Origin: Escherichia phage JS10
DNA: 64,000 nucleotides
Reading direction: 5' to 3' (one strand)
Sequence record: EU863409
Notes under the pieces: generated by a model
What the model was told of the DNA's origin: nothing
Database searches by the model: none
The model's input: only the letters and a program-made list of their open reading frames with translations
Part shown: one piece after another, positions 1 through 64,000 of the stretch
Numbering within the stretch: position 1 is the first letter of the stretch
Layout of the letters: every line of letters begins with the position of its first letter
Made by a program: the position numbers and the translations under genes

Positions 1-7
1 CTATGCT

Positions 8-706
8 TTAGAACGAGTGGCTTGAGCCTGCTTCCATAGCTAATACGTAAGAAGCTTGTGTACCTTCAAACTTAGCTGCAAATCGAGCATCCTGACCTTC
101 ACCGCGTGCCCATAACAACACATGATAATCGGCAGGCATCATTTTCATATTGGTTTTGTTAATGATGAACTTAAAGTCAGGACCATCATGGTCAGCCACG
201 ACCAGAGAATACAGTGGACGAGTTAATTCTTTATCGTCGACTTGTTTATAACCGTTGATAACAATTTTACCATCGTCTACAGTGATTGCAAATGTATCAA
301 TACTCAGACCAGAGGACACACGCATCAACTGTTGATAATCTTCGGCTTTCAGGTCGAAAATAACTTCGGCCACAGGGAACGGAATAGCTTTACTTGGGAA
401 TGCGATTGTGCTTGGGTCGGCAATAGGCCACTTAATTGTTGAACGTTGGTCTTTAATAATTAATGTTGTTTGGTCTTCACTTACCGAAACTTCAGCACTT
501 TCCGATACCAAAGACAGAATACTTAAGAAGCCATTCAAATCATAGATTGCTGCTTCGATATCGAAGGTATCACTTACAGTAGCTTCACCATAACTTGCAC
601 CGGTAACAGATCGGGTCAGAATGGTGTTACCTGGTTTAAGCATAATGCCTGGGTTAATACCGGAGAAGTTTTTAAGAATGTTCAGGGTTTCTTTAGAGAA
701 TTTCAT
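8..706 (-). CDS. 45: DNA polymerase sliding clamp (gp45)
   Basis: 232-aa ORF resembling T4 gp45 along its length; ATG preceded by AAGGAAA SD; T4 synteny 45-rpbA-45.2-46-47. Confidence 0.9.
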   Translation of the reverse strand: MKFSKETLNILKNFSGINPGIMLKPGNTILTRSVTGASYGEATVSDTFDIEAAIYDLNGFLSILSLVSESAEVSVSEDQTTLIIKDQRSTIKWPIADPSTIAFPSKAIPFPVAEVIFDLKAEDYQQLMRVSSGLSIDTFAITVDDGKIVINGYKQVDDKELTRPLYSLVVADHDGPDFKFIINKTNMKMMPADYHVLLWARGEGQDARFAAKFEGTQASYVLAMEAGSSHSF

Positions 707-731
707 AATGTTTCCTTATCAAGTCAAATTA

Positions 732-1166
732 TTAAGCAATTACGATCATTTGTTTACGGATTGATTCAGGCAGAGATTCAATATACTCTGGAATCTTGGA
801 AGCAATAATAGAACCGGCTTCAAGCAACTGCTCATCAGGGTCGACGCAATAATCATCTTCTAAACGTTCAGAACCGTCGCGGTCGATAACAAGTTTAGCA
901 CCTGCAGCCAAAGAATCTTTAAAGTGTTTACGCATGATTTCAATCCACTTATCAGATACATCATTATCGATGATACTGTACAGCATAAACTTGGTTTCTT
1001 GTGGAAGAGACTGCAATCGGCGTGCAGAGTCGGTATCAATATTCAGTACCCATGATTTACGGATACGGTTCTGATTATGTGGGTTGGAATCAGTACGGAT
1101 GGTTTTAACTTGGATATCTTTAACGGTAACGCCATTAGAAGTAGCAAACATAATATTTTCTCTCAT
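732..1166 (-). CDS. rpbA: RpbA-like RNA polymerase-binding protein (by position)
   Basis: 144-aa ORF at the rpbA position between genes 45 and 45.2; in-frame alternative ATG at 1151. Confidence 0.5.
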   Translation of the reverse strand: MRENIMFATSNGVTVKDIQVKTIRTDSNPHNQNRIRKSWVLNIDTDSARRLQSLPQETKFMLYSIIDNDVSDKWIEIMRKHFKDSLAAGAKLVIDRDGSERLEDDYCVDPDEQLLEAGSIIASKIPEYIESLPESIRKQMIVIA

Positions 1167-1207
1167 TTAGTTGGTAAATGTATTATAAATCAATATTTTA
1201 AAGCAAT

Positions 1208-1399
1208 TTAATCAAAGTACTCATAGACAAACCATGCTGGATTTCTATTTGACATGATTGTAACATATTCTGACTTAAAAGCATTTTGGAGATAATCTTC
1301 AGTAACAAGATGTTCGTCTCCAGAGAAGTTGTTAACTAAAACATATCTCTTTATTTCTGGAACGGCCAACAAATGCTGGCCTGTTATAAAATCACTCAT
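1208..1399 (-). CDS. 45.2-like small protein
   Basis: 63-aa ORF; ATGA start/stop overlap with gene 46 stop; T4 synteny. Confidence 0.5.
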   Translation of the reverse strand: MSDFITGQHLLAVPEIKRYVLVNNFSGDEHLVTEDYLQNAFKSEYVTIMSNRNPAWFVYEYFD

Positions 1400-3078
1400 T
1401 CTAACACCGTGAATCGCCCAACTTTCTTCATTTGAAGATGTTGGCCATAAGCTTGTGGGTCATGGTCTCGGTGAGAGATAATGAACACGTTCGTATCCTC
1501 AAGGCTATTCAAGATGGTTGCAATGCTCTTAACGCCTTCAGAATCCGTGGCACTATCAAAAACTTCATCAAGAATTAACGTGCTGATATTAACACCTGAT
1601 ACCTTAGAAGCAATATCACGCCATGTAAAAAGAAGTGCGATATCAATACGTGCTTTCTCACCCTGTGAAAATGAAGCATAACTAAAGTCTTCACGTCCAC
1701 GTGATTTAATCGTCTCATTGAATTCTTCGTCTAGGGTAAAGACGTAGTCCGCTTCCATAATCTTCAAATAAGAATTAATCTGCTTATTAAAGATAGGAAT
1801 GTATTTCTTAATAATGGAACCTTTAATACCAGTATCCTTCAACATTTCTGTCAGAATTCCACGATGATATTTTTCCATTACCAAGGACGATTTGGTAGAG
1901 ACGATTTTATCAAGCTCTGCTTGAAGCGCAGCAATCTCTTCGGCATTACTTACGAACTCAGCTGCTGCCTGGTCAATTAATACCTTAACCTTTTTGGCTT
2001 TCTCTACGGCAGTAATGGCTTGCTGCTTATGAGTAGCTATCTGAGATTTAATAGCCAACGCTTTATTGCGTTGTTCGGTTACTTGGTCTTTAATGAGCTT
2101 GAGCTCTTGGTATTGCTCATTAATCTTATCCAAAGATTTTTGAAGCTCAAAGTTTTTATCCTTAATTTTAGTAAGGATATTACCATGCTCTTCTAACCCT
2201 TGCATACACGTAGGGCAGTGACCACCAGTTTCGTATAACTTAACCACCTTTGTAAAGGTTGCCATATCATTTTTGATTGCAAATCCTTTATTACTCAGGT
2301 CACTCATGGAGTCGCTAGGGTCATCATCTACGATAACATTGAGTAATTCATCAGTCAGGGATTCTATGCTCGCCTTCGCAGTCCTGGCTTCTTTAACGAG
2401 CTCATCATACATTAATTGTAGGCGGGCGGCGTTCTCGCCGGATAATTTACGTTGACGTTCTTCGTTGTCATTATAAATTTTAATTTGTTGGGTAATAGAA
2501 TCTTGCTTAACGTCTATTACTTGGATTTGGCTATTAGTCTCACGAATTAAAGATTTGTTCAACTTATCCATATCCGCTAATACAGAAACCTCTAAGAGGT
2601 CTTCGACGAGTTTTCTTCTTGCAGGAGTGGATAGGCCCATAAAAGGGGTATATCCAGCTGTGCCGAGTACGACAATTTGTTTGAAGCTTGCATAGGACAT
2701 TCCGATAAGCTGTTCAAATTCCGCTTGGAAGTCTTTACTGCTGGCAGATTCATCAAGACGTTCACCGTCACAAGAGATTTCAAAAACGTTGGGTTTTTGC
2801 CCGCGTTTGATATAGTATTCTTTGCCATCATATTCCATCCACAGTTCGACCAAAAGGTCTTTCTTGTTACTTGAGTTAATCAACTGCCCTTTCTTAACAT
2901 CACGAAAAGGCTTACCGAACAGAGCAAATGTTACAGCTTCAAGGAATGTTGATTTCCCTGCACCATTTTTACCAGTGACTAAGGTCTTTTGGACCTTATC
3001 AAGTTGGATTGTAATAGGCTGCTGCCCTACCGACATAATATTTTTATACGTTACTTTTTTTAACTTAAAAGTCTTCAT
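1396..3078 (-). CDS. 46: recombination endonuclease ATPase subunit gp46 (SbcC/Rad50-like)
   Basis: Walker A GKNGAGKST near N-terminus, long coiled-coil middle, C-terminal signature/D-loop region; start set to internal ATG (MKTFKLKK) with AAGGA SD giving 560 aa. Confidence 0.9.
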   Translation of the reverse strand: MKTFKLKKVTYKNIMSVGQQPITIQLDKVQKTLVTGKNGAGKSTFLEAVTFALFGKPFRDVKKGQLINSSNKKDLLVELWMEYDGKEYYIKRGQKPNVFEISCDGERLDESASSKDFQAEFEQLIGMSYASFKQIVVLGTAGYTPFMGLSTPARRKLVEDLLEVSVLADMDKLNKSLIRETNSQIQVIDVKQDSITQQIKIYNDNEERQRKLSGENAARLQLMYDELVKEARTAKASIESLTDELLNVIVDDDPSDSMSDLSNKGFAIKNDMATFTKVVKLYETGGHCPTCMQGLEEHGNILTKIKDKNFELQKSLDKINEQYQELKLIKDQVTEQRNKALAIKSQIATHKQQAITAVEKAKKVKVLIDQAAAEFVSNAEEIAALQAELDKIVSTKSSLVMEKYHRGILTEMLKDTGIKGSIIKKYIPIFNKQINSYLKIMEADYVFTLDEEFNETIKSRGREDFSYASFSQGEKARIDIALLFTWRDIASKVSGVNISTLILDEVFDSATDSEGVKSIATILNSLEDTNVFIISHRDHDPQAYGQHLQMKKVGRFTVLE

Positions 3079-3328
3079 CGTTATAAGCATCCTTGATGCA
3101 TGATTCAGCCATATGAATTAATGTTTCTGGAGTATCATCTACCATTACATTAAAGCTAAATTCCACAGCCCAATCGGTAGCAACATAAACTTTAATAAGC
3201 TCGCCGGTATCACGAGTGCTCACGGCTTCAAACCAGAACTTAATTGTACTAGGTTGTCCATCATCATCAATAACTATACAGTCGTGTTCCAGTTCAAGTC
3301 CCGATTTTTTGAATTCATCTAAAGTCAT
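3065..3328 (-). CDS. 46.1-like hypothetical protein
   Basis: 87-aa acidic ORF between genes 47 and 46; ATGA overlap with gene 47 stop. Confidence 0.5.
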   Translation of the reverse strand: MTLDEFKKSGLELEHDCIVIDDDGQPSTIKFWFEAVSTRDTGELIKVYVATDWAVEFSFNVMVDDTPETLIHMAESCIKDAYNDEDF

Positions 3329-4347
3329 CGTGTAACCTCATTATAAAGTTGTGCGGCCATAGTCTTAAGGGCTTTAACGTCTTCTTCAGTGTGGCCATCA
3401 GGAAGGGCGTCGATATAATCATACATCATATCCAAGAGGGATTTAACTTCATCTTCCTCTTCAGAATCATCGATATCAACACTATTATCTACCTTAGACA
3501 CAATACGTAAAGAGTGAACAACCTTTTCAAGCTCTGATTCGAACTTAGTAAGACCGTCATCAATTTTATCGACTATAACACGAACTGCGATATTTGTAAA
3601 ATCTTTGTAATCGATAGTCGCGTTAGGATAATGAATCTTACGGTGCCAACAGGTTTCATTAATGATGAAATCCATTTTATGAGTTTCGGTATCGAAAATC
3701 CAGAAACCACGAGGGTCGTTCTCATCGCCTGCAGTAAGGGTCCATGGAGTACCAATGTACTTGACGTTTGCTGCATCAGAAATAGTATGGAAGTGGCCTG
3801 ACCAAACTTGCTTATACTTTTTAAGGAAATCAGGTTCTAAACCGTGAGATTTCATTCCTTTATAGAAATAGAAACCATTTAATTCCCAATGACCAATACA
3901 GAAATCTGCTGTGGTATTTTTGATATGGTCCATGATATCGGTCGTGTTTTCTTCACACATCCATGGAATCAAATCAATTTCGGTGCCATCAAAGTTAACC
4001 GTAGTAGGTTTTTCAATAACCTTGATATGGTCATATTTACCGAGAACTTCAGAAGCAGCATTAGGAGTCAAGGTATTTTTGTAGTGCATATCATGATTAC
4101 CAACAATGGTATACATGGTAATGCCATTAGCTTTAAGCAAATCAGAGATTTCGCGAGCGAATTCCATACACTTATGGGTAATTGCTTTACGAACGTCAAA
4201 GATATCACCGTATTGAATCCATACGGTAATACCATTTGCTTTAGAATAATCAATAGCGTCTTGGATACCTTGACGTTGGATATTTTGTACCCACACATCA
4301 TCGGCCTTCACTCCAAGGTGCCAGTCACCTGTGTTTAATATTTTCAT
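3325..4347 (-). CDS. 47: recombination nuclease subunit gp47 (Mre11/SbcD-like phosphoesterase)
   Basis: N-terminal MKILNTGDWHLG and GNHD metallophosphatase motifs; start at internal ATG matching T4 gp47 N-terminus. Confidence 0.9.
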   Translation of the reverse strand: MKILNTGDWHLGVKADDVWVQNIQRQGIQDAIDYSKANGITVWIQYGDIFDVRKAITHKCMEFAREISDLLKANGITMYTIVGNHDMHYKNTLTPNAASEVLGKYDHIKVIEKPTTVNFDGTEIDLIPWMCEENTTDIMDHIKNTTADFCIGHWELNGFYFYKGMKSHGLEPDFLKKYKQVWSGHFHTISDAANVKYIGTPWTLTAGDENDPRGFWIFDTETHKMDFIINETCWHRKIHYPNATIDYKDFTNIAVRVIVDKIDDGLTKFESELEKVVHSLRIVSKVDNSVDIDDSEEEDEVKSLLDMMYDYIDALPDGHTEEDVKALKTMAAQLYNEVTR

Positions 4348-4487
4348 AAGCCGAGCACCGTTATCGCAATGCAAAATAAAATTATTGAGATGAACCCATC
4401 AGGAGTAGAAAAGAATCCTATCCAACAGGCTCGTGTGAATGTGTAGAATGCCATGAATAACACGACATATCCTAAAAGTAATTCCAT
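4344..4487 (-). CDS. small hydrophobic membrane peptide (47 aa)
   Basis: ORF below track threshold found by translation: MELLLGYVVLFMAFYTF...; GAGGAG SD; stop overlaps gene 47 ATG (ATGA). Confidence 0.45.
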   Translation of the reverse strand: MELLLGYVVLFMAFYTFTRACWIGFFSTPDGFISIILFCIAITVLGL

Positions 4488-4528
4488 ATGTTCTCCTCAG
4501 TTGGTTCATTTTATCATCCGAATATAAA

Positions 4529-4553
4529 GCAAAAAAGGAGCCTAAGCTCCTTT
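4529..4553 (-). terminator. intrinsic terminator-like hairpin
   Basis: GGAGC-TTAG-GCTCC stem-loop followed by U6 on minus strand. Confidence 0.45.
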
Positions 4554-4715
4554 ACCAATTAATACCCCGTACAGAGGTTCATGAGAAGACCTGAACTTGA
4601 TAGGCTTATAGGTAATAGTACCTTCATTTTCCGCTTTAATACGAGCAGCTTCAAATTTAAGTATCATCTCATTTTTGTCAGATTTAATCTTATCAAAATC
4701 CATCGAATTCGTCAT
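4542..4715 (-). CDS. small hypothetical protein (57 aa)
   Basis: Unlisted ORF MTNSMDFDKIK...; AAGAGG SD 8 nt upstream; stop lies in loop of a terminator hairpin; weak support. Confidence 0.3.
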   Translation of the reverse strand: MTNSMDFDKIKSDKNEMILKFEAARIKAENEGTITYKPIKFRSSHEPLYGVLIGKGA

Positions 4716-4988
4716 TCATATAACCTCTTAAACTTTTTCGTATTCGTCATTCATAAGCTTAAAAATCCGGATGTTCATCTTTCATTAGCCACCTGTCCAC
4801 GTTATCATCGTTGCCACCATTTCTTAAGTTGGTGTGAATCCACCCAAACCTTGGCTACAGGCTCAATCCGAAAAATTTCATCGGAATATTGACCCACCAT
4901 TTTGTATTCGGTTTCAGTCTGCTTAATACAAATATTACCGTATGAGCGAAGTCTGAAGGCGGCTCCAATAAGAAGCCGTTTAAAGGGT

Positions 4989-5300
4989 TTATTTACTAGC
5001 GCCATTGATAATTTCCCAAATCTGTTTACGCGTAGTTTCCCACATAACTCTAACGATTTCGTCAGTAGTTGGTTGACGGTAAATACCACGTAATTTAATT
5101 ATAGCATATTTGTAAGCTTCGAAATTGTTTTCGAGAACAGCGCCCTGAGCATGTGTATTAAGACGCTTAATTTCACGGGCATTCTTTTTAAGAATTTTGG
5201 CAGCTTGGGAAGCGGCTTCTTTAGCATTATTCTCTTCTAAACGCTTCTGGGCTTCTTCAATTTGCTCTTCGGTCAATTGAGAAATGTCGGTGCTTTGCAT
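4989..5300 (-). CDS. hypothetical coiled-coil protein
   Basis: 103-aa charged helical ORF; AAGGAT SD; abuts upstream gene stop. Confidence 0.55.
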   Translation of the reverse strand: MQSTDISQLTEEQIEEAQKRLEENNAKEAASQAAKILKKNAREIKRLNTHAQGAVLENNFEAYKYAIIKLRGIYRQPTTDEIVRVMWETTRKQIWEIINGASK

Positions 5301-5301
5301 A

Positions 5302-5529
5302 TTAATCCTTGTAATTCAGTTTTATATAAAAATCTTCGTCGGTAACGTGATAGTTATAAGTTAATGTTCCTTTTTCAGCTTTAATTTCTACCGAATCAGG
5401 GTGTTTTGGGTCTATTACAATAGGAAGCTTGGCAATATCCTTAAGATACATTTTAAGAACATAAGGAATTGCCGAATACTCTCCATCTACTTCTTCTAAA
5501 AGGCCTACCAGGTTAATCTTGAGTTCCAT
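5302..5529 (-). CDS. hypothetical protein (75 aa)
   Basis: Start moved to internal ATG (MELKINL) overlapping the last codons of gene 55 in another frame. Confidence 0.45.
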
Positions 5530-6070
5530 ATAAAAAATCCAGCTCACCAACTTTAGATTCGGCGCTCTTATCAGACCCTGGCGCTTTAACTAAAGAGGTT
5601 TCATACTGAGTCATTTTGTCGTAAATATCCTGGATAAAAGTTTCATCTGCGATACCTACCATGTCGTCGTCATTGGCGTCATAAACGTTATGGACGAAGT
5701 AGCTGTATTTCTTTGCCATTTCTTTACGTTCTTTCTTGATACGCTGAACAAAGGCATTAAAACAAGCCATAGTGATATATGCATGTGGGTTGTCGTATTT
5801 TGTTTCGTCGAAGTTATGAAGACCTTTAATAGAGGCTTCGATTCCATCAGCAATCATTTCTTGCTTCCAAGATTGGGTATATCCGGAGAAGTTGAAACGC
5901 TTAGAAAGGCCTTCAGCAATGAGCATAATAGCCAAGCCGATAACGTCGTTCTGACGAACTATTTTATTAGGGTCGGTATTTTCTCGGAGTTCCGTTTTCC
6001 ACTGGGTAATGGCTTTCAGAAGCTCCTTATTATTTACATAGTTATTTTTAGTCAGTTTAATTTCGGTCAT
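5513..6070 (-). CDS. 55: late-transcription sigma factor gp55
   Basis: 185-aa ORF with T4 gp55-like sequence throughout; GAGGT SD. Confidence 0.9.
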
Positions 6071-6136
6071 TGTTACCTCAGATAACTCAAATCATAGGTC
6101 TATTATATCATAGTATTTGGAGACCCGTTTAAAGCA
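6071..6136 (-). promoter_or_regulatory. promoter-like region with PeSL-like core upstream of gene 55
   Basis: ATAGGTCTATTATATCATAGTA core; TATAAT-like -10; weak -35. Confidence 0.3.
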
Positions 6137-6400
6137 TCAACGGAGTAAGCAATAAGCCTGAAATACTGTTTCAAGGATTTGTATGAACTCGGGATAAGAA
6201 ATTGTATCAGTACATCCATGTTCGGACATATATCCGCAAAATTCTTTAAAAAGTTCCGGATAATCCCGATGGTTGTATTTGGAAATATGAGACTTCCATA
6301 CTAAAGAAGTCTCACCACAAACAAACTCAACATCCATACAGTTATCTATTAAGAAAAATCCGAGACCTTCATAAGCGAGGGTGGTGGATATGGGTTTCAT
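6137..6400 (-). CDS. hypothetical protein
   Basis: 87-aa ORF; ATGA overlap with upstream gene. Confidence 0.5.
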   Translation of the reverse strand: MKPISTTLAYEGLGFFLIDNCMDVEFVCGETSLVWKSHISKYNHRDYPELFKEFCGYMSEHGCTDTISYPEFIQILETVFQAYCLLR

Positions 6401-6663
6401 TGTAGGAATCGAGCTCCTTCTAATGCATCATCAAGATTATCAAACTCATCGACGTAATCAATACCGCCAACTTCATCTTTAGCGTATAGCCAGTACCGTT
6501 TAAATTCATATTCGATAATAAAGTGGTCACCTTCAATCTGGAGAGCCCCATCACCATTAAATTGGACTGCATAACCTGTAAAGCGGACATCATTCAGGAG
6601 TTCTTCTTTCATAGCAATCATTTCCAAGTTTTTATCGTAATTAGAGAGTTTTATTTTAATCAT
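6397..6663 (-). CDS. hypothetical acidic protein
   Basis: 88-aa ORF; ATGA overlaps on both sides. Confidence 0.5.
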   Translation of the reverse strand: MIKIKLSNYDKNLEMIAMKEELLNDVRFTGYAVQFNGDGALQIEGDHFIIEYEFKRYWLYAKDEVGGIDYVDEFDNLDDALEGARFLQ

Positions 6664-6989
6664 TTCGCAGCCTTAACAATTTTCAGGTCAACGAATTTTT
6701 TCTTACGCTGGTTCTTCATACGACGGATGGTTTTGTCTGTGATTTCACCCGGATGCCAAGCTTTAGATTCAACACCGAAGGCAGCAACATCAAACTCATC
6801 AAGAATATATTGAACCAGGATTTCACGAATACCATTCTTACCGATTTTTTGGTCTTTAGAATGCATAATTGGTAACAGTTCAGCAACCCATTGGTCAAGA
6901 ACCTGAGGAGTTACAAAGCCAGTTTTCATCAGTTCATTAACTTTATCGAAAGCGAAAGAGTTCAGTACGTTTTTAATAGCTTGTGACAT
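6660..6989 (-). CDS. hypothetical protein
   Basis: Start at internal ATG (MSQAIKN) directly downstream of a promoter cassette; shares 26 identical nt of RBS plus first codons with gene 13642..14484. Confidence 0.5.
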   Translation of the reverse strand: MSQAIKNVLNSFAFDKVNELMKTGFVTPQVLDQWVAELLPIMHSKDQKIGKNGIREILVQYILDEFDVAAFGVESKAWHPGEITDKTIRRMKNQRKKKFVDLKIVKAAK

Positions 6990-7059
6990 AATAATTTCCT
7001 CAGTTTTAAAATTTATAATCCGTAGGACCATTATACTCTGGTCCCAAGAGTTTGTAAAC
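6990..7059 (-). promoter_or_regulatory. sigma70-like early promoter with stem-loop over -10
   Basis: -35 GTTTAC (plus 7054-7059), 18-bp spacer, -10 TATAAT (7030-7035); hairpin GGACCA-N7-TGGTCC (7025-7043). Confidence 0.5.
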
Positions 7060-7259
7060 TATTTTTGTGCTAATGCACCTTTCCAACCTTCATACATCAT
7101 TGCGGCTGATATTAATATTGCTCCTGCGCATTTTGAATATTTGTTATTCCAAAACCAGTTTAGAAAAACTTCGTCATCAATACCTTGAGCTATCATATTT
7201 TCAAAGAATTGACGACGGGCTTCAGCAATTCGTTGTGATAATTTAGATTCAGGATTCAT
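7059..7259 (-). CDS. hypothetical protein
   Basis: 66-aa ORF; stop overlaps -35 element of downstream promoter. Confidence 0.45.
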   Translation of the reverse strand: MNPESKLSQRIAEARRQFFENMIAQGIDDEVFLNWFWNNKYSKCAGAILISAAMMYEGWKGALAQK

Positions 7260-7391
7260 TTAAATTTTCCAGTTGCCGTTTTCATCAATAAATTTAATCC
7301 AGTCATTTACTGACCACTTAGTCGTATCGCCTTTTGGAGCAACATTTAAGGTGTATAATCCTTGTTTAAAAAGCATACGTTTGATATTCAT
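7260..7391 (-). CDS. hypothetical small protein (43 aa)
   Basis: Internal ATG with GAGGAAAAT SD located 7 nt after stop of upstream gene. Confidence 0.35.
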   Translation of the reverse strand: MNIKRMLFKQGLYTLNVAPKGDTTKWSVNDWIKFIDENGNWKI

Positions 7392-7398
7392 ATTTTCC

Positions 7399-7692
7399 TC
7401 AGCTGTAACGATAGCACTCGTTTGATTTACGTTTTGCAACTCGATGAGAAGTATTGTAATCAGGTTCATCGTCGTTGTAAACATCTTTTTTCAGCTTTCT
7501 CACTTCTTTACGAAGTTGGCGATTCATTTCATTCTTAACTTCAGAATCAACGCCACGCATACGTTTCCACTTGTCAGAACGGAAGATATTTTCATTCAAA
7601 GTTTCTTCCGATACGCCATCAGGTGCTTTACGTCTAGCAATGCAATTAAAATCTCTAGATGGCAATTCTTTACGACGGATAGTTTTACCCAT
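7399..7692 (-). CDS. hypothetical basic protein
   Basis: 97-aa Lys/Arg-rich ORF; GAGGT SD. Confidence 0.5.
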   Translation of the reverse strand: MGKTIRRKELPSRDFNCIARRKAPDGVSEETLNENIFRSDKWKRMRGVDSEVKNEMNRQLRKEVRKLKKDVYNDDEPDYNTSHRVAKRKSNECYRYS

Positions 7693-7694
7693 AG

Positions 7695-7949
7695 TTACCT
7701 CAACAGTTTGTATCCAATAAGGTTTTTAATGTACTGGATGTCTTTGATATCCAAATCCAACTTAAGGTCTTTCAGACGGTCGGCCAGGGTCAAAAAGGTT
7801 ACATGCTTCCAATTCTTCACTGGGCAGCAATAAGTTTTCGGGCCGTTGGCGATTTCAATATTCTTATCAGTGACGGTAAGAAAAATTAGGCGCTCATCAT
7901 CCAGATTAAGGGTGATGACATTTTTCATTGAATGCAATTTCAGGCTCAT
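7695..7949 (-). CDS. hypothetical protein
   Basis: 84-aa ORF; ATGA overlap with upstream small ORF. Confidence 0.5.
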   Translation of the reverse strand: MSLKLHSMKNVITLNLDDERLIFLTVTDKNIEIANGPKTYCCPVKNWKHVTFLTLADRLKDLKLDLDIKDIQYIKNLIGYKLLR

Positions 7950-8122
7950 AATTTAATTTCCTTAGCTATCGAACAAAATACACCACGGTCACAAATCATT
8001 TTAATATTAAGGTCAATTATGGTATACCACACATCCAGGCTAGATATTTCAGTTACTAGAACAGCTTTGCCGTTGATTGAATAATACTGGTTGACTTTAA
8101 TTTCTTTATCTTGGATAGTCAT
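7946..8122 (-). CDS. hypothetical small protein (58 aa)
   Basis: Unlisted ORF MTIQDKEIKVNQYY... immediately downstream of a promoter-stem-loop cassette. Confidence 0.4.
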   Translation of the reverse strand: MTIQDKEIKVNQYYSINGKAVLVTEISSLDVWYTIIDLNIKMICDRGVFCSIAKEIKL

Positions 8123-8180
8123 AATGTTCTCCTCGTGTGTTGATAGGATAGACTATAACACGTGAGGAGAGGAAGTAAAC
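8123..8180 (-). promoter_or_regulatory. PeSL-like promoter-stem-loop cassette (variant)
   Basis: -35 GTTTAC (8175-8180), 17-bp spacer, -10 TATAGT; imperfect inverted repeat whose proximal arm carries GAGGAG SD. Confidence 0.45.
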
Positions 8181-8181
8181 A

Positions 8182-8547
8182 CTAATCTTCAATTAAATCT
8201 CGGTCATAGCCAAGCTCAATCAAAAGGGATTTGAAGGCAGGAATATTTTCTATTTTCTTATTATCAACAAAGATTACAGGATAGCGTATAGCTAAGCTCT
8301 TGAAGCCAGCACGTTTGGCCAATGATACTATAAGAGGCTTATCATATACTGCGCCTGACGGTGTCTGGTTAATCACAGGATAGAAAGTATATTGGATAGA
8401 AAGGGAATTTAGGAGCGATAGAACTGCAATGCACCCTGGACAGCGCATGACCGTCTCAGGGATACCGTAAATCTCAATTTTAGTTAACTTTTGGTCCACA
8501 GGAAATAACTCCTTGGTAGTCCCAAGTTTTGATAACTTCGTCTTCAT
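8182..8547 (-). CDS. glutaredoxin-like redoxin (CPGC motif; NrdH-like?)
   Basis: beta-strand KIEIYG followed by C-P-G-C active-site-like motif; start uncertain because reading frame overlaps the upstream ORF. Confidence 0.45.
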   Translation of the reverse strand: MKTKLSKLGTTKELFPVDQKLTKIEIYGIPETVMRCPGCIAVLSLLNSLSIQYTFYPVINQTPSGAVYDKPLIVSLAKRAGFKSLAIRYPVIFVDNKKIENIPAFKSLLIELGYDRDLIED

Positions 8548-8776
8548 TAGTTCCATATGGGATGTAAATCTGGATAAGGAACCCAGTATCATCAAAAGAG
8601 AAGTAGACGGTAGGTTTAATACCATGAATCTCTGACAGAGCATAGATATCTTTAAGGTCTTCTTCCTTATCTTTAAAGAATTCTGGGTTCAGGTCACAGT
8701 CATGGAAGTACCATTCTTGGCCAAACTTGTCCCAAGCAGCCCAATCAGTAGCTACATACTCTTCAAAACGTTTCAT
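8480..8776 (-). CDS. hypothetical acidic protein
   Basis: 98-aa ORF; ATGA overlap with upstream gene. Confidence 0.5.
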   Translation of the reverse strand: MKRFEEYVATDWAAWDKFGQEWYFHDCDLNPEFFKDKEEDLKDIYALSEIHGIKPTVYFSFDDTGFLIQIYIPYGTNEDEVIKTWDYQGVISCGPKVN

Positions 8777-9000
8777 TCTTTCACCTTCATCATTTTAGAA
8801 ATAACACTATGAACAGACTGGATTCGTTTTTCGAACTCAGAATCTTCAAGACCCTTTTCAGTACTCAGCGCACCAATCATCACAAACAGCAATCCAAATG
8901 GGATAACCAGGATTAAAAGGCACACAATAAACAGGACAAATGTAATATTGGCCAGGATATCAGAAACAGCATTACGAAATTTATTCATACGATAGTCCAT
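8773..9000 (-). CDS. small membrane protein
   Basis: 75-aa ORF with one long hydrophobic helix. Confidence 0.5.
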   Translation of the reverse strand: MDYRMNKFRNAVSDILANITFVLFIVCLLILVIPFGLLFVMIGALSTEKGLEDSEFEKRIQSVHSVISKMMKVKE

Positions 9001-9094
9001 GTATTAGTTACAACAAATAACCATTGAGCAGGATACTCAACACCCATGCGCCGGATAATATCATTCATAGATTCGGTTAAGGCATAAAAATTAA

Positions 9095-9568
9095 TCATTT
9101 AAGCGATTTCCTCAGTTGTTTTTTAAATGAATCGACCATTTGTTTCTTTGTGTCAGATTCATTATAAGTCATTCCATGTGAAAGCATTTCAGCAATCATT
9201 TCTTCCTTACCTAATCTACTGAACTCTTTGGTTTTATCAGGAACGAAATTAGGATGGATATTGTTTTCAGTATAATCAGATTTCAGATAGACCAGCAAAT
9301 TCTCTAACCATTCGAGGTAGTCAACATTTTGACCTTTAAGACCAGAACGGTTGAACTTATGCTTCATTTGTCCTTCTGCAGCATTGCACAGGTTACATAG
9401 TAAACCACGAACCTTACCAGCTTTTGGCCCGCTCAATTCATGGTCGTGGTCAAGGTGGTTACTTTGAACATCAGGGTTTAATTCACGTTTACAAATCAAA
9501 CACTTACCACATTGTGCATCATAAAGTTTTTGTTTTTCTTCTTTGTATAATTTGCCGGTCAACAACAT
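9095..9568 (-). CDS. 49: endonuclease VII (Holliday-junction resolvase, gp49)
   Basis: 157-aa ORF with zinc-binding Cys cluster and HDHE motif matching T4 endo VII. Confidence 0.88.
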   Translation of the reverse strand: MLLTGKLYKEEKQKLYDAQCGKCLICKRELNPDVQSNHLDHDHELSGPKAGKVRGLLCNLCNAAEGQMKHKFNRSGLKGQNVDYLEWLENLLVYLKSDYTENNIHPNFVPDKTKEFSRLGKEEMIAEMLSHGMTYNESDTKKQMVDSFKKQLRKSLK

Positions 9569-9603
9569 AATAAACCCTTACCATTATTAGATAAGGGTAT
9601 TTA

Positions 9604-9789
9604 TTATTTTTCAAATGTGCTATAGAACGAACGGTGCAACCGTTTAAATTGACGAATCATCTTTTTGGTAGGACGAGTATACAATCCCACACAGGTGGCC
9701 ATAAACTGGTCAGTAGGGCTTCCTTTGATAAGAAGTTTCCAGACCTTGTCACCGTTTAACTTTTCGGTATAGACTAATGCAGTTTTCAT
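9604..9789 (-). CDS. hypothetical protein
   Basis: 61-aa ORF; ATGA overlap. Confidence 0.4.
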   Translation of the reverse strand: MKTALVYTEKLNGDKVWKLLIKGSPTDQFMATCVGLYTRPTKKMIRQFKRLHRSFYSTFEK

Positions 9790-10088
9790 GCGACCTCAAA
9801 TTCATTATCATCGTTAGTCCAAAAACACCAGAATGAAGCTTTAGTATCTTCAAACATTTCTTTAGTGTATTCGTATACCTTACCATTGAATTCGATAGCA
9901 GTTACGCCAATGATTCCAGGATTGCCCCATGGAGAAATCTCCACCTTCAAGATTTTAACTTCAGCACCTTCACAGAGCTCGCCTGACTCAAAACCGCGAT
10001 TGCCGTTTAATTCAGGCCAGTCAACATAATGGTCGACATCTTCTTCAGTAATACGAACAGTTTTACCTTCAAATTCAAATAAATTCAT
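9786..10088 (-). CDS. hypothetical acidic protein
   Basis: 100-aa ORF. Confidence 0.5.
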   Translation of the reverse strand: MNLFEFEGKTVRITEEDVDHYVDWPELNGNRGFESGELCEGAEVKILKVEISPWGNPGIIGVTAIEFNGKVYEYTKEMFEDTKASFWCFWTNDDNEFEVA

Positions 10089-10261
10089 CAGAAGGCCTCA
10101 TCAGAAAAGCGGAGTTGAGCTTCAAGCCAATGAATATAATCCGCTGCGGCAAAAATTAAAGCAGATTCTTCATCGGGTAACTTACGAGAATCCGACAATT
10201 CATAAAGCGAATGTTCAATCAGACGGCCTTTATGACGGCCAACTTCAATTTTGGTACTCAT
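10088..10261 (-). CDS. hypothetical small protein (57 aa)
   Basis: Unlisted ORF MSTKIEVGRHKG...; GGAG SD; first gene after promoter at 10262..10331; stop overlaps next ATG. Confidence 0.4.
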   Translation of the reverse strand: MSTKIEVGRHKGRLIEHSLYELSDSRKLPDEESALIFAAADYIHWLEAQLRFSDEAF

Positions 10262-10331
10262 ATCCAAACTCCATATCGATTAAATCATTGTTTGAAGGTT
10301 CATTATACTCTATTTCGGAATCGTTGTAAAC
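10262..10331 (-). promoter_or_regulatory. sigma70-like early promoter
   Basis: -35 GTTTAC (10326-10331), 18-bp spacer, -10 TATAAT (10302-10307); hairpin 10343-10364 just upstream. Confidence 0.5.
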
Positions 10332-10377
10332 CGGTTCCTCTGGCTCGGTAGTTTCCCACCGAGCGACATACCACGGC

Positions 10378-10686
10378 TTAACGGTCACACCACCAACTAC
10401 TTACTTCAAAATCAGGCTCGCCGTCTTCCCAATACCAAGGGCCGATTGGATGCCAATCACCATGCTCATCTTCTTCAAATTCTTCGGATTCGAGCCCAAC
10501 GTATTGCCATTGGACTTCATAAGCAATGTCACCGATTACAACGGTGTTCTCGCCATATGGGTGAGCTACAACAAAGTCTATACCTTCTGCTTTAGCCAGC
10601 CAAACCATATATTCGTATAGTTTATATTCTAGGTCATCTTCGGTGCCATCACCTAGAAAAATGGTCTGTTCATTTAATTCAATCAT
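10378..10686 (-). CDS. hypothetical acidic Trp-rich protein
   Basis: 102-aa ORF; ATGA overlap with nrdC. Confidence 0.5.
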   Translation of the reverse strand: MIELNEQTIFLGDGTEDDLEYKLYEYMVWLAKAEGIDFVVAHPYGENTVVIGDIAYEVQWQYVGLESEEFEEDEHGDWHPIGPWYWEDGEPDFEVSSWWCDR

Positions 10687-10946
10687 TTAAAATATGCTCG
10701 CAGTTGGTCAAAGCCGCCAATAGAAGTTCCATCAGGAGCAAATACCTGAGGCATAGTCAAACCTACTTGAGATTCACGACCAAGAGCAGCCAGGAGTTCA
10801 GCAATCTTCTCATCATCAAATACGCCTTTTTCCGGCATAACGTTAATGAATTCGTAAGGTTGTTTCTTAACATCAAGTAGACGTTTGGCATTATCACAGA
10901 AAACACAACGGTGAATATTTGAATCGTAACCATAAACTTTAAACAT
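10683..10946 (-). CDS. nrdC: NrdC glutaredoxin/thioredoxin
   Basis: 87-aa ORF with CVFC redox motif, matches T4 NrdC closely along its length. Confidence 0.9.
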   Translation of the reverse strand: MFKVYGYDSNIHRCVFCDNAKRLLDVKKQPYEFINVMPEKGVFDDEKIAELLAALGRESQVGLTMPQVFAPDGTSIGGFDQLRAYFK

Positions 10947-10947
10947 T

Positions 10948-11190
10948 TTAAATTCCTAATACTTGTTTGAATGCTTCAGAACGGTCAAGTTCTGTTCCAT
11001 ATTTTTCTAGGTGTTCGTATTTTAAATCATACACATCAGATAGTATATTATTATACGAACGAGTTAAAGCAGATTTCAATACTGAATAACTGTCCGGGAA
11101 TTTACCATGCTCTTTATAATAAGCCAGAGTAAGTTCGCGGACTGCCTTATCGGCAGCCTCTACATATTCTTTACGCTTTGCCATTTTCAT
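10948..11190 (-). CDS. hypothetical protein (80 aa)
   Basis: Start placed at internal ATG beyond stop of upstream zinc-ribbon gene. Confidence 0.4.
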
Positions 11191-11392
11191 CTCGCTCAAA
11201 TCGGTGTTTACAATGGCGGCATTTATACTGAAGCGGATTATGACGCCATTGAACCAACTGGACCTGTTCAGTTCCACATTCAGGACAATTTGGAACATTC
11301 TTAGAAGCTTTTTCACGACGTTCGACAATTTTAATAATTTGATTCCAATCAGGAATAGTTTGGTCAATATCGTCAGCTAATTGGTATTTCAT
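11171..11392 (-). CDS. zinc-ribbon protein
   Basis: 73 aa with CPEC...CRHC four-Cys motif. Confidence 0.5.
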
Positions 11393-12399
11393 TTCAACAG
11401 CTCCAGAGCCTGTTCAAGACGGTCTAAACGATTGGTAGACTCTTCCCAAAGTTTCTTGGCAGCAGTATATTGTCCGGTCAGTTTTTTGTTGATAGCAAGG
11501 GCATCTTTATACGCTTTTTCTAAGGCAACGATTTCCGGTAACTTGGATTTAGTAATTGGTGTATGGGCCATGATAGGGCTGTTCAAGTCGTTAATCAAGT
11601 CTTCTAATGTAGCAGGCTCTTTATCAGTGTTCACAATTTCCTCACATTTTTCTTGGTAAATTTCAGCATCAGTTTTTGGAACAGGGCATTTGATTTCGCG
11701 AACTGTTACTAAAACTTCATATCCTTTCCATCCTAAGTGGTGTTTAACTTCTTGGGTCTCATATTTCTCTACTGTATCCATCAAAGCTAAGGCTTGTTCG
11801 ATAGTATTCAAGGTATCGTAAGCAATATCTTGATACTTTACAACTTCCGCATCATCTTTGGGTTTCCTATTTGGTGACCAGATAACAGAAATAAGCACCT
11901 TTCCTTTATAGCCGTTTGTTTTAATCATGCAATTTGCCATAGGATGAATGGTGCGGCTATCACCGGCAACTACTGTTTTAGTGGCGGCTTTGAGGATTAA
12001 TGCAGAGTTAGCCTTGAATTCAGCGGCCCAACGTTGTGGAAATAAACTACTAGGGTCCATACCTTTAATTTTGACATAACCTTTTATGGTATCACCAAAC
12101 CATTTGTAGCTAACAACATGGCTAGAACCTGGGTGTTTCTCTTTGCCAAACTCTGAAAGGATATCCTTATTAACCAACCGCGAAAGCAGTCGAGAACCTT
12201 TAAATGTATCTACGATATCAGGAATAAACAAGCGGCCCGCGATCTTTTCGATTTCAGCTTTGAAACAGCGCGATAATGCATCATCAATTTGGTCTACCCA
12301 TTTATTGATATTAGAAACTATTACCACATATGGGGTTAATGGAGGGGTATTGGCAGTGATATACGTAGTAAAGGCATTGATGTATTCAGTACGAGTCAT
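11389..12399 (-). CDS. hypothetical protein (336 aa)
   Basis: Start at internal ATG just downstream of promoter 12400..12457; C-terminal coiled coil. Confidence 0.55.
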   Translation of the reverse strand: MTRTEYINAFTTYITANTPPLTPYVVIVSNINKWVDQIDDALSRCFKAEIEKIAGRLFIPDIVDTFKGSRLLSRLVNKDILSEFGKEKHPGSSHVVSYKWFGDTIKGYVKIKGMDPSSLFPQRWAAEFKANSALILKAATKTVVAGDSRTIHPMANCMIKTNGYKGKVLISVIWSPNRKPKDDAEVVKYQDIAYDTLNTIEQALALMDTVEKYETQEVKHHLGWKGYEVLVTVREIKCPVPKTDAEIYQEKCEEIVNTDKEPATLEDLINDLNSPIMAHTPITKSKLPEIVALEKAYKDALAINKKLTGQYTAAKKLWEESTNRLDRLEQALELLK

Positions 12400-12457
12400 G
12401 ATATTCTCCTCAGTAGTTGATAAAAGGATTATACTCCATCCATCCTTGGATGTAAAC
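12400..12457 (-). promoter_or_regulatory. sigma70-like early promoter with degenerate PeSL core
   Basis: -35 GTTTAC (12452-12457), 18-bp spacer, -10 TATAAT (12428-12433); CTCCTCAGTAGTTGATA proximal block. Confidence 0.5.
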
Positions 12458-12458
12458 A

Positions 12459-13340
12459 TTATTTTAGAGCTAATAGTGCCGCACTGAGCTTGTCACGCTG
12501 GTTTTCCATATTCTTGATGCGGGTCAATACGTCTTGAATACTCTTTTTCTCATCTTCAATCTGACCATTTAAACGGTGGATTGATTCCTGAATGCTATCT
12601 GCATAATAGGTCTCAATAGGTTTCATCGTAGGGTTAGTAACAACCAAAGAATTATCAGGTTTAATTTTCCAATGATACGGTTCGGAATTGAATGGACTAG
12701 GCACAGCAGTGGTTTTGAATTTGTCATAGGCTGCATACTGGCCTACGCTGTCACATGATACTGTAGAGGTAGCGATAGATATACGACGTTCCATTTGTGG
12801 GTCCTTTTGTTGAGATTGATAAGGGGTATAAGACAAAAGATATTCACGAGTTAGTTTAACATTAAAATACACTGCATCGGCTCGCCCAGAACAATCAGCA
12901 TATTCATCGGTTGTAACCTTATATGATTCTACAGCCTTAATACGAGTCATTGCTTCTCTGAATAAGGTTTCGAATGCTTCACGAAGGGCCTTATTACCTT
13001 TTGAGGTAGGACGGAAACGAACTTGAATACCGTCAGCCAGAATATTAATGACTAGGTTACGAGCCGTAAAATTAATATTCTTGATATTAACAGGAACCGT
13101 AGAAATACGTCCTGCAGTGGCCAAGAGGTCTTTGATATTAGCTCGCAATGTTGCACCAAACAGGTGGGCTGGGCAACGGCAATAATCGTTCAAAGAACCA
13201 ATATAAGTTCCTTTACGACCTACACCATAAGTATAATTACCATTACAAATATGACCAAAGTCGGCCAGCCGATCGATAGCGATACGACGAGTCGTGTCAT
13301 GGTCGTATATAGAGTATTCTTTACGTGTTTTAATGTTCAT
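12459..13340 (-). CDS. hypothetical protein (293 aa)
   Basis: Long ORF, C-terminal coiled coil; alternative start 13364. Confidence 0.55.
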   Translation of the reverse strand: MNIKTRKEYSIYDHDTTRRIAIDRLADFGHICNGNYTYGVGRKGTYIGSLNDYCRCPAHLFGATLRANIKDLLATAGRISTVPVNIKNINFTARNLVINILADGIQVRFRPTSKGNKALREAFETLFREAMTRIKAVESYKVTTDEYADCSGRADAVYFNVKLTREYLLSYTPYQSQQKDPQMERRISIATSTVSCDSVGQYAAYDKFKTTAVPSPFNSEPYHWKIKPDNSLVVTNPTMKPIETYYADSIQESIHRLNGQIEDEKKSIQDVLTRIKNMENQRDKLSAALLALK

Positions 13341-13341
13341 A

Positions 13342-13557
13342 TTAAAGTCCAAATAATTTTTCATAAAATTTAGCGAAAGGCCATGCGATACACATTATAA
13401 TGCCCACTATCCAGAATATAGGCCATACTAGTGTAATGAATACTGCATCATAGCTTGATTCAATTTCGATTGGATTCCAATCACCCGATTTATGAATGAT
13501 AAAGGTCGTCATAAATCCTAGCACAAAGTAAAGGAGAATAAAACCTAAGATTTCCAT
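13342..13557 (-). CDS. small membrane protein
   Basis: 71 aa, two predicted transmembrane helices. Confidence 0.5.
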   Translation of the reverse strand: MEILGFILLYFVLGFMTTFIIHKSGDWNPIEIESSYDAVFITLVWPIFWIVGIIMCIAWPFAKFYEKLFGL

Positions 13558-13558
13558 A

Positions 13559-13639
13559 TTAACCTATAATGTTTGAGAAAATTAGCCACAGAATACCTGT
13601 GGCTATGATTACATAACCAAGAACAGCGAGCCATTCCAT
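13559..13639 (-). CDS. hydrophobic mini-ORF (26 aa)
   Basis: MEWLAVLGYVIIATGILWLIFSNIIG; AAGGA SD; packed between two genes with 1-2 nt spacers. Confidence 0.3.
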   Translation of the reverse strand: MEWLAVLGYVIIATGILWLIFSNIIG

Positions 13640-13641
13640 AA

Positions 13642-14484
13642 TTAATCCTTAAGAAGATTTAGGATATCGATATATTTCTGGCGTTCAGCCTTAGCTTTGG
13701 CATTCAGGCCAGAGAGTCGGAAAATCTCATCATCTTGTTGTTGGATTGTAACATTCAAGCAAGTAAGCAAATTGCTAAAATACTCGATTTGGGCTTGATG
13801 TTTCTCATTGCTGCGCACTGGCACAGGTTCTGGTTTAGGAGCTTCTGAATGCTCTTCAGCCAGGTCTTTAATTTTATAAAGTTTAATACGTTGGCCTACT
13901 CCAGTTTCAGCATCACCAAAACTAAGAACACCGTGTTGTTCTAATTCAGACAGGGCCAAGCGCAGATGGAACTTCCAGTTGTCATATTGACAACCACTAA
14001 AAGTTGAAATGGTATACTCATTTTCATTTCCAGGGTGGTTAACAATATTAAAGATAATCCAATCACCTGAACCGTTAGTCTTAAATGTCATTTGTTTATC
14101 AAGACCTTTTGCAAGGCGAGCACCAAGAGCCAGTAGACGTCGTTGGTTGGCATGAAGGTCTTGAACAACTTCGCCAAATGACATCGCCGGGATTAAACGA
14201 CCGTAGAGGTCGTAGCCTTTGTTATAATTTTTAAGAATAATTTTGGCATTAGCACGAGACAACATACCTGTTTTACGAAGAGTTTTCATGACCCGGTCTT
14301 CTAAGGTAAACAACCCTTTGGTCTTGTCAAAGATTTTAGTGAAGTCATCTTTAACAGTACAAACATTGAACTTGTCCCACATCATATATAGGACCTTTTC
14401 AACCACTTCTTTAGAACTCGGAATACGACCAAATTTAACAACTTTTTTAACTTCAGAACGAATTTGATTAATTGCTTGTGACAT
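13642..14484 (-). CDS. hypothetical protein (280 aa)
   Basis: ORF starting MSQAI with the same 26-nt 5' block as gene 6660..6989. Confidence 0.55.
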   Translation of the reverse strand: MSQAINQIRSEVKKVVKFGRIPSSKEVVEKVLYMMWDKFNVCTVKDDFTKIFDKTKGLFTLEDRVMKTLRKTGMLSRANAKIILKNYNKGYDLYGRLIPAMSFGEVVQDLHANQRRLLALGARLAKGLDKQMTFKTNGSGDWIIFNIVNHPGNENEYTISTFSGCQYDNWKFHLRLALSELEQHGVLSFGDAETGVGQRIKLYKIKDLAEEHSEAPKPEPVPVRSNEKHQAQIEYFSNLLTCLNVTIQQQDDEIFRLSGLNAKAKAERQKYIDILNLLKD

Positions 14485-14551
14485 AATAATTTCCTCAGTA
14501 AGTAATTAAGAACCTAGAACCATTATACCATCCTTGGTATAAAGCGTTTAT
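14485..14551 (-). promoter_or_regulatory. promoter-like element with stem-loop over -10
   Basis: -10 TATAAT (14522-14527) within hairpin TTATACC-N6-GGTATAA; -35 weak. Confidence 0.35.
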
Positions 14552-15072
14552 GCGAGAACCGTCTTTAAACGCTCTTCAAATTTCTGAAGCAGAGCTTGGC
14601 GTTCAGCTCGTTGTGATTTGTACTGCTCGATACGACCTGAAGTGAGGGCGTACTGTTCGTTTACTGATTCCCGCATGAATTCAGGAATCTCTTTACAAGC
14701 TTTGATTTCGTCAAACTTATCAATAACCGCTTGTTGTTCGGCAATCAAGTTATCAAAATAAGCGATATCTGATTTAACGTTTGCCAGGTCAGATTCGGTA
14801 GGCATTAAACGTTTATTACGCTCAGCTTGATAAGCTTGGTTGGTTTCACGACTCCAGTGAAGAGTACGTTTTTTGTTGGTGTTTTTATAGAGCTCTACAA
14901 TACCAACTGAATCGATGATAGCAATCCAGTTCCAACGGTTTTTGTAAATCTCTCCTCCAGATACGGTAATCTCATTACCACAAGCAACATCATTAAAGAA
15001 CTTGCTTTGTTTTTCAGATTTGAAATTACCATTGTTAAAATTAATCAGTGAAAAAATATCTTTAGCGTTCAT
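14548..15072 (-). CDS. hypothetical protein (174 aa)
   Basis: ORF immediately downstream of canonical PeSL-like cassette. Confidence 0.55.
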   Translation of the reverse strand: MNAKDIFSLINFNNGNFKSEKQSKFFNDVACGNEITVSGGEIYKNRWNWIAIIDSVGIVELYKNTNKKRTLHWSRETNQAYQAERNKRLMPTESDLANVKSDIAYFDNLIAEQQAVIDKFDEIKACKEIPEFMRESVNEQYALTSGRIEQYKSQRAERQALLQKFEERLKTVLA

Positions 15073-15127
15073 GATAACCTCCAGTAGTTGATAGGTCTAT
15101 AGTATCATGTCTAATGGAGATGTAAAC
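15073..15127 (-). promoter_or_regulatory. PeSL-like promoter-stem-loop cassette
   Basis: core TTGATAGGTCTATAGTATCA; -35 GTTTAC; 9-bp inverted repeat arms (one mismatch), proximal arm includes GGAGG SD. Confidence 0.55.
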
Positions 15128-15129
15128 AA

Positions 15130-15471
15130 CTAATAGAAACTTTTTTCACCGGCTTGCCCACTAAACCAGGCGGATTGTGTGTTCTCTTTCCGTTGGTGTT
15201 TAATACGAATAAGGTATTCGTTCCTGATGGCGCAGAGTTCATCTCTGAAGTCGCCTGCCAACTTAACCTGCTTACGGTCTAGATTTATTAAGGCTTGGGT
15301 CTTCGCGGCCAAGCGCAACCTCTTGAAGTCTCCTCCTTCACAACCGGTTTTATAAACCTTCTCAGCGAATTTGTGTTTAGATTCATTATCATAGTCTTCA
15401 ATAGACTGTTTCATGGCATTAGAGTATTTCAACTCTGCTTTTACAAGGTCATAACTAAATTGTTCGAACAT
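15130..15471 (-). CDS. hypothetical protein
   Basis: 113-aa ORF. Confidence 0.5.
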   Translation of the reverse strand: MFEQFSYDLVKAELKYSNAMKQSIEDYDNESKHKFAEKVYKTGCEGGDFKRLRLAAKTQALINLDRKQVKLAGDFRDELCAIRNEYLIRIKHQRKENTQSAWFSGQAGEKSFY

Positions 15472-15481
15472 AATTTCACCT

Positions 15482-16462
15482 TTATTTCAGAAGGGTAACT
15501 TCGGCGATTTCGCTCCAGTCATTTTTATCGGTGGCAATGAAGTCCGCCAGATAAAGAGCTGTACGTAATGATACGTTACGAAGACGAGATACATTGGCCT
15601 TCATCCATGCTAGAGCTTGATAAGTCTCGGCATCAGTCAGACCTCGGTTTTGCATCATATCGGTGGACAGGATAACGTCTTCAACACGAACCATAATCTC
15701 TTCGTTCGAGTGAACTCCGAGGTCTAAGTAAACTGAACGAGATACTAAAGCCTGGAGGTGTGGAGCAAGTTTAGTGCCACGTTCTAATTCACGGTCAATA
15801 TCAACGTTGGTGATGAATACGATGGTGCCTTCATATTCGAATTCTTTATCGATATTTTTATCATCGAGATAAGAACTTGAAGTGCTCCAGCACACCTTAC
15901 GTTTCTCACCGGTATCCAATGCGGCTTTCAGAAGGTTCAGGATATCCATGTCAGAGAATACATCAACATCATCAATAAGAAGAACACTATTAGGGCCGCG
16001 GTTATTCCAAAGTTGCTCGTAAAGACCGATTCCACTAATCTTTCCGTTGATTGATTTATATTCGATAGTTTCATTTTCGTGGGCATTTTGTAATGCTTTA
16101 TCCAAAGAGTATGTTTTACCAATACCTGCGGCACCAGAGATGATAAGGGAACGAATTTTACCATCAATGATTCCGTTAGTCATCATGTTCATTACTTTAA
16201 AACGTTTGTTGATGCGATGTTTCATTTCTTCAGCAGATTCAGTAACCATTGCAGGAGCTTCAGCACCTTCCATTTCAACGTCACATTTGAACACCCATAC
16301 ACCACGTTCAACACCATCAATCTGTACAAATACCTTGCCATCACCGAGGTGAGCTTCAGATTCATGAATTTTATTAGGGAACCAGGTTTTACCTGAACTC
16401 ATGAACGTACCAGAGATTTCATTACCGCGATAGATACCTTTGTTGATTTTGATAGTTAACAT
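15482..16462 (-). CDS. P-loop ATPase (Walker A GAAGIGKT, Walker B LLIDDVD)
   Basis: 326 aa from internal ATG with AAGGAG SD; N-terminal approx 100-aa domain followed by ATPase core. Confidence 0.6.
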   Translation of the reverse strand: MLTIKINKGIYRGNEISGTFMSSGKTWFPNKIHESEAHLGDGKVFVQIDGVERGVWVFKCDVEMEGAEAPAMVTESAEEMKHRINKRFKVMNMMTNGIIDGKIRSLIISGAAGIGKTYSLDKALQNAHENETIEYKSINGKISGIGLYEQLWNNRGPNSVLLIDDVDVFSDMDILNLLKAALDTGEKRKVCWSTSSSYLDDKNIDKEFEYEGTIVFITNVDIDRELERGTKLAPHLQALVSRSVYLDLGVHSNEEIMVRVEDVILSTDMMQNRGLTDAETYQALAWMKANVSRLRNVSLRTALYLADFIATDKNDWSEIAEVTLLK

Positions 16463-16526
16463 TTTATTCTCCTTCACTCAGTAGATTTGATAGGTCTATA
16501 ATAACATGTTTAAAGCAGATGTACAC
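16463..16526 (-). promoter_or_regulatory. PeSL-like cassette (variant, repeat copy 1)
   Basis: GATAGGTCTATAATAACATGTTTAAAGCAGATGTACAC; -35 GTGTAC, -10 TATTAT; palindrome AACATGTT. Confidence 0.5.
16489..16526 (-). repeat. 38-bp direct repeat (copy 1) of PeSL variant core
   Basis: GATAGGTCTATAATAACATGTTTAAAGCAGATGTACAC; second copy at 16801..16838. Confidence 0.7.
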
Positions 16527-16528
16527 AC

Positions 16529-16759
16529 TTATTTTGCAATAATTTCACAGAAGCCATCTTTATAGCGGGCCCATGTTTCACCATTTACTGTATAAAGAGC
16601 AGCTTTACGACCATTAGGCATAACAACTTGTTTACCTTTGTTTTTAGTTACAGCTTCAATAATTTCGTATTCTTCAGCACGATCAGCTTTAAAGGTATCT
16701 TCCAGAGCGATCAAGTTAGTAGTGTAAGAACCGTATTTGTAATTTTTGATAGCGTACAT
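16529..16759 (-). CDS. hypothetical protein (76 aa)
   Basis: Small ORF flanked on both sides by 38-bp direct repeats of the PeSL core. Confidence 0.5.
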   Translation of the reverse strand: MYAIKNYKYGSYTTNLIALEDTFKADRAEEYEIIEAVTKNKGKQVVMPNGRKAALYTVNGETWARYKDGFCEIIAK

Positions 16760-16838
16760 TTTTATATCTCCGTTTGGTTTAAGTTTTCAGCTCTTTAGCT
16801 GATAGGTCTATAATAACATGTTTAAAGCAGATGTACAC
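16760..16838 (-). promoter_or_regulatory. PeSL-like cassette (variant, repeat copy 2)
   Basis: Identical 38-bp core to copy 1 at 16801-16838. Confidence 0.5.
16801..16838 (-). repeat. 38-bp direct repeat (copy 2) of PeSL variant core
   Basis: Identical to 16489..16526; the two copies bracket ORF 16529..16759. Confidence 0.7.
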
Positions 16839-16850
16839 TACTTTTTTGCA

Positions 16851-16880
16851 CTAAACCCAAAAAAGGCCCGAAGGCCTTTT
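16851..16880 (-). terminator. intrinsic terminator
   Basis: GGCC-UUCG-GGCC hairpin with A/U-extended stem and U-rich tail after nucleotidyltransferase gene. Confidence 0.5.
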
Positions 16881-16881
16881 A

Positions 16882-17892
16882 TCATTTATAATACGAGTTA
16901 TGGTTTTCTAGGTAAACCTGCTCAACGAACTTGTCCCAGAACTTCATGTCCACCTTCGCAGGCATACCATTCTTAGCTGCCCAGATGGCATTGGTTTCGA
17001 CTTCATCAACTATAGCTTCGAGCTCAGCCTGTACATCTTTAAAAGCATGTAGCCCTTGTTTGATTTCAAGGATAAATGGTGCTGTTCGTAAAGGATATTG
17101 AAGGTCGCCGGTCATATAGATTTCCTTCAACTGATATCCAGCACGATAAGCATGGCTCAGAGCTTTCCAATCAATGCCTTCATTAGCTTCGGCCTTACGA
17201 GCACGTTCACCATATTCAGCATCAAGTTTATTCAGAGATTGCTTAAGCTCGATTAATGACAAAGTAGTTTGGTACTTACGTCCGAGGACAGTATAGAACG
17301 TTTGAGGACCTGTTTTCTCATGGTTATGAAATACCCATTCACAGAACTCGTTTTCAGGAAGTCGATGTTTGATATCTTCTACCTTAGTGCGACGTTGCTT
17401 AGTAGAACCATCTTCTTGATAATCAACCCACTGTTCAGGAATCTGGTTAACGATAGCCAGTACACCACGCAGAGCAGCCAGACGAGAACCCTTAACACCA
17501 TATTTAGAAGCTTGCTTACGGACGTACCCTAAATAGGCTTTCATGTTAGTTGTATAGAAACGCGAACGGTTATCTTGGATAAATTTCCATACATCAGGTA
17601 AATCAGATTTAACCACCATTTCGGGTGGAGTGTGGAGCATATCCAGAGCAACGGTTTCGCCATCAGCAGCCAGTTTAAAGAAATATTTCAGGCTGTAAAG
17701 CTCATGGTCAACATCATCTTTAGTGTTTTTGGAAGCAGTGTTATTCGTGTTCAGGTTGGTATGGTTCATTGCCGTACCTAACAGAATATCACGCGGATGT
17801 GGAACAAAGATTTCTTTAAAATCGACATCAGATTCCGGAGTACTTGTTCCATAAAGATGGCTACCGAAGTAGCCTTTCATAACTGTTCTCAT
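16882..17892 (-). CDS. Pol-beta-superfamily nucleotidyltransferase
   Basis: G-S-x10-D-V-D motif (GSHLYGTSTPESDVDF) near N-terminus; start at ATG forming ATGA overlap with upstream stop. Confidence 0.6.
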   Translation of the reverse strand: MRTVMKGYFGSHLYGTSTPESDVDFKEIFVPHPRDILLGTAMNHTNLNTNNTASKNTKDDVDHELYSLKYFFKLAADGETVALDMLHTPPEMVVKSDLPDVWKFIQDNRSRFYTTNMKAYLGYVRKQASKYGVKGSRLAALRGVLAIVNQIPEQWVDYQEDGSTKQRRTKVEDIKHRLPENEFCEWVFHNHEKTGPQTFYTVLGRKYQTTLSLIELKQSLNKLDAEYGERARKAEANEGIDWKALSHAYRAGYQLKEIYMTGDLQYPLRTAPFILEIKQGLHAFKDVQAELEAIVDEVETNAIWAAKNGMPAKVDMKFWDKFVEQVYLENHNSYYK

Positions 17893-18341
17893 TCTTTGTT
17901 CTCGAAGTGAATTACAGGACACATCTTAGATTTACGAGCTTTAATGTATTGGACGACGATATTTTCTTTAGTTTCTCGGCCTTCACGCTCAGCTTGAATA
18001 CGTTGCCATTCCTTTTCTTCTCTACGTGCATCATACCACGCGTGTAAATTCATCGCACCTAATGCCAAACCAATGGATAGAGCAATAATAAGAGCTATTG
18101 CAATCAACCCTAAAACAAACCCTAGACTCAACAGAACAGGAGTACTTAATACAAAGAAATGCTCTAATACACCAGCTCCTGCAACAGTTAATCCAAAAAG
18201 CGTACTACCTGCAACAACAGCACAAGCAAAACAAGCCCAAACCATTTTCCAGAAATAAGCACACAAAGAGTGTGGTCGAGAATGACGGTCATAAAAACGG
18301 TCGTGTAATTTAACGTGCCAAGAGTTTGAATTGATAATCAT
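17889..18341 (-). CDS. membrane protein
   Basis: 150 aa with several hydrophobic helices. Confidence 0.5.
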   Translation of the reverse strand: MIINSNSWHVKLHDRFYDRHSRPHSLCAYFWKMVWACFACAVVAGSTLFGLTVAGAGVLEHFFVLSTPVLLSLGFVLGLIAIALIIALSIGLALGAMNLHAWYDARREEKEWQRIQAEREGRETKENIVVQYIKARKSKMCPVIHFENKE

Positions 18342-18351
18342 AATATTTTCC

Positions 18352-18912
18352 TTAAGGGTTCATAGTTGGGATAACAGAGTTCAGATAAGAGACTAAAACT
18401 TTTAGCTCGTCTTTAGTAAATACCACTTCATTTTCACCGTCGTGTCTTTGGGTCAAGGATAGCAAATCACGACCCTGGTGTTGATACACGGATAATTCGG
18501 TATCATAATCCAGTTCTTCTTCATCACCTTCAAATGTTTCACTAGAACGAATCACCGCATCTTGACCTGGAACTTTCCATTCAACTTCAGGCTTGCATTC
18601 TTCCTGGAACAGTTTAAAAATACATTTAAAGAAATTACTAGAATTCCTAATGCTTAGACATTCAGTATCAGTTTCGATATTAAATCCGTCTTCATTTTTA
18701 TAAATTTGGGCCCATACATCGTCGTTAATATCAAACGATGCTCTATGGCGTCCATCAAGATACCCATCTTTATCCAAAACCTTTAAATCATAAAGTGGTT
18801 TAATATCTTGGATAGTTAGTACGATTTTATCGTCTTCTTGTGAAAGCACAATTGCATTATCAACTACTTCAGCGGTCAGTTCACCAAACAATTCAGTTGT
18901 TTCAATAATCAT
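18352..18912 (-). CDS. hypothetical acidic protein
   Basis: 186-aa ORF. Confidence 0.5.
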   Translation of the reverse strand: MIIETTELFGELTAEVVDNAIVLSQEDDKIVLTIQDIKPLYDLKVLDKDGYLDGRHRASFDINDDVWAQIYKNEDGFNIETDTECLSIRNSSNFFKCIFKLFQEECKPEVEWKVPGQDAVIRSSETFEGDEEELDYDTELSVYQHQGRDLLSLTQRHDGENEVVFTKDELKVLVSYLNSVIPTMNP

Positions 18913-18922
18913 TTTCTGTTCC

Positions 18923-19120
18923 TCAACGGTTATGTTTTAAAATACTATAAAGTTCTTCGACTTGGCTTGCATTCAGACAAATCATATCATTTTCTTGTTG
19001 GAGCGTGATTCCGCCTTTTTCTTCCCAATCTTTAACAAAGATGTCATCGTCAGACTCTTCAACATCTGCCAAAAGGACAATAATACCGTCTTCAGAATTA
19101 CCACTTGGGTCGTATAACAT
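18923..19120 (-). CDS. hypothetical acidic protein (65 aa)
   Basis: Start at internal ATG with GAGGAAA SD; 1-nt overlap with stop of upstream mini-ORF. Confidence 0.4.
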   Translation of the reverse strand: MLYDPSGNSEDGIIVLLADVEESDDDIFVKDWEEKGGITLQQENDMICLNASQVEELYSILKHNR

Positions 19121-19215
19121 TACAGTTTCCTCGCTAGCCATGAAAAGAATAAACCTATTAAAACTGGACCAATAAGCATTGTAAGCCAAGCCCAAGGTTC
19201 AAGATAGTAAATCAT
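19120..19215 (-). CDS. hydrophobic mini-ORF (31 aa)
   Basis: MIYYLEPWAWLTMLIGPVLIGLFFSWLARKL; ATGA overlap with upstream gene stop. Confidence 0.35.
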   Translation of the reverse strand: MIYYLEPWAWLTMLIGPVLIGLFFSWLARKL

Positions 19216-19469
19216 CTCATGCTCCTGTGCCAACAGTTACGTGGCTCACGTTTAAAAATTTCATCATGCATTGACTGACAACCTATACAATATATCACAC
19301 CTTTGATAGCTTGACGTCGTGCTTCAGGAATCTCTTCATCACAATCAAAACAATATTTAGCCGATTCACGTTCAACTGCTACTTGCTTACGGGCGTGTAC
19401 TATAGCGGCCTGAACGACCGCTTCCATTTCGAGCTGTTCAGCTCCGTCCTTAGCAAATCCAACAGCCAT
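19212..19469 (-). CDS. TraR/DksA-type C4 zinc-finger protein
   Basis: 85 aa with C-x2-C-x17-C-x2-C (CFDC...CIGC). Confidence 0.55.
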   Translation of the reverse strand: MAVGFAKDGAEQLEMEAVVQAAIVHARKQVAVERESAKYCFDCDEEIPEARRQAIKGVIYCIGCQSMHDEIFKREPRNCWHRSMR

Positions 19470-19651
19470 TATGCTTTCAACTCATTAAGATACTCAACCA
19501 ATGCTGCTTTAGAGTTAGTCAAATCTCTTTTACACTGCTCTATTCCAGAATATGAATAACCTTCGCAATATTCAACAGCTAGGTCATTGGAGGCGTTTTC
19601 AATATGCTGGGCGAGTTTAATAATTTTCTCAATCTGTTCGGTAGTTAACAT
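19469..19651 (-). CDS. hypothetical protein
   Basis: 60-aa ORF. Confidence 0.4.
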   Translation of the reverse strand: MLTTEQIEKIIKLAQHIENASNDLAVEYCEGYSYSGIEQCKRDLTNSKAALVEYLNELKA

Positions 19652-19655
19652 AATA

Positions 19656-19892
19656 TCACCAGTATTTGTTGATAGTAGAAATTAATTCTTGGGCCTGGGT
19701 AGTCTTCAGTTTACATCCACAACCCTTTAATGTGTCTTTAAGGAGCCATGGTTCCTTGAGCTCGTCCTTTTCTAGACGAATTCTGTATCCTCGATAATCG
19801 GCAAAGATACTTCGGTCGTCGAATATCTTAATCTCAAGGATACGACCGTTGATTTCATATTCTAATGAAACCGTAGTACTTGTAAGTTTCAT
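19656..19892 (-). CDS. hypothetical protein
   Basis: 78-aa ORF directly downstream of PeSL-like cassette. Confidence 0.5.
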   Translation of the reverse strand: MKLTSTTVSLEYEINGRILEIKIFDDRSIFADYRGYRIRLEKDELKEPWLLKDTLKGCGCKLKTTQAQELISTINKYW

Positions 19893-19949
19893 ACTGTTCT
19901 CCTCATTAGTTGATAGGTCTATAGTATCACGTTCCTAGAGGATGTAAAC
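19893..19949 (-). promoter_or_regulatory. PeSL-like promoter-stem-loop cassette
   Basis: core TTGATAGGTCTATAGTATCA; -35 GTTTAC (19944-19949); bulged inverted repeat. Confidence 0.55.
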
Positions 19950-19952
19950 ACT

Positions 19953-19984
19953 AAAACGAAAAAAGGTCCCACCGAAGTGGGACC
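19953..19984 (-). terminator. intrinsic terminator
   Basis: GGUCCCAC-UUCG-GUGGGACC hairpin followed by U6CGU4. Confidence 0.65.
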
Positions 19985-19989
19985 TTTGA

Positions 19990-20376
19990 TTATTCTAACG
20001 TTAACAAATACTTAGTCTGGTAAAAGACACCAGTGATGTCGTCCAAAGTCGATTGGATGGCCTTAGGAAGATTTTTGTAGATTTTATCAGACGCTTTAAT
20101 AAGTTCATCAAGAAAATCTATGGGGTCTTTAGGCAGTTCTGAAGCAGATGGTAGTGATGCTTTATATTCTTTGCCACTAAATCCTAAATACTGTTCACTG
20201 AACTGGTCTAGTGGTCCTTGAACTTCTGTATAATAGAAGTCATATGCTTTGTGTCTTGCATAGCTTTTGGTTTCCAAATGGGCTGACTTAAAATAGGCTA
20301 AAGAAACCAACAGCCAACCAATATAAGAATCTACTTCAGTCCCTCGACTAAGTACGAAATCATTGAATTTCATCAT
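19990..20376 (-). CDS. rI.-1-like protein with N-terminal hydrophobic segment (by position)
   Basis: 128 aa, located downstream of rI as in T4. Confidence 0.45.
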   Translation of the reverse strand: MMKFNDFVLSRGTEVDSYIGWLLVSLAYFKSAHLETKSYARHKAYDFYYTEVQGPLDQFSEQYLGFSGKEYKASLPSASELPKDPIDFLDELIKASDKIYKNLPKAIQSTLDDITGVFYQTKYLLTLE

Positions 20377-20653
20377 CTACCTTCATTAGTTTAGCGTATC
20401 GTTCTCCGATAGCCCGACCTTCAATCGAGCAAGACTCTATTGTATTGCAATTTGAAATTTTCCAAGAAGCAGTTACATAAGCCCAGTAGTCTTCGGAGGC
20501 CTTTACACTAGGTTTACTCATTTGCGCATAAACTGGCATCGCACTACTAGCAAAGGCGTCCATCAATTTAGGGTCGGATTTGTTTGCTAGTGAAGATGTT
20601 GGGCTTAAACATCCAATCATAAGGATACAAGCCACTGTACGGAAAATACCCAT
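20360..20653 (-). CDS. rI: lysis-inhibition regulator RI (antiholin) homolog
   Basis: 97 aa; N-terminal signal-anchor-like segment; C-terminal C-x5-C-x-IEGRAIGERYAKLM resembles T4 RI; TATAAATA late promoter upstream. Confidence 0.6.
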   Translation of the reverse strand: MGIFRTVACILMIGCLSPTSSLANKSDPKLMDAFASSAMPVYAQMSKPSVKASEDYWAYVTASWKISNCNTIESCSIEGRAIGERYAKLMKVDDEIQ

Positions 20654-20743
20654 ACAAAAGTCCTTTGTTATTTTATACGAATTTGCCTTTCGGCCTTAAC
20701 CGATAGCGATTACCAAAAGCTAAAGCTCTACGGTTAGTATTAC

Positions 20744-20751
20744 TATTTATA
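20744..20751 (-). promoter_or_regulatory. T4-type late promoter (TATAAATA) for rI
   Basis: Exact TATAAATA on minus strand overlapping stop codon of upstream gene. Confidence 0.5.
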
Positions 20752-21025
20752 GCTTTTTAAGCTTACGACAATACGAATAGAACACGTCGTTAAAATTATA
20801 TTCAACCCAATTCCTCTGTATAGGCGAGGTAATGGAAAGCATATAATGCGCTTTAATTAAATCCATCCCATTTTTATTAGGGCATTCTTTATTATTAGCA
20901 TTATACGTCGCTGCTACAACTTCTATCTCTCTTTTGTAAGCCGCATCATCCATGATGGGCGAAAGAACAATATAAGAGATGGCCACAGCGAACGCTAGAA
21001 TTAAAATCTTTGAATTTAGGTCCAT
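20747..21025 (-). CDS. small membrane/secreted protein (rI.1 position)
   Basis: 92 aa with N-terminal hydrophobic segment, between tk and rI. Confidence 0.45.
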   Translation of the reverse strand: MDLNSKILILAFAVAISYIVLSPIMDDAAYKREIEVVAATYNANNKECPNKNGMDLIKAHYMLSITSPIQRNWVEYNFNDVFYSYCRKLKKL

Positions 21026-21032
21026 AGTACCC

Positions 21033-21605
21033 TCAACTCGTTATTTCTATCCAGTGCTTCCTGCACAATGACACGTAAGAATCGTTGCCACCTATAGAAA
21101 CTTGGGCTCCGTCCTTAATTGCGACACCATCTTGGACCCTAGCAGTCATAGTAGCTTTACGGCCGCAATGGCACACACCTTTGTACTCAACGAGTTTATC
21201 TGCCGTAGCGAGTAATTCAGCAGAACCAGGAAACAGTTTACCCTGAAAATCAGTTCTTAGCCCGTAACACATAACTGGAACATTATAATTGTCTACTATC
21301 TTTGCCAGTTGTTTTATCTGTGCAGGTTCTAAGAACTGTGCTTCATCCACAAACACACAGTGGATATCTTTTTGAGATTCAGCCCAACGATAGAACTCGT
21401 ATAGGTCCATATCCGGAGTCACTGCATTAGCCTCTTGACTAATCCCTATACGAGACGAAATGGTATGGCTTGATTCTCTATTGTCTATCGCAGGCTTTAA
21501 AAGGAGCACGCCCATACCACGTTCTTTGTAGTTATGAGCTGCCGTTAGCAATGAAGCGGTCTTACCTGAGTTCATTGCCGCATAATGAAAATAAAGTTGA
21601 GCCAT
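21033..21605 (-). CDS. tk: thymidine kinase
   Basis: 190 aa; P-loop AMNSGKT, zinc-ribbon CHCG...C; matches T4 Tk. Confidence 0.9.
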   Translation of the reverse strand: MAQLYFHYAAMNSGKTASLLTAAHNYKERGMGVLLLKPAIDNRESSHTISSRIGISQEANAVTPDMDLYEFYRWAESQKDIHCVFVDEAQFLEPAQIKQLAKIVDNYNVPVMCYGLRTDFQGKLFPGSAELLATADKLVEYKGVCHCGRKATMTARVQDGVAIKDGAQVSIGGNDSYVSLCRKHWIEITS

Positions 21606-21614
21606 ATTACCTTC

Positions 21615-21800
21615 TTAAAGCGTATTCACATAAGCTATTAATTCGTTTTCTTTCTCATCAAACCGATCAGCAAATTCTTCTTGCTGTTCGGGAGATAGCG
21701 GGCCATATTCATCGTAAAAAGCGTTTGCTTCTGTATGCTCATCCAAAAGCTCATGGATAAGCTCAAACAATCTACTTTTCTGACTAATACTTAAACTCAT
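21615..21800 (-). CDS. hypothetical acidic protein
   Basis: 61-aa ORF. Confidence 0.4.
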   Translation of the reverse strand: MSLSISQKSRLFELIHELLDEHTEANAFYDEYGPLSPEQQEEFADRFDEKENELIAYVNTL

Positions 21801-22024
21801 TTAGGTTCACCATATCGCACAAATTTAGGATGTTCGCAATAACCGGAATGAAAACCTTCACCCTTATGATTAGAACATCCTTTATTAGAACAGTACCACC
21901 AGTAATCAAATTCACATTCCATTTCATCGTTGCATAAAGCTGCGATTACCGGCCATTCACATTTTTCGCATTTAGCAGTTTTAAGAATTCGGGCTTGGCT
22001 CATAACCATTGCACCTTTAAGCAA
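21797..22024 (-). CDS. Cys-rich zinc-binding-like protein
   Basis: 75 aa with multiple CxxC pairs. Confidence 0.45.
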   Translation of the reverse strand: MLKGAMVMSQARILKTAKCEKCEWPVIAALCNDEMECEFDYWWYCSNKGCSNHKGEGFHSGYCEHPKFVRYGEPK

Positions 22025-22212
22025 TATTCTTCTACATGCTGTTTACGTTTATTTTTATCTATAAAAGTATATTCAACGTATTCACCAATATACCATTTAT
22101 CGGTGTTATGCTGACTTTTTATAGGGCATTTAGTTACTCGGGTTTCGGTCCAGCGCCGAATAATTTCCGCTTTGTTTTTAGGGTCAAACGGATGCGGATA
22201 ATGGGCTTTCAT
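22000..22212 (-). CDS. hypothetical protein
   Basis: 70-aa ORF overlapping neighbours; start uncertain. Confidence 0.35.
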   Translation of the reverse strand: MKAHYPHPFDPKNKAEIIRRWTETRVTKCPIKSQHNTDKWYIGEYVEYTFIDKNKRKQHVEEYCLKVQWL

Positions 22213-22651
22213 AATCTACCACCACTAAATTAACATCAGGAGTAAACAAATTAATCAATTGATAAACCTTGTCCCAATCACCACCAGCAATACCACAACC
22301 AATGCGAGGAATATAAATTCTTGGTTTAAACAAAAGACCTTTTGCTTGTTGATTTAATTCTATCATACAGTTTACTAAAGCACCATAATCAAGATTAGGG
22401 CCTGGTTCGTATTGGGTGTATAAATTATAGCAAATTTGTCCATTATTACCTGTGGCTTGGGTATATGTTCCAAGTTTTGCTATATCACCTAAATAAGTGG
22501 TTTTATCGATAGCAAGAATAGGTGGATAAGCCTTAGCCAATTGTCCAGCTACACCTGAACCCATTGTGTGAAAGCAGTTACACCCGTGTGCAACATTATT
22601 GCCTTGAAGAAACAGGGCGACGATATCGCCCTTAATATAATCAATAATCAT
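22184..22651 (-). CDS. macro-domain protein (ADP-ribose binding/processing)
   Basis: 155 aa; N-terminal GDIV...GCNCF and GSGVAGQ glycine-rich motifs typical of macro domains. Confidence 0.65.
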   Translation of the reverse strand: MIIDYIKGDIVALFLQGNNVAHGCNCFHTMGSGVAGQLAKAYPPILAIDKTTYLGDIAKLGTYTQATGNNGQICYNLYTQYEPGPNLDYGALVNCMIELNQQAKGLLFKPRIYIPRIGCGIAGGDWDKVYQLINLFTPDVNLVVVDYESPLSASV

Positions 22652-23004
22652 TTAGAGTTTAGCCCTCGGTTGTAAGAGTCAACGAGTCTGTCTACCATAG
22701 ACGCGCACATTTCTTTGTACTTTTTATCAGATGGAACACATTCAGTAACGTTTAGACGTTGCTCGTATCTTTTAGAAAGAGTTTTCTCTTTCATTCGGCG
22801 ATGCTCGACGTCGTTCTGTCCATCTTTAAAAGCAGCTGTTATTTTTGAACTGAATTCAATAACACATTCAGTATTACTCGGATGACAATAATCTTTTGCT
22901 GTACGGGTGGCATACTCGACAATTGAATTATTTGTATCATCAACCTGTGATGCTAATACTCCCGGAGCAATCAACATAAGCGCTATAGTCATCTGTTTAA
23001 TCAT
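22648..23004 (-). CDS. secreted protein with signal peptide (vs position)
   Basis: 118 aa; N-terminal signal peptide ending ...GVLASQ; paired Cys. Confidence 0.5.
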   Translation of the reverse strand: MIKQMTIALMLIAPGVLASQVDDTNNSIVEYATRTAKDYCHPSNTECVIEFSSKITAAFKDGQNDVEHRRMKEKTLSKRYEQRLNVTECVPSDKKYKEMCASMVDRLVDSYNRGLNSK

Positions 23005-23544
23005 TTAATATACCGCCTCAAACATCTTTTTAGATTTTAGGTAATTGGCCTTTTCTAGAACTTCGGAAGCATATTTACTGCCTGCTTTGACATTCCAGCC
23101 CGCATTATAAGAAGCAATCGCTTTTCTCAGGTCACCTTTGTGAACATCAATCCAATAAGACAGTTCAATGTAGGCCCAAGAGGCACTGTTCTGTCGTTTT
23201 TGGACCATACGGATTATTTCTTTGTCTGTCATCTTCCAACCTACCTGTTTAACACGACTTCTTAACGTAGGCAAGTAATTTTGGAACATGCCATAAGCAT
23301 GGTGCTTATCTTTATTTAAACCCTGATTAATTCCGGCGGATGATTCTTGCCATAGTAATCCGGCCATGATATATCCTAATCCTTTTTGATTAGGGTTTTC
23401 TTTGAACTTTCCCGACTTTTGGTATTGTTCACCGAAAGCATACGCATAATGTAAATTATCGAGTTGTTCATTACTGAAAGTAGGCTCTACGCTATAGGCA
23501 GACATACTAACTGTCAATAGTAAAGTGGCTAATACTTTTTTCAT
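23005..23544 (-). CDS. periplasmic lytic-transglycosylase-like protein
   Basis: 179 aa; signal peptide; LLWQESS...AYGMFQ resembles SLT catalytic region. Confidence 0.55.
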   Translation of the reverse strand: MKKVLATLLLTVSMSAYSVEPTFSNEQLDNLHYAYAFGEQYQKSGKFKENPNQKGLGYIMAGLLWQESSAGINQGLNKDKHHAYGMFQNYLPTLRSRVKQVGWKMTDKEIIRMVQKRQNSASWAYIELSYWIDVHKGDLRKAIASYNAGWNVKAGSKYASEVLEKANYLKSKKMFEAVY

Positions 23545-23556
23545 GAGACCTCATTA

Positions 23557-24015
23557 TTAAAGATAGATTACTTTCGTGCTGGTTTTACCTTCTAAACGTT
23601 TAGAGTTAACAAATGCCATACGACATTTTAATGAATACCCTTTATCAGGATGTTTACGATCTACGGTCATACCCAACCATAAGGTTTTATCGGTAATCTC
23701 GAGACGCAGTGGACGATACACTTTACCTGGGACAATTTCAGATTCTACGTCAGGAAGAGGCTCCTGGATTAAAAATTCATGGATTTCTTTAACATGATTG
23801 TGGAGCTTCTTGAACAAAGAGAAAACATATTTTTCGTCAATTTCACGTTGGATAGCACGGTCCAACAAGTGATTAGAGTACTTAATAAAGAAAGCTGGGA
23901 CACCGCTCTTAATGGCGGCTTTTTTGATGGACGCGTTAAGTTCACGAAATTCGGTTTCGAACTGACGACGTAATTTGTTGCGGCGGATGAATACTTCTGA
24001 ATTAATTTCTGACAT
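23557..24015 (-). CDS. regB: RegB site-specific endoribonuclease
   Basis: 152 aa resembling T4 RegB (FIRRNKLRR, LLDRAIQREIDE); downstream of canonical PeSL-like cassette. Confidence 0.8.
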   Translation of the reverse strand: MSEINSEVFIRRNKLRRQFETEFRELNASIKKAAIKSGVPAFFIKYSNHLLDRAIQREIDEKYVFSLFKKLHNHVKEIHEFLIQEPLPDVESEIVPGKVYRPLRLEITDKTLWLGMTVDRKHPDKGYSLKCRMAFVNSKRLEGKTSTKVIYL

Positions 24016-24072
24016 TTTGTAATCTCCTGTAGTTGATAGGTCTATAGTACCACGTCTACAGGAGATGTAAAC
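24016..24072 (-). promoter_or_regulatory. PeSL-like promoter-stem-loop cassette (upstream of regB)
   Basis: -35 GTTTAC, 17-bp spacer, -10 TACTAT; perfect 9-bp arms CTCCTGTAG / CTACAGGAG (24024-24032 / 24056-24064). Confidence 0.6.
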
Positions 24073-24077
24073 TGCTT

Positions 24078-24356
24078 TTAGTATTTTTCTTCAGGTTGGA
24101 AAACGGAACGACAGGCCCACATGGATGCTTCTTTCAAGCGTTCGATTGCCGTACGAATCTGGGCGAGACGTTCATGAGTGAGGTCGAATTCTTCATCACT
24201 CATTTTATCAACACCCGAGCATGTAAAGGCTTCAACATATTCTTCTTCTAGTGCTTTAAAGATTAAGCCTAATCGAACTTCAGCATCTTTAATGGCATTC
24301 ACTTTACTGATTTTATCGTCGGTATGTGGCTTGTAACCTTTGATATCTTCAATCAT
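24078..24356 (-). CDS. hypothetical protein (vs.3-vs.8 region)
   Basis: 92-aa ORF; ATGA-coupled chain. Confidence 0.45.
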   Translation of the reverse strand: MIEDIKGYKPHTDDKISKVNAIKDAEVRLGLIFKALEEEYVEAFTCSGVDKMSDEEFDLTHERLAQIRTAIERLKEASMWACRSVFQPEEKY

Positions 24357-24571
24357 TTCACTTCCTCATCAGATGCAATATCATATTCTACAAAACGAAG
24401 GCCGTCATATCCACCACTAACAGAGATATACGTAGTCGGGTAAACAGTTTCTTTACCATTCCATTGGCCACCGTCCCAACATTCCATAAAGCCTTGTTCG
24501 CCCTGTTCGTGGAACCAGTCAACAAACATCTTCAGAGCTTCATCAGAGCCTTCAATTGTCAATTTAGACAT
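24353..24571 (-). CDS. hypothetical protein
   Basis: 72-aa ORF. Confidence 0.45.
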   Translation of the reverse strand: MSKLTIEGSDEALKMFVDWFHEQGEQGFMECWDGGQWNGKETVYPTTYISVSGGYDGLRFVEYDIASDEEVK

Positions 24572-24860
24572 ATTTTTTCCAGTCAGAAATCATATGAATC
24601 TCTTGGTCATACGTCAAGAGACTACGAGTTATAATACCCTTACAAGGCCCTGAGATGAACTCGAGGGTGAAGTAAGGAACCTGTTTCATTAATCGGATAC
24701 TAGGAGCGTGGCATCTAAAACGAGAGCCCTTAAAGGGCCCTGACATGAATACATATTCTAATGGATAGAAATAAGCATGCTCAAAGTTTGTAGTAAGGTC
24801 CTCTCTTCGAACCTTACGTGAGAAATAACAGAACTCAAAAAGTTCTTCATCGGTCATCAT
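24564..24860 (-). CDS. hypothetical protein
   Basis: 98-aa ORF with internal duplicated SGP(F/C)KG segment. Confidence 0.45.
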   Translation of the reverse strand: MMTDEELFEFCYFSRKVRREDLTTNFEHAYFYPLEYVFMSGPFKGSRFRCHAPSIRLMKQVPYFTLEFISGPCKGIITRSLLTYDQEIHMISDWKKYV

Positions 24861-25384
24861 TGCATTCCTATCACAAAGAACAGTGGCAGAGGTTTAGAAC
24901 CCTGGCACATAAATTTGTTAATCATTACCTGGTAAGCTTCATAGAACTTATCCATCGATGGAAGGCGCATTGGCTCTTCGATAATAATCAATAATCGAGT
25001 AACTGATAGACCACGATACTTATGGAAGTTATCTTCGTCTAAAAATGAACGCACGGTATCATATACAACAAATCCAGGACCTTCTACTTGAAGGTGTGGT
25101 TGGGCCTTAGAAACCCTTTTTATTATATTACAGATTTCTCGTGAGCGATGCGAAGAACTTGACATAACAATCACATCATTACCCTTGGAAACCCAATCAG
25201 CTGCGAACTGAGCAAGGGCACTTGTTTTACCTGTTTGACGCCCGCCGTCAAGTCGAAGAGTACCAAATTCTTGCATTCTTGAAGTGGGTTCGTACCAGGT
25301 ATATTGGTCTGAGTCTAAACGTTCAATGGCGCGTTCAGCGAAGGCGTGCATTAAGGTTAGATAAATGGGAGTTAAAAATTTCAT
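24857..25384 (-). CDS. small P-loop NTPase-like protein
   Basis: 175 aa; GGRQTGKTSA Walker A and LLIIIEEP Walker B-like. Confidence 0.5.
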   Translation of the reverse strand: MKFLTPIYLTLMHAFAERAIERLDSDQYTWYEPTSRMQEFGTLRLDGGRQTGKTSALAQFAADWVSKGNDVIVMSSSSHRSREICNIIKRVSKAQPHLQVEGPGFVVYDTVRSFLDEDNFHKYRGLSVTRLLIIIEEPMRLPSMDKFYEAYQVMINKFMCQGSKPLPLFFVIGMQ

Positions 25385-25544
25385 AATGGTCTCTTAGTTG
25401 TGGGGCCGTTCCTTGGCACATAATTCATCCATGTATCCGTATGTAAACCCTTTACCGCACTTGGGCTCGACCTTATTACAGGTAGGGAAAGGTCCATCAC
25501 TCAGAGGACGCGACGTTCATGAGGAGAGGGCCGGCTTGCCTTTA

Positions 25545-25844
25545 TTAGAAAGAACCAGAACCTTTAATTGTATTCTGGCGACCTTTATTTTCTAATTCAG
25601 AGTGGTCGATTTCGTATGCTTGGGCTACACCAAAGGCCTTTTTAACTTTAGCTAAAGAGCCTTTAGATGTAACAATATTAAAAGTATTACCTTTAGTAAA
25701 ATCAACCAAATCCACTTGTACGCCCTGTTTACCGAGGCTTGCTACAATAGCATCAACATATTCTTGGTCTAAGGTGCCTTGGACACCTATTTGGAATGCT
25801 TTAGGAGCTTTGGCTTCTGTAATAAATTCTTGATAGGTTTTCAT
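25545..25844 (-). CDS. internal-protein-like capsid-targeted protein
   Basis: N-terminus MKTYQEFITE (capsid targeting sequence with I-x-E protease site); 99 aa. Confidence 0.6.
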   Translation of the reverse strand: MKTYQEFITEAKAPKAFQIGVQGTLDQEYVDAIVASLGKQGVQVDLVDFTKGNTFNIVTSKGSLAKVKKAFGVAQAYEIDHSELENKGRQNTIKGSGSF

Positions 25845-25898
25845 ATTATTCCTTAAGTTGATAGAAGTATTCTATCACGGATTTAATTAAGCGTAAAT
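25845..25898 (-). promoter_or_regulatory. promoter with stem-loop over -10 (PeSL-related)
   Basis: -35 TTTACG, 17-bp spacer, -10 TAGAAT inside hairpin GATAGAA-N3-TTCTATC. Confidence 0.4.
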
Positions 25899-26303
25899 AG
25901 CCTTGCCATAGTGTTTGTACCAGGTAGGGCGTTGTGCAATTTTTTCGTCCAAACGGGCTTGTGAAATAGCGATAGAAGCTTCGTGAGGAACATAATCACC
26001 ACGGAATTCCTGAGGAATATCACTAATGTCCTGGACTGTAGTATCCTTGATATTAAAGCCACGTTTTAAACATTCGGCTATAAGCTCGATTTGACGCTTA
26101 CGTAAAAATTCAAGCTTATCATAAAAGAATGTAACGTGGCCTGTACCAAGGATAAAAGTAGGGCTGATTTTAAAATCACGAACACGTTTACCGTTAGCAA
26201 CATGCTTACGAACTGCACCGAAAACACGTGGTAATTCACGATATTCAGCCATTAAGTGTTGGTCAGCCAATTCAGATACTAAGGTAAGGTTGATACGAGT
26301 CAT
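25887..26303 (-). CDS. denV: endonuclease V (pyrimidine-dimer DNA glycosylase DenV)
   Basis: 138 aa, near-identical to T4 DenV along its length. Confidence 0.92.
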
Positions 26304-26359
26304 TTTTAATCTCCTGTAGTTGATAGGTCTATAGTATCATGCCTACAGGAGAAGTAAAC
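26304..26359 (-). promoter_or_regulatory. PeSL-like promoter-stem-loop cassette (upstream of denV)
   Basis: Same architecture and arms as regB cassette; -35 GTTTAC 26354-26359. Confidence 0.6.
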
Positions 26360-26758
26360 TTATTTGTAAGTTTTCATCCAATTCTTGAACAGAGCTGCAA
26401 CGTCTTTCTCTTTAACGTTCAATTTAACGTCCAGCATTTTGCCACCAGCGGCACGTGTCTGACGAATCTTAGCCGTACCGGTTTCGCCATTCCACTCAAC
26501 ATAATACTGCCCGGTGTTCATAGCGATACCATCGCCATAGTCTTCGTTCTTAGAAGTAGTGAATGCCAACTTCATGGTCTTAGAGACACGGGCCTGCATG
26601 CCTGTCTGCAGAGCGTTACGAACGCGAATAACCTGAGGAGTGGCCTGGGTCAGGTTCTCGTTCAGTTCTTCGGTGAACTCTTCTGATTCAAACATTGCCA
26701 AAAGTTCAGCGGGCGCCGGGATTACAGCTTCGGCGATAAATTCATTGTAAGTTTTCAT
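26360..26758 (-). CDS. internal-protein-like capsid-targeted protein (ipII position)
   Basis: N-terminus MKTYNEFIAE; 132 aa; C-terminus ends WMKTYK-stop, a remnant CTS start. Confidence 0.6.
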   Translation of the reverse strand: MKTYNEFIAEAVIPAPAELLAMFESEEFTEELNENLTQATPQVIRVRNALQTGMQARVSKTMKLAFTTSKNEDYGDGIAMNTGQYYVEWNGETGTAKIRQTRAAGGKMLDVKLNVKEKDVAALFKNWMKTYK

Positions 26759-26799
26759 ATAGGTCCTTTAAAGGTAAATGTGTTTAAGTATAGGCTTTA

Positions 26800-27396
26800 T
26801 TAATTACCACGGGCTGCATTAGCAACGGCGTAAGCGTACTGAATATTAGCGTCTTTAAACGTACCTTTAGAGGTATCTAGCTCTGCCTTAAAGCCGGCTT
26901 TAGTCATAACATCGGCAAATTCTTTACGGAAAGCCATTGTATCAAGACCTTTCCATGCTGATTTATGCTTGGCAAATTCAAGACCAGCGAAGTTGACTGC
27001 TTTAGCCAATTTATTATCAATAGTCCATTTACCTGCTTTAGGCACAAATATCGGACCTTTCTGTTTAGAGAATAGTTTTAAATTCCAGCGACGAAGGTCG
27101 CCGTCGGCTTTAACAAAAGCTGCGTCCAAGTTACTAGCAACAACATCTTGAATATGGCCAAATTTAAGCCCATCAGCTTCAATATTTAGGTCGTTACGCC
27201 AGCGAAGTCCTTCCCAGGCGAAAGCTTTAAAGTCGGAAGCTTTTGTAGCTAAATACCGTTCAATAGGAGCTGTTTTAGCGTCAAAGCCGTTTCCTGGGTT
27301 GTCAACGCCGTTTCCTCGGTAGGTCCACTCATCTTTATTAATGCCTTTGACCTTTCCTGCAGTAGCTTCGGTGATAAATTCTTTATACGTTTTCAT
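26800..27396 (-). CDS. internal-protein-like capsid-targeted protein (ipIII position)
   Basis: N-terminus MKTYKEFITE; 198 aa Lys/Ala-rich. Confidence 0.6.
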   Translation of the reverse strand: MKTYKEFITEATAGKVKGINKDEWTYRGNGVDNPGNGFDAKTAPIERYLATKASDFKAFAWEGLRWRNDLNIEADGLKFGHIQDVVASNLDAAFVKADGDLRRWNLKLFSKQKGPIFVPKAGKWTIDNKLAKAVNFAGLEFAKHKSAWKGLDTMAFRKEFADVMTKAGFKAELDTSKGTFKDANIQYAYAVANAARGN

Positions 27397-27475
27397 ACGG
27401 GTCCTTCAAATGTAAATTTAATTAGTCTGTTCAAGTAACTGTAGATATACTATCACAATTCTAGGAGATGTAAAC
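27397..27475 (-). promoter_or_regulatory. PeSL-like cassette (variant) upstream of internal-protein operon
   Basis: -35 GTTTAC (27470-27475), 17-bp spacer, -10 TAGTAT. Confidence 0.45.
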
Positions 27476-27480
27476 TGCTT

Positions 27481-27969
27481 TTATCTATAAGCAGCCCAAG
27501 TACCTGTTTTAAAGGTGGCGATAACACGCTTGGCACGATTCGGGGTTTGCTTGTACCAACGAGACTGCGCCAGGTTAACTGCCGCATCGTCCCAACGTTT
27601 CTGTTGGAGCATACGTAAAGAGTTAGTGAACCCTGCCACACCTGCTTCACCCATTTGGAAGACCATATTAATCAATGCGCAACGACGAACTTCGTCCAAC
27701 ACATCATAAACCGGTTTCAATTTAGGATTGCGCATTATAGCTCTACGAGCATTTTCCACTGAACGATTAAAGAGTTGTTCAGCTTCAGCCATAGTAATAC
27801 GACCATTACAAACTCGACCCATAAGCTTATCAAGTTCAGCGCGAGCAACATCTTTAGATGGGTTCTTGGTAACTAACTGGCCAATACCAATAGTCCAATA
27901 ACCTTCGGTGTCTTTATAAAGGTTTAAATCAAGACCTTCGTCTTGACGTAACATATCAAAAATATCCAT
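27481..27969 (-). CDS. e: endolysin (T4 lysozyme, gene e)
   Basis: 162 aa; catalytic E11/D20-containing N-terminus [21 protein letters not shown]; matches T4 lysozyme. Confidence 0.92.
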
Positions 27970-27973
27970 AATT

Positions 27974-27993
27974 ACCTCCTGATTATAGGAGGT
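27974..27993 (-). promoter_or_regulatory. Shine-Dalgarno-sequestering hairpin of gene e
   Basis: Inverted repeat ACCTCCT-GATTAT-AGGAGGT; proximal arm is the AGGAGG SD. Confidence 0.55.
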
Positions 27994-28000
27994 ATTTATA
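27993..28000 (-). promoter_or_regulatory. T4-type late promoter (TATAAATA) for gene e
   Basis: Exact TATAAATA immediately 5' of a CCTCCT-N6-AGGAGG hairpin and the e start codon. Confidence 0.6.
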
Positions 28001-28450
28001 TCAAAAGAGTGAATCTAAAACCTTAAACATCGACGGGCCCATGACATATTCCCATTGCGGACGTTTAATCAAAGCGAAAGCGTCGAATTCCGGAATCGTA
28101 CGACCATCAGGGAACGTATGGTAAGCTGTACATTTGCAATTCTTGAACTGCTCGTGTTCGACAGGCACAGTATATAAGAACAGGTGTAGATTCTTATTGC
28201 TTGAATATTTGAACTCACCTAGGTCTTTCAGGAACGCAGGGTCATATGCTGTGAATCCAATCTCTTCTTCGGTTTCACGCATTGCCGCTTGAATAGGCTC
28301 TTCACCCGGTTCGACATGACCTTTAGGGATGTCCCATTTATGACGCATGTTCTCTGGATTACGAGAGCCTGTTACACGACCCATAACCAATTCTTTATCG
28401 GCGGTCATGAACAAAATACCAGCGGATAATTCTTTCGCTTTCTTACTCAT
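28001..28450 (-). CDS. nudE: Nudix hydrolase NudE
   Basis: Nudix box [22 protein letters not shown]; start at internal ATG 2 nt after upstream stop. Confidence 0.75.
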
Positions 28451-28679
28451 CGTCTCGTTCCCATGATTGTTTAAAGATATCTCGTATAATAATTTCAACA
28501 CACGTTTCTGTTGACGGACTTTCACTATCAGACACTTGAATCATATAATCAGAAATAGGTCGGAACATATCCAAGTCGCTTTCTAAATCTTCTTTGATTT
28601 TCTCTTCTGATGTTCCTGTGTCATAGGAATACAGATAAGAATCGCATGACTCGGATTTAATATAAATCGCAATACTCAT
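28443..28679 (-). CDS. hypothetical acidic protein
   Basis: 78-aa ORF; ATGA overlap. Confidence 0.45.
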   Translation of the reverse strand: MSIAIYIKSESCDSYLYSYDTGTSEEKIKEDLESDLDMFRPISDYMIQVSDSESPSTETCVEIIIRDIFKQSWERDDE

Positions 28680-29263
28680 TTACGGCATTCCTCAATAAAA
28701 GAATTTAATGTATTTTTCTTAGTGATATCGTCATACACCTTTTTAACTTTAGAAATACGAAAAGGTACTTCAATAACTGCAGTCCATAAAAATGATGCGA
28801 TAAGTCCTAAGATGGCCGCAGACATCGCTGAAGCGAATACACTAATGGGTAAGTCATTATCTGTTGTCAGGAAAAACCCTAGGAGTGGGAAAAATAATAT
28901 CCCCATCCAAACATAGAACCTAGAACTCACTAATTTGTCGTATTCATCACTCCATGTACGGAAGCCGTATTTTTTACTATAACAAATCAATGGGTCTGGT
29001 GTCTGTTCTTTATGGGGTTCTGGTTGCCAACCATTTACGATATAGCCCATTTTATATTCCTCAATTAAAAGTTGTTTCATTTCAGCAGTACAACCCGACC
29101 AATCTATTGTACTGGCTGAAATTCCTTCATCACCATCATCAATATTTCGCCAGGACTTTTTAATAATCATATTCTCACCACTTGGGATAATGATTCCGGC
29201 ATTTTCTGACCGACGGATGAAGTTTACATCAACACCCATGCAACCAGGTTCATAAAGGGCCAT
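28676..29263 (-). CDS. membrane protein with C-terminal FIEEC module
   Basis: 195 aa, two hydrophobic helices, ends NTLNSFIEECRK. Confidence 0.5.
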   Translation of the reverse strand: MALYEPGCMGVDVNFIRRSENAGIIIPSGENMIIKKSWRNIDDGDEGISASTIDWSGCTAEMKQLLIEEYKMGYIVNGWQPEPHKEQTPDPLICYSKKYGFRTWSDEYDKLVSSRFYVWMGILFFPLLGFFLTTDNDLPISVFASAMSAAILGLIASFLWTAVIEVPFRISKVKKVYDDITKKNTLNSFIEECRK

Positions 29264-29949
29264 TACCAGCCCTCCATAGGAAATTCCAGATATACTTGAG
29301 CATTAACACGGATTTCATTAGTAATCTTTTTAACACGGTCAGTATTACGAGAGACACGACCAAACCAGCGCCAACCGTTACTTACCGCACGAGAACCCGT
29401 ATGCCATGTCTGCCAATCAAACTGGAGCAATGTGCGGTCAGGAGCATCCCACTTGGTTAATTCATTGGACTCAATTTTTTCCAGAACTTCTTTATGCCAC
29501 TGGCGATAGATAAGTTCGCCTTCAGGAATCTGACTAAATTGCGCAGTTCCGGTTGCAAAATAAGTAGGACACACATCAGCGTTAACAAGACCAAGAATAT
29601 GTTCAGAATGGTATCGAGGATTATCATAATCAGGTTGGCCTGCGGTAATAAAGTGTTGACCCACCGGAATATCCGGACGTGGTACATCATCATGGTGATA
29701 ACCTGGGATAGCAGGATACCAACCAGGCATAAGCATATGAACTCGGGAATCAAATACAACCTGGTCGGTGTTCCACTCATCTGGCAGGTTCATAATGAAG
29801 CTGCGAGTAATAGGGCCACCATTATCAAAAGCGAAAGCCAATGAGCTGTTGAAGAACATAGTTTCGTTTTTGATTTTATCGTTAGAAATTTTACCGGCAA
29901 AACTACCCACTGCACGAGCTTGAGAATTAAAAGTTTTCGGGCTGTTCAT
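29263..29949 (-). CDS. hypothetical protein (228 aa)
   Basis: His/Trp-rich ORF, function not recognisable. Confidence 0.55.
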   Translation of the reverse strand: MNSPKTFNSQARAVGSFAGKISNDKIKNETMFFNSSLAFAFDNGGPITRSFIMNLPDEWNTDQVVFDSRVHMLMPGWYPAIPGYHHDDVPRPDIPVGQHFITAGQPDYDNPRYHSEHILGLVNADVCPTYFATGTAQFSQIPEGELIYRQWHKEVLEKIESNELTKWDAPDRTLLQFDWQTWHTGSRAVSNGWRWFGRVSRNTDRVKKITNEIRVNAQVYLEFPMEGW

Positions 29950-29963
29950 AATATTTTCCTCAA

Positions 29964-30176
29964 TTACTTTTTGTTGAAAAAGTACATTTTACCTTTAGGG
30001 GATAAGGATACACGAAGTGCGTTACCGATACCAACTGAACATTTAACCAGGTCAGCAGATTTCAATTCACCAAATGCTTGACGAAGGTCACCGTCACGAG
30101 TGTTAACCATCAGACATTTAGCACCAGCTGCACGAACTTCATTTAACATGTTGATTGCTTGGTTAGAAAGTTTCAT
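29964..30176 (-). CDS. hypothetical protein (70 aa)
   Basis: Start at ATG with GGAGAATAAA SD directly after PeSL-like cassette. Confidence 0.45.
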   Translation of the reverse strand: MKLSNQAINMLNEVRAAGAKCLMVNTRDGDLRQAFGELKSADLVKCSVGIGNALRVSLSPKGKMYFFNKK

Positions 30177-30242
30177 TTTATTCTCCATTTCACTCTGTTG
30201 TTTTGATAGGTCTATAGTATCACACCTATAGACCTTGTATAC
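30177..30242 (-). promoter_or_regulatory. PeSL-like promoter-stem-loop cassette (type with core-derived stem)
   Basis: -35 GTATAC, -10 TACTAT; perfect 10-bp stem AGGTCTATAG / CTATAGACCT (30208-30217 / 30226-30235). Confidence 0.55.
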
Positions 30243-30254
30243 TGTTTTATGCAA

Positions 30255-31214
30255 TTATTTTTCGAAAGGACGAATTAAATGTTGGTTAGCCTTGAAACGA
30301 TTAACATAGTCTTCGCGACCCAGGGTGTTATACATATTAACCACAGCTTGGTAGTTTTCCCAGGCATACTCACGGAACCATCCAGAAGTAATGGAGGTAC
30401 AGACTTTTTCCAGAGCAACATGGAAGCTCACGGATGGAGAGATATTGAACTCATTAGGAACCTGCGAACGCTCTAGAGCAAGTACACATGCTTCTTCATA
30501 TACGCCAGCCAGTTTAATAGCTTCAGGCAAAGCTTCAAACTTCTCACGTGAGGTCATGACTTCAGAACCATCTTTCATATAAAAGGTATACGCTGGGCGT
30601 CCAGCCAATGCCACAGCTTCATGGATAGAGTCATGGTCTAATGTATAAATGGTATCATTAAAGAACGATGATTTGTTTACATCCAATTTAGGATGAGAAT
30701 AGCTCAACGTTTCTTTCTGGCGTTGCAGCATGATTTCTTGGAGCTCTTCATTCAAGGTTACACCTTTATTACGAAGATATTTGATGTGGGACATCGTCTT
30801 CAAAAAGAACGGGTTGTTCTTCAAATAACGATGGCTCATTTTGATAGCCAGACAGATATCAGGCGTGGCCCAATAGAAACCAGTAAGACGATCCTTTTTA
30901 ATATGATTTTCAGCATATTTCAGGAGACGATAACTTGAGGTGAAATCTTCGTCCTGAAGCTCACCGGTAATTTCTCGTACGTTAGTCAGAGCACGGACAA
31001 TATAAGCTTCAAAATAGGTTTCTTTACCATTGTACATACATTTAAAGGCCTGGACATCTGGATTATCCACAGGGACATGGGCGCCGAACATCCGGGCTTT
31101 AAATTGATTCCATGAGCCTTGGTCGGCAATAAAATCCCAATCAGAATTTTCAATATACTTACTTTCAATCAGACCAGCGTGGTGCAGTGCACGAGAACCA
31201 ATAACTAGCATCAT
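30255..31214 (-). CDS. hypothetical protein (319 aa), possible nucleotidyltransferase-like N-terminus
   Basis: N-terminal IGSRAL...SDWDF weakly resembles a G-S...D-x-D fold motif; otherwise unassigned. Confidence 0.5.
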   Translation of the reverse strand: MMLVIGSRALHHAGLIESKYIENSDWDFIADQGSWNQFKARMFGAHVPVDNPDVQAFKCMYNGKETYFEAYIVRALTNVREITGELQDEDFTSSYRLLKYAENHIKKDRLTGFYWATPDICLAIKMSHRYLKNNPFFLKTMSHIKYLRNKGVTLNEELQEIMLQRQKETLSYSHPKLDVNKSSFFNDTIYTLDHDSIHEAVALAGRPAYTFYMKDGSEVMTSREKFEALPEAIKLAGVYEEACVLALERSQVPNEFNISPSVSFHVALEKVCTSITSGWFREYAWENYQAVVNMYNTLGREDYVNRFKANQHLIRPFEK

Positions 31215-31241
31215 AATATTTTCCTCATTAATAAAGACGAG

Positions 31242-31394
31242 TTACTTCATATTTACCCAGTTCAGATTTTTTGCTTCAATACGCGTTGCGGCTAGATTAG
31301 CAGCCTCTAGTGAAGAAAATTGAACCACTTGGGAAGTATTCTGCCTTACGCCACCTTGTGGGTGAGTAACAAAAACAATAAGAACATTATACAT
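31242..31394 (-). CDS. hypothetical small protein (50 aa)
   Basis: Unlisted ORF MYNVLIVFVTHPQGG...; GAGGAAAA SD; shares 16-nt initiation region with gene 30255..31214. Confidence 0.35.
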   Translation of the reverse strand: MYNVLIVFVTHPQGGVRQNTSQVVQFSSLEAANLAATRIEAKNLNWVNMK

Positions 31395-31415
31395 AATATT
31401 TTCCTCAGAGTAAAC

Positions 31416-31664
31416 TTAAATTTCAGCAACGTAATCGTTATGCAATTCCCACATATTATCAGAATTATTCTTAACGATAGGAATTATCTCATTAGAGATT
31501 TCTTCTGCATAAGGGTCATTGATACAGTGAGCATCTTCAAAACGAACACCGTAATCAGACTTCTTATAGGCAAAGCCATAAATCTTTTTAAACTTAGCAC
31601 GACTAATTCGTACCGGCTCATCAGACTTATCAGACTTATCAGACAGCGGAGAGTAATACCACAT
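31416..31664 (-). CDS. hypothetical protein
   Basis: 82 aa with SDKSDKSD from a 9-bp tandem repeat; GAGGAG SD. Confidence 0.45.
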   Translation of the reverse strand: MWYYSPLSDKSDKSDEPVRISRAKFKKIYGFAYKKSDYGVRFEDAHCINDPYAEEISNEIIPIVKNNSDNMWELHNDYVAEI

Positions 31665-31708
31665 AATGTTCTCCTCATGTTGGTGTACGGTAATAGTAAC
31701 ACGGTTTT

Positions 31709-32038
31709 CTAGAGTTGTACATCACTTCTACAATATTCTAAAAATAATTTATCGTTGTCTACTGTATCCCAACGTCGCCAAGATGGATTCCAGACCAAAG
31801 CGTTGTCACCACAATCATTGAGCTTAAAATGGTCATAGTACATGGCTATGTGTCTAGTCTCGTCACCAGAGAACCCTAGTATAGGCTCGCCGTGGGTATG
31901 ATACATATGGTGATGCATTGAGAGGTCGCATTTATAAAACATCTCACGTTTACCACGAATGAACAAGAAAGCTTGTCCATTCATATAGAATTCTTTATCC
32001 GTTTTCAAAAGGTATTTGAATACTGAATCTTTATGCAT
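31709..32038 (-). CDS. hypothetical His-rich protein
   Basis: Start at ATG with AGGAGG SD; HHHMYHTHGE metal-binding-like stretch. Confidence 0.5.
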   Translation of the reverse strand: MHKDSVFKYLLKTDKEFYMNGQAFLFIRGKREMFYKCDLSMHHHMYHTHGEPILGFSGDETRHIAMYYDHFKLNDCGDNALVWNPSWRRWDTVDNDKLFLEYCRSDVQL

Positions 32039-32068
32039 AAGTCCTCCTACCACATCCGTGTGGTTAAA

Positions 32069-32296
32069 TTATTTTCCTAACGAAATACGAGTAGGTTTTT
32101 TGCCAAAGTATTCTTCATAAGAACCATCTAAACGACCTGCTTTAGACCGACAATATGAATCATACTTTTTGTAATAGGTCATCTCAGTATTATAACGTGG
32201 ATGTCTATCAGCCATAATAATACTTAATGGCCAACCTTTGGCATACTCGCGAAGACCGTTTATTTTACGAATGTATCTTTTCTTTAATTTTAGCAT
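32069..32296 (-). CDS. hypothetical basic protein
   Basis: 75-aa Arg/Lys/Tyr-rich ORF. Confidence 0.45.
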   Translation of the reverse strand: MLKLKKRYIRKINGLREYAKGWPLSIIMADRHPRYNTEMTYYKKYDSYCRSKAGRLDGSYEEYFGKKPTRISLGK

Positions 32297-32514
32297 GAGC
32301 TCGGGTACCAGATTTTACCATCGGAACGAGCAACGAAGGTGCGACCAGCTTCTTCGCCGTAACAAGAGCTATTCAGCCAATCTTCAAGACGAACTTCACC
32401 ATCGTAATCGTCTAACTCAACACCAAAACTTTGAGCAGAAGCCATATCTTTTACTTTCTTATACAATGCAGCCAGTTCAAGAGCAGCTTTTTCTAATTCA
32501 TTAATATCAGTCAT
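32290..32514 (-). CDS. small acidic protein, W-x-S-S-C C-terminal family (copy 5)
   Basis: 74 aa ending WYPSSC; last of five tandem paralogs. Confidence 0.5.
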   Translation of the reverse strand: MTDINELEKAALELAALYKKVKDMASAQSFGVELDDYDGEVRLEDWLNSSCYGEEAGRTFVARSDGKIWYPSSC

Positions 32515-32526
32515 TTTTTTTATTCC

Positions 32527-32736
32527 TTAGCAAGACATAGAGGAGCTAAACCAGAAACCTTCACCATCTGGGATACCGTAATCATCACGGACCCATTCGT
32601 AATCATCATATTCCGGACTAGAAGCCGGAATATATTCTTCGCCACCAGCGTGGAAGTGCTGACCTGTTTCGTCAGCCACGGACTGGCCTTTACGTACTAA
32701 TTCACGGATTTGTTTTTCAATTTCATCAATAGTCAT
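32527..32736 (-). CDS. small acidic protein, W-x-S-S-S-x-x-C family (copy 4)
   Basis: 69 aa ending WFSSSMSC. Confidence 0.5.
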   Translation of the reverse strand: MTIDEIEKQIRELVRKGQSVADETGQHFHAGGEEYIPASSPEYDDYEWVRDDYGIPDGEGFWFSSSMSC

Positions 32737-32745
32737 TTTATTACC

Positions 32746-32943
32746 TTAGCATTCGTAAGAGGAGGACACCCAAGAGGTACCACTAATAGTAATACAACCG
32801 TTATAAAGCGTGATATGTCGTTCTAGGTCACGGACACCATCAATATAGATATCAGCTTCTTCGCGTTCTTCTTTACAAATTTGAATAACGTTTTCAATTG
32901 CTGCAGCGGCAGTTCGGATTGCACAATCTAATTCACGAGACAT
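32746..32943 (-). CDS. small acidic protein, W-x-S-S-S-x-x-C family (copy 3)
   Basis: 65 aa ending WVSSSYEC. Confidence 0.5.
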   Translation of the reverse strand: MSRELDCAIRTAAAAIENVIQICKEEREEADIYIDGVRDLERHITLYNGCITISGTSWVSSSYEC

Positions 32944-32952
32944 AATATTTCC

Positions 32953-33234
32953 TTAACATTCAGAAGAAGAGGACACCCAACCACCATTTTCCAGGTCAGT
33001 TGTATAGTCATGAGTATTAACAATAGCCCATTCAGGATGACCATCTTCTTCCCAATGGGCAAGGTCAGCTTTCAAGGCACCAGGAGAATAATAGTCACCG
33101 CCCATACCGCGAGCAGGGTATATATTAAAATGAGTCTCATATTTGTCTGCAATTTCCTCGGCACGACGAATAGCTTCATGAATTTCTTTTACTGCGGCCA
33201 GAAGCTCTGGGTTGTTATGATTATCATTCATCAT
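32953..33234 (-). CDS. small acidic protein, W-x-S-S-S-x-x-C family (copy 2)
   Basis: 93 aa ending WVSSSSEC; shares IADKY...GGDYY block with copy 1. Confidence 0.5.
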   Translation of the reverse strand: MMNDNHNNPELLAAVKEIHEAIRRAEEIADKYETHFNIYPARGMGGDYYSPGALKADLAHWEEDGHPEWAIVNTHDYTTDLENGGWVSSSSEC

Positions 33235-33243
33235 AGCTTTTCC

Positions 33244-33534
33244 TTAGCACATTGCCGAAGAGGAGACCCAGGCACCAACTGTAACGACACCGTTTTCAAC
33301 TTCACCGCCATTGTTTTCAATTTCATCTTTAAACCACTGGGAGCATTCATAACCAACAGGGTAGTATGTACGTCCTGAGCCATAATCACCTGTTCCGAAT
33401 TGAATACCATACTTATCGGCAATAGCTTCACATTTGTGTTCGATGGTATCCACTTTATTCAGAAGAGCATAGATAGCCTTTTCTGCAGATTTCTCGTCGT
33501 TGTATTCAGGGATTTCAATTTCAATTTTATTCAT
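33244..33534 (-). CDS. small acidic protein, W-x-S-S-S-x-x-C family (copy 1)
   Basis: 96 aa ending WVSSSAMC; ATGA overlap with upstream membrane protein gene. Confidence 0.5.
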   Translation of the reverse strand: MNKIEIEIPEYNDEKSAEKAIYALLNKVDTIEHKCEAIADKYGIQFGTGDYGSGRTYYPVGYECSQWFKDEIENNGGEVENGVVTVGAWVSSSAMC

Positions 33535-33884
33535 GATTTACATTCCTTAATAAAGGTTTCAAGGTCATTACGGTTGGTTTGTTTTACATACTCATTATAA
33601 TTAGCCATCTCTAAAGCATATCTCTTACGGATGGGGGCATTCAAAGCATTTGTATGGCAAATATCATACACGAGAGGGATAAAATAAGCCACGACAGCCG
33701 GAGCGATTATCATATAGAAACCCATCTCAATAGGCATGACTCCTTCGATTGCAGCCATAACTGTGGTCATTACCAGACCAACCAGACCGCCGAGCATACC
33801 GGTGACAATTCCCATAAATAAGGAAATAGCAATATCATATTCAGCCAATTGATAAACATGTGATGAAAGACTAGGCCGCTCCAT
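33531..33884 (-). CDS. membrane protein with C-terminal FIKEC module
   Basis: 117 aa from internal ATG with AAGAGG SD; two hydrophobic helices; ends NDLETFIKECKS. Confidence 0.5.
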   Translation of the reverse strand: MERPSLSSHVYQLAEYDIAISLFMGIVTGMLGGLVGLVMTTVMAAIEGVMPIEMGFYMIIAPAVVAYFIPLVYDICHTNALNAPIRKRYALEMANYNEYVKQTNRNDLETFIKECKS

Positions 33885-34413
33885 TTTGAACCTCTTTAGC
33901 GTATTCACGGCATTCTTTAATAAAACGATTAAGTTTACGTTGCTGTTTACGACTCTCTGATGTGTATTCGTTGGCTAAAATAATAAGCTCATCTTTATCG
34001 TAGTTTTTGATATCCGAATAACTCGGACGGCGGTCGACCATACCAAATACATCCCCATTTTCTAGTGCCACATAACATACTAAATGATAATCATCATCTG
34101 CAACATTAATATGTACACAGTCAGTACTCTCGTTTAAAGAATATACTGAATATCTCACTCCAGCGAATTTAGCACTCTGTATACCCAATCCAAGGTCAAT
34201 AATTTCTAAAGCTTCTGCAAAAGAAAGGTCTTCAGCTAAAGCAAAGATAAAGGGTAATTTGGTAGTATATCCACGTCTACTTGTTCGACTTAAGAAATCA
34301 TTGGAATAACCTAGGTCTTGGCGAATTCTATAAAGAACAGTATTAGTTTCATGGGAAAGACCACTATGTTTAAACCAGTCTACATTTGATATAAGGTCGG
34401 TATATAAGCTCAT
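33871..34413 (-). CDS. hypothetical protein with FIKEC module
   Basis: 180 aa; ...RKLNRFIKECREYAKEVQNGAA at C-terminus. Confidence 0.5.
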   Translation of the reverse strand: MSLYTDLISNVDWFKHSGLSHETNTVLYRIRQDLGYSNDFLSRTSRRGYTTKLPFIFALAEDLSFAEALEIIDLGLGIQSAKFAGVRYSVYSLNESTDCVHINVADDDYHLVCYVALENGDVFGMVDRRPSYSDIKNYDKDELIILANEYTSESRKQQRKLNRFIKECREYAKEVQNGAA

Positions 34414-34461
34414 AATATTCTCCTCTCCTCCAAATAGGGAGACCGAAGTCTCCCGGTAACA

Positions 34462-35055
34462 TTACTTAAGTGAATTAATGTAGTCGTCGATATCGGCAGA
34501 AGTCGTATCCATTCCAACTTGTGGGCCTTTAAACGTTTCTACACGTAGCAGGGTATCTTCAATATCAATCTTAGTCAGTGCAGCGATTTCAACCACATCA
34601 TCGGCAGTAGCAATACCAAGGGCAGCCATATTACGAGTTTCACGGATGTACTCGAGCTTAACAGCCAGTTCCTGACGAGAGTCATCAAGTTCCTTGACCT
34701 TCAGTTTAATTTCATTACGCATTTCGATATAATCGTCAGCTTTCTTACGAAGTTGAGTGGCTGTACGACGATAAAGGAGGCCGAGTTTAGCATGTACCTG
34801 AACATCGGCGCCTTCGGCAATCAGTTTACGAATTTCGCGTTCTTTAGAAGCAGCCAGTTGGTCTTTTTCATTTGCCAATGCACGAATGCGTTTTTCTTCA
34901 TTCACAGACTTAACATGAGCAGTCTGGAGTTCGGTAATTTTATCAATCAGGGTAGAAGCAGCTTTAGTATACTGGTCTTCGATTGACAGGTTCTGAGTCA
35001 TTGCGGTACCCAGTTTAGAACGGATGAACTCAACAATTTTCTTTAAAGTATTCAT
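34462..35055 (-). CDS. coiled-coil protein, possibly PspA/IM30-like
   Basis: 197 aa almost entirely heptad-like helices; start at ATG with AAGGAAA SD after a GTTTAC-N18-TATAAT promoter; homology assignment tentative. Confidence 0.5.
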
Positions 35056-35128
35056 AGTATTTCCTTCAGTCGGTTGGTATTTTGTAATCCATGAGGACAT
35101 TATACCCTGTCCTCTGAGGGTTGTAAAC
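35056..35128 (-). promoter_or_regulatory. sigma70-like early promoter with stem-loop over -10
   Basis: -35 GTTTAC (35123-35128), 18-bp spacer, -10 TATAAT (35099-35104) inside hairpin GAGGACA-N7-TGTCCTC. Confidence 0.5.
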
Positions 35129-35132
35129 ATTT

Positions 35133-35531
35133 TTATTTCATTTTGGCGAGGCAGATTTCATTGGCTTCCCATTGAGCTTGCTTAATAATAGCTTTGGATA
35201 CAGGAACCTTTTGACCATAAGTTTTTGACGTTGAGAGAACAATATATTTGTTTGCCTCATTATGCCAACCTAGTGATTTTTCACCATGACTACCTTTAAC
35301 CACAGCTGACACCTCAACAGAGCAACCACCATCAGAAATCTTGGTTTCTACAATCCATTCATTTCTCTCGGCAGCTTCAATTTCCGATCTCCTTTTTTCT
35401 TCATACATGGCGGCCCAATCAGTTTTTGCCAAGCTGAAAGTAAGAGCTTTCTCTAATTCTTTGGCAGCTTTTTGTTGTTCAGGCGTTAATGAATTGTACA
35501 ACTCTTGCATTTCTTTATCTTCGATATTCAT
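35133..35531 (-). CDS. hypothetical protein (132 aa)
   Basis: Start at ATG with GTGAAGGAG SD after PeSL-like cassette. Confidence 0.5.
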
Positions 35532-35595
35532 TATGCTCTCCTTCACTCCGTTGTTTTGATAGGTCTATAGTATCATATTCTACGAAAGAGTAAAC
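35532..35595 (-). promoter_or_regulatory. PeSL-like promoter cassette
   Basis: core TTGATAGGTCTATAGTATCA; -35 GTTTAC (35590-35595); hairpin degenerate. Confidence 0.5.
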
Positions 35596-35618
35596 ATCTT
35601 TTTTAAACTTTTAGAAAC

Positions 35619-35646
35619 AAAAAAGGCCCAACCTTTCGGAAGGGCC
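35619..35646 (-). terminator. intrinsic terminator
   Basis: GGCCC...GAAA...GGGCC hairpin plus U6; identical sequence repeated at 36242..36270. Confidence 0.55.
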
Positions 35647-35651
35647 TCGAA

Positions 35652-36206
35652 TCAGTTCTTGTAGAACCGGAATGGGTTCACGTGGAAGGCTAACATAGCT
35701 TTAGGGATTTTACGAGACAAAAGGCTCTTAAGCTTCCAGCCACAGTAAACGCGAAGGTAAAATGTGATTCCGCCGACCTTAAGATAAGGAACTGAAGCAA
35801 ATACACCCCAGGCATCATCATTCCACATCCACAACCAACCATGGTGGGCTTTATCAGGAGAACCTGATTCTACGTCAGGATTACCACGATAATGGAATTC
35901 CGAGCTACAATCACGGCCTAGTTTATGATAAGCAAAGTTATAAGCTTTATTTCGCCATAGCCAAGCTACTCTCTGGAGATAAACACCGCCAGGCATTTTC
36001 CTGATTTTAGCCCAACGTTTAATATGACCTTTATCGCCGTCAATTGGATTATCGTATGTCATCATCCAATCAAAACCATATGGCAATTTACCAGTCTTTT
36101 TATTATGAAAAGGAACCACAAAAGGCGCAAGGATAACGGCTAGAACCATAGAGATAAAATCTAGTGGGACCAACAGAATCCAACTCAAATATTTTAAAAG
36201 TTTCAT
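35652..36206 (-). CDS. membrane-anchored protein (184 aa), late-promoter driven
   Basis: N-terminal signal-anchor helix; TATAAATA 27 nt upstream; flanked by identical terminator hairpins. Confidence 0.5.
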   Translation of the reverse strand: MKLLKYLSWILLVPLDFISMVLAVILAPFVVPFHNKKTGKLPYGFDWMMTYDNPIDGDKGHIKRWAKIRKMPGGVYLQRVAWLWRNKAYNFAYHKLGRDCSSEFHYRGNPDVESGSPDKAHHGWLWMWNDDAWGVFASVPYLKVGGITFYLRVYCGWKLKSLLSRKIPKAMLAFHVNPFRFYKN

Positions 36207-36232
36207 ATTATTTCCTAAGTTAGTTTACTGTA

Positions 36233-36240
36233 TATTTATA
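36233..36240 (-). promoter_or_regulatory. T4-type late promoter (TATAAATA)
   Basis: Exact TATAAATA 27 nt upstream of gene 35652..36206, just downstream of a terminator. Confidence 0.5.
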
Positions 36241-36241
36241 C

Positions 36242-36270
36242 AAAAAAGGCCCAACCTTTCGGAAGGGCCT
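36242..36270 (-). terminator. intrinsic terminator after tRNA/sRNA cluster
   Basis: Same 29-bp hairpin plus U6 as at 35619..35646. Confidence 0.55.
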
Positions 36271-36279
36271 TTAACCTAG

Positions 36280-36439
36280 GGTAGCCTTGTCGGGGTTCCA
36301 CCTGCTAGGCAAGTGTTCTGTGCGCCGTTTCAGCTGTGAGATAAGGGACTTTAAGAGGAACTCATGTACTCCTTAAAGTCGGGTCTTATTCAGGGAACTT
36401 CAGTCCGACGACTTACCGGTAGCGACCCGGTTTCTTGTT
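36280..36439 (-). ncRNA. candidate structured small RNA adjacent to tRNA cluster
   Basis: About 160 nt non-coding, GC-rich inverted repeats (e.g. CTTTAAG...CTTAAAG), between tRNA-Arg and a terminator; no tRNA cloverleaf found; analogous position to T4 species 1/2 RNAs. Confidence 0.25.
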
Positions 36440-36515
36440 TGGTCGAGACAGTAGGGATCGAACCTACGACCTACGGTTTAGAAGACCGTTGCTCTTCCTT
36501 CTGAGCTATGCCTCG
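36440..36515 (-). tRNA. tRNA-Arg (anticodon UCU)
   Basis: 76-nt cloverleaf: anticodon stem ACGGT/ACCGT with loop CTTCTAA, T-arm GTAGG-TTCGATC-CCTAC, encoded CCA; unusual C1-G72 acceptor start. Confidence 0.65.
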
Positions 36516-36519
36516 TATT

Positions 36520-36594
36520 TGGCGGACATGCATGGATTCGAACCATGGACCAATTGATTAACAGTCAACTGCTCTACCACTGAGCTACACATCC
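36520..36594 (-). tRNA. tRNA-Asn (anticodon GUU)
   Basis: 75-nt cloverleaf: D-arm TAGCTCAGTGGTAGAGC, anticodon loop CTGTTAA, T-arm CATGG-TTCGAAT-CCATG, encoded CCA. Confidence 0.75.
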
Positions 36595-36598
36595 AAAT

Positions 36599-36672
36599 TG
36601 GTGGCCCTGGGTGGAATCGAACCACCATCCAGCGATTATGAGTCGCTCGCTTGACCGTCCAGCTACAGGGCC
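36599..36672 (-). tRNA. tRNA-Met/Ile2 (anticodon CAU)
   Basis: 74-nt cloverleaf: acceptor GGCCCTG/CAGGGCC, anticodon stem AGCGA/TCGCT with loop CTCATAA, T-arm GGTGG-TTCGATT-CCACC, encoded CCA. Confidence 0.75.
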
Positions 36673-36677
36673 TTAAT

Positions 36678-36944
36678 TTAAATTACAAATCCAGCAGGAG
36701 CATTATCATCTTTAGCCATGTGCTGAATTGTATGATAAGTCATTTCTTCAGGAGCAACCAGATAAGCCGCAGCATTAACTAGTGGAATTATTTTTGGTTT
36801 AGCGAATGTGCTATCGGCAATTGCCATAAAGGGCTCGCCGTCGGTCTCAACTTCGCCAAATTGACATTCATATGAAATAGAACAACGTTTAGTAGTTGTT
36901 GTCTTGGTTTCTGGGTCATAAAAAGCTAATTTTAATACTAACAT
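36678..36944 (-). CDS. hypothetical protein (88 aa)
   Basis: Start at ATG with GAGG SD; first gene upstream of tRNA cluster. Confidence 0.4.
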   Translation of the reverse strand: MLVLKLAFYDPETKTTTTKRCSISYECQFGEVETDGEPFMAIADSTFAKPKIIPLVNAAAYLVAPEEMTYHTIQHMAKDDNAPAGFVI

Positions 36945-37073
36945 AAACACCTCAAATAAAATTAAGTAAAGTAAGTTTGATTAATAGACCTTGTCTATTA
37001 TGAAAGGCTCTTTGAGGGAAGAACCTTTGGTAATAGAGGGTATTAATGATAGAGTAATAATATCACATAATTC

Positions 37074-37559
37074 TTAAAGCATATCAAGTGCTTTCACATC
37101 AGGGATTTTAATTTCTTCTTCAATAATATACAGCTTAACGTAAGAAATTACACGGATGAAATCACCATCATATTCACAAGCCATACCAAGGAGCTCAGTA
37201 AGGGCTTCATTCAAGTAGTATTCTTCCTCGTCGTCATTCAGCAAGGCTTCTAAGTCTTGGATACCGAGGGCCTTATCTAAAAATTCAGGGGTCAACTGGC
37301 CTGATTTTACACCCGATTCAATGTAGGCTATAACCAGATGCTTAACTACGTCCCATTCCGAATTACCACATTTATCCGGGTTGTTGCAATGCGAACCATG
37401 GAAAAGTTCTAGGATATATTTGTACTGTTGGATTTCATGTTCTTCTACGCCAAATACAGTCTGGGTTTTATAGTTATCGCCATCATTTTCCCAGGTTTCA
37501 ATTTCAATCACATAACCTTTAGGGATAGTTTGTCCGAATTTAATATTCATTGTGGCCAC
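37074..37559 (-). CDS. hypothetical acidic protein
   Basis: 161-aa ORF. Confidence 0.5.
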   Translation of the reverse strand: MATMNIKFGQTIPKGYVIEIETWENDGDNYKTQTVFGVEEHEIQQYKYILELFHGSHCNNPDKCGNSEWDVVKHLVIAYIESGVKSGQLTPEFLDKALGIQDLEALLNDDEEEYYLNEALTELLGMACEYDGDFIRVISYVKLYIIEEEIKIPDVKALDML

Positions 37560-37837
37560 ATATTAATATAATCAAGTTTAATAGAAGCAATCTTCAAAGG
37601 ATTTTTAAAGATGTCGTATTCGACCAATCCATTTTCAGTTGCAGTATAAAAAGTAAAGTTGACAGAATTATAGCGTTGGCTGTTAACTTTGAGTTTAACA
37701 TCGCTTGAACTACGGCCAATATTAACCTGTTGAACATCAAGCACAGCATCTTTGCCGTAATTTCGAATCAACAACTCGGCTGCAACCTGATCGGATTTAT
37801 AGCCATTCTCTGGATTAGTAACCTTAACGTATAACAT
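37547..37837 (-). CDS. hypothetical protein
   Basis: 96-aa ORF overlapping neighbours. Confidence 0.5.
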   Translation of the reverse strand: MLYVKVTNPENGYKSDQVAAELLIRNYGKDAVLDVQQVNIGRSSSDVKLKVNSQRYNSVNFTFYTATENGLVEYDIFKNPLKIASIKLDYINMWPQ

Positions 37838-38239
37838 TTAACCCTCGTCTACAATAGTGTGGGTATTGGCATTAACAATCTGCCACCAGCCAAAACGATT
37901 GGAACCGTAAAGAGGTTTATTCTCGTTTTCTTTAATGATATCGCGCAGTTCATCTTCAGAGAAGGCTTTAGCGATTAAATCAGTATACCCACCACGTGGA
38001 TAATAATTATCACCCGCAAACAAAAGGAAATTTACCTTTCCGGAAGGAACATATGCTTCCTTAGGATACTTGTTTCCTGCGTGGTCGACAACTTCAATAT
38101 AACGGTAAGGAATATCAGTTCTTTCAACCCATTGCCATGCTGCTGCAGGGGATTCAAAAGCATCTACACCTAAACGGTTATCTTCATCTTTAGACGGATT
38201 ATTTTCGTAATCCGCATATACATAATATTCAACGTTCAT
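37838..38239 (-). CDS. hypothetical protein
   Basis: 133-aa ORF. Confidence 0.5.
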   Translation of the reverse strand: MNVEYYVYADYENNPSKDEDNRLGVDAFESPAAAWQWVERTDIPYRYIEVVDHAGNKYPKEAYVPSGKVNFLLFAGDNYYPRGGYTDLIAKAFSEDELRDIIKENENKPLYGSNRFGWWQIVNANTHTIVDEG

Positions 38240-38424
38240 TATTCACCTTTAGAGATTTTATCCATAACAAAAGAGATTGAACCAATTAAGAATGCCACTA
38301 CTAAAGAGATTGTATTCTCGGAAGTTGTAAGCAAATCCAACATGAATCCTGCAAACATACTAAAGCCAAAAGCAGTAACGGCGGCCAGTGCAGTAACATT
38401 TCTAATTAATTCACAACGTTTCAT
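38239..38424 (-). CDS. small membrane protein (61 aa)
   Basis: Start at ATG with GGAGAATAAA SD after PeSL-like cassette; two hydrophobic helices. Confidence 0.45.
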   Translation of the reverse strand: MKRCELIRNVTALAAVTAFGFSMFAGFMLDLLTTSENTISLVVAFLIGSISFVMDKISKGE

Positions 38425-38490
38425 TTTATTCTCCAATCACTCATTTGTTTTGATAGGGCTATAGTATCATCACTAAAGCCCGTTGTAAAC
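38425..38490 (-). promoter_or_regulatory. PeSL-like promoter-stem-loop cassette (covarying stem)
   Basis: core GATAGGGCTATAGTATCA with stem GGGCTATAG / CTAAAGCCC; -35 GTTTAC. Confidence 0.55.
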
Positions 38491-38492
38491 AC

Positions 38493-38786
38493 TTATTTTG
38501 TAATTTCTTTGATTTTAGAAACTACTTTATCTTTGGTAAGACCGGAAAAAGTCTTATATTTTGTAAAGTGGATATCATCACCAAGATTAATATAATATTT
38601 CTTTTTAACCGTATTGAATGCTATACTAACAGGTTTACCATTTACTGTAATAGTAATTTGCTGAGCCTTATCAACATCACCTGAGCCAAAGGCTCTTTTA
38701 ATATCGCTACTAATATCGGCCATAGCCGCTTTGTTAATGGAATACAAATCTGTCGATTCTTTGATAAATTCTTGATAAGTTTTCAT
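38493..38786 (-). CDS. internal-protein-like capsid-targeted protein
   Basis: N-terminus MKTYQEFIKE; 97 aa; downstream of canonical PeSL-like cassette. Confidence 0.6.
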   Translation of the reverse strand: MKTYQEFIKESTDLYSINKAAMADISSDIKRAFGSGDVDKAQQITITVNGKPVSIAFNTVKKKYYINLGDDIHFTKYKTFSGLTKDKVVSKIKEITK

Positions 38787-38855
38787 TTTTTTGTTTCCGT
38801 TAGGTTGGGTTTGTTTTGATAGGTCTATAGTATCATGCCTATAGACCTTGTAAAC
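38787..38855 (-). promoter_or_regulatory. PeSL-like promoter-stem-loop cassette
   Basis: -35 GTTTAC (38850-38855), 17-bp spacer, -10 TACTAT; perfect 10-bp stem 38821-38830 / 38839-38848. Confidence 0.6.
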
Positions 38856-38866
38856 ATCTTTTTAAA

Positions 38867-39780
<914 letters not shown>

Positions 39781-39788
<8 letters not shown>

Positions 39789-40542
39789 TTTTATTTCCTA
39801 ATAATTTATCAATAGTGGTGTATAGTTCAGAAAGAGTGCCGTTATTTTCAACAACAACGTCACCAGGTAAAATTGGTAGACCCGCTTCAGTGATGTGCGA
39901 GTCTTGTACTTGACCGGTTTCAGCGCGAACTACATGAATAATCGTAGCACCCATCGCTCTGAGCGAATCAATTTCATGTGTTTGACGAACATCAGGTACG
40001 ACATAGTATTTCGCATCAGAGTATATTTTATCAAAATAGTCTAAAGCGAACAACTTAACCCAATACATCTTATCAAATTGGTTAACAATAATATCAGTCC
40101 CAAGGGTCTGCATGAGACGACGTACTGACCAATTGTTATTTTTATTTATTACTTCAAATAGCCGGTCTTTTGTTTCTTCAGACAGATACTGGACCGGGGT
40201 AAGACCATAATGATATGCGGTAAGAACGTCAATTCCTGGAATAGGAAGGATATTATTCAGTTTAACAATAGCATGTTCAAAAATATCAACCACATCATAT
40301 GGTTTTAAAGGAAGGATTTCTTCACGGTCGTAACCGATACCTTCAAAACAGTTAAAATCAAGTTTAGGCATATAGATACGGTCGAATACAGGGTCATCAG
40401 ATATGTATTCATAAGCTTCAGCCAGATACTTTTTAATAGGACCAGCGAGTTGGAATTTTACGGAATCCATATTCTCAATTACATAGTTAGCAACGGTATC
40501 CTTACCGCTACGTTTGATTCCTACAATTGATATTAGTTTCAT
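39781..40542 (-). CDS. 1: deoxynucleoside monophosphate kinase (gp1)
   Basis: 253 aa; P-loop GIKRSGKDT; T4 synteny. Confidence 0.85.
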
Positions 40543-41132
40543 TATTTTCTCATAGATGGATGCATAGACATACGAGCCACACGTTGTTCGGCATACGAAT
40601 CAATTTGTGGACGACCTGTAACTATTGTACCATCTATTTCTACAGCAAACGATTTGAAGTTGAATGTTGCTGTAGCGATTATCGCAGGGTCGGAATCTTC
40701 TTTATAAGAGTACTGAATCTCGGAAAGGTCTGATGGCCAACCACCGTAGTAATGAATGCTCATTACGATTTTCTGTTTGTTGTTATCAAGAATGTGGAGG
40801 GTGATAGCCTCAGGCTGGCCTTTAGGATGCCAGGCTTCAGATTCATGTGTTACATAGTTGTTTAATGATAGCATCCATTTATAAACGTCCAGCCATGATT
40901 TCAATTCGCGGTCTACAAGAAAGTTCACAATCAAAGGGTCGAATTCTACAGTAGAACCTGGCAGTTTAGCACGGTTTATACCTTGGGTCGATCCTGGGAC
41001 GTCTGAGACCGGAATATGGATACCTGGTAGTGTTACATCTTGTACGTTCAATTTGAATGACTGCGTCATTCCTGAGTCACTAACCTCTAAGATAAAGTTG
41101 GTAGTGTTAGTTTGGTTAAATAAACCGTTCAT
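40542..41132 (-). CDS. 3: tail completion / sheath stabiliser (gp3) by position
   Basis: 196 aa from internal ATG with AGGA SD; T4 order 1-3-2-4. Confidence 0.6.
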   Translation of the reverse strand: MNGLFNQTNTTNFILEVSDSGMTQSFKLNVQDVTLPGIHIPVSDVPGSTQGINRAKLPGSTVEFDPLIVNFLVDRELKSWLDVYKWMLSLNNYVTHESEAWHPKGQPEAITLHILDNNKQKIVMSIHYYGGWPSDLSEIQYSYKEDSDPAIIATATFNFKSFAVEIDGTIVTGRPQIDSYAEQRVARMSMHPSMRK

Positions 41133-41217
41133 AGGATTCCTATATTGCTTAAGTCCTAGCCAGTGTATAATGGTCCTAGGTCTGTTCCATTCAATAACTG
41201 GCTGGGATAATAGATTA

Positions 41218-42045
41218 TTATGCGTTCTTCCATACTTTCTGAGCTGAGTAACGCTTACCTTTAGATACAAATTGCTGAAGCGGAAGCATGACCACATTAG
41301 CCCAATCAGAAGGTTTTATCTCTACTAAAGGACCCTTGATATTTCCAGGGATATAAGCCTTAATCATCACGTCAGCGCCAGCGAATCCTTTTACCTTACT
41401 CCAATCGATTTTTAATTTAGTCGAGTTCGTAATGGTAGGCGTACTCGCGTATTGCTTCAGCAATTCTTCTAGAAATTGCTGGCGTGCTTTAGGCGGAATA
41501 TAGTGTAAGTTCAACCCGTACATCAGATTATGCTTACCAAGCCCAAGATAAATGATTAAAGGATATTTGTCCCAGTAGGGTAATGTGTCCTTGTGTTTAG
41601 CATCATAGATATAAGCATAAAGCTTGCCAGGAGATGGTTTAGATACCTGGTGTCCACGAATTCCTTTCTTTAATGTTTCTGTAAACCATTTAGCTGATTT
41701 ATTGTTTACAGCAGCACCTTCGTTAGCAATCTTATCACGAATACTCTTTCTAAAACTATTCACCAAAATTAATTGACGTTCGGCTTTGGTCAATTTATTG
41801 CCAGGTTTCTTCTGGAGTTTTTCGACCTGTACAGCAGTTTTAATTCGACTCGAGTATCGAGACATCGCAGATGTAAAGCTAGAATACTTAATGCCTTTAT
41901 CTTCAGCGAATTTCTTAGCCGAGACACCTTTGGCCTTAGCTTTGGCATATTCAACACCTAAAGCTATCCATTGTTGCTCTGAACGAGTGGGCTTAGAACC
42001 TTTTGTGGTTTCAGTGGCCTCATTGATGTAGGAAAATATACTCAT
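41218..42045 (-). CDS. 2: DNA end-protector protein (gp2) by position
   Basis: 275 aa; ATGA overlap with gene 4 stop. Confidence 0.65.
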
Positions 42046-42491
42046 CCTTTCCATCCTAATTTTTTCAGTGAGTTTTCAGTTATCAATCTAAAATTGATTC
42101 CCATTTTATCTGCTGTAGCTTTAGCAGCTTTCCATTTATCTTTATTTACACTCCATGTATAATGTTCGTTGATATATCTCTTTTTAGCGGCTGTAGTCAT
42201 TTTAGCAGGAGCCGCTGGAGGATGGGTTTCTTTAAAAGGTTTGACTTCAAAAAAGAATTGTTGGCCGTTATCAAACTTAACCCAGAAGTCCATAAAATAT
42301 CGACGTTTCTTTCCATCAGCATTACTAAAATACGGAATAACTACCTCTTCAGAGTTCCATTGGACTACGTTAGGATGATTGTCAAGCCAACGCATGAGCC
42401 ATGCTTCCCATGAGGAACGATATTGGATTTTCTTCCAGTCACCTTTATATTTTTGTAAGTTGGTAGGTTTAAATTTCCCTGAGTAAGCCAT
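42042..42491 (-). CDS. 4: head completion protein (gp4)
   Basis: 149 aa resembling T4 gp4 (MAYSGK..., KKRRYFMD); TATAAATA late promoter upstream. Confidence 0.85.
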
Positions 42492-42502
42492 AGTTGCCTC
42501 CT

Positions 42503-42510
42503 TATAAATA
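42503..42510 (+). promoter_or_regulatory. T4-type late promoter (TATAAATA) for gene 53 operon
   Basis: Exact TATAAATA 28 nt upstream of gene 53 ATG. Confidence 0.6.
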
Positions 42511-42517
42511 TTAATAT

Positions 42518-42525
42518 TATTTATA
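42518..42525 (-). promoter_or_regulatory. T4-type late promoter (TATAAATA) for genes 4-2-3
   Basis: Exact TATAAATA on minus strand 27 nt upstream of gene 4 ATG; divergent from the gene 53 promoter. Confidence 0.6.
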
Positions 42526-42537
42526 CTCGGAGGCCCT

Positions 42538-43140
42538 ATGCTCTTCTCATTTTTCGATCCTATCGATTACGAATCAAAAACAGTCAAGCCAGATTCCGGC
42601 TCATTAACAAATGCCGATGTATTGAGCGTGCCGATGACTGATATATTTAGAAATTATAAAGAATACTTTGATAGAGTGGCTAAAAATTATACACTAAAAA
42701 CTTATTATATCAATGGAGCCCCGCGTCCGGAAGAATTAGCCCATCTTCTTTATGGCAATGTCCAATTATATTGGGTTCTACTGATGTGTAATAATATATA
42801 CGACCCGTATTATGGATGGATTACCGGCCAAGAAGCCGCCTACCAAGCAGCCATCCAAAGATATTCTACTGCTGGTGGAAACCAGGTCCTTTACCATGTA
42901 AACGAAAAAGGCGAGAAATTCTGGAATCTTGTCAACACACCAGAAAATCCGTATACTTGGTATGATAAAGGCGATACAGAAAAACGTTATCCTCAATACG
43001 AAGGCCCGTTGGCTGCAGTAGATATTTACGAGGATGCTATTCGCAAAAATGAATATAAGCGTGAAATAAAAATTATAGACCCTAATGATATTGAGTCTTT
43101 TATTTCTGCCCTTATTCGTGAAATGGAGAAAGCCCTCTAA
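42538..43140 (+). CDS. 53: baseplate wedge protein gp53
   Basis: 200 aa resembling T4 gp53 (MLF.FFDPI, TYYI.G.PRPEELA); GGAGG SD; TATAAATA upstream. Confidence 0.85.
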   Translation: MLFSFFDPIDYESKTVKPDSGSLTNADVLSVPMTDIFRNYKEYFDRVAKNYTLKTYYINGAPRPEELAHLLYGNVQLYWVLLMCNNIYDPYYGWITGQEAAYQAAIQRYSTAGGNQVLYHVNEKGEKFWNLVNTPENPYTWYDKGDTEKRYPQYEGPLAAVDIYEDAIRKNEYKREIKIIDPNDIESFISALIREMEKAL

Positions 43141-44882
43141 TGATTAACATGTCTGATAATTTAAGTTGGTTCGTCGGTGTAGTTGAAGACCGAATGGACC
43201 CACTCAAACAGGGCCGAGTACGCGTACGCGTCTGGGGTATGCATCCATATGAAAAAGTACAAGGTCCTGTAAAAGGCCTTCGTACAGAAGATTTACCATG
43301 GATGTCGGTATTAATGCCTACATCTTCTGCCTCTGTTTCAGGTATCCAAACCGCTATGACTGGTATGGTCCCTGGTACACAAGTTTACGGACACTTTCTT
43401 GATAAGTGGAAATTAAACGGGCTTGTCCTCGGCACATATGGTTCAGCTTCAAAACAAAAGGCGAATCCAAACGAAGGTTTTAGTGACCCAACAGGACAGT
43501 ATCCGCTTTATTTAGGTAATGATGCCGCTGCACTAAACCGAGGTGGTGAAGTTGGGTATGATGCCACTTCTAACGTAATACAAGATGCAAACACTGATGT
43601 AGGTATTAATCCGGATGGATTAGATTTAAGCCAAGTTAAGCCTGATGATAATCCTAATTTCACAATAGAAAACATGCTTCATCGTGATGAAGGGCTTAGA
43701 CTGAAGGTATATTGGGATACCGAAGGATACCCTACTATTGGTATAGGTCACCTTATTACACCACAACCTATTAGAGATATGAATCAGATAAACAAAATAT
43801 TATCTAATCAAATAGGCCGAGAAGTTAAAGGTAACCCTGGTGCAATATCAATGGACGAGGCTTCCAAGTTATTCCAAGAAGACCTTAAAAAAGTTCAAAA
43901 CGATATAGGCAGGCATAGTGTTGTAGGTCCGGTTTACAATAAAGAAAACCGTTCAAGACAAATGGCTCTTGAAAACATGGCTTTCCAAATGGGTTTAGGT
44001 GGACTTGCCAAATTTAAAACGATGCTTGGCGCAATGCTAGTCGGAGATTATAAGAAAGCATTTGATGCCGCTCGTGATTCAGTATGGTTCAACCAAACTA
44101 AAGGCCGAGCATCAAGGGTATCAATGATTATCCTTACGGGTAATATGGAATCATACGGTATTATGGCCCCTAAAGAAAGAGAATTTAAAGGACGTTCGTA
44201 TAGGATGATTCAAACCTTTGCGGCTCCTGCAAATTCTGACCCAGCCGACCCATGGACTCCGGAAGATACAAGGATTCTTTTTAAAGAACCTGATTCTAGT
44301 TATAAAGGCGAATACCCATATGTCCAAACCATGCAAACTGAAGGTGGGCATATCCAAGAATTCGATAACACCCCAGGGCAAGAACGTTACCGATTAATCC
44401 ACCCTACAGGTAGTTACGAAGAAGTCGCTCCTGACGGACGTAAAACTTCTAAGACAGTAGCCGACGGGTATTATATGACCCAAGGCGATTCCAATACTTA
44501 TGTTGGCGGTAATAATAAAGTCAATATAGGTGGCGATGAAACCTATTATAATATGGCAAACGTTCGACGTCAAACTGACGGTTCTGAAAGCATCCATATT
44601 CGTGGTAATGAAACCAAAACAGTAGAAGGCGACGGGACCCTTATTGTTAAAGGAAATGTTACGGTTATTGTTGAAGGCAATGCCGATATAACTGTTAAAG
44701 GTGATGCAAAAACCTTAGTCGAAGGCAATCATGATTATACAGTAAATGGAAATGTTAAGTGGTCGGTAAACGGAAACGTCGATATGACTGTTGCCGGTAA
44801 TTGGTCTGAAACTATGTCGACTATGAGTTCTATTGCGTCCGGTCAATATACTATTGATGGTTCGAGGATTGACATTGGCTAA
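43140..44882 (+). CDS. 5: baseplate hub and tail lysozyme gp5
   Basis: 580 aa; central lysozyme domain (YWDTEGYPTIGIGHLI); C-terminal beta-helix repeats. Confidence 0.9.
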   Translation: MINMSDNLSWFVGVVEDRMDPLKQGRVRVRVWGMHPYEKVQGPVKGLRTEDLPWMSVLMPTSSASVSGIQTAMTGMVPGTQVYGHFLDKWKLNGLVLGTYGSASKQKANPNEGFSDPTGQYPLYLGNDAAALNRGGEVGYDATSNVIQDANTDVGINPDGLDLSQVKPDDNPNFTIENMLHRDEGLRLKVYWDTEGYPTIGIGHLITPQPIRDMNQINKILSNQIGREVKGNPGAISMDEASKLFQEDLKKVQNDIGRHSVVGPVYNKENRSRQMALENMAFQMGLGGLAKFKTMLGAMLVGDYKKAFDAARDSVWFNQTKGRASRVSMIILTGNMESYGIMAPKEREFKGRSYRMIQTFAAPANSDPADPWTPEDTRILFKEPDSSYKGEYPYVQTMQTEGGHIQEFDNTPGQERYRLIHPTGSYEEVAPDGRKTSKTVADGYYMTQGDSNTYVGGNNKVNIGGDETYYNMANVRRQTDGSESIHIRGNETKTVEGDGTLIVKGNVTVIVEGNADITVKGDAKTLVEGNHDYTVNGNVKWSVNGNVDMTVAGNWSETMSTMSSIASGQYTIDGSRIDIG

Positions 44883-44916
44883 TATTTTACCTATGAGCAC
44901 TGATTTAGGAGATTCC

Positions 44917-45414
44917 ATGGAAGGAGCCTCAATCGATGTTACGTTTACCGCTCAATTAGAAACAAACGAAACATTAGTTGAAATAAATATAACAGAATAT
45001 GAGCCAACAGAAGGCATTATTGTCGATGGGGCTCGTTTATACGGAACCTATGAATCGGTATTCGGATTTTCTGAAGATGCTTTAAAATATCGATTAGGTG
45101 ATGAATTTAAAACAGCAGGTTCATGGAAAGATTTACCAGAGGACAAGAGCACTCAATTATACCTCTGGAAAGCCCCTGGTAATCTTCAGAAGACTTTTTC
45201 CTATACCGTCACATTAATCTATGACTTTCAGGAAGAGTCATCAGGAGGTGATACAGGGAGCTCAGGAGGAAGTAATTCTAGAGCCGGTAACGAAACAGAC
45301 CCTCCTCCAGCACCGGTAAGAAAAACTCTTACTAAGGTTTATACCAAGGTTATAGTGGGTAATTGGAGTCGCTGGGGAGACCAATTAAGAGAATATGTAT
45401 ATGCAAGACCATAG
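44917..45414 (+). CDS. 5.1-like hypothetical protein
   Basis: Start at ATG with AGGAG SD; 165 aa. Confidence 0.5.
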   Translation: MEGASIDVTFTAQLETNETLVEINITEYEPTEGIIVDGARLYGTYESVFGFSEDALKYRLGDEFKTAGSWKDLPEDKSTQLYLWKAPGNLQKTFSYTVTLIYDFQEESSGGDTGSSGGSNSRAGNETDPPPAPVRKTLTKVYTKVIVGNWSRWGDQLREYVYARP

Positions 45415-46015
45415 ATACTTTTACCTATATTGCATAACCAATAAATTAAATGGTATGATTTATGTGGGTGTTCATCAAACAGATAATTTAGAAGATGGAT
45501 ATATGGGGTCTGGTAAGGCCCTTAAAGAAGCCCAAGCCGAACTAGGGATGGATAATTTCGACAAACATATTATTAAATTCTTTGGAACCCAGGATGAGTG
45601 TTATTTAGCTGAAAGAGAAATAGTTAACAAATCCTTCGCAAAGTCTTCTTTAACATATAATATAAAGAAAGGAGGCATGGGTGGTTGGATTGTAAGGAAT
45701 GGATATAAACATACCGAAGCTACTAAAGATAAAATGAGAATTTCCGGTAGTGGATGTAATAATGGATTTTATGGAAAGAAACATTCTGAAGAAACTATAA
45801 AAGCTATTGCCGAAGCCAACTCTAAATGGGAAAGAAAGCCAAATCAAAGGGAAAAAATGTCTAAAAAGCATTCAGGCAAAAACAATCCTATGTTTGGTAC
45901 TGTGGCTCCTAATGCAATAACAGTTAAATACAACGGGGAAGAATATACAAGCATTTCTTCTGCGGCAAAAGCAGCAGGATTATCCACTTCAACATTTAGA
46001 AGAAGGTATCTATAA
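45395..46015 (+). CDS. GIY-YIG homing endonuclease (Seg-like)
   Basis: N-terminal [25 protein letters not shown] motif followed by repeated NUMOD-like G(Y/K)KHSEET modules. Confidence 0.75.
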
Positions 46016-46308
46016 TGTCGGGCTTAAGTTATAATCAATGCGTAACAGCAGGTCATGAAGCATGGCCTCCTACAGTAATAAATGCCACCCAGGGTAAAGT
46101 ATTTACAGGCGGCATTCCTGTATTAGTCGATGGGGACCCAATAACTCCTCATACAGAAATTAAAAAACCATATGAAACCCACGGTGGGGTAACCCAACCT
46201 AGAACATCAAAGGTATATGTTACAGGCAAAAAGGCTGTCCAAATGGCAGACCCTATTTCGTGCGGAGATACAGTCGCACAAGCCTCATCTAAAGTATTCA
46301 TAAAATAG
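46015..46308 (+). CDS. 5.4: baseplate spike tip PAAR-like protein gp5.4
   Basis: 97 aa, size and position match T4 gp5.4. Confidence 0.8.
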
Positions 46309-46316
46309 GAATTAAA

Positions 46317-48275
46317 ATGGCTACTCCTACGAATTACCAATTAACAAGAACCGTTAACGCTATCCCAAAAGTATTTGTGGGAGCTACGTTTGAAGAAATT
46401 AAAAAGAATATTATCGATTGGCTTTCCAGCCAGGAAGAATTTAAGGATTACGATTTCGTTGGTTCTCGAATGAATATCCTTATTGATATGCTTGCTTATA
46501 ATACTCTTTATATACAGCAATTTGCTAACACAGCTTTATACGAGTCTTTTATAGGAACAGCAAACCTTCGTTCTTCGGTTGTCCAAGCTGCACAAGATAA
46601 CGGATACCTTCCTAGTTCTAAATCCGCGGCAAAAACAAGTATTATGTTGACCTGTACTCAGGCCCTGAATGAAAAGAATATTCGTATCCCACGTGGTACT
46701 AAATTCTTGGCCTATGCTCGTGATACTTCAGCAGACCCGTATGCTTTTGTTACCACGGAAAACGTTATTGCCGTACGTGATGTTAATAACCAATATCTCC
46801 CTATTGTATCTTTAGCACAAGGTCGTATTATTCGTACTGAACTTAAGTATGACCCTAAAACCCCTATTCTTATTCGTGACCCAGATATCGATAGACAAGA
46901 AGTCAAACTTTATGTCGATGGTGCAGAATGGACTAACTGGACTAATAAATCCATGGTTCATGCTGGTAGTACATCAACCATTTACTATATGCGTGAAACC
47001 GTAGATGGTAATACCGAATTCTTCTTTGGTGAAGGCGTTGCCGAAAAATCAGTTGCGGGCGGTGTATTAGAAGCTAACTATATTGGTGGTTTAAAACCTG
47101 TTAAAGATGCTACCATTGTTATAGAATATCTTCGTACCGATGGTGAAGTTGCTAACGGCGCAGTGGACTTTAGTTATGCGGATTCTTTGGCATATATTAC
47201 GGTTGAAAAAATTACAGAAAACTATGATGGGAATCCGGATTATGTAGGTGCTGATGGTGGTGGTGACCCTGAAGATATCGAACGTATTCGTGAACTGGCT
47301 GTAGTTAAACGCGAAGCCCAGATGCGTGCCGTAACTGGTACGGATTATGATACATTCGTTTCAGAGCGATTTGGTTCTATTGTACAAGCAGTACAAACCT
47401 TTACGGACCCAAATAAACCAGGTTACGCCTTTGTTACTATTAAACCTAAATCAGGATTGTATTTGACTGCGGTTCAACGTGAAGATATCCAAAATTATCT
47501 TTCAGAATTTAACTTGGCGCCTATTACTCCTTCGGTTATTTCTCCAGACTACTTGTTCTTAAAGCATAAAATTAAGGTTTCATATGCACTGAACAAATTA
47601 CAGGAATCCGAACAATGGCTAACGGCTCAAATCCTTTCTCAAATAGACCGTTATTATATTAACGAAGTTGAAATATTCAACCACGGATTTGCCAAGTCTA
47701 AAATGCTGACTTATATTGATAATGCAGACCACAGTATCCTTGGCTCTTCGGCTACGGTAACAATGGTTCGCGAGGTATTAAACTTCTTCAAAACACCTGA
47801 AGCGGGTATTAAATACTATAATCAATACACCAACCGTTCTGTAACTTCTAGTGAATTTGAGTTCGTCCCAACAAACGTATCGGATGATATTAAATCTTAT
47901 AACGTACGTATTGTTGCCACAGATAAAGACGAACGAGGCGATGGTAAAATGGTTATAGGTCCTTTCCGTCCAGGTGATGTAATTGAAAACCAATACATCC
48001 AACCTTATACCGGAGATGACTTCGATAAAATGGCAGCTCCTGCAGACCAATCAGTCTACTATGTTATTGGCGAAATTGATTATTACTCAGACTTTATTTT
48101 CTGGGATATCGCCGCAATAGGCCTTACTTCTGACCGTTTTGAAGTCCAGTCTATTGAACTTTATGCAGGGCCAGACCAAGACAACATCTTTACCAAAGAC
48201 GGTTCTCTAATCGTATTTGAAGATGACCTTCGTCCTCAGTACACAACTATAGAGTTGGAACCAATTACAATATAA
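46317..48275 (+). CDS. 6: baseplate wedge protein gp6
   Basis: 652 aa; T4 order. Confidence 0.85.
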   Translation: MATPTNYQLTRTVNAIPKVFVGATFEEIKKNIIDWLSSQEEFKDYDFVGSRMNILIDMLAYNTLYIQQFANTALYESFIGTANLRSSVVQAAQDNGYLPSSKSAAKTSIMLTCTQALNEKNIRIPRGTKFLAYARDTSADPYAFVTTENVIAVRDVNNQYLPIVSLAQGRIIRTELKYDPKTPILIRDPDIDRQEVKLYVDGAEWTNWTNKSMVHAGSTSTIYYMRETVDGNTEFFFGEGVAEKSVAGGVLEANYIGGLKPVKDATIVIEYLRTDGEVANGAVDFSYADSLAYITVEKITENYDGNPDYVGADGGGDPEDIERIRELAVVKREAQMRAVTGTDYDTFVSERFGSIVQAVQTFTDPNKPGYAFVTIKPKSGLYLTAVQREDIQNYLSEFNLAPITPSVISPDYLFLKHKIKVSYALNKLQESEQWLTAQILSQIDRYYINEVEIFNHGFAKSKMLTYIDNADHSILGSSATVTMVREVLNFFKTPEAGIKYYNQYTNRSVTSSEFEFVPTNVSDDIKSYNVRIVATDKDERGDGKMVIGPFRPGDVIENQYIQPYTGDDFDKMAAPADQSVYYVIGEIDYYSDFIFWDIAAIGLTSDRFEVQSIELYAGPDQDNIFTKDGSLIVFEDDLRPQYTTIELEPITI

Positions 48276-48302
48276 GCCTCTTCGGAGGTTTAAGGAGATT
48301 TA

Positions 48303-51300
48303 ATGTCTGTACAAGCGCCTTATGTTACTAGTCTGAGAATTGATAAGCTCTCGGCTAACCATGTGAGCATTCTTTGGGATGACGTAGGCGCCAACTTCTA
48401 TTATTTCGTAGAACTGGCCCAAACGAAGGATGCGGGTGTAGAAATTCCCGACGATAGATTATTTTGGAGAAATTTAGGTTACACCCCTAATAACGAATGG
48501 TTTGAAGAGGCATTCATTTCTCCTAATTCATTTTATAAAATGCGAGTTGCGGTCGCTGCTCAGGGGTTTGAGCAGTCTGAGTGGGTTTACACTGAAGAAT
48601 TTGAAACTTTCTCTACCAACGCATATACATTTGAGCATATGCGTGAATTCACATTGTCTAATAAATTTATTGAAGAAAAATTCACAAAAAATAATCAGAA
48701 TTATGTGAACTTTAATACCGATGCCATTATGGCTTCCTTAATGACGGAAGATTTTAACTTTACGCCGGCGTATTCGCATTTGTCATCTATATCAAATTAT
48801 GTTTTAAAAGCCGACCGATTCCATGAAATCCAAGGAAGCATTCAAGCAGTTTGTAAAGACCCTAGACGTTCTATTTTAATGGAACTTGGTGGAGTTCTGT
48901 ATCTTTTAGAAAGATTCCAAAGCACAGCTAAAGTTTCTAATGATAAAGGACAAAACTGGCACTATATTAGATTGTTTAACGATAGAGTGGGTAATCCGGT
49001 ATCTAGAACGGCTCATTACCAAACAGAAACTACTACATACGTACTAGGTTATGACCAAATATTTTACGGGCGTAAATCAAGTGATATTAGATGGTCTGCT
49101 GATGACGTTCGCTTTAGTTCTCAGGACGTAACATTTGCTAAAATCGGTAGTGATATAGACCTTCCGTTTGAAATAGAAATATTTGGGTCATACGCAAAAC
49201 TCCCATTGCCTATTTCCACTATCGCCGAAGCTATGTGTGCTTCTGACGATTTCATTTATGTTGCGGGTAGAGACAGAGTTTATAAAGCAAAAACATCCGA
49301 GGCCCCTATAGACACCGACCCTAGCTCACCAACTTACGGCGAGAAGATATTTGAAAGCGGATATTCAACTATCACAGGGAACCCTAAAGCTGTTTGTTAT
49401 AAATTAGATTCTATTCAAGGGCATACGTTTGCTTTAATTACAGGTGAAGTTAAAGAAGAAAAAATGGACCCTACAGTAGAGGCTAACGTAATTGATTCTG
49501 AATCTAAAGGTGTCTATTGGTTGGATGTAGAAACAGATACTTGGACTCGTGTATTCGGAAATACTGAAGAAGAACGTCGTCGTATAGAGCATGGATATAC
49601 TAGCATGTCTACAGATGGTGAAGAATTATTTTTCAGTTCAAGCAACTTTAGATACGAAGTAGAGGTTGATTCTGAACTTCCTTGGAAATATCCTGAAATT
49701 GTTACTTCGGCCGTTAAATACGTTAAAGACGAACAGTGGATTCATAATAAGCATTATTTGATGATGAGCTTTAGGTCTAACTCTAAATCAGATTTTAAAG
49801 AATTTAAACCAGGTCGTATGGCTTATTATGCTGAACCATTCTTCAGTTGGTCACGTCGTGATGGAACCCGTTCTTGGATTACTACAGGTGACCATGCGAT
49901 GGTTGTTTATAACGATGCTTTGTATCAGAAAATAATCGACCTTAATAGTGGTTCATCGCCGGAACGTATTGTTCACGAGATTTGGAATAAAGGATTTTGC
50001 AAAGTTACATCCCCTAATATCGAATTTAATGGCTTTAAAAAATATTCCTCTGGTATGATGATTCACAAATCTACCGGTGAATTAGTTGGTTATTTTGAAT
50101 TCGACTATCGTGTGCGTGATGAAGTCCGTGTTATTTGGAAGCCTAAAGAAATTATGTTTACGGCAGAGCTCCAAAACCAAGAGCATGAAATTCCATGGGC
50201 CCCTAAAGAAGAGACCGGCGAACAAGACCCTGATTTGAAACCGTTATTGGTCAAAATGGTTCCGGATAGTTATTTACTCCAAGATTCCAATTTTGAAAAA
50301 TTCTGCGAATATTATCTACAGTTTATTAGTGATGGTTCCGGCACTCATTATAATAATTTGTTAAACCTTATTCGTAATCAGTATCCTCGTGAAGAAGACT
50401 CATGGGAATACCTATGGTCTGAAATTTATAAACGTAATATCTATTTGTCAAAAGAAAAACGCGACGAAGTTGTTAGATTTTTCCAAGCTCGTCAGTCTGA
50501 TTTTTGGTCAACTAAAGGTACTGAAGCTTCATATAAATTCCTGTTTAAATTGCTTTATAATGAAGATGTCGAAATTGATATCGAGTCCAAGAACTCTATC
50601 GAATATGATATCATCGTAGAATCCGACAATATCAGTGAAGATATCGTAGGCCAAACGATTTATACTCCTACAGGAAGAAGTAATGTTACTTATATAGAAC
50701 GAAATTACAAAGATGGTAAATTGCAATGGCGTTTAACCATTCATAATCTTTTGGGTCGTTTTATAGTCGGTCAGGAAATCAAATCTGAACGTACTTCATT
50801 TAAGGGTATGATTGTTCAAGGTGTTCGCGGCAAAGAGCTTTTGAGTAACAATATCGATTATATCAACCGTAACCGTTCTTACTATGTGATGACTATTAAG
50901 TCTAATCTCCCGACCTCTCGTTATCGCAATGACGTTTTGAGATTTGTTCACCCGGTAGGTTTCGGCTTTATAGGTATAACTTTGCTTTCTATGTTTGTTA
51001 ACGTTGGTTTAACACTAAAACATACAGAAACCATTATTAATATCCTTAAGAACTATAAATGGGACTCAGGTTTGCCATCTGAATGGTATGATAGAGTTGC
51101 TGTAATAGGTTTTGATGGTAATATAGAACGAGACCCTCGTACAGGTGCTCCGATGTACAACGTTGGACCTAAAGCAGGTGAGCCATTTGATATTCCTGCC
51201 GATTATGATGCAGAAAATGATTTCTCTGTATTCCAAGGTCAATTACCACACGAACGTATTAAAAAGCATAGTCCATTGTTTGACCAAAGTGCTGTGACTT

Positions 51301-51398
51301 TTGCCAATTGGCGTGCACTGGTTGATAAGCGTCTTAAAGACGATATTGGAAATCCTAGAGACCCTAAAGTTCCAACTCAGGTAAAAATTAATGATTAA
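48303..51398 (+). CDS. 7: baseplate wedge protein gp7
   Basis: 1031 aa; T4 order and size. Confidence 0.85.
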   Translation: MSVQAPYVTSLRIDKLSANHVSILWDDVGANFYYFVELAQTKDAGVEIPDDRLFWRNLGYTPNNEWFEEAFISPNSFYKMRVAVAAQGFEQSEWVYTEEFETFSTNAYTFEHMREFTLSNKFIEEKFTKNNQNYVNFNTDAIMASLMTEDFNFTPAYSHLSSISNYVLKADRFHEIQGSIQAVCKDPRRSILMELGGVLYLLERFQSTAKVSNDKGQNWHYIRLFNDRVGNPVSRTAHYQTETTTYVLGYDQIFYGRKSSDIRWSADDVRFSSQDVTFAKIGSDIDLPFEIEIFGSYAKLPLPISTIAEAMCASDDFIYVAGRDRVYKAKTSEAPIDTDPSSPTYGEKIFESGYSTITGNPKAVCYKLDSIQGHTFALITGEVKEEKMDPTVEANVIDSESKGVYWLDVETDTWTRVFGNTEEERRRIEHGYTSMSTDGEELFFSSSNFRYEVEVDSELPWKYPEIVTSAVKYVKDEQWIHNKHYLMMSFRSNSKSDFKEFKPGRMAYYAEPFFSWSRRDGTRSWITTGDHAMVVYNDALYQKIIDLNSGSSPERIVHEIWNKGFCKVTSPNIEFNGFKKYSSGMMIHKSTGELVGYFEFDYRVRDEVRVIWKPKEIMFTAELQNQEHEIPWAPKEETGEQDPDLKPLLVKMVPDSYLLQDSNFEKFCEYYLQFISDGSGTHYNNLLNLIRNQYPREEDSWEYLWSEIYKRNIYLSKEKRDEVVRFFQARQSDFWSTKGTEASYKFLFKLLYNEDVEIDIESKNSIEYDIIVESDNISEDIVGQTIYTPTGRSNVTYIERNYKDGKLQWRLTIHNLLGRFIVGQEIKSERTSFKGMIVQGVRGKELLSNNIDYINRNRSYYVMTIKSNLPTSRYRNDVLRFVHPVGFGFIGITLLSMFVNVGLTLKHTETIINILKNYKWDSGLPSEWYDRVAVIGFDGNIERDPRTGAPMYNVGPKAGEPFDIPADYDAENDFSVFQGQLPHERIKKHSPLFDQSAVTFANWRALVDKRLKDDIGNPRDPKVPTQVKIND

Positions 51399-52395
51399 TT
51401 CTACAGTAGTTTATCGTTCTATTGTTACTTCAAAATTTAGAACGGAAAAAATGTATAACTTTTACAGAACAATAGGTGACGGTGAAGACCAGAACACTAT
51501 GTATGTATCTTTCGGAAGGGCCCGACCGTGGGCCGATAACGAAAATGACCCTGGTTTTGCGCCACCCTATCCTGTAGATGATTCTGAAGGCGTAGAAGAC
51601 GTCTGGACCAACATGATGGGTTGTGTTAAGGTTTATAAGAGTATGCTGGATTGTGTTGTCCCACGCAAAGACTGGGGTGACACAACTTATCCTAACCCAT
51701 TTACTTTCCAGATCGGTGAAATTGTAGTAGCGAATAGCCAGCCACAAAACCGTACTGATGTAGGTGCTGGGTGGATGGTTTATCGTTGTGTAGATATTCC
51801 TGAATCAGGTACATGTTCTATTTTGTCCCTTGATAATAAAACCGAGTGTATTAAACTTGGTGGCAAATGGACTTCAAATGTGCAATCAGTTAAAGCCCCG
51901 GCAGGACAGGGTGATACGGAAGGTATGGTGGATACCGGTGATGGATATCTCTGGGAATATTTGTATGAGATTCCACCTGATGTAAGTATTAACCGATGCA
52001 CTAATGAATATATTGTAGTTCCATGGCCAGAAGAAATTGCTGAGGACCCAGAACGTTGGGGATACGAGAATAACCTCACTTGGCAACAAGACGATTATGG
52101 ATTAATTTACCGTATTAAAGCCAATACTATTCGCTTTAAAGCATTCTTAGATTCGGTTTATTTCCCTGAATTTAGTTTGCCAGGCAACAAAGGTTTTAGA
52201 CAGCTTTCGATAATTTCTAACCCGTTAGAAGCTAAAGCTCACCCATCCGATCCGATCATTAAAGCCGAAAAAGAGTACTATGATGTTATAGACCTCTCCC
52301 GCCACTCCGGTGAAATGATTTATATGGAAAACCGTCCTCCGGTTATTCGTTCCATGGACCAAACAGAAGAAATTAACATTGTCTTCGAATTCTAA
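51391..52395 (+). CDS. 8: baseplate wedge protein gp8
   Basis: 334 aa resembling T4 gp8 throughout. Confidence 0.9.
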   Translation: MINSTVVYRSIVTSKFRTEKMYNFYRTIGDGEDQNTMYVSFGRARPWADNENDPGFAPPYPVDDSEGVEDVWTNMMGCVKVYKSMLDCVVPRKDWGDTTYPNPFTFQIGEIVVANSQPQNRTDVGAGWMVYRCVDIPESGTCSILSLDNKTECIKLGGKWTSNVQSVKAPAGQGDTEGMVDTGDGYLWEYLYEIPPDVSINRCTNEYIVVPWPEEIAEDPERWGYENNLTWQQDDYGLIYRIKANTIRFKAFLDSVYFPEFSLPGNKGFRQLSIISNPLEAKAHPSDPIIKAEKEYYDVIDLSRHSGEMIYMENRPPVIRSMDQTEEINIVFEF

Positions 52396-52398
52396 TAA

Positions 52399-52420
52399 GG
52401 GCCGCAAGGCCCTTTCGGGG
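52399..52420 (+). terminator. weak terminator/attenuator-like hairpin after gene 8
   Basis: GGGCC-GCAA-GGCCC then TTTC; short U tract. Confidence 0.3.
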
Positions 52421-52489
52421 GTATCATTATCCTTTAAGCGGGAGACTTTGGAGCATCTATTTATAATAGTGCAAAGGTGTTATTACTAT

Positions 52490-52497
52490 TATAAATA
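52490..52497 (+). promoter_or_regulatory. T4-type late promoter (TATAAATA) for gene 9
   Basis: Exact TATAAATA in the gp8-gp9 intergenic region. Confidence 0.55.
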
Positions 52498-52523
52498 CAC
52501 TATATCAATAATGAGGCATACCT

Positions 52524-53384
52524 ATGATTAAGCAAACTGGTAAAGAACTAATTGACGTCGGTGAAATTGGTAATGCCAGCACCGGCGACATTCTTTATGA
52601 CGGCGGTGTTAAACTGAACACTGACTTAAACAACATCTATAATACTTTCGGCGACCAACGTAAAACCGCTTTAACCGGCGAATTGACCGGCCAGAAATTA
52701 CACGCTACAGGCTATTATCAAAAATTTGGTGATATGGACCAAGCAAGCTCGGTTGATTTAGGCTCTTTGGTGGATATTGATGCTTCTAGCGGTTCTATCG
52801 TATTAACCACTGTAAAGGGTGCAGTTGGTGAAGGAATTGAGATTATCAACTCTAACGGAAGTATTTCATCTACCAACTATCTTGAAATCCGTATATTAGA
52901 TACTTTTGCAAGCCATCCTACTTCGACCCTGCGTATTGTAACACCTTATACCAGAGTTCTTTTATGGTGTGTATCGGATACAAACGGTGTTGCGGTATGG
53001 GATTATTCAATTGAAAGCATGTTTGGTGATAAACGAGTTCCATTAAATAAGACATATAATATATCTTCTGTCGCTCGTGATATCCCGGTGGTTTATTCAG
53101 GTCAATATTCATTGGTCAAACTTTTAGTTACTGCAGTGAATGCCAACGAAACCATTTACAAAGCTTCAGAATATCTTGTGTTTATCGACAACCAAGCTAA
53201 AAAGATTTATTCCACTGAATACGCAGTTATTAAACGTGGACAAACTTCAGATGATGACGAAATTTATTCTCTAGATTTTAAATTCGATACATCAAACTAT
53301 ATTATCGCGACCGCTTCTTCTGTCAATCCTATGAGGCTTGCAATTAAGGTCGTAGAAACCCAAACTATTGGAGTTCCAGTATAA
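52524..53384 (+). CDS. 9: baseplate wedge / long-tail-fibre attachment protein gp9
   Basis: 286 aa; TATAAATA late promoter upstream; T4 order. Confidence 0.8.
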   Translation: MIKQTGKELIDVGEIGNASTGDILYDGGVKLNTDLNNIYNTFGDQRKTALTGELTGQKLHATGYYQKFGDMDQASSVDLGSLVDIDASSGSIVLTTVKGAVGEGIEIINSNGSISSTNYLEIRILDTFASHPTSTLRIVTPYTRVLLWCVSDTNGVAVWDYSIESMFGDKRVPLNKTYNISSVARDIPVVYSGQYSLVKLLVTAVNANETIYKASEYLVFIDNQAKKIYSTEYAVIKRGQTSDDDEIYSLDFKFDTSNYIIATASSVNPMRLAIKVVETQTIGVPV

Positions 53385-55195
53385 TGAAACAAGACTTAAA
53401 AGTAGGTTCCGCTGTTGATGACGGGTCCGGTGATTACCTGCGCGCAGGTGGTCTTAAAATTAATAACAACTTCAATGAGCTTTATTACCAATTAGGCGAC
53501 GGCAATAACCCACATGCCGCAGGCGCTTGGAAACAACATTCTACTGAAGACGGTGCTTTGTTGAATGCCGTAATGGGTCATAGCTATACCCTTAATACCC
53601 AGGGTGGGCGTATTAACGTCCAGCTTCCTAAAGGCTCTCCTGAAGAATATAACTTTGTTATCCGTGTACGTGACGTGTATTCTTCATGGCAAGCTAACCC
53701 AGTAACCTTAATCCCTGCCACAGGTGATACCATTAAGGGTTCAGCTACTCAAGTTGAAATTGCTCGCAACTTCTCTGACCTTGAATTGGTTTATTGTGCA
53801 CCTGGTCGTTGGGAATATGTTGAAAATAAGCAAGTAAACCGTATTCCAAATAACGACCTTGCTACCGTAGCAACTAAGCAGTTTATTGCTACTGAAGGTC
53901 AAACAGATTTTCTAGATGTTTTCCCTGGCCTTTCTTACAACGTAGCAAGTTTAAGCGTTTCACAACGTGGTAACAATTTGTTCTATGGTGTTGATGATAT
54001 TTTTGATGCTGCTACCGCAGAGTTTGGTTCTCCGGGTGCTCAACCAGGTGAATTGGTTGCCTTGAATGGTAAGGACATCCGTTTAAAATATCCATGCGAA
54101 GCAGGTGATACTGTTATTATCAAATCGTATAATGACGGACTTGCCCAATGGCGCAGTTCTTATAACCGCCGTGATATAACAATCAAAAGTTCAGAATTGA
54201 CTAAAGACGTTTCTGTTCCTGGTTCTTCTTTCGTGGGTGATTTGAGTACTTCACATGTTATATCAGCAGCTGATTTGAATATTTCCGTTAACAGTCCTAT
54301 CAACCCAAATGCTTGCCAAGTCATGCTTAATAGCACATTACTTCATCAAGCTGGTACTGCAGGCCTTCCTTCGTTTTATTGTGAAGGTGCCGACGGACGT
54401 ACTGCTACCGAGTGTTTTAATGCAGGCGGGCAATGGACTCAATCTAAATCAGACTATATTTTTAATTTGACCCCTGAAGATAAGATTGAATCCATCGAAT
54501 TTGGACGTGACTTTGAACATGGCGATATTCTTACGGTAATTTGGTACAATAACGATATCGGCACTACCATGGAAATTGATGAGATTTTGGATTATACCAA
54601 TAACATCTATATTTCTAAAGGCCCTTCTATTGATATATCAGGCCAGGTTCGTATCACTGATGTAGATAATCCTTTTGCACCTAACGTTGAACCTGTCGCC
54701 CCATCTAATATTACAATAGATACGGCATCGACATTTTTTGATTTAATTTACCCTGTAGGAACCATCTATGAGAACACGGTGAATCCTAATAACCCTAAAA
54801 CTTATATGGGCTTTGGTTCATGGAAGCGTTTATCTGATGTGTTCTTGGTAGGTTGGTCTCCTGACGCTAGTTCTTTGTTTAATGCAAATAATAACGACCT
54901 GGATTCAGCGGGTGTTCCACAATCAACTGCAGGCGGGACTGGTGGTGCTCATGTGGCTAATTTGAAATATGAGAATATCCCAGAACTTAATACAGATGAT
55001 AAAGTCCTTATTGCTGATAACGATGGCCCTATTTTTGTAGGTGGATGTTTAGTTGACCCTGATTCACAAGGACCGGCTTATACAAAATATCGTGAAGATA
55101 AAGCCAGTATTAATAAGGCCCAAGGGACCACTCCTATCCCGGTTAATACTCTACCACCATACTTAACTGTTCATCGCTGGATGAGGATTGCATAA
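53384..55195 (+). CDS. 10: baseplate wedge and tail pin protein gp10
   Basis: 603 aa; T4 order and size. Confidence 0.85.
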   Translation: MKQDLKVGSAVDDGSGDYLRAGGLKINNNFNELYYQLGDGNNPHAAGAWKQHSTEDGALLNAVMGHSYTLNTQGGRINVQLPKGSPEEYNFVIRVRDVYSSWQANPVTLIPATGDTIKGSATQVEIARNFSDLELVYCAPGRWEYVENKQVNRIPNNDLATVATKQFIATEGQTDFLDVFPGLSYNVASLSVSQRGNNLFYGVDDIFDAATAEFGSPGAQPGELVALNGKDIRLKYPCEAGDTVIIKSYNDGLAQWRSSYNRRDITIKSSELTKDVSVPGSSFVGDLSTSHVISAADLNISVNSPINPNACQVMLNSTLLHQAGTAGLPSFYCEGADGRTATECFNAGGQWTQSKSDYIFNLTPEDKIESIEFGRDFEHGDILTVIWYNNDIGTTMEIDEILDYTNNIYISKGPSIDISGQVRITDVDNPFAPNVEPVAPSNITIDTASTFFDLIYPVGTIYENTVNPNNPKTYMGFGSWKRLSDVFLVGWSPDASSLFNANNNDLDSAGVPQSTAGGTGGAHVANLKYENIPELNTDDKVLIADNDGPIFVGGCLVDPDSQGPAYTKYREDKASINKAQGTTPIPVNTLPPYLTVHRWMRIA

Positions 55196-55860
55196 TGACT
55201 TTAACTGAAATGAAAAGCGGGTTAAAATCCCGCTTAGCTGACTATTTGGAATTATCTTACACCAGTGACAAGCCTACTGCTGTTGCTGACCAACGACCTA
55301 TCGGTGGCCCTTCTGCAAACCAAACCCAGAAGGGTGTTTATTTTCCTACAGTCCAAAGTGCAATAGATGATATTGCATTTAGAACAGAGCTTCCTGTGAA
55401 CTCTGTTATTATTACCACAGAAAACAGAGCACCTGGATTTATCCAACAATCTGATAAAATTACATTTACCGGTTCTATTTCTTCAGGCGGCGAACTTGGC
55501 GACCCTGTTATTATTAAAGTGTTTGGACTTCCTGTAGAGGTCTTAGTTGGTGATTCATCTGTATTGGTTGCATCTAAAGTAAATGATGTATTTTTAGACG
55601 CCATTGCTAATAGCTATATTTTAGCCGAAACGTCTATTGACGCCTTAGACCAATCTACCTTGAATATTAAATACAATGACTATCAGAATCATATTTTTTC
55701 ACCATATAAACAATCGGGTTGTACAATTTCCCATACTATAGTCCAGCAGCCAAGGGCTGGATATGGTAAGTGGGAATACTTAGGTAACTCTACCCAATCG
55801 TTAGCAGGTGGTACAGTTAACGGCACGATTCCTTTATATTACTATAAGAGATTATATTAA
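55195..55860 (+). CDS. 11: baseplate wedge and tail pin protein gp11
   Basis: 221 aa; T4 order and size. Confidence 0.8.
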   Translation: MTLTEMKSGLKSRLADYLELSYTSDKPTAVADQRPIGGPSANQTQKGVYFPTVQSAIDDIAFRTELPVNSVIITTENRAPGFIQQSDKITFTGSISSGGELGDPVIIKVFGLPVEVLVGDSSVLVASKVNDVFLDAIANSYILAETSIDALDQSTLNIKYNDYQNHIFSPYKQSGCTISHTIVQQPRAGYGKWEYLGNSTQSLAGGTVNGTIPLYYYKRLY

Positions 55861-57386
55861 TGTCAACAAACACACTAAAACACATTAGTGATAAATCGGA
55901 ATTCAAATCATTCGACCCTACTGGGTCGAATTTCCCGCCTGATATTACTAATGTTCAAGAAGCATTGGCAACTATTTCATTAATCGGCGTCACAGGTAAT
56001 GTTCCTTCAGCCACAGAAACGTCCCAAGGCATTATTCGTCTTGCCACCACACAAGAAGTAATGGATGGATTGGATGCTTATAGTGCAGTGACTCCGGCAA
56101 CTTTAAAAGCTCGTTTAGATATTCCTACTCAGGCAACAGAAACTTATGTAGGTATCACCCGTTATGCTACTAACGCTGAAGCCATAGCAGGCACAGAGCC
56201 CCAGGCTGCAATCGTAGCAACCTCTTTGAAAGCGGTAATGGATTATACATTTGAGAACCGTTTATCAACAGAGAACGCCACAGGCGTTATCAAGATTTCA
56301 ACTACACCTGCTGCATTAGCTGGTACCGATGATACCACAGCAATGTCCCCACTTAAAGTATCGCAAGCAATTGGTGCGGCCACAGCAGCGTTACCGGTTT
56401 ATTCTACGGCAACGACCACAAATGAAGGTTTGGTTCGTTTAGCTACTAATGCTGAAGTTGGCAATGGAAGTCTTTCGGTAGGTATTGCTATTTCTCCAGC
56501 CGGATTAGCCACATTAACTTCCACCGAAGCCAGAAGTGGTATTATTAAACTCGCAGGTTGGGATATGGTATCTAATGGTACTGACCATACTGCCGCTGTT
56601 ACTCCGGCATCTTTGCTAGCTCGTACAGGTAATACAGGACGAATTGGCTTGGTTCGTTTATCTACTACAGTTGGACAAGGCGATGGTAATACGGCCCTGG
56701 CTTATAATGCTAACGTTATTTCTACTTCAGGTGGTGAAATATGGGGTACTTTAAACGTTAATGGCACATTACGTCGTAATGGTGTTGATGTTGTTACCCA
56801 CGACCAATTATCAGATAGCGTTCCGGTAGGTACTATTTGTATGTGGGGTGGACATGAAGGTAATATCCCAGGCAAATGGCGAGCTTGTGTAGGTGGGACT
56901 TATACTGGCGGTGCATATTTAAATGCTGTTGGCGGACGTTGGGGATGGTGGGGTGCTATTCCAGATTTCCGTGGATTATATCCTCGCGGTGCTAACATGG
57001 TCGGTGGATATTCTGAAGGTGAAGTTAACCCACATATTGCCGGTAACCGAGGAGAAGACGGTAAAGGTAAAGCCCGTTTAGGTAACGGTGTAGGTTCGTT
57101 CCCACAATCTTCTGTTCAAGCCCAAGCATTACGTTATCATAAACACGCCGGTGGTTTTGGTGAACATGATAACTATGGTGCTTTTGGTAACACCGCTAAC
57201 TCTGGGTATGTTGGTACTCGTAAAGGACTTGACTGGGATAACCGTAGTTATTATACTAACGAAGGGTTTGAGACCACTGAACCTTGGAACCGTGATGGCC
57301 ATACCACACTGAATAGTGAAGGACTTATTGCAAATGAAACACGTCCTTGGACAATGTCCGTTCTTTTTATTATTAAAGTAGAATAA
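55860..57386 (+). CDS. 12: short tail fibre gp12
   Basis: 508 aa; N-terminal G-x-x-R-L-A-T repeat motifs typical of gp12. Confidence 0.85.
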   Translation: MSTNTLKHISDKSEFKSFDPTGSNFPPDITNVQEALATISLIGVTGNVPSATETSQGIIRLATTQEVMDGLDAYSAVTPATLKARLDIPTQATETYVGITRYATNAEAIAGTEPQAAIVATSLKAVMDYTFENRLSTENATGVIKISTTPAALAGTDDTTAMSPLKVSQAIGAATAALPVYSTATTTNEGLVRLATNAEVGNGSLSVGIAISPAGLATLTSTEARSGIIKLAGWDMVSNGTDHTAAVTPASLLARTGNTGRIGLVRLSTTVGQGDGNTALAYNANVISTSGGEIWGTLNVNGTLRRNGVDVVTHDQLSDSVPVGTICMWGGHEGNIPGKWRACVGGTYTGGAYLNAVGGRWGWWGAIPDFRGLYPRGANMVGGYSEGEVNPHIAGNRGEDGKGKARLGNGVGSFPQSSVQAQALRYHKHAGGFGEHDNYGAFGNTANSGYVGTRKGLDWDNRSYYTNEGFETTEPWNRDGHTTLNSEGLIANETRPWTMSVLFIIKVE

Positions 57387-57395
57387 GGGTAAAAA

Positions 57396-59795
57396 ATGAT
57401 TAACAAATTGGAACTTAGTGAGTTACCATTTGTTGACGGCGTACCTGATGCTCCTCAAAAGCGTATCCAATGGATACGCGAGGGTGATTGTATGTCTGCG
57501 GCAAAAACAAAATACGGCAATGAAGGTAATTTGAACGCTGCTGCTTTAGGAGTTCAGAAAAACGTAGAAGCTCTTGATGCCAACGATTTAAAAACTGCTG
57601 ATAAAGTTAATGAGCTTATAGAAAACGTTAATAATATCAATGACGCTTTAGAAATGTCAACAGATATTTCTATCATTCAACAAATAGAGAAAAACCGTGT
57701 TGATATTGTAGACCTTAAAAAAGTCACCGAAGATACAACAGAAAAATTGGACACCTTAACAACCAATTTTGATTTCTTGCGTGAAGATGTTGGTTATCAT
57801 GACCCTTTACAAGACGGCCCATATTTAACTGTACGTGAAAATATTGTTCTTCTTAAAACTGAAATAGGTCATTATGAAAACCAGGATATAAACGGCAATC
57901 CACTGCCTCCTGGCGAAACTAATGAAGCCACTGGTATAAAACGCCGCATCATGGATAATACCACTGAATTGGTGGACCATCGTCTCCGCCTTGATACCCT
58001 TGAAAGAAACTATGAAGATTCTGATGTTGGACAATTGGGTATTAAATTAAATGAAATTCGCGCCGAATTAGGACCACATTCTGATACGGTAGGTAAACAA
58101 CCTGCATATACCCGAATTTCAGTATTAGAAACGGCTGCAGTTAATTTTAATACAGCTATTGACGAAATTAAGGATAATATTGATTTCTCTGGTATGCCTA
58201 TAAAGGACCGAGTAACTACTTTAGAAAGCAAAACCTTTACCTTAGAAAATTCGGTTAATGTTGATTTAAAACCTAGAGTAACTTCTATAGAAACTCAAAT
58301 CGGATCCGAGTCTGCACCGGCATCTATTAATGGTCGTTTAAGCGGACTTCGTACTGATGTAAATGATTTAAAAACCGTAGTAGGTGTTAGTTCAAGTGAT
58401 GGCCTACGTTTCCAAGTTACTGATATCAACCGCCGTTTAGGTAGTGAAGTATCTCCGGCTGCAGGAACCATTAATAAGCGTTTAAATGATGTTATTATTC
58501 AAGCAAACCAATCCACCTCGTCTATCCAGGATATTCAGGTAAAAATTGGTAACAACCAATCCGGTATTAAGGGTACTTTACTTAAACTCACCGATAAGGT
58601 TGACGGGACGAACCCTAACGGAGCTACCGTAGAAGAACGTGGTCTTATTAATGCGGTTACTTCTTTAGAAACCCAGATGCAAGGTAAATTAGGTGATGCA
58701 CCTTCTGATGGTAAACTCTATGCACGTCGAAATGCGGCATGGGCTGAAGTTGTTAATAATTCCACAGAAATAGAAACCGTTAAAGCCGATTTAGTTGTTA
58801 CCGACGGTAAAGTGACCGCGTTAACTTCCAGAGTAGATGGTAATGATACCTCAATTTCTTCTCTTGATACTCGTACCGGTGCATTAAACACTTCGGTTGG
58901 CGAGATTAAAGCTGATATAGTTTCTATAAAGGCTAAAGATGATGAACAGGATGGTCGTTTAACAGCACTTGAATCTAGTGATGTGACCATTAACGGTAAA
59001 ATTGCTGCTCTTGAAACTAAGACAGATACCACTGATGATGATGTCACAGCACTGGCTTTAGACGTTTCTTCTTTAGAGAACCAATTGACTCCTATAAAAG
59101 CCGATATTACCAAAAACAAAGGTGATATTGTTGCCTTAACTGGTCGAGTGGCTTCTACTGAAGGCGAAATTAATGCAATTAAAGTTGATACAGCCAAAAT
59201 TGCTCCTTTAACAACTAGAGTTACTACGGCAGAAGGTAAAATCACTACTTTAGAAACAGGGCTTGCCGCTGTTAAAGTCGAATCCGATAAGGTAGCAGGT
59301 ATTAATACCCGCCTTAGCACTGCAGAAGGTGACATCGGAACACTTAAAACAGGGTTGGCTGAAGTTAAGGGTGAATCCGATAAAGTAGCAGCTATAGATA
59401 CCCGTTTAGGTGTTGTTGAAGTTGAATCAGGTAAAGTAGCAGGAATCGATGCTCGTTTGGGTGATGTTGAAGGCGAAGTTAGTACTCTTGAAACGGGTTT
59501 AGCTGCCGTTAAAGTCGAATCCGATAAGGTAGCAGGTATTAATACCCGTTTAGGTACGGTCGAAGGTAAAGTTGGTACTCTTGAAACAGGTTTGGCTGCT
59601 GTTAAAGTTGAATCTGATAAAGTTGCTGACTTAGGAACCCGTTTAACCGCCGCCGAAGGTAAAATTACGGCCTTAGAAACAGAATTATCTAAACGTCCAC
59701 CGGTGGCTCCTGCCGCAGACGGACTTCCGTATGTTCTGGTTGATAACGCATGGGTATTATTGTCTGATTTTGTGACTTTAAACTCAGCGCCATAA
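57396..59795 (+). CDS. wac: fibritin (whisker antigen control, wac), expanded
   Basis: 799-aa coiled-coil protein with C-terminal foldon-like YVLVDNAWVLLSDF; internal tandem repeats; followed by terminator. Confidence 0.8.
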   Translation: MINKLELSELPFVDGVPDAPQKRIQWIREGDCMSAAKTKYGNEGNLNAAALGVQKNVEALDANDLKTADKVNELIENVNNINDALEMSTDISIIQQIEKNRVDIVDLKKVTEDTTEKLDTLTTNFDFLREDVGYHDPLQDGPYLTVRENIVLLKTEIGHYENQDINGNPLPPGETNEATGIKRRIMDNTTELVDHRLRLDTLERNYEDSDVGQLGIKLNEIRAELGPHSDTVGKQPAYTRISVLETAAVNFNTAIDEIKDNIDFSGMPIKDRVTTLESKTFTLENSVNVDLKPRVTSIETQIGSESAPASINGRLSGLRTDVNDLKTVVGVSSSDGLRFQVTDINRRLGSEVSPAAGTINKRLNDVIIQANQSTSSIQDIQVKIGNNQSGIKGTLLKLTDKVDGTNPNGATVEERGLINAVTSLETQMQGKLGDAPSDGKLYARRNAAWAEVVNNSTEIETVKADLVVTDGKVTALTSRVDGNDTSISSLDTRTGALNTSVGEIKADIVSIKAKDDEQDGRLTALESSDVTINGKIAALETKTDTTDDDVTALALDVSSLENQLTPIKADITKNKGDIVALTGRVASTEGEINAIKVDTAKIAPLTTRVTTAEGKITTLETGLAAVKVESDKVAGINTRLSTAEGDIGTLKTGLAEVKGESDKVAAIDTRLGVVEVESGKVAGIDARLGDVEGEVSTLETGLAAVKVESDKVAGINTRLGTVEGKVGTLETGLAAVKVESDKVADLGTRLTAAEGKITALETELSKRPPVAPAADGLPYVLVDNAWVLLSDFVTLNSAP
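59223..59675 (+). repeat. tandem coiled-coil repeat region inside wac
   Basis: At least three copies of an approx 30-aa unit TLETGLAAVKVESDKVAGINTRL; two copies share a long identical nucleotide block. Confidence 0.6.
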
Positions 59796-59796
59796 T

Positions 59797-59818
59797 AAAA
59801 GGGCTTCGGCCCTTTTTT
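59797..59818 (+). terminator. intrinsic terminator after wac
   Basis: AAAAGGGC-TTCG-GCCC followed by T6. Confidence 0.7.
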
Positions 59819-59820
59819 GC

Positions 59821-59828
59821 TATAAATA
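59821..59828 (+). promoter_or_regulatory. T4-type late promoter (TATAAATA) for gene 13
   Basis: Exact TATAAATA directly after the wac terminator. Confidence 0.6.
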
Positions 59829-59849
59829 CGGTTATTAGAGGAATAAAAC

Positions 59850-60785
59850 ATGGCAAGTGAATCATATAACCCTAAGCAACTCAAGGACGCTATTCTGCGC
59901 CGCCTGGGTGCACCGATTACAAATATTGAAGTAACTACTGACCAAGTATATGATTGCATCCAGCGCGCCCTGGAGCTCTACGGCGAATACCATTATAACG
60001 GGTATAACAAAGGTTATCAGGCTTTTTATATTGGCCATGACGATGAAGAAAAATTCCGTAATGGCGTATTCGACCTTAAAGGACGTAATATATTTGCAGT
60101 AACACAAATTTTGAGAACTAACGTTGGCTCTTTAACATCTATGGACGGGCAAGCAACTTATCCATGGTTTACAGATTTTGTACTAGGTTTGGCAGGTATT
60201 AATGGTGGTCTTGGGTCTTCATGTAATAGTTTTGGGCCTAATGCCTTCGGCGCCGACCTTGGCTATTTTACACAATTAATGCAATATCGTTCTATGATGC
60301 AGGACCTTTTGGTTCCGCTGCCTGATTATTGGTATAATGATGCCACTGAACAATTGAAGGTAATGGGCAACTTTGTTAAAGGCGACTTTATTGTAATTGA
60401 AGTTTATACCCGTTCATTTAATGGCGTTGATTCCATGGTTGGGAATACAGCAGGATATGGATATGCTTCTGGTGGCTGTGACGAAAATGAATGGAGCCCT
60501 GGGGCTATTTGGGACAATCCTGCACGTCGAATTTCAGGAATGAGAGCTGGCGAGGACCTTGGACTACAAGATGGCGCGTATAATAACCGTTGGGTCAAAG
60601 ATTACGCTACGGCATTAGTTAAAGAGGTCAATGGTAATATTTTAGCCAAACACCAAGGTATGCAATTAGCCGGCGGAACCACTGTAGATGGCATTCGATT
60701 GATTGAAGAAGCTCGTTTAGAAAAAGAACGTCTTCGCGAAGAATTAGATTTGCTCGACCCACCAACACCTATTTTAATTGGATAA
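59850..60785 (+). CDS. 13: neck protein gp13
   Basis: 311 aa resembling T4 gp13; TATAAATA upstream. Confidence 0.85.
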
Positions 60786-60787
60786 TT

Positions 60788-61561
60788 ATGGCTACTTTTG
60801 ATTCGAGTTTATTTGCTAAGCTGGAAAATAACACCGGCTATGCTAACACGAACGAAACTGAAATAATGAACCCTTTCGTCAACTTTTATCGCCATGAGAA
60901 CACTCAAACATTGGCTGATGCTTTAGTTGCTGAGTCTATTCAAATGCGTGGTATCGAGCTTTATTATATACCACGCGAATACGTTAATCCTGACCAGCTA
61001 TTTGGCGAAGACCTTCAGAACAAATTTACTAAAGCCTGGAAGTTTGCGGGTTATTTGGATTCCTTTGAAGGTTATTCTGGTGACAATACTTATTTCAGTA
61101 AGTTCGGTATGATGGTTAATGATGAAGTAACAATCACAATTAACCCTAACCTTTTTAAACATCAATGCAACGGCACTGAACCTGTTTCAGGTGACTTGAT
61201 TTATTTCCCAATGGATAACAGCCTATTTGAAATTAATTGGGTTCAACCTTACGACCCATTCTATCAAGTTGGTACAAACGTCCAGCGTCGCATTACTGCT
61301 ACCAAGTTCATTTATAATGGTGAAGAACTTCGTCCTGAATTACAGAGAAATGAAGGCATTAATATTCCTGAATTCAGTGAGCTTGATTTAATGCCTGTTA
61401 AGAATATTGATGGGTTGGCTGATATCTCTGATATCCAATATGAAGAGGTTAATGAGATTAATGCTGAAGCAGCGGAATTCGTACACCCTTATGTAGTGCT
61501 TAATGGTAGAGGAGAAGATGCTCCTCCTACAGCATTTGATGATGCTTTTTTAGATGATTAA
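60788..61561 (+). CDS. 14: neck protein gp14
   Basis: 257 aa; T4 order. Confidence 0.8.
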
Positions 61562-61567
61562 ATAATA

Positions 61568-61590
61568 CATGGCGCATCCCGCGCCATTTT
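61568..61590 (+). terminator. weak terminator/attenuator-like hairpin after gene 14
   Basis: ATGGCGC-ATCCC-GCGCCAT then TTT. Confidence 0.3.
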
Positions 61591-61600
61591 AGGAGGTTTG

Positions 61601-62463
61601 ATGTTTGGACATTGGTATAATAGTTCGCTACGTCGCTATATTGTTTTGATGGGTGATTTATTTTCCCATGTTCAAGTAGCACGTCAAAGAGAAGATACAG
61701 GGCTTAAATTTATTAAGGTTCCTATTACGTACGCTTCTAAAGAAAGATTTATGGCTAACTTAGGTAAATGGACGGCAGTACAGAATATCCCAAATCCTAA
61801 TATGACGCCAAAAGAAAGGGCTGAACAAAAAGCTAAGGTGGAAACTGTTCTTCCACGTATGAACCTCCAAATGGTTGACATGCTTTATAACTCACAATAC
61901 AAAACAGCTCTTCAAAATAGAACACAAATTCAATTTGAGAATGGAGACCCTCGTAAACGAGTCAGCCAATATTCTCCTACTCCAGTAAAAATGATTTTCG
62001 AACTGGGCATTTACACTAGAACCCAAGATGATATGTTCCAAATTGTGGAACAGATTATGCCTTATTTCCAACCTCATTTCAATACCACCATTACGGAACT
62101 CTATACAAACGAAATTAAATTTGACCGTGATATTCGTATTGTATTCCAGTCTATTGCAATGGACGAACAATTAGAAGGTGATACCACTTCTCGTCGACGT
62201 TTAGAATGGTCTATGATGTTTGAGGTTAACGGATGGTTATATCCTCCAGTTAAAGAAATGGAAGGCGAAATTAAAACCATTTATCTTGATTTCTTTGCTA
62301 ACTCAAAGGAACTCGCTCCTGAAGGTAATTTTGAATCTGTTGATAGCGAAGTGGTTCCAAGAGATGTAGAACAAGCAGAATGGGATGGAAGTTCCGTTCA
62401 AACATATTCACAAGATATTCCAGTGCCTGTCGAGCCAGCGCCTCCAGCACCAAGGAGAAACCC

Positions 62464-62467
<4 letters not shown>
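61601..62467 (+). CDS. 15: tail sheath stabiliser / terminator gp15
   Basis: Start at ATG after AGGAGG SD (track start is a TTG one codon upstream). Confidence 0.8.

Positions 62468-64000
<1,533 letters not shown>

Follow-up and report, generated by a model that had tools for sequence, protein, structure and literature searches.

A stand-alone TARG1-like macrodomain at the tk.4 (adfM) locus of Escherichia phage JS10

The tk to regB region of JS10

The window analysed here is a single stretch of 64,000 nucleotides (64 kb) of Escherichia phage JS10 DNA. Between vs and tk.3, its minus strand carries an ORF with an ATG start, and the encoded protein of 155 residues begins with MIIDYIKGDIVALFLQGNNVAHGCNCFHTMGSGVAGQ (Table 1). 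The 3.1 kb around this ORF shares 98% identity with the Escherichia phages UP19, Ec2-ASingh and JS98, of which JS98 is the type of the genus Dhakavirus in the Tevenvirinae; the window is that of a JS98-like (Dhakavirus) T-even phage. The neighboring genes were named from profile searches together with the annotations of JS98 and T4, and the gene order tk-tk.1-tk.2-tk.3-tk.4-vs-vs.1-regB is identical to that of T4.

The product can be aligned with T4 Tk.4 over its full 155 residues with 54% identity (E = 2e-64), and the T4 protein is also 155 residues long. The two genes share their neighbors (tk.3 downstream and vs upstream) and the two proteins share the invariant active-site residues. By sequence and gene position, the ORF is orthologous to T4 tk.4 (adfM), of which it represents the Dhakavirus JS98-type version; the first-pass annotation had not recognized it as this named gene. 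The two proteins differ in a central segment (residues ~38-74), in which the JS10 protein is four residues shorter, and in a glycine-rich loop near the C-terminus (loop 2), where Ala119, Gly122, and Lys123 of T4 are replaced by Cys, Ala, and Gly; the C-terminus of the JS10 protein is four residues longer in the alignment. In public records, this gene is labeled "phosphatase; contains A1pp phosphatase motif", "macro domain protein", or "Poa1p-like".

Table 1. Genes and sequence features of the tk to regB region, in positions of the 64-kb window
Feature	Position	Strand	Basis or remark
rI.-1	19990-20376
rI	20360-20653
ORF at rI.1 position	20747-21025
tk	21033-21605
tk.1	21615-21800
tk.2	21797-22024	-	or start at 22003 with ATG
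tk.3	22000-22212
tk.4 (adfM orthologue) CDS, 155 aa, single macro domain	22184-22651	-	ORF list, Pfam Macro, identity to T4 Tk.4, AF2
Loop 2/phosphate-binding loop, P115-R-I-G118-C-G120-I-A122-G-G-D-W126	22274-22309	-	conservation, alignments
Codons T79-Q80	22412-22417	-	Gln at catalytic Lys position of TARG1 (K84) and DarG (K80); equivalent to SCO6735 Gln85
Divergent patch inside tk.4, residues ~38-74	22430-22586	-	alignment of JS10 with JS98
Loop 1/catalytic loop, H22-G-C-N25-C-F-H-T-M-G-S-G-V-A35	22547-22588	-	conservation, alignments
Codons G8-D9	22625-22630	-	G in 113/118, D/N in 116/118 homologues; aligns with GD of TARG1, BT1257, and PhiKZ gp104
ATGA, overlap of vs stop (TGA) and tk.4 start (ATG)	22648-22651	-	read from sequence
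Shine-Dalgarno-like GAGGG, 11 nt upstream of tk.4 ATG, within the end of vs	22663-22667	-	from sequence; putative function
vs	22648-23004	-
vs.1	23005-23544	-
regB	23557-24015

The overlap of the vs stop codon with the tk.4 start codon suggests that translation of the two genes is coupled. The first-pass annotation, made from the sequence of the window, had placed the gene in a chain of ATGA-coupled genes between tk and regB. This description holds for three junctions (vs/tk.4, tk.3/tk.2, and tk.2/tk.1) but not for the others: the overlap of tk.4 with tk.3 is 29 nt long, vs.1 and vs abut as TAAATG, and short spacers separate regB from vs.1 and tk.1 from tk. The tk.4/tk.3 overlap (22184-22212, minus strand) is only 4 nt long in T4. 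The tk.2 gene probably starts at the ATG at 22003, whose overlap with the tk.3 stop codon reads ATGA, and not at the upstream TTG of the ORF list; within its product, residues 8-75 are covered by PF23895, which Pfam names "Phage zinc binding domain". A promoter and terminator scan of 20900-24700 returned 12 promoter-like sites (shuffled sequences gave an expectation of 11.0), so the scan is uninformative and we make no claim on the timing of expression. In tRNA and Rfam scans of the whole window, three tRNA genes (Arg-tct, Asn-gtt, and Met-cat; 36440-36672, minus strand), each confirmed by Rfam and unrelated to tk.4, were the only hits.

Two genes upstream of tk.4 had been described as encoding a signal-peptide protein and an SLT-like protein. 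The former is Vs, annotated as "valyl-tRNA synthetase modifier", which indeed has a cleavable signal-peptide-like N-terminus (MIKQMTIALMLIAPGVLA/SQ in JS10 and MTKILVLCIGLISFSASASA/DT in T4, the latter encoded at 7387-7734 on the minus strand of locus L001; the slash marks the putative cleavage site). The JS10 and T4 proteins contain four cysteines each, which by eye seem to correspond. These features suggest that Vs is exported and disulfide-bonded, an odd fit to a role on a cytoplasmic synthetase. In T4 grown in minimal medium, vs was the most needed gene according to the HIDEN-SEQ preprint (10.1101/2025.11.20.689424). The latter protein is Vs.1 (179 residues), whose N-terminus is likewise signal-peptide-like, but the match to SLT transglycosylases (residues 61-153) stays below the Pfam threshold (17.1 vs 21.3 bits). 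Vs.1 belongs to PHROG 600, which is listed as of unknown function.

Fold, class and active site of Tk.4

The macro-domain match of JS10 Tk.4 is far beyond chance. Residues 22-132 score 32.8 bits (E = 7.5e-8) on Pfam Macro (PF01661), for which the gathering cut-off is 22, and cover profile positions 2-117 of 118; the protein matches PHROG 335 with an E-value of 1.6e-67; homologues are present in 2,737 phage records. The AF2 model (pLDDT of 94.7) displays the three-layer alpha/beta/alpha fold of macrodomains, and the top match in the Foldseek search is human TARG1/OARD1 (PDB 4J5S) with a TM-score of 0.75-0.77; in the profile alignment, TARG1 is matched with an E-value of 6e-18. The nearest structural neighbors are TARG1, DarG, SCO6735/BT1257, and Poa1p, not the MacroD, PARG, or viral nsp3 types. 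The glycine-rich motifs from which the first-pass annotation had recognized a macro domain are all present (GDIV at residues 8-11, GCNCF at 23-27, and GSGVAGQ at 31-37), and the fold and the ADP-ribose-binding loops are thus borne out by the profile match, the predicted structure, and the search for similar folds, with the class now specified as TARG1-like. The tk.4 product belongs to the TARG1-like (ALC1-like) macrodomains and is of the stand-alone kind; no second macro gene was found in the 64-kb window.

In the defense libraries, the sole NCBIfam match and the sole PADLOC match are to DarG (PDB 5M3I, 5M3E, 7OMU), each to its macro part alone. The score against the NCBIfam DarG family (NF048014) is 20.8 bits vs a cut-off of 250, and the match to the PADLOC profile (E = 4.2e-6) covers just positions 3-143 of 329. 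JS10 Tk.4 ends after the macro domain and lacks the C-terminal DarT-binding domain of DarG, and no DarT gene was found in the window by tblastn with a single DarT2 query, a search of limited sensitivity. Degradation of Thoeris or other immune signals was considered as the main reading and rejected, ThsA macro being only a distant match.

Conservation of the active site was counted over 118 homologues. In loop 1, His22, Gly23, and Asn25 are found in 116 of them, while Gly33 and Ala35 are invariant; His22 and Asn25 align with His24 and Asn27 of SCO6735, and Asn25 also with Asn23 of PhiKZ AdfM. Gln80 is likewise present in all 118 (NLYTQ in the profile alignment, vs YLITK(84) in TARG1 and NMIGQ in BT1257). 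In loop 2, Gly118, Gly120, and Trp126 are conserved in 116 of the 118, the two glycines aligning with Gly126 and Gly128 of SCO6735, and GCGIA(122) aligns with GCGLD(125) of TARG1, so that Ala122 stands in place of Asp125. Asp9 is presumably the Asp at the adenine-contact position of macrodomains. All of the predicted ADP-ribose-binding elements (G8-D9, N25-x5-GSGVA, and PRIGCGIAGG) are conserved in the family. We regard it as nearly certain that JS10 Tk.4 is a catalytically competent macrodomain that processes ADP-ribose.

Because the TARG1 dyad Lys84/Asp125 corresponds to Gln80/Ala122, the Tk.4 family is without both of its residues, and the catalytic Lys80 of DarG is also replaced by Gln80. 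The active site is instead of the type found in SCO6735 of Streptomyces coelicolor (PDB 5E3B) and BT1257 of Bacteroides (PDB 2FG1/2AFC), stand-alone ALC1-like macrodomains with approximately 25-29% identity to JS10 Tk.4. In this subclass, a Gln takes the place of the catalytic Lys and an Asn is conserved, and JS10 Tk.4 has both. Asn27, Gln85, and Gly128 of SCO6735 are equivalent to Asn25, Gln80, and Gly120, respectively. The activity of SCO6735 is abolished in the Q85A variant, nearly abolished in N27S because Asn27 holds Gln85 in position, and lowered in G128E (PMC9411070). The likeness to SCO6735 (Gln type) rather than DarG (Lys type) therefore predicts which mutants of Tk.4 would be inactive, and this Gln-type active site may be a small addition to what is known.

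The resemblance to the subclass does not extend to the region following the Gln. The extended mobile loop with lysines (Lys89 and Lys94) in SCO6735/BT1257 is not shared by JS10 Tk.4, which has no Lys in residues 81-90, and, compared with the Tk.4 profile, BT1257 has six additional residues behind the Gln, leaving a shorter loop in Tk.4. The DNA-contacting Lys34 and Lys89 of SCO6735 have no counterpart, Lys34 being replaced by Ser32, and Val25 of SCO6735 (Val/Ile25) corresponds to Gly23. SCO6735 also differs in being a cellular protein and not a phage counter-defense factor.

Relatives, origin and the divergent central patch

PhiKZ gp104, also named AdfM, is another single macrodomain of a phage (a chimallivirus) acting against DarTG2, with the conserved Asn23 equivalent to Asn25 of JS10 Tk.4. 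It removes the DarT2 mark from DNA in vitro and N23A lowers its activity (PMC13309987). The two proteins share 21% identity (hhalign probability of 96%), and gp104 keeps the lysine of the DarG-type "PTK" motif. We therefore rejected an identity of Tk.4 with PhiKZ AdfM on the grounds of the low sequence identity and the other type of catalytic residue. The two "AdfM" proteins thus appear as separate lineages in one class, probably acquired independently. In addition, gp104 is imported into the phage nucleus, whereas T-even phages have no nucleus.

Other phage anti-DarT factors are of different kinds. T4 AdfN (gene 30.3) is likewise an orphan antitoxin-like hydrolase of T-even phages directed against DarT, but it has a NADAR fold, is specific for the guanine-ADPr made by DarT1, and has no effect on DarTG2. 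AdfA and AdfB also counteract DarT. AdfB of ICP1 was dismissed as a relative of Tk.4, as it is a 77-residue protein that binds DarT and is not a macrodomain.

Bacterial relatives with 33-43% identity, carrying HGCNC and GCGIAGGDW, are common in bacterial genomes, among them those of Rhodobacteraceae, Undibacterium, Desulfobacterales, and Verrucomicrobia. A tblastn search for DarT2 within 4 kb of 80 bacterial loci returned nothing below E = 2, a result of limited sensitivity obtained with a single P. aeruginosa DarT2 query, and clustering of the neighboring ORFs revealed no shared partner apart from lineage-specific synteny and an ARH-like gene. With no DarT beside the bacterial relatives, genomic context provides no independent support for a link to DarT. 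An origin of the Tk.4 lineage by co-option from a DarTG operon is accordingly not supported, within the limited sensitivity of that one query. Given the lack of DarT2 and of a common neighbor, the lineage resembles stand-alone cellular macrodomains of the SCO6735 kind and not a captured DarTG antitoxin.

The ARH-like gene belongs to an ORF cluster found beside the Tk.4-like gene in six bacterial loci, including L012, L027, L033, L053, and L076 (Undibacterium). The member in L012 (approximately 3057-3995) encodes 312 residues, with an N-terminus resembling ARH/DraG-type ADP-ribosylglycohydrolases by eye. If this likeness were confirmed, the two genes would form a two-enzyme module for ADP-ribose removal.

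Between JS10 and JS98, the nucleotide identity over the 3.1 kb is 92-100% in all but five 60-nt intervals, four of which are within tk.4. A patch in the middle of tk.4 is the only strongly divergent stretch, with an identity of 43-47% at 22430-22526 and 83% at 22527-22586, including indels; two 60-nt intervals outside it also fall below 92%, both at 83%. At the protein level, Tk.4 of JS10 and Tk.4 of JS98 are 77% identical with two indels, and the differences are concentrated in residues ~38-74, which comprise the second helix, a loop, and a beta-hairpin and are among the high-entropy segments across the family. The patch looks like a segment that has been swapped within tk.4.

Proposed role against DarTG2

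The function of the T4 orthologue has been addressed by genetics. When T4 transposon libraries were grown on a DarTG2 host, tk.4 was the single significant hit, and a clean tk.4 knockout was sensitised to DarTG2, upon which the gene was renamed adfM for anti-DarT factor macrodomain; the authors of this 2025 HIDEN-SEQ preprint consider that enzymatic removal of ADP-ribose from DNA by T4 Tk.4 "seems likely" (10.1101/2025.11.20.689424). T2 and T4 lacking adfN, as well as T4 lacking both adfA and adfN, are still resistant to DarTG2, which predicts a further factor, and thymidine is not a target of the NADAR-type AdfN (PMC11825919). The proposal of the first-pass annotation that a phage macrodomain could reverse an ADP-ribosylation-based defense matches these genetics, in which tk.4/adfM is needed against DarTG2 (10.1101/2025.11.20.689424). 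Protection against DarTG2 is known for the T4 gene alone, from the transposon screen and the knockout. Gene, domain, and role are thus already on record in the literature and databases, as an A1pp/macro protein for years and as the anti-DarTG2 adfM of T4 since late 2025.

The reading that we favor, with a probability of roughly three in four, is that JS10 Tk.4 is an orphan antitoxin-like enzyme that erases the thymidine-ADPr made by DarT2 from single-stranded phage DNA. The protein would be made as part of the gene string that runs from regB to tk, with coupling to vs. After infection, DarT2 of a host DarTG2 system would attach ADP-ribose to the thymidines of TNTC motifs in single strands of phage DNA, blocking replication; the two glycine-rich loops of Tk.4 would then bind the ADP-ribose on the DNA, and hydrolysis of the thymidine-ribose bond would release free ADP-ribose and restore the template, allowing replication to proceed. 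In the active site, Gln80, held by Asn25, would position the distal ribose while water does the chemistry. By analogy, catalysis probably follows the lysine-free route of SCO6735, unlike the Lys-dependent DarG and TARG1. SCO6735 strips ADP-ribose off DNA thymidines and can rescue E. coli cells exposed to DarT (PMC9411070). That the JS10 allele has the same activity and target as T4 Tk.4 is inferred, with the 54% identity and the divergent central patch as caveats. Also weighing against this reading are the missing counterparts of Lys34, Lys89, and the longer mobile loop of SCO6735, Gly23 in place of its Val25, the likeness of the N-terminal motif to that of Poa1p, and the preprint status of the key genetic work.

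The favored reading names a single substrate. TARG1, DarG, and SCO6735 all cleave both T-ADPr on DNA and U-ADPr on RNA, and the Tk.4 family could be a broad, lysine-free, Gln-centered eraser acting on T-ADPr in DNA, U-ADPr in RNA, and perhaps protein, with the swapped patch marking an ongoing arms race. The Gln-type center is already backed by sequence, whereas the broad substrate range and the arms race are speculation, and we regard this extended version as doubtful. If the arms race were real, the patch might serve, for example, the escape from a host sensor or inhibitor of the enzyme, or the retargeting to other ADP-ribosyltransferases.

A role mainly in protein de-ADP-ribosylation, by which Tk.4 would reverse the action of a host transferase on phage proteins or tune the phage's own Alt, ModA, and ModB modifications, is unlikely. 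TARG1 and SCO6735 do hydrolyze protein-linked ADP-ribose too, and T-even phages encode ADP-ribosyltransferases, among which Alt has a role in defense evasion (10.1101/2025.11.20.689424). The dyad with which TARG1 acts on the acidic-residue linkage, Lys84/Asp125, is nevertheless replaced in JS10 Tk.4. Alt, ModA, and ModB act on arginine, and no macrodomain is known to cleave such a bond, which counts against the protein reading. Moreover, the sole recorded phenotype of tk.4 is against a DNA-modifying toxin (10.1101/2025.11.20.689424). Tk.4 may act on proteins as a side activity.

Tk.4 might instead erase ADP-ribose from RNA bases such as uracil, countering an RNA-targeting ADP-ribosyltransferase defense, with DNA repair being secondary. 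Cleavage of U-ADPr on single-stranded RNA by TARG1, DarG, and especially SCO6735 agrees with this role, but CmdTAC, which ADP-ribosylates mRNA, defends strongly against T4 despite tk.4, and no bacterial uracil-ADP-ribosylating defense was identified in the literature surveyed. As the DarTG2 phenotype is accounted for by DNA, we find the RNA version quite unlikely.

The legacy "A1pp phosphatase" label implies an ADP-ribose-1''-phosphate phosphatase like yeast Poa1p, which would clear a by-product of RNA 2'-phosphate removal. The N-terminal HxCNC motif (HGCNC in JS10 Tk.4) is as near to that of Poa1p (HSCNC) as to those of the DNA hydrolases. Among the studied residues of Poa1p, His23 is conserved as His22, while Ser30 and Phe152 correspond to Thr29 and Ala122, and loop 2 is unlike that of Poa1p (PQINSGIFG, with the studied Phe152, vs PRIGCGIAG). 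Weak Appr1p phosphatase activity is seen in vitro with many macrodomains without reflecting their biological role. The label itself is a motif-based transfer, and a phosphatase would leave the DarTG2-specific phenotype of T4 unexplained (10.1101/2025.11.20.689424), making this assignment very unlikely. Tk.4 might also bind without catalysis, either sequestering immune signals derived from ADP-ribose or blocking DarT2 itself. This is highly improbable, as the catalytic residues are invariant and Tk.4 lacks the toxin-binding domain of DarG, even though reader-only macrodomains exist and the phage protein AdfB binds DarT to counter it.

Removal of ADP-ribose from DNA by Tk.4 would mean that the core accessory region of T-even phages carries a dedicated eraser of DNA ADP-ribosylation that extends to Dhakavirus with its active-site residues intact. 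It would fit the stacking of several anti-DarT factors (AdfA, AdfN, and AdfM) by T-even phages. The Gln-type site and the swappable central segment may be useful to those working on the enzyme, and neither changes the overall picture.

Other phage homologues, with 186-260 residues, are extended at the N- or C-terminus by sequence that matches no Pfam family. In a metagenomic protein of 247 residues (P0116), a Tk.4-like macrodomain is fused to a C-terminal NUDIX domain (PF00293, 50 bits). Such a fusion would release and then hydrolyze ADP-ribose, which fits free ADP-ribose as the product of the macrodomain.

Follow-up and report, generated by a model that had tools for sequence, protein, structure and literature searches.

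Early promoter cassettes of a JS98-like T4-type phage carry hairpins predicted to sequester the Shine-Dalgarno sequence in read-through transcripts

Several early genes of Escherichia phage JS10 are preceded by compact promoter/RBS cassettes of the early (sigma-70) type, in which promoter DNA would double as an anti-Shine-Dalgarno sequence. The hairpin of such a cassette is predicted to pair the Shine-Dalgarno (SD) sequence of the downstream gene in transcripts reading through from upstream, and to leave it free in transcripts started at the cassette's own promoter. In the 64,000-nucleotide stretch of DNA analysed here (record EU863409, hereafter the window), own-promoter-dependent translation is the best-supported reading for regB, denV, an nrdC.8-like gene and the gene starting at position 8122, and on computational grounds we hold it to be probable, the comparison between phages being its strongest support. 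What would be new is that the known logic of promoter-embedded RBS hairpins is applied to early, not late, promoters.

The 10 kb surrounding the regB cassette show 97.8% identity to Escherichia phage JS98 (Dhakavirus, a T4-like myovirus), and the window is that of a JS98-like T4-type phage whose early genes all lie on the minus strand. Gene names were taken over from the JS98 annotation for the regB ORF (23557..24015), the denV ORF (25887..26303) and the nrdC.8-like ORF (14548..15072), all on the minus strand. The window also contains a 78-codon ORF (19656-19892, minus strand) that is served by a cassette promoter of its own (19949) and closely preceded by a strong terminator (19987-19962), in a stretch where the JS98 record has no annotated gene. 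A conserved RBS and N-terminal coding stretch is common to five genes (25808-25859, 26722-26773, 27360-27411, 38750-38801 and 39040-39091, in plus-strand coordinates of minus-strand gene starts). The copy at 25808-25859, the sole one translated (by eye), reads MKTYQEFI..., in agreement with the capsid-targeting leader of the T4 internal proteins; ipIII is among the five genes. Within a late structural gene (59139-59645, plus strand), four copies of a 177-nt unit were found, with 60-77% identity and 93/144-nt spacing.

The regB cassette (24016..24077, minus strand) occupies the entire intergenic region from the stop codon of a vs.4-like gene (24078-24080) to the regB ATG (24015). On the minus strand this region reads gcaGTTTACaTCTCCTGTAGacgtggTACTATagacctatcaaCTACAGGAGattacaaaATG, and its denV counterpart is nearly identical. 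Both follow the layout GTTTAC(-35)-a/tTCTCCTGTAG...TACTAT(-10)-agacctatcaaCTACAGGAGatta..ATG, in which GTTTAC-17-TACTAT with TGn upstream of the -10 is a T4-type early promoter and the 5' arm of the hairpin fills the beginning of the spacer. In regB, the -35 GTTTAC (24067..24072) is followed by the anti-SD 5' arm AUCUCCUGUAG (24056..24066) within the -35/-10 spacer, by the -10 TACTAT (24044..24049), which has TGn just upstream and lies in the hairpin loop, and by the 3' arm CUACAGGAGAU (24022..24032), which includes the SD GGAG (24027..24024). The denV cassette (26304..26359, minus strand, ATG at 26303) has its -35 (26359..26354) immediately behind the stop codon of the preceding gene and its -10 at 26336..26331. 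Its 5' arm UCUCCUGUAG is at 26343..26352 and its 3' arm CUACAGGAGA at 26310..26319, the latter including the SD GGAG (26314..26311). In both genes the SD is 8-11 nt before the ATG. The earlier note had placed the SD in the proximal arm and the distal arm between the -35 and -10 elements, and this description is confirmed for regB and denV. It had also assigned one and the same pair of arms to three cassettes, which is exact for regB and denV and fails for nrdC.8, whose arms read CTCCATTAG ... CTACTGGAG. In that third cassette (15073..15129, minus strand, ATG at 15072), the -35 is at 15127..15122, the -10 at 15104..15099, the 5' arm AUCUCCAUUAG at 15121..15111 and the 3' arm CUACUGGAGGU at 15087..15077. 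Start sites were inferred at 7 nt past the -10, that is at about 24037 (regB), 26324 (denV) and 15092 (nrdC.8). All three are downstream of the 5' arm, and the regB 5' arm would be present only in RNA started upstream.

The arm sequence CTCCTGTAG has 4 matches on both strands, for a shuffle expectation of 0.22, and none of 100 shuffles reached 4. Together with its complement it occurs in the window only in the regB and denV cassettes, where it forms two inverted-repeat pairs (24024-24032/24056-24064 and 26311-26319/26343-26351); the composite CTCCTGTAG-N23-CTACAGGAG was found twice against 0 expected. Both cassettes belong to a repeated cassette family, D2, with 7 copies of roughly 60-74 nt, to which the families D3 and D5 are related, and they are near-identical copies 2,287 bp apart. 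Since both are copies of one repeated family, the identity of their arms proves little by itself: the two hairpins are one evolutionary event, not two, and the significance of the arrangement comes from the folding z-scores and from other phages. Another repeat, D6 (32.5-33.3 kb), with CCTCCTC upstream of the SD, was considered as a sequestering hairpin and rejected, as it does not fold.

In the nrdC.8 cassette, relative to regB and denV, a T-A to A-T double change keeps one pair of the helix and another pair is lost through a G>T change. At nrdC.8 of close relatives the arms match perfectly (CTCCAGTAG/CTACTGGAG), which indicates that the T-A to A-T difference is truly compensatory; the destabilising single G>T is found in the window and in JS98. 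More distant VR-type phages have at nrdC.8 a hairpin around the -10 with a free SD. In an alignment of the cassette family, 90% of the cells are paired, compared with 27-53% when the partner is slid, a comparison of low power as the sequences are closely related. Pair 13-45 of this alignment goes from U-A to A-U in the nrdC.8 copies.

We then turn to the predicted RNA structures. Read-through RNAs fold with predicted energies of -19.2 kcal/mol for regB (z -3.4), -19.5 kcal/mol for denV (z -4.3) and -17.9 kcal/mol for nrdC.8 (z -2.1), while the RNAs beginning at the inferred starts are predicted to be nearly unstructured (-1.4 to -2.2 kcal/mol, z about 0). The predicted helix consists of 10-11 bp covering GGAG and of a 4-bp inner helix, UGAU/AUCA. 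For regB and denV, the predicted probability that the SD is unpaired is about 0% in the read-through RNA and 31-64% in the promoter-initiated RNA. A fourth cassette, with different arms and the same logic, precedes the gene at 8122, which is probably nrdH-like (cassette 8123..8180, minus strand, ATG at 8122). In this cassette UCUCCUC (8170..8164) and GUGUU (8161..8157) pair with AACAC and GAGGAGA (8134..8128), and the read-through RNA is predicted at -19.9 kcal/mol (z -3.0). The central proposal of the earlier note, a free SD in RNA from the cassette promoter and a paired one in read-through RNA, thus holds in folding predictions made with inferred start sites.

The mechanism that we propose would work as follows. 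An RNA polymerase coming from upstream would copy the spacer arm AUCUCCUGUAG into RNA and, some 25 nt further on, the SD arm CUACAGGAGAU. Once the SD emerges, the helix of 10-11 bp, extended by the inner UGAU/AUCA pairs, would close and block binding of the 30S subunit. A polymerase starting at the cassette promoter, about 7 nt past the -10, would start inside the loop and yield an mRNA devoid of the 5' arm, with its SD free. Translation of regB, denV, nrdC.8 and the gene at 8122 would in this way be tied to their own early promoters and their synthesis confined to the immediate-early burst, and later read-through and middle-mode transcripts across these genes would be translationally silent. 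We infer from sequence and folding the start sites, the helix in vivo and the effect on translation, and likewise the presumed purpose, which would be to limit the dose-sensitive RegB nuclease, DenV and ModB.

Such a device presupposes that transcripts enter the cassettes from upstream. The upstream ORF stops 5 nt (regB), 0 nt (denV) and 2 nt (nrdC.8) before the -35, and in nearly all loci the upstream stop codon lies at -1 to +5 nt from the -35. A terminator scan called no terminator-like site between the upstream gene and the regB, denV or nrdC.8 cassette, and the same scan detected clear terminators elsewhere in the window, for instance at 19987-19962 and 16880-16861. With a stop codon next to the -35 and no terminator, upstream transcripts are expected to run through the cassettes; in T4, early transcripts are known to read through (PMC2988021). 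The cassette hairpins resemble intrinsic terminators in being intergenic stem-loops. However, the regB, denV and nrdC.8 hairpins lack the G+C-rich stem, short loop and U-run of these terminators: their loop is 23 nt long (11-13 nt with the inner helix), their stem is moderately G+C-rich and they are followed by AUUACAAAAUG instead of a U-run. SD pairing is weak or absent in the window cassettes at 19949, 16838 and 35595, the three that are preceded by a true terminator; this agrees with the view that sequestration is required wherever read-through cannot be avoided.

To see how far the arrangement extends, regB and denV loci were taken from viral contigs and 46 distinct T4-like upstream regions were folded one by one. 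In the long RNA, the probability of an unpaired SD was at most 0.02 in 36 of the 46 regions and at most 0.10 in 39. The corresponding values were 0.2-0.8 in the RNA from the start site and mostly 0.1-0.6 when the spacer and discriminator were shuffled. No SD sequestration was found, within this set, in the regB lineage L007/L009 and in the denV sequence L054. The orthologues fall into about 15 arm families and two geometries, and in both geometries the partner of the SD lies upstream of the predicted start. In geometry A this partner is an arm in the spacer (e.g. TTTCTCCTCTTTATG/CATAAAGAGGAGAAA, CTCCGTTTG/CAAACGGAG, TTCCTCCAAG/CTTGGAGGAA and TCTCCTGTG/CACAGGAGA). In geometry B the -10 hexamer and the next 6 nt pair with the region from the SD through the AUG (e.g. 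GTATGATGTCTTC/GGAGGACATCATG and ATATAGTAGCCTT/GGAGGCTACTATG), and the outcome would be the same. Fold z-scores of example orthologues ranged from -2.3 to -6.4. In a swap control, cognate arms did better than at least 94% of the non-cognate ones in 10 of the 15 families. Consensus folding of arm-family representatives with RNAalifold predicted zero pairs, because the helices are not positionally homologous between families, and in a MAFFT alignment of the -10-geometry set the two arms did not line up; folding of single sequences, shuffles and swaps between cognate and non-cognate arms took the place of consensus folding.

As a negative control, on a sample too small to carry weight, the SD was sequestered in none of 6 denV loci from non-T4-like or jumbo phages. 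The jumbo-phage denV loci (contigs of 345-378 kb) are of another design, a compact terminator-promoter composite. In 3 of 4 (L045, L049 and L055), a terminator-like hairpin with a TTGAC -35 in its stem lies about 40-70 nt upstream of the gene and is followed by a T-run-GCTATAAT (GTATAAT in L055), as in the example GGGTTGACTTCGGTCAGCCCTTTTTGCTATAAT; the fourth, L051, has a similar TTGAC hairpin with GCTATTAT instead.

The same property was found in T4 itself. T4 denV has the same cassette as the window, so the model is directly testable in T4. T4 regB (L099 4727-4812) has a different helix of 15-18 bp, TTTTCCTCTTGACTG/CAGTTAAGAGGAGAA (z -4.1); the JS98-like regB cassette thus differs from that of T4 and the property is nonetheless kept. 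T4 modB (L100 13116-13200) follows geometry B, with 19 bp including the AUG (z -4.1), and T4 motB.2 (L100 8147-8232) follows geometry A (z -6.4), the SD being sequestered in both. None of the modB, motB.2 and regB helices appears among the inhibitory RBS structures of the T4 reviews consulted. Taken at the level of folding, SD sequestration by early-promoter hairpins would extend to T4 and many relatives, for a subset of cassettes.

The complementarity could in principle serve DNA instead of RNA, as a cruciform, a protein site or a recombination signal, or could result from passive duplication of a cassette, as the proximity of the near-identical regB and denV copies might suggest. Comparing helix stability in the sense and antisense RNAs gave a mixed outcome across arm families, which is also what such an explanation would allow, and selection at the RNA level is therefore not proven by this comparison alone. 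Helices relying on G-U pairs, however, work in the sense RNA only: that of T4 regB is predicted at -21.4 kcal/mol in sense and -15.2 kcal/mol in antisense, and that of L056 at -13.1 and -5.4 kcal/mol. Moreover, about 15 unrelated arm pairs all keep their complementarity at orthologous genes, and no palindromic protein-site consensus is common to the arm families. We therefore regard an origin at the DNA level or by mere duplication as very improbable.

The position of the upstream stop codon points to another possibility, namely translational coupling, in which the ribosome ending the upstream ORF would melt the base of the helix (CUCC:GGAG), and regB and denV would, on read-through RNA, be translated in step with the gene before them instead of being silenced. 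In the spacer geometry the 5' arm indeed starts 5-12 nt past the upstream stop, and the first pairs to be reached are the SD pairs. Judged by textbook footprint dimensions, however, a ribosome halted at the stop codon would probably melt no more than a few of the 10-15 pairs in the spacer geometry. In the -10 geometry, which many denV orthologues have, the arm starts 22-32 nt past the stop, beyond a terminating ribosome. Coupling is, on these grounds, improbable as the role of the helices, and own-promoter-dependent translation is retained as the preferred reading.

Another alternative is shielding from the RegB nuclease. RegB cleaves at GGAG and is inhibited by secondary structure, and a helix hiding the GGAG of long transcripts might protect polycistronic RNA from it. 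The regB gene is itself tightly regulated, with an early promoter switched off at 2-3 min and self-cleavage at its own SD. Compared with GGAGRAYARAA, the candidate RegB/S1 site of the regB cassette is GGAGAUUACAA, predicted to be unpaired only in the short transcript; it has C at position 9, a residue never seen in well-cleaved T4 RegB sites (PMC1702504). The T4 denV SD withstands RegB in vivo, as shielding would have it, but the cause was found in the sequence 3' of GGAG and not in structure. Sequestration also occurs with SDs of the GAGG type (T4 motB.2). Furthermore, a paired SD could not be translated whatever RegB does, which would make protection an added consequence of sequestration and not an alternative to it. 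As the reason for the helices, shielding from RegB is thus highly unlikely.

We also asked how general sequestration is among early genes, the earlier note having suggested that its reuse reflects a general way of making translation depend on the promoter. In the window, the SD is fully paired in 6 of 16 early-promoter-proximal genes and in 11 of 66 others. In 60 kb of T4 the corresponding counts are 6 of 17 and 7 of 72, these last 7 including the known cases e and I-TevII. The enrichment is significant for window and T4 combined (Fisher p = 0.003) and weak for the window only (Mann-Whitney p = 0.08). The suggestion therefore stands as to recurrence at several early genes and has to be narrowed as to generality, the SD-sequestering arrangement being present in about a third of early cassettes. 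The spacers of early promoters are themselves biased: CTCC or CCTC occurs in 7 of 18 in the window, for a background of 4.6% (p = 9e-6), and in 4 of 16 in T4, for a background of 3.3% (p = 0.0016). T4 early-promoter spacers tend to open with pyrimidine runs (TTTCC...), a possibly promoter-related feature that could give some anti-SD character for free.

A second class of hairpins was found at other early promoters. These are stable, have both arms upstream of the predicted start and the -10 in the loop or 3' arm, leave the SD free and exist only in read-through RNA. In the window they are located at 38815-38870, 30205-30258 and 38450-38505 (minus strand). The promoters 38855 and 30242 carry AGGTCTATAG-8-CTATAGACCT (z -4.3 and -3.6), and promoter 38490 carries a covarying copy of the hairpin, GGGCTTTAG/CTATAGCCC. 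The same design occurs at the window promoters 35128, 7059 and 12457 and at T4 ipII, ipIII, dmd and motB. These SD-free hairpins raise the possibility of an additional role for the stem-loops, and they are the main reason why an explanation based on published cassettes has to be kept as a serious rival.

The regB, denV and nrdC.8 cassettes belong to the published class of PeSLs (promoter-early stem-loops), the repeated promoter/stem-loop/SD cassettes of variable regions in T4-like genomes (Arbiol et al. 2010, Comeau et al. 2014). Like PeSLs, they are repeated units of about 60-100 bp with an A/T-rich upstream part, a strong sigma-70-like promoter, a stem-loop inside the promoter or spanning it, an SD and an ATG, located at junctions where relatives differ in gene content. 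The 7 copies of D2 carry an early promoter, SD and ATG; the spacer holds the 5' arm and the loop the -10; and at regB and denV the unrelated upstream sequences of relatives join within a few nt of the -35. Similarity begins a few nt from GTTTAC when L003 is compared with L005 (regB) and L021 with L024 and L058 (denV). Such junctions at the cassette edge are consistent with the cassette-mediated gene shuffling proposed for PeSLs. Two identical 31-bp terminator-like hairpins (AGGCCCTTCCGAAAGGTTGGGCCTTTTTTGT, minus strand), at 35617-35647 and 36240-36270 in the window and 623 bp apart, flank one gene, as shuffling of the PeSL type would leave behind.

PeSL stem-loops have been taken for terminators or attenuators, and also for recombination sites (PMC2839356), and those of T4/PST are drawn upstream of the promoter. 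The hairpins described here might accordingly attenuate, terminate or insulate upstream transcription, or stabilise the 3' end of the upstream mRNA, and provide homology for shuffling, with SD coverage as a by-product. Besides the match of the cassettes to the PeSL description and the exact joining of different upstream genes at their edge, the commonness of covarying hairpins that enclose the -10 but not the SD speaks for this view. These hairpins enclose or overlap the -10, as PeSL stem-loops do. The length of the 5' UTRs speaks for it too: they have only about 20 nt, so that practically any helix across the start site will extend over the SD, and the probability that a randomly placed 3' arm would do so is near 1. 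Targeting of the SD is hence inseparable, on this evidence, from selection for a hairpin across the promoter. On the other hand, the regB, denV and nrdC.8 hairpins have a 23-nt loop and no U-tract and went uncalled by the terminator scan. The helix of geometry B does not enclose the promoter at all; in it the -10 pairs with the SD through the AUG, which is sensible only with the RBS as target. The PeSL papers (Arbiol et al. 2010, Comeau et al. 2014) do not mention translation or SD sequestration. We consider a generic PeSL function with incidental SD coverage to be rather unlikely, and continue with own-promoter-dependent translation.

The logic has a well-known precedent, which the earlier note had invoked and located correctly in the window. 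Gene e reads TATAAATA-CCTCCT-ataatc-AGGAGG-taatt-ATG, its hairpin (27967..28000, minus strand) comprising the late promoter TATAAATA (28000..27993), CCTCCT (27992..27987), a 6-nt loop and AGGAGG (27980..27975) before the ATG (27969), with a predicted energy of -14.7 kcal/mol. The CCTCCT-N6-AGGAGG arrangement and the analogy with the T4 lysozyme gene are thus correct; in T4 the hairpin of e is experimentally established and is said to cut lysozyme synthesis about 100-fold (PMC3014915). The T4 reviews list inhibitory RBS hairpins at e, soc, 49, I-TevI and homing endonucleases (PMC3014915, PMC2988022); promoter-embedded ones also occur at I-TevII/III, segB and Aeh1 mobE. According to Edgell et al. 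(PMC2988022), the genes known to be controlled in this way "are all late genes". The T4 reviews consulted thus describe RBS-sequestering hairpins for late genes only, and the older denV/regB literature may hold an earlier remark.

In the late-gene hairpins of T4 and, by prediction, in the early cassettes, a helix pairs the SD and/or AUG in long transcripts, and the promoter lies in the 5' arm or loop, from which the gene's own transcript is made without the inhibitory strand. The two differ in the promoter: the late class has a gp55 promoter TATAAATA, the early cassettes an early promoter of the sigma-70 type whose -35 and -10 flank or form the 5' arm. They differ also in timing, the late class delaying translation until late whereas the early cassettes, at immediate-early genes, are predicted to shut translation off after the early burst. 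The combination of a late (gp55, TATAAATA) promoter with a late gene is found in the window only at gene e and not at the regB and denV cassettes. As the promoters of the latter are early sigma-70 ones, they are a variant of the gene e class and not strict members. The early cassettes would then be promoter-embedded RBS hairpins of the T4 type, carried by early-promoter cassettes of the PeSL type.

Beyond the genes of the window, we regard it as quite possible, though put forward tentatively, that a conserved layer of control exists, with selection acting jointly on early-promoter DNA (the spacer or the -10) and on the SD and AUG downstream of it and making the mRNAs of dose-sensitive enzymes (RegB, DenV, ModB and others) translatable only if born at that promoter. 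If so, some of the PeSL stem-loops, until now regarded as terminators and recombination sites, would have to be reinterpreted, and the sequence constraint on early-promoter spacers would be explained. The hexamers TATGAT, TATAGT and TATAAT would covary with the codon-proximal leaders AUCAUG, ACUAUG and AUUAUG. Cassettes of about 60 bp might also supply parts for synthetic circuits, insulating a gene translationally from upstream transcription. In the T4 developmental programme, the most thoroughly studied of any phage, the arrangement would allow protein synthesis restricted to the immediate-early period without any repressor, and would explain how some early proteins cease to be made while their genes stay transcribed, giving a reason why a nuclease and an ADP-ribosyltransferase are made only in the first minutes. 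It would be a protein-free timing device, in which the promoter of origin of an mRNA decides whether it can be translated, in early genes as well as in late ones.

Follow-up and report, generated by a model that had tools for sequence, protein, structure and literature searches.

Results

Five genes of the window share the leader of T4 internal proteins

The window, i.e. the whole 64-kb stretch of DNA that was analyzed, belongs to a Dhakavirus of the JS98/JS10 type, and the JS98 genome matches the queried internal protein (IP) locus segments at 98.7-98.8%. Five minus-strand open reading frames, located at 25545-25844, 26360-26758, 26800-27396, 38493-38786 and 38867-39076 and coding respectively for proteins of 99, 132, 198, 97 and 69 aa, open with MK(T/S)Y(Q/N/K)EF(I/L)xE. 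The original prediction had reported this start for the five genes, and its coordinates and lengths were right. When the six frames of the window were scanned for K[TS]Y.[ED]F, five matches were obtained and each of them was residue 2 of one of the five ORFs, so that the motif is exclusive to these genes. The back-translated DNA pattern RTGAAAWCNTAYNNNGARTTYHTNNNNGAR also gave 5 matches, versus 0.00 expected from 100 dinucleotide-preserving shuffles. On the basis of synteny with JS98 and T4, the five genes occupy both classical T-even IP loci, e-ipIII-ipII-denV and 57B-ipI-trna.4.

The leaders (the arrow marks the predicted cleavage) are MKTYQEFITE↓A in the 99-aa protein, MKTYNEFIAE↓A in the 132-aa protein, MKTYKEFITE↓A in the 198-aa protein and MKTYQEFIKE↓S in the 97-aa protein; the 69-aa ORF has a GTG start and its leader fits MK(T/S)Y.EF(I/L).E and ends with LTE↓A. 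They are nearly identical to the leader of T4 IPII and IPIII (MKTYQEFIAE↓A), whereas the T4 IPI leader is different, with 19 residues (MKTFKEF...ITE↓A) instead of the ten of the JS10 69- and 97-aa genes. Residues Y4, F7, I/L8 and E10 are kept in the five leaders and the next residue is Ala or Ser. A predicted gp21 site, with (L/I)-x-E occupying residues 8-10 ahead of a small residue, is thus present in 5/5 proteins (ITE↓A, IAE↓A, ITE↓A, IKE↓S and LTE↓A in the order of the coordinates above). Mutational data in T4 indicate that Y4 and F7 are needed for targeting and that I/L8 and E10 are needed for gp21 processing (PMC9026906). The assignment of the leader to the T4 capsid-targeting sequence (CTS) is therefore borne out at every T4 position shown to matter. 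The leader codons vary synonymously across the five genes (ACC/ACT/ACG, TAT/TAC, ATT/ATC) and, because of these differences, the conserved unit is the peptide and not the DNA alone.

The denV locus

The gene at 26800..27396 (minus strand) codes for the 198-aa protein, with a predicted mature form of 188 aa and pI 9.6. This protein is an exact match to JS10 IpIII, falls in phrog_5341 'internal virion protein' (E=4e-114) and presents 86% identity with T4 IPIII over 188 aa (E=1e-118). According to this full-length homology, the gene is the IpIII orthologue and its cargo is not new.

The 132-aa gene (26360..26758, minus strand; predicted mature form of 122 aa, pI 8.2), annotated as 'hypothetical' in JS98 (orf114), occupies the T4 ipII position. 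IpII is absent in JS10, in contrast to T4, and this unrelated cargo is found in its place. The protein belongs to phrog_15461, which carries a function-less label, and 48/48 of its phage records are labelled hypothetical. In the homologues from Marfa, Serratia 4S and Erwinia Cronus, both the leader and the e-to-denV position are retained, and the comparison with the Marfa gene gave a dN/dS of 0.025. The AF2 model (pLDDT 55) is of too low a quality for a structure search. A resemblance to residues 189-275 of M.HhaI (E=0.02) disappeared when the family profile was used, and the profile itself gave a flagellin match (E=0.018); both were treated as chance matches.

The denV ORF (endonuclease V; 25887..26303, minus strand), annotated as such in JS98 and syntenic with T4, is a context gene; it is flanked by IP cassettes and is not an IP. 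Downstream of it, inside the same variable segment, the gene at 25545..25844 (minus strand; JS98 orf112) codes for the 99-aa protein, with a predicted mature form of 89 aa and pI 9.0. T4 has no counterpart of this additional Ip7-type gene downstream of denV. The protein is assigned to phrog_2667 'internal head protein' (E=5e-43), carries the same label in RefSeq, and its family counts 282 phage records. In tblastn, residues 1-87 of its mature part present 48% identity with the annotated T2 ip7 (E=5e-15). By sequence, it belongs to the Ip7 family, Ip7 being one of the proteins (Ip5, Ip7, Ip8 and Ip9) described in T2, RB15, RB32 and K3 (GenBank Z35082). As ip7 is situated at the 57B-trna.4 locus in T2 and RB15 and beside denV in JS10, the Ip7 cassette is found here at the other IP locus. 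Next to this gene, a conserved G+C-rich segment was observed at 25385-25544; it gave no Rfam match, a fold z-score of -0.3 and no covariation support.

The 57B-trna.4 locus

The 69-aa gene (38867..39076, minus strand) starts with a GTG overlapping the 57B stop codon (GTGA), and its predicted mature product has 59 aa and a pI of 4.1. The protein belongs to phrog_23867 (27 phage records) and is unannotated in JS98. The homologues of EcS1, Gravdalen and Merlin retain both the leader and the 57B overlap, with dN/dS values of 0.08-0.09. Its AF2 model (pLDDT 84) shows a small alpha/beta fold, beta-alpha-beta-beta-alpha after the leader helix, for which Foldseek gave no PDB match below E=0.1.

The 97-aa gene (38493..38786, minus strand; predicted mature form of 87 aa, pI 9.6) codes for a member of phrog_27873 (E=8e-12), whose only close records are JS98, where it is unannotated, and MN04. 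A distant homologue of Edwardsiella phage PEi20/26 carries a CTS but is found at the denV locus, and another one, in Yersinia phage MHG19, has no CTS and adjoins motA. The 69- and 97-aa genes are in the 57B-trna.4 slot of T4 IPI/IPI*, which inhibits the GmrSD of E. coli CT596, but their products show no sequence similarity to IPI. In sister Dhakaviruses, Ip8 and Ip9 are found at the 57B locus.

The cargo parts are unrelated to each other

BLASTP among the five mature parts gave no pair better than E=0.1, the five proteins fall into five separate PHROG families, and the three hhalign comparisons among the family profiles of the 132-, 99- and 97-aa proteins gave probabilities of at most 6%. These approaches agree with the proposal that the cargoes are mutually unrelated past residue 10. 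A weak BLASTP match (E=0.1) between the 99- and 97-aa cargoes was not supported by the hhalign profile comparison. No BLASTP match better than E=0.1 linked the 132-, 97-, 69- or 99-aa cargoes to T4 IPI* or IPII*. None of the five proteins significantly matched a Pfam, NCBIfam or PADLOC model, no cargo had a convincing match among solved structures and, by sequence, the 99- and 97-aa proteins matched no solved structure below E=0.01.

The 132-, 97- and 69-aa proteins represent small families confined to T4-like phages, with hypothetical as public label or unannotated in JS98. Every member found came either from a T4-like genus other than Tequatrovirus (Dhakavirus, Marfavirus, Kanagawavirus, Kagamiyamavirus, Moonvirus, Roskildevirus or Winklervirus) or from Serratia phage 4S. 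The dN/dS of the 132- and 69-aa genes versus their homologues is 0.03-0.09, with dS near saturation, as expected for real genes under purifying selection. The predicted mature pI is basic in 4/5 products (8.2-9.6). The acidic 69-aa mature product contrasts with the basic classical IPs.

Promoter-like and stem-loop elements

Elements combining a promoter and a stem-loop are reported to flank the T-even IP cassettes (PMC2839356), and promoter-like sites, most of them of the early type, were noticed on the minus strand around the JS10 genes. A T4-early-type site, TTTACA-16-TAGTAT, lies upstream of ipIII at 27447..27474 (consensus match only), and TTTACG-17-TAGAAT (25869..25897) lies upstream of the 99-aa gene and overlaps the end of denV. 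Between the 132-aa gene and denV, at 26294..26368, a promoter-like GTTTAC...GATACTAT is accompanied by the flanking inverted repeat CTACAGGAGA/TCTCCTGTAG. TTTACA-16-TACTAT and a perfect 10-bp inverted repeat, AGGTCTATAG/CTATAGACCT, are located between the 69- and 97-aa genes (38821..38854) and make up an element of the reported promoter and stem-loop type; a second copy of this promoter-like element is found between the 97-aa gene and trna.4 (38461..38489). The JS10 IP genes are thus separated by early-promoter-like elements with short inverted repeats, as described for the T-even IP loci in the work on the PeSL (promoter/stem-loop) cassettes of RB49/phi1 and their T-even analogues (Arbiol et al. 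2010, PMC2839356). The JS10 elements are analogues and not homologues of PeSLs, and we infer their role in recombination.

The T4 late-promoter consensus TATAAATA is present upstream of gene e, at 27993..28000 on the minus strand. It is the only such site placed for late transcription of e, ipIII, the 132-aa gene, denV and the 99-aa gene, and read-through from it into the denV-locus genes could occur. Since the window contains no more copies of the octamer than chance would give, the case for this late promoter is purely positional. At the 57B-trna.4 locus, no TATAAATA was found directly upstream, the nearest one on that strand being ~3.4 kb upstream.

Discussion

The five JS10 genes are very probably members of the T-even IP class, i.e. 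CTS-tagged, gp21-cleaved and injected proteins with exchangeable anti-restriction cargoes. At the denV locus, they have the near-identical leader, the cleavage motif and the location between e and denV in common with T4 ipII-ipIII. At the 57B locus, the logic proposed is that of T4 IPI, which is packaged and injected. The machinery is compatible with this reading: JS98 codes for the prohead protease gp21 and for the core proteins gp22, gp67 and gp68 (genes outside the window, checked in JS98 only), and JS98 gp21 matches the T4 gp21 structure 5JBL with E=3e-125. Two observations speak against it: the acidic pI of the 69-aa mature product, unlike that of the classical IPs, and the distance of the nearest late-promoter consensus from the 57B-trna.4 locus, late expression being what would supply the proteins to the assembling prohead. 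By analogy with T4, we infer packaging, cleavage, injection and an anti-restriction role for the five products. The first ten residues of the precursor would act as the CTS and bind it to the gp22 scaffolding core as the prohead assembles, gp21 would cleave at the (I/L)-x-E site, on the C-terminal side of Glu10, and the mature protein would remain with the DNA in the head and enter the cell together with it. An IP entering in this way would act before any phage gene expression.

The cargoes would behave as independent, exchangeable cassettes whose borders are the conserved DNA encoding the leader and the early-promoter/stem-loop elements, and these borders would supply the homologous stretches through which cassettes recombine inside one IP locus or from one locus to the other. 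Cassette order and content do vary among Dhakaviruses. The presentation of the JS10 genes as an unusually expanded set did not hold, since sister Dhakaviruses have equal or greater numbers, phage AnYang for instance already harboring five CTS genes if only its denV locus is counted. The five-gene arrangement is real but ordinary, because the arrangement of internal-protein genes has reportedly been described in T-even phages since Repoila et al. in 1994. By 2007, more than 30 IP variants had been reported, at two loci and with promoter/stem-loop flanks (PMC2839356). The view of the cargoes as diversified injected effectors fits the T-even literature but, being already textbook, brings no new insight.

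Each cargo would most likely inactivate one specific host nuclease recognizing the modified cytosine of the phage, of the type IV, GmrSD or McrBC kind. As the cargoes match nothing in Pfam, NCBIfam, PADLOC or the solved structures, this anti-defence role is proposed by analogy only. In T4, Ip1, Ip2 and Ip3 act as inhibitors of type IV restriction enzymes, with a different GmrSD as target in each case (PMC12373910), and IPIII deprived of its CTS is still active in the cytoplasm (PMC9391042). CTS proteins of diverse kinds are defence inhibitors (PMC3012670). Bas37_0260, which a T4 relative encodes at its ipI locus, is like the JS10 genes in its locus type and leader; its cargo shows no relationship with IPI, IPII or IPIII, and this CTS-bearing protein blocks McrBC (bioRxiv 10.1101/2025.11.20.689424).

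It is possible, if somewhat unlikely, that the injected cargoes are directed against systems other than type IV enzymes, such as glycosylases acting on modified cytosine, other early nucleases or defence sensors. JS98 has RB69-type arabinosylation genes and not glucosyltransferases (PMC13326640), defence glycosylases against hypermodified DNA exist, and no cargo resembles Ip1 or Ip2. On the other hand, all the characterized CTS proteins act on type IV restriction enzymes, and T4 IPIII, with which the JS10 IpIII shares 86% identity, has been proven to inhibit GmrSD. In the absence of a-gt and with an RB69-like arabinosylation gene set in JS98, the known targets that recognize glucosyl-hmC may not apply directly. 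The 132-, 97- and 69-aa families occur outside Tequatrovirus, and several of the genera concerned are reported to have an arabinosyl-cytosine pathway instead of glucosyl-hmC. On this ground, it can be suggested, as a doubtful idea, that these three families are injected inhibitors specialized against host enzymes recognizing arabinosylated cytosine DNA; if true, this target class would be one without any inhibitor in the literature surveyed, and the acidic 59-residue mature protein would be an atypical member, possibly acting as a nucleic-acid or substrate mimic.

That the proteins are packaged and play mainly a structural role, in core or head assembly or in the neutralization or organization of the packaged DNA, seems improbable. 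T4 IPIII mutants show slower head assembly and smaller bursts and ~360 copies of each IP are present per T4 head (PMC9026906), a picture with which the basic pI of four of the five mature proteins is compatible; nevertheless, T4 can do without its IP genes on laboratory strains (PMC9026906), 4/4 IPs with known function are type IV restriction inhibitors, and a structural role leaves unexplained the swaps of unrelated cargoes among close relatives and the one acidic cargo. We give very little credit to the idea that the shared N-terminus is a recombination by-product, in which gene conversion homogenizes the 30-nt leader and the upstream ribosome-binding/promoter sequence and some of the five products are never packaged and are ordinary early cytoplasmic proteins: the repeated promoter/stem-loop flanks, the movement of cassettes between loci and phages and the leaderless MHG19 homologue near motA favor it, but the peptide is retained in five synonymously different leaders, it persists in distant genera despite diverged DNA with dS near saturation, and the ten T4 residues alone suffice to package foreign proteins (PMC9026906; PMC3012670). 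The MHG19 protein indicates that cargo domains can exist without CTS.

Under the preferred reading of injected anti-restriction proteins, the practical gain is small: the 132-, 97- and 69-aa genes can be relabelled as predicted capsid-targeted internal proteins, and the principle as such was known before. Phage therapy was the purpose of the isolation of JS98 and JS10. Injected IPs, as a class, are the first response of a phage to host restriction and contribute to its host range, a role that matters for the selection of T4-like phages in therapy. It would be reasonable to include the three relabelled proteins in screens directed at type IV restriction enzymes or at other defences that act early.

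Five small genes begin with the capsid-targeting leader

The motif MK(T/S)Y(Q/N/K)EF(I/L)xE begins all five small ORFs, which are located on the minus strand at 25545-25844 (99 aa), 26360-26758 (132 aa), 26800-27396 (198 aa), 38493-38786 (97 aa) and 38867-39076 (69 aa). Scanning the 64-kb window in six frames revealed these five matches only, all at ORF starts; the coordinates and lengths in the original prediction are exact. The back-translated leader DNA pattern was also found five times in the window and in none of 100 shuffles; the leader codons vary synonymously and the peptide is kept. In T4, amber-suppressor work showed that leader positions 4 and 7 are needed for targeting and positions 8 and 10 for cleavage (PMC9026906). 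These four positions are all conserved in the window leaders, supporting their identification as the T4 capsid-targeting sequence (CTS). The leader is kept in homologues from Serratia 4S (MKSYNQFLDE/S, the slash marking the predicted cleavage point), Erwinia Cronus (MKTYKEFLAE/S), PEi20 (MKTYNEFINE/A) and Gravdalen (MKTYKEFLAE/A).

In Citrobacter phage Merlin (record segment L011, 1474-1680), a homologue of the 69-aa cargo carries a degenerate leader one residue shorter, MKFTDFLNE/A, and adjoins an Ip8-like gene bearing the canonical leader. This shortened leader is a natural experiment on the minimum CTS requirement.

Gene order and identity of the five genes

In the denV region, the order of transcription (minus strand) is nudE, e (lysozyme), the 198-aa ORF, the 132-aa ORF, denV, the 99-aa ORF and vs.8. 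In the 57B region it is gene 1, 57A, 57B, the 69-aa ORF, the 97-aa ORF and trna.4, the GTG start codon of the 69-aa ORF overlapping the 57B stop codon. Because gene order agrees at both loci with that of T4 (e-ipIII-ipII-denV and 57B-ipI-trna.4), the five ORFs all lie at the two classical internal-protein (IP) loci. The two ip-locus segments queried were 98.7-98.8% identical to Escherichia phage JS98 (Dhakavirus, Tevenvirinae), and the window IpIII protein was an exact match to phage JS10 IpIII. Upstream of trna.2-trna.4, three adjacent tRNA genes at 36443-36672 (minus strand; Rfam RF00005, 63-73 bits) correspond to a shortened form of the tRNA cluster of T4.

Two of the five genes already carry internal-protein labels in RefSeq. 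The 198-aa gene, the mature part of whose product (residue 11 onward) is 86% identical to T4 IPIII and which matches phrog_5341, is the IpIII orthologue. The 99-aa protein belongs to the Ip7 family: it matches phrog_2667 'internal head protein' (E=5e-43) and shares 48% identity with the annotated Ip7 of T2. The names Ip5, Ip7 and Ip9 are used in the RB15 GenBank record Z35082, which we take to be the deposit of Repoila et al. 1994.

The 132-aa family occurs in 48 phage records, in every one as hypothetical, and dN/dS for the window gene against Klebsiella phage Marfa is 0.025. The 69-aa protein was found in 27 records, with dN/dS of 0.08-0.09 against EcS1 and Gravdalen, synonymous sites being near saturation; it is unannotated in JS98. 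These low ratios mark the 132- and 69-aa ORFs as genuine genes under purifying selection. Apart from JS98, where it too is unannotated, the 97-aa protein occurs in MN04; Edwardsiella phages PEi20/26 and Yersinia phage MHG19 have more distant homologues. Both JS98 records (EF469154, NC_010105) leave the trna.4-57B gap of about 650 bp unannotated; it contains the 97-aa and 69-aa CTS genes (segment L002, 1595-1888 and 1968-2177), whose mature parts are identical to those encoded at 38493-39076 in the window. The MHG19 homologue of the 97-aa cargo (segment L009, 1453-1752; 32% identity, E=4e-7) has no capsid-targeting leader and sits just upstream of motA, away from the IP loci, suggesting that this cargo domain can also occur in an ordinary protein that is not packaged, and that leaders come and go.

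Searches of Pfam, NCBIfam, PADLOC and solved structures gave no convincing match for any of the five proteins. A modest gain of the analysis is a label for the 132-, 97- and 69-aa genes, as predicted capsid-targeted internal proteins.

Diversity of the cargoes and shuffling of the cassettes

The cargoes had been described as unrelated downstream of the leader, and this was borne out: no relationship was detected among the five mature parts by BLASTP, nor in three profile comparisons of the 132-, 99- and 97-aa families. The 69-aa mature protein (38867-39046) is predicted to be acidic (pI 4.1; 9 Asp+Glu versus 3 Lys+Arg); the other four, together with T4 IPI, IPII and IPIII, are basic. Structure prediction, proposed earlier for the cargo domains, gave for the 69-aa protein a confident small alpha/beta AF2 model (pLDDT 84) but no structural neighbour; this unusually acidic predicted protein is a second modest addition.

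T4-early-type promoter-like elements lie between the IP genes, and short inverted repeats accompany some of them; one example is the perfect 10-bp inverted repeat at 38821-38848. Dhakaviruses differ in cassette content and order. At the denV locus, the window and JS98 have IpIII, 132 aa, denV and Ip7-like in transcription order, and MX01 (segment L017) has 132 aa, IpIII, IpII, denV and Ip7-like. AnYang shares the MX01 arrangement, the 132-aa gene thus preceding ipIII in both, the reverse of the window order, and has a further 119-aa CTS gene (segment L018, 855-1214; MKTYQEFITE/STQRLNEA...), annotated as hypothetical, between denV and the Ip7-like gene. At the 57B locus, the orders are 69 aa, 97 aa in the window and JS98, 69 aa, Ip8-like, Ip9 in IME08, and Ip8, Ip9 in QL01. 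Families also change locus: the 97-aa family is at the denV locus in PEi20 but at the 57B locus in the window, whereas Ip7 is at the 57B locus in T2 and its window relative at the denV locus. Having five such genes does not set the window apart from other Dhakaviruses, and the 'expanded' set of the original prediction is no unusual expansion.

Precedent for CTS/IP genes dates to 1994 (PMC3012670). Arbiol et al. (PMC2839356) put the number of IP variants at more than 30 and reported that IP genes occur only at two highly variable loci, in association with early-promoter/stem-loop elements, possible drivers of shuffling, and Silas et al. (2025; PMC12373910) described the IP loci as a hotspot of injected anti-defence proteins. 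The five-gene finding is already known, and the phage itself is published; the observation of five CTS genes is confirmed and their interpretation as internal proteins supported.

Predicted packaging and probable anti-restriction role

The prohead genes, checked in JS98, encode gp21, gp22, gp67 and gp68, and JS98 gp21 matches the T4 gp21 structure (E=3e-125). By analogy with T4, we infer that the leader of each precursor most likely would bind the scaffolding core and be cut off by gp21 after Glu10, and that the mature protein would remain in the head and be injected along with the DNA. In T4, packaging, cleavage and injection have been demonstrated both with IPIII itself and with foreign proteins to which its ten-residue leader had been fused (PMC3012670; PMC9026906).

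Each of Ip1, Ip2 and Ip3 blocks its own GmrSD variant and gives no cross-protection (PMC12373910). IPIII stripped of its leader still works in the cytoplasm (PMC9391042), and the ipI-locus CTS protein Bas37_0260 is an McrBC inhibitor (bioRxiv 2025.11.20.689424). Since every such protein of known function inhibits type IV restriction enzymes (PMC12373910; bioRxiv 2025.11.20.689424), a similar role is our best conjecture for the four cargoes other than IpIII. The published inhibitors Ip1, Ip2, Ip3 and Bas37_0260 thus support, by analogy, the reading of the set as injected, diversified anti-defence effectors.

The enzymes concerned may nevertheless differ. In JS98 (segment L013, 20000-55000, outside the window), a-gt is absent between genes 47 and 55, and the genes beside uvsX include ones whose annotation likens them to RB69 orf045c-052c, the set associated with arabinosylated cytosine; Dhakaviruses are among the groups listed with the arabinosylated-cytosine pathway (PMC13326640). 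The host enzymes relevant to the window's cargoes may therefore not be those attacking glucosyl-hmC DNA. JS98 IpIII is still 86% identical to T4's, and the known target of T4 IpIII cuts glucosyl-hmC phages.

Sequences adjoining vs.8

The vs.8 protein of the window (24857-25384) is strongly unlike that of JS98, despite about 99% identity in the flanking genes; the region upstream is of the SP18/MX01 type (98% match). The difference is a local mosaic replacement adjoining the IP locus.

A G+C-rich segment (25385-25544, minus strand; about 160 nt) separates the 99-aa gene from vs.8 and stands out in the A+T-rich genome. Its DNA sequence is conserved in 984 phage records spanning Tevenvirinae genera; its 40-nt core (~25446-25485) is also present in Vequintavirinae, at 90-92% identity. 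No Rfam match or covariation support was found for the segment, and its RNA fold z-score is -0.3. In the window its peptide (PVIRSSPSAV) is out of frame with vs.8 and runs into stop codons, and indels between phages are not multiples of three. In T4 the counterpart falls within vs.8, at its annotated 5' end, and the annotated T4 start of vs.8 may be too far upstream. In PEi20 (segment L008, 2208-2490), the element upstream of vs.8 is apparently present in two tandem diverged copies.

Follow-up and report, generated by a model that had tools for sequence, protein, structure and literature searches.

The question raised by this locus is what an inverted repeat and a late promoter do together, directly in front of a phage lysozyme gene: control the translation of that gene, end transcription, offer a target to a protein or nuclease, or nothing of regulatory consequence. 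In the window, by which is meant the whole analysed stretch of 64,000 nucleotides of Escherichia phage JS10 (EU863409), such an element precedes gene e, and it is very probably the translational-control leader of gene e of a T4-type phage. Translational control of T4 gene e by mRNA structure was reportedly shown by McPheeters and colleagues in 1986. In T4, early transcripts that extend into e form an inhibitory structure, which lowers lysozyme synthesis about 100-fold in comparison with RNAs free of it, and late promoters give rise to RNAs that do not contain the 5' part of the structure; structure probing of the T4 e RNA has been reported as well (PMC3014915). Both the mechanism and its conservation in T4-type phages are already known and were reviewed in 2010 (PMC3014915). 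As presented in Figure 5A of that review, similar leaders are predicted in close relatives of T4, in which the 5' strand is encoded by a region that holds a T4-type late promoter (PMC3014915). The text of the review makes no mention of phage JS98, and a literature search on JS98 late promoters or recent mapping of T4 transcription starts found nothing relevant. The window leader is the orthologue of a translational control by mRNA structure that was among the first to be described, and its discovery value is little.

The gene e locus

The open reading frame behind the element is an orthologue of the T4 lysozyme gene. It matches PF00959 (Phage_lysozyme) in Pfam, and its product aligns with T4 lysozyme in the PDB (1l24, E 1e-80) over residues 1-162, with E11, D20 and T26 aligned. 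The window is of Dhakavirus type, and over 1.2 kb around the site it shares 97.3% identity with phage JS98, in which the copy of the gene is annotated 'e' and the annotated gene order is nudE, e, ipIII. From the nudE stop codon to the start codon of e, the minus strand (28003..27967) reads TGA TATAAATA CCTCCT ATAATC AGGAGG TAATT ATG, with a gap of 0 nt between the stop codon and the late promoter (Table 1). An Rfam scan of the window returned no family over the e leader, its only matches being three tRNAs.

The first-pass annotation, made from the letters of the sequence, had described a late promoter that abuts an inverted repeat, the second arm of which is the SD of an endolysin gene. The leader sequence that it gave (28000..27967 on the minus strand) and its stated coordinates (27970-28000) are exact to the base, and the start codon does belong to an endolysin, the 162-aa T4 lysozyme orthologue. 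Sequence and fold agree that the second arm of the repeat is the SD, and the late promoter not only abuts the repeat but also overlaps its 5' arm.

Table 1. Coordinates of the gene e leader and of related features in the window
Feature	Position	Strand	Basis or remark
Late promoter TATAAATA	28000-27993	minus	exact match; gp55-type, positions -13 to -6
CCTCCT	27992-27987	minus	inside the 5' arm of the core stem
5' arm of core stem (anti-SD), UACCUCCU	27987..27994	minus	fold and per-lineage folds
Hairpin loop ATAATC (RNA AUAAUC)	27986-27981	minus	fold
3' arm of core stem, AGGAGGUA	27973..27980	minus	fold; holds SD
SD AGGAGG	27980-27975	minus	sequence and fold
TAATT spacer	27974-27970	minus	sequence
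Start codon ATG of gene e	27969-27967	minus	sequence
UUAUG, outer 3' arm	27967..27971	minus	pairs with UAUAA 28000-27996; includes start codon
Predicted late transcription start, T27987 or A27986	27986..27987	minus	-13..-6 rule
Gene e, soluble lysozyme (endolysin), 162 aa	27481..27969	minus	PF00959, PDB match
nudE (NUDIX hydrolase)	28001..28450	minus	upstream gene; stop TGA 28003-28001
Gene 55, late sigma factor gp55	5513..6070	minus	phrog_234, E 2.7e-68; JS98 gene order agrees
RegB endoribonuclease	23557-24015	minus	annotation within window
Three tRNA genes	36443-36672	minus	Rfam

Fold of the leader

The 41 nt from 28000 to 27960 fold as (((((.((((((((......)))))))).))))) at -14.3 kcal/mol, with a z of -3.30, and not one of 200 dinucleotide shuffles was as stable. 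The core stem consists of 8 bp, all Watson-Crick, between UACCUCCU and AGGAGGUA, and a 1x1 A-A mismatch (A27995/A27972) separates it from an outer extension of 5 bp, in which UAUAA of the promoter is paired with UUAUG of the start codon. No base of the SD is left unpaired in this fold, and because of the pairing of UAUAA with UUAUG the AUG is also buried, in the outer stem. The earlier claim that the SD is paired on a read-through RNA agrees with the computed fold, and the stem is longer than had been claimed, covering the AUG too. When the sequence context is extended to 101 nt, the hairpin persists in the MFE structure as well as in the centroid, the z of the whole segment being only -0.58. 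Moreover, in a scan of both strands of the whole window for SD-containing stems that adjoin start codons, gene e was the only case in which an 8-bp Watson-Crick SD stem is combined with an adjacent late-promoter motif.

The first five bases of the promoter double as the outer 5' arm, and the base of the extended stem is in contact with the stop codon of nudE (28001-28003, minus). A ribosome terminating on nudE would cover the 5' arm, which might permit some early coupling to e.

Late promoter and predicted transcription start

The T4 late promoter occupies positions -13 to -6, and T or A is tolerated at -13 in related phages (PMC1524935). This spacing predicts a late +1 at T27987, where the 5' arm ends, or at A27986 if the spacing is longer by one base. 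Of the 13 bases that make up the 5' arm, the predicted late RNA keeps 1, and because its +1 is the last base of that arm, it would be unable to form the stem. The computed cost of opening the region from SD to AUG is 11.1 kcal/mol on the read-through RNA (165 nt, 120 nt of them upstream sequence) versus 4.2 kcal/mol on the predicted late RNA, a cost that is still moderate.

That the motif is a late promoter, as first proposed, is borne out by its gp55-type sequence and by the presence of a gp55 gene in the window (5513-6070). Its frequency is a different matter. TATAAATA is not enriched in the window, where 8 copies are found against 7.4 expected from shuffles; because the count is at the shuffle level, the motif alone proves nothing, and enrichment was rejected as evidence. 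The raw count is uninformative and the position is informative: six of the eight copies sit 21-27 nt 5' of an SD and ATG that open an ORF of at least 149 aa, and the products of the ORFs behind these six copies are structural or late proteins.

Proposed mechanism

Before DNA replication, transcripts from early or middle promoters would run via nudE into e. On such a read-through RNA, UAUAA-A-UACCUCCU would pair with AGGAGGUA-A-UUAUG, and with the SD and the AUG thus buried, 30S subunits would be excluded and no lysozyme would be made. After the onset of replication, RNA polymerase bearing gp55, together with gp33 and gp45, would recognise TATAAATA and start about 13 nt downstream of the first base of the motif, at T27987 or A27986. 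The resulting late RNAs would begin at the loop without the 5' arm, and the open ribosome-binding site would allow lysozyme to be made.

The start point, the early read-through and the translational effect in this scheme are carried over from T4 experiments and would hold here by analogy; the data on transcript ends and translation are those of T4, and the function at this locus therefore rests on orthology with T4. With function assigned by that analogy, the interpretation offered in the first-pass annotation, in which late transcripts start inside the hairpin and are translatable and early read-through transcripts have their SD paired, is supported. It is very unlikely that the single promoter, the outer stem and the abutting nudE stop give the leader a role beyond that of the T4 switch. 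If they did, the stem would be melted for a short time by ribosomes that terminate on nudE, lysozyme would be made early at a low level through this coupling, and the plus-strand reading of the leader might also stop antisense transcription.

Read-through from upstream and the possibility of a terminator

Control at the level of translation presupposes that early transcripts reach e. Read-through from an early unit is plausible from the arrangement of the locus, because nudE adjoins the promoter, the minus strand contains no terminator-like site and promoter-like sites lie upstream. In a consensus scan, no terminator-like site was found on the minus strand between 26500 and 33500, and an early-promoter-like GTTTAC-17-TATAAT was located at 31414-31386 (minus), 3.4 kb upstream of e. 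Another sequence resembling a T4-type early promoter, TTTACA-16-TAGTAT with TG (27447-27474, minus), lies after the e stop and before an ipIII-like ORF.

The inverted repeat could also be viewed as a transcription terminator or attenuator, acting either on the plus strand against antisense transcription or on the minus strand, where it would close the nudE unit; this is highly improbable. The plus-strand reading (27973-27994) was indeed called terminator-like, with a 9-bp stem that contains 4 GC pairs and is followed by TTTATATC, but this T-run is merely the complement of the conserved TATAAATA, and terminator-like sites in the region number five, against a shuffle expectation of 5.0. There is no plus-strand unit to end at this point, the neighbouring genes all being on the minus strand. 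A 'terminator' is annotated at the homologous spot in GenBank record ATK48, which favours this possibility, and a 'promoter' in SA21RB. For the minus strand the idea was rejected, as there is no called site and the stem is followed by UAAUUAUGG, which is not a U-run; in T4, moreover, early transcription reportedly continues into e (PMC3014915).

Conservation of the leader

A translational-control leader of gene e can be followed among relatives, for which 80 loci with relatives of the lysozyme were taken from IMG/VR, in addition to the T4 locus. The 21 T4-type loci, T4 and the window yielded 13 distinct upstream regions, and 11 leaders were analysed in detail. In all 11,.ATAAATA lies directly 5' of the anti-SD arm or overlaps it, the core of the motif being invariant, and when each lineage is folded separately the SD is buried by a hairpin in every one of the 11 distinct leaders. 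The hairpin energies range from -9 to -16.6 kcal/mol and the z values from -1.6 to -5.9; nine of the 10 leaders re-folded have a z at or below -3.2, that of the window's own leader being -3.3. Across the leaders, the predicted late RNAs keep 0-4 bases of a 5' arm that is 7-13 bases long, and the computed drop in the SD-to-AUG opening energy amounts to 7-13 kcal/mol in T4 and 10 other lineages.

The element is also constant in its location. A 49-nt query that spans it matches 830 phage records at the 5' end of their lysozyme gene, and one matching record annotates a T4 late promoter there. The nudE-e synteny is kept in L001-L019 and T4, and the leader module stays with e at two loci despite a changed upstream neighbour (L020, L021). 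Distant homologues of the lysozyme (54% identity, on large contigs) have no such structure, in agreement with the phages listed in PMC3014915 as having e without the structure.

In five contigs of about 18-35 kb that are not T4-like (L031, L033, L034, L035, L036), endolysins resembling T4 lysozyme at 40-50% identity were observed. As read in the 70 nt upstream of the match, their SD (AAGAGG or GAGG) is buried by pairing at long range with a CCTC(T/A)T segment further upstream, and in some of them ATAAATA falls within the 5' arm.

Evidence for selection on pairing

Because each arm is separately constrained, one as the SD and the other by its proximity to the promoter, conservation alone cannot prove selection on the pairing. 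Chance or inheritance might account for the palindrome, without any regulatory role, if a strong SD and its complement beside the late promoter were simply shared by descent. The pairs themselves bear on this. In SD-anchored folds of the individual sequences, no core pair is broken in any lineage, and compensatory changes are seen from U-A to C-G in the RB69-like L006, from C-G to A-U in L016, and as C-G versus A-U in the stem extension, along with three G-U substitutions. A covariance model (R1) was built from a MAFFT alignment, and in the 12 leaders realigned to it (A3), 81% of cells are paired and two pairs have double changes. In a test of fixed columns in these 12 realigned leaders, covariation was not significant, as 129 of 500 shuffles scored as high, a result that would suit descent alone; it arises because the alignment keeps the sequence register while the stems shift register, which is CCTCCT/AGGAGG in JS98, T4 and RB69-like phages and CTCCTATC/GATAGGAG in others. 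Taken as a whole, the comparative evidence for selection on pairing is suggestive.

That the hairpin is a mere palindrome of descent is nevertheless exceedingly unlikely. Many of the leaders are closely related and TATAAATA occurs at chance frequency in this AT-rich window, both of which would be expected on that account, but the SD hairpin has been kept through register shifts and compensatory changes among phages whose lysozymes are 64-77% and whose nudE products are 57-62% identical, and in Cronobacter phage S13, where the surrounding sequence differs, an SD hairpin of 14 bp is retained. None of the 200 shuffles folded as well, and T4 experiments have demonstrated function (PMC3014915).

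Equally remote is the idea that the stem-loop is mainly a target for a protein or nuclease, either a repressor operator or a means of hiding the GGAG of the SD from RegB: RegB is encoded in the window (Table 1) and cuts GGAG in the SDs of early mRNAs (PMC3014915), and the e SD contains GGAG, but the T4 data as reviewed are explained without a protein (PMC3014915), and as hiding GGAG would protect early e mRNA, not silence it, shielding from RegB is at most an added layer.

Comparison with T4 and other known systems

The T4 e leader (TATAAATACCTTCTATAAATACTTAGGAGGTATTATG) has the same design as the translational-control leader of the window, and the likeness to T4 lysozyme control that had been noticed at the outset holds, since the gene is orthologous and the T4 locus is built in the same way. 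The e product has about 77% protein identity to those of T4-type loci, and nudE is the upstream gene in both. In both, TATAAATA lies directly 5' of the anti-SD arm, the SD AGGAGG is the 3' arm, with pairing that reaches the AUG region, and the predicted late start removes the 5' arm. T4 alone has a second TATAAATA, in a loop of 8 nt, and a G-U pair in the stem (CCTTCT), whereas the window leader has one late promoter, a 6-nt loop and a core that is entirely Watson-Crick. The window leader also has an extra A (GGTAATT versus GGTATT), which creates the 1x1 A-A mismatch and displaces the outer pairing to that of UAUAA with UUAUG. These differences are minor variations, and among the 11 leaders sampled a single promoter is the commoner arrangement.

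The same logic, a late promoter within a hairpin that sequesters the ribosome-binding site, is found in the leaders of T4 gene 49, soc, I-TevI and segB and of Aeh1 mobE (PMC3014915; PMC2988022). These leaders belong to other genes and have other arm sequences, and they share the design with the e leader without being homologous to it. The I-TevI, segB and mobE genes are late genes carried on long early or middle polycistronic transcripts (PMC2988022).

In Cronobacter phage S13 (L020:1440-1500), the SD is likewise buried directly before a T4-lysozyme homologue, of 65% identity. Its hairpin is 14 bp long (-18.4 kcal/mol, z -6.0), there is no nudE upstream, and the only promoter-like motif is CTAAATA, which lies inside the 5' arm and loop, not 5' of the arm. 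CTAAATA is the late consensus of the Aeh1 type (PMC1524935).

Other late genes in the window

The first-pass annotation had taken the e leader as an internal positive control for its cassette-hairpin interpretation. For reading other cases of a promoter within a hairpin in the window, the leader is a sound control of this kind, and gene 49 passes the same test. Like e, gene 49 is a late gene embedded in an early region. The gene 49 design is known for T4, and in the window gene 49 (endonuclease VII, phrog_423; ORF 9095-9568, minus) has the same design as e, with its leader at 9565-9609. There, AATAAATA at 9605-9598 is followed by a stem of CCCUUAUC and GGUAAGGG (9568-9607), in which the SD AAGGG is buried and which reaches as far as the AUG (-15.5 kcal/mol, z -3.3). 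When the covariance model of the e leader is applied, gene 49 is the next-best match, at 22.7 bits and E 0.054. The pattern in the window agrees with that of a late gene in an early region (PMC2988022).

Other copies of the promoter are arranged differently. At 36233-36270 (minus) and 59790-59828 (plus), TATAAATA comes directly after a GC-rich hairpin and T-run of terminator-like appearance. The late genes behind these hairpins (36240, 59821) have no SD stem and are insulated from upstream transcription.

A strong palindrome at 42497-42531 (-20.8 kcal/mol, z -5.6) lies between divergent late genes for head closure (gene 4-like, 42045-42491, minus) and the baseplate wedge (gene 53-like, 42538-43137, plus), and reads CCTCCT-TATAAATA...TATTTATA-CTC-GGAGG. 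It is probably trivial, because promoter and SD modules placed back to back are mutual reverse complements, and the start points of late RNAs would fall within it. Such palindromes are a trivial product of divergent late genes and are not to be read as switches. Another divergent pair of exact TATAAATA copies with inverted flanks is found at 52458-52465 (minus) and 52490-52497 (plus), the plus-strand copy preceding a gene for the baseplate wedge/tail-fibre connector (52524-53381).
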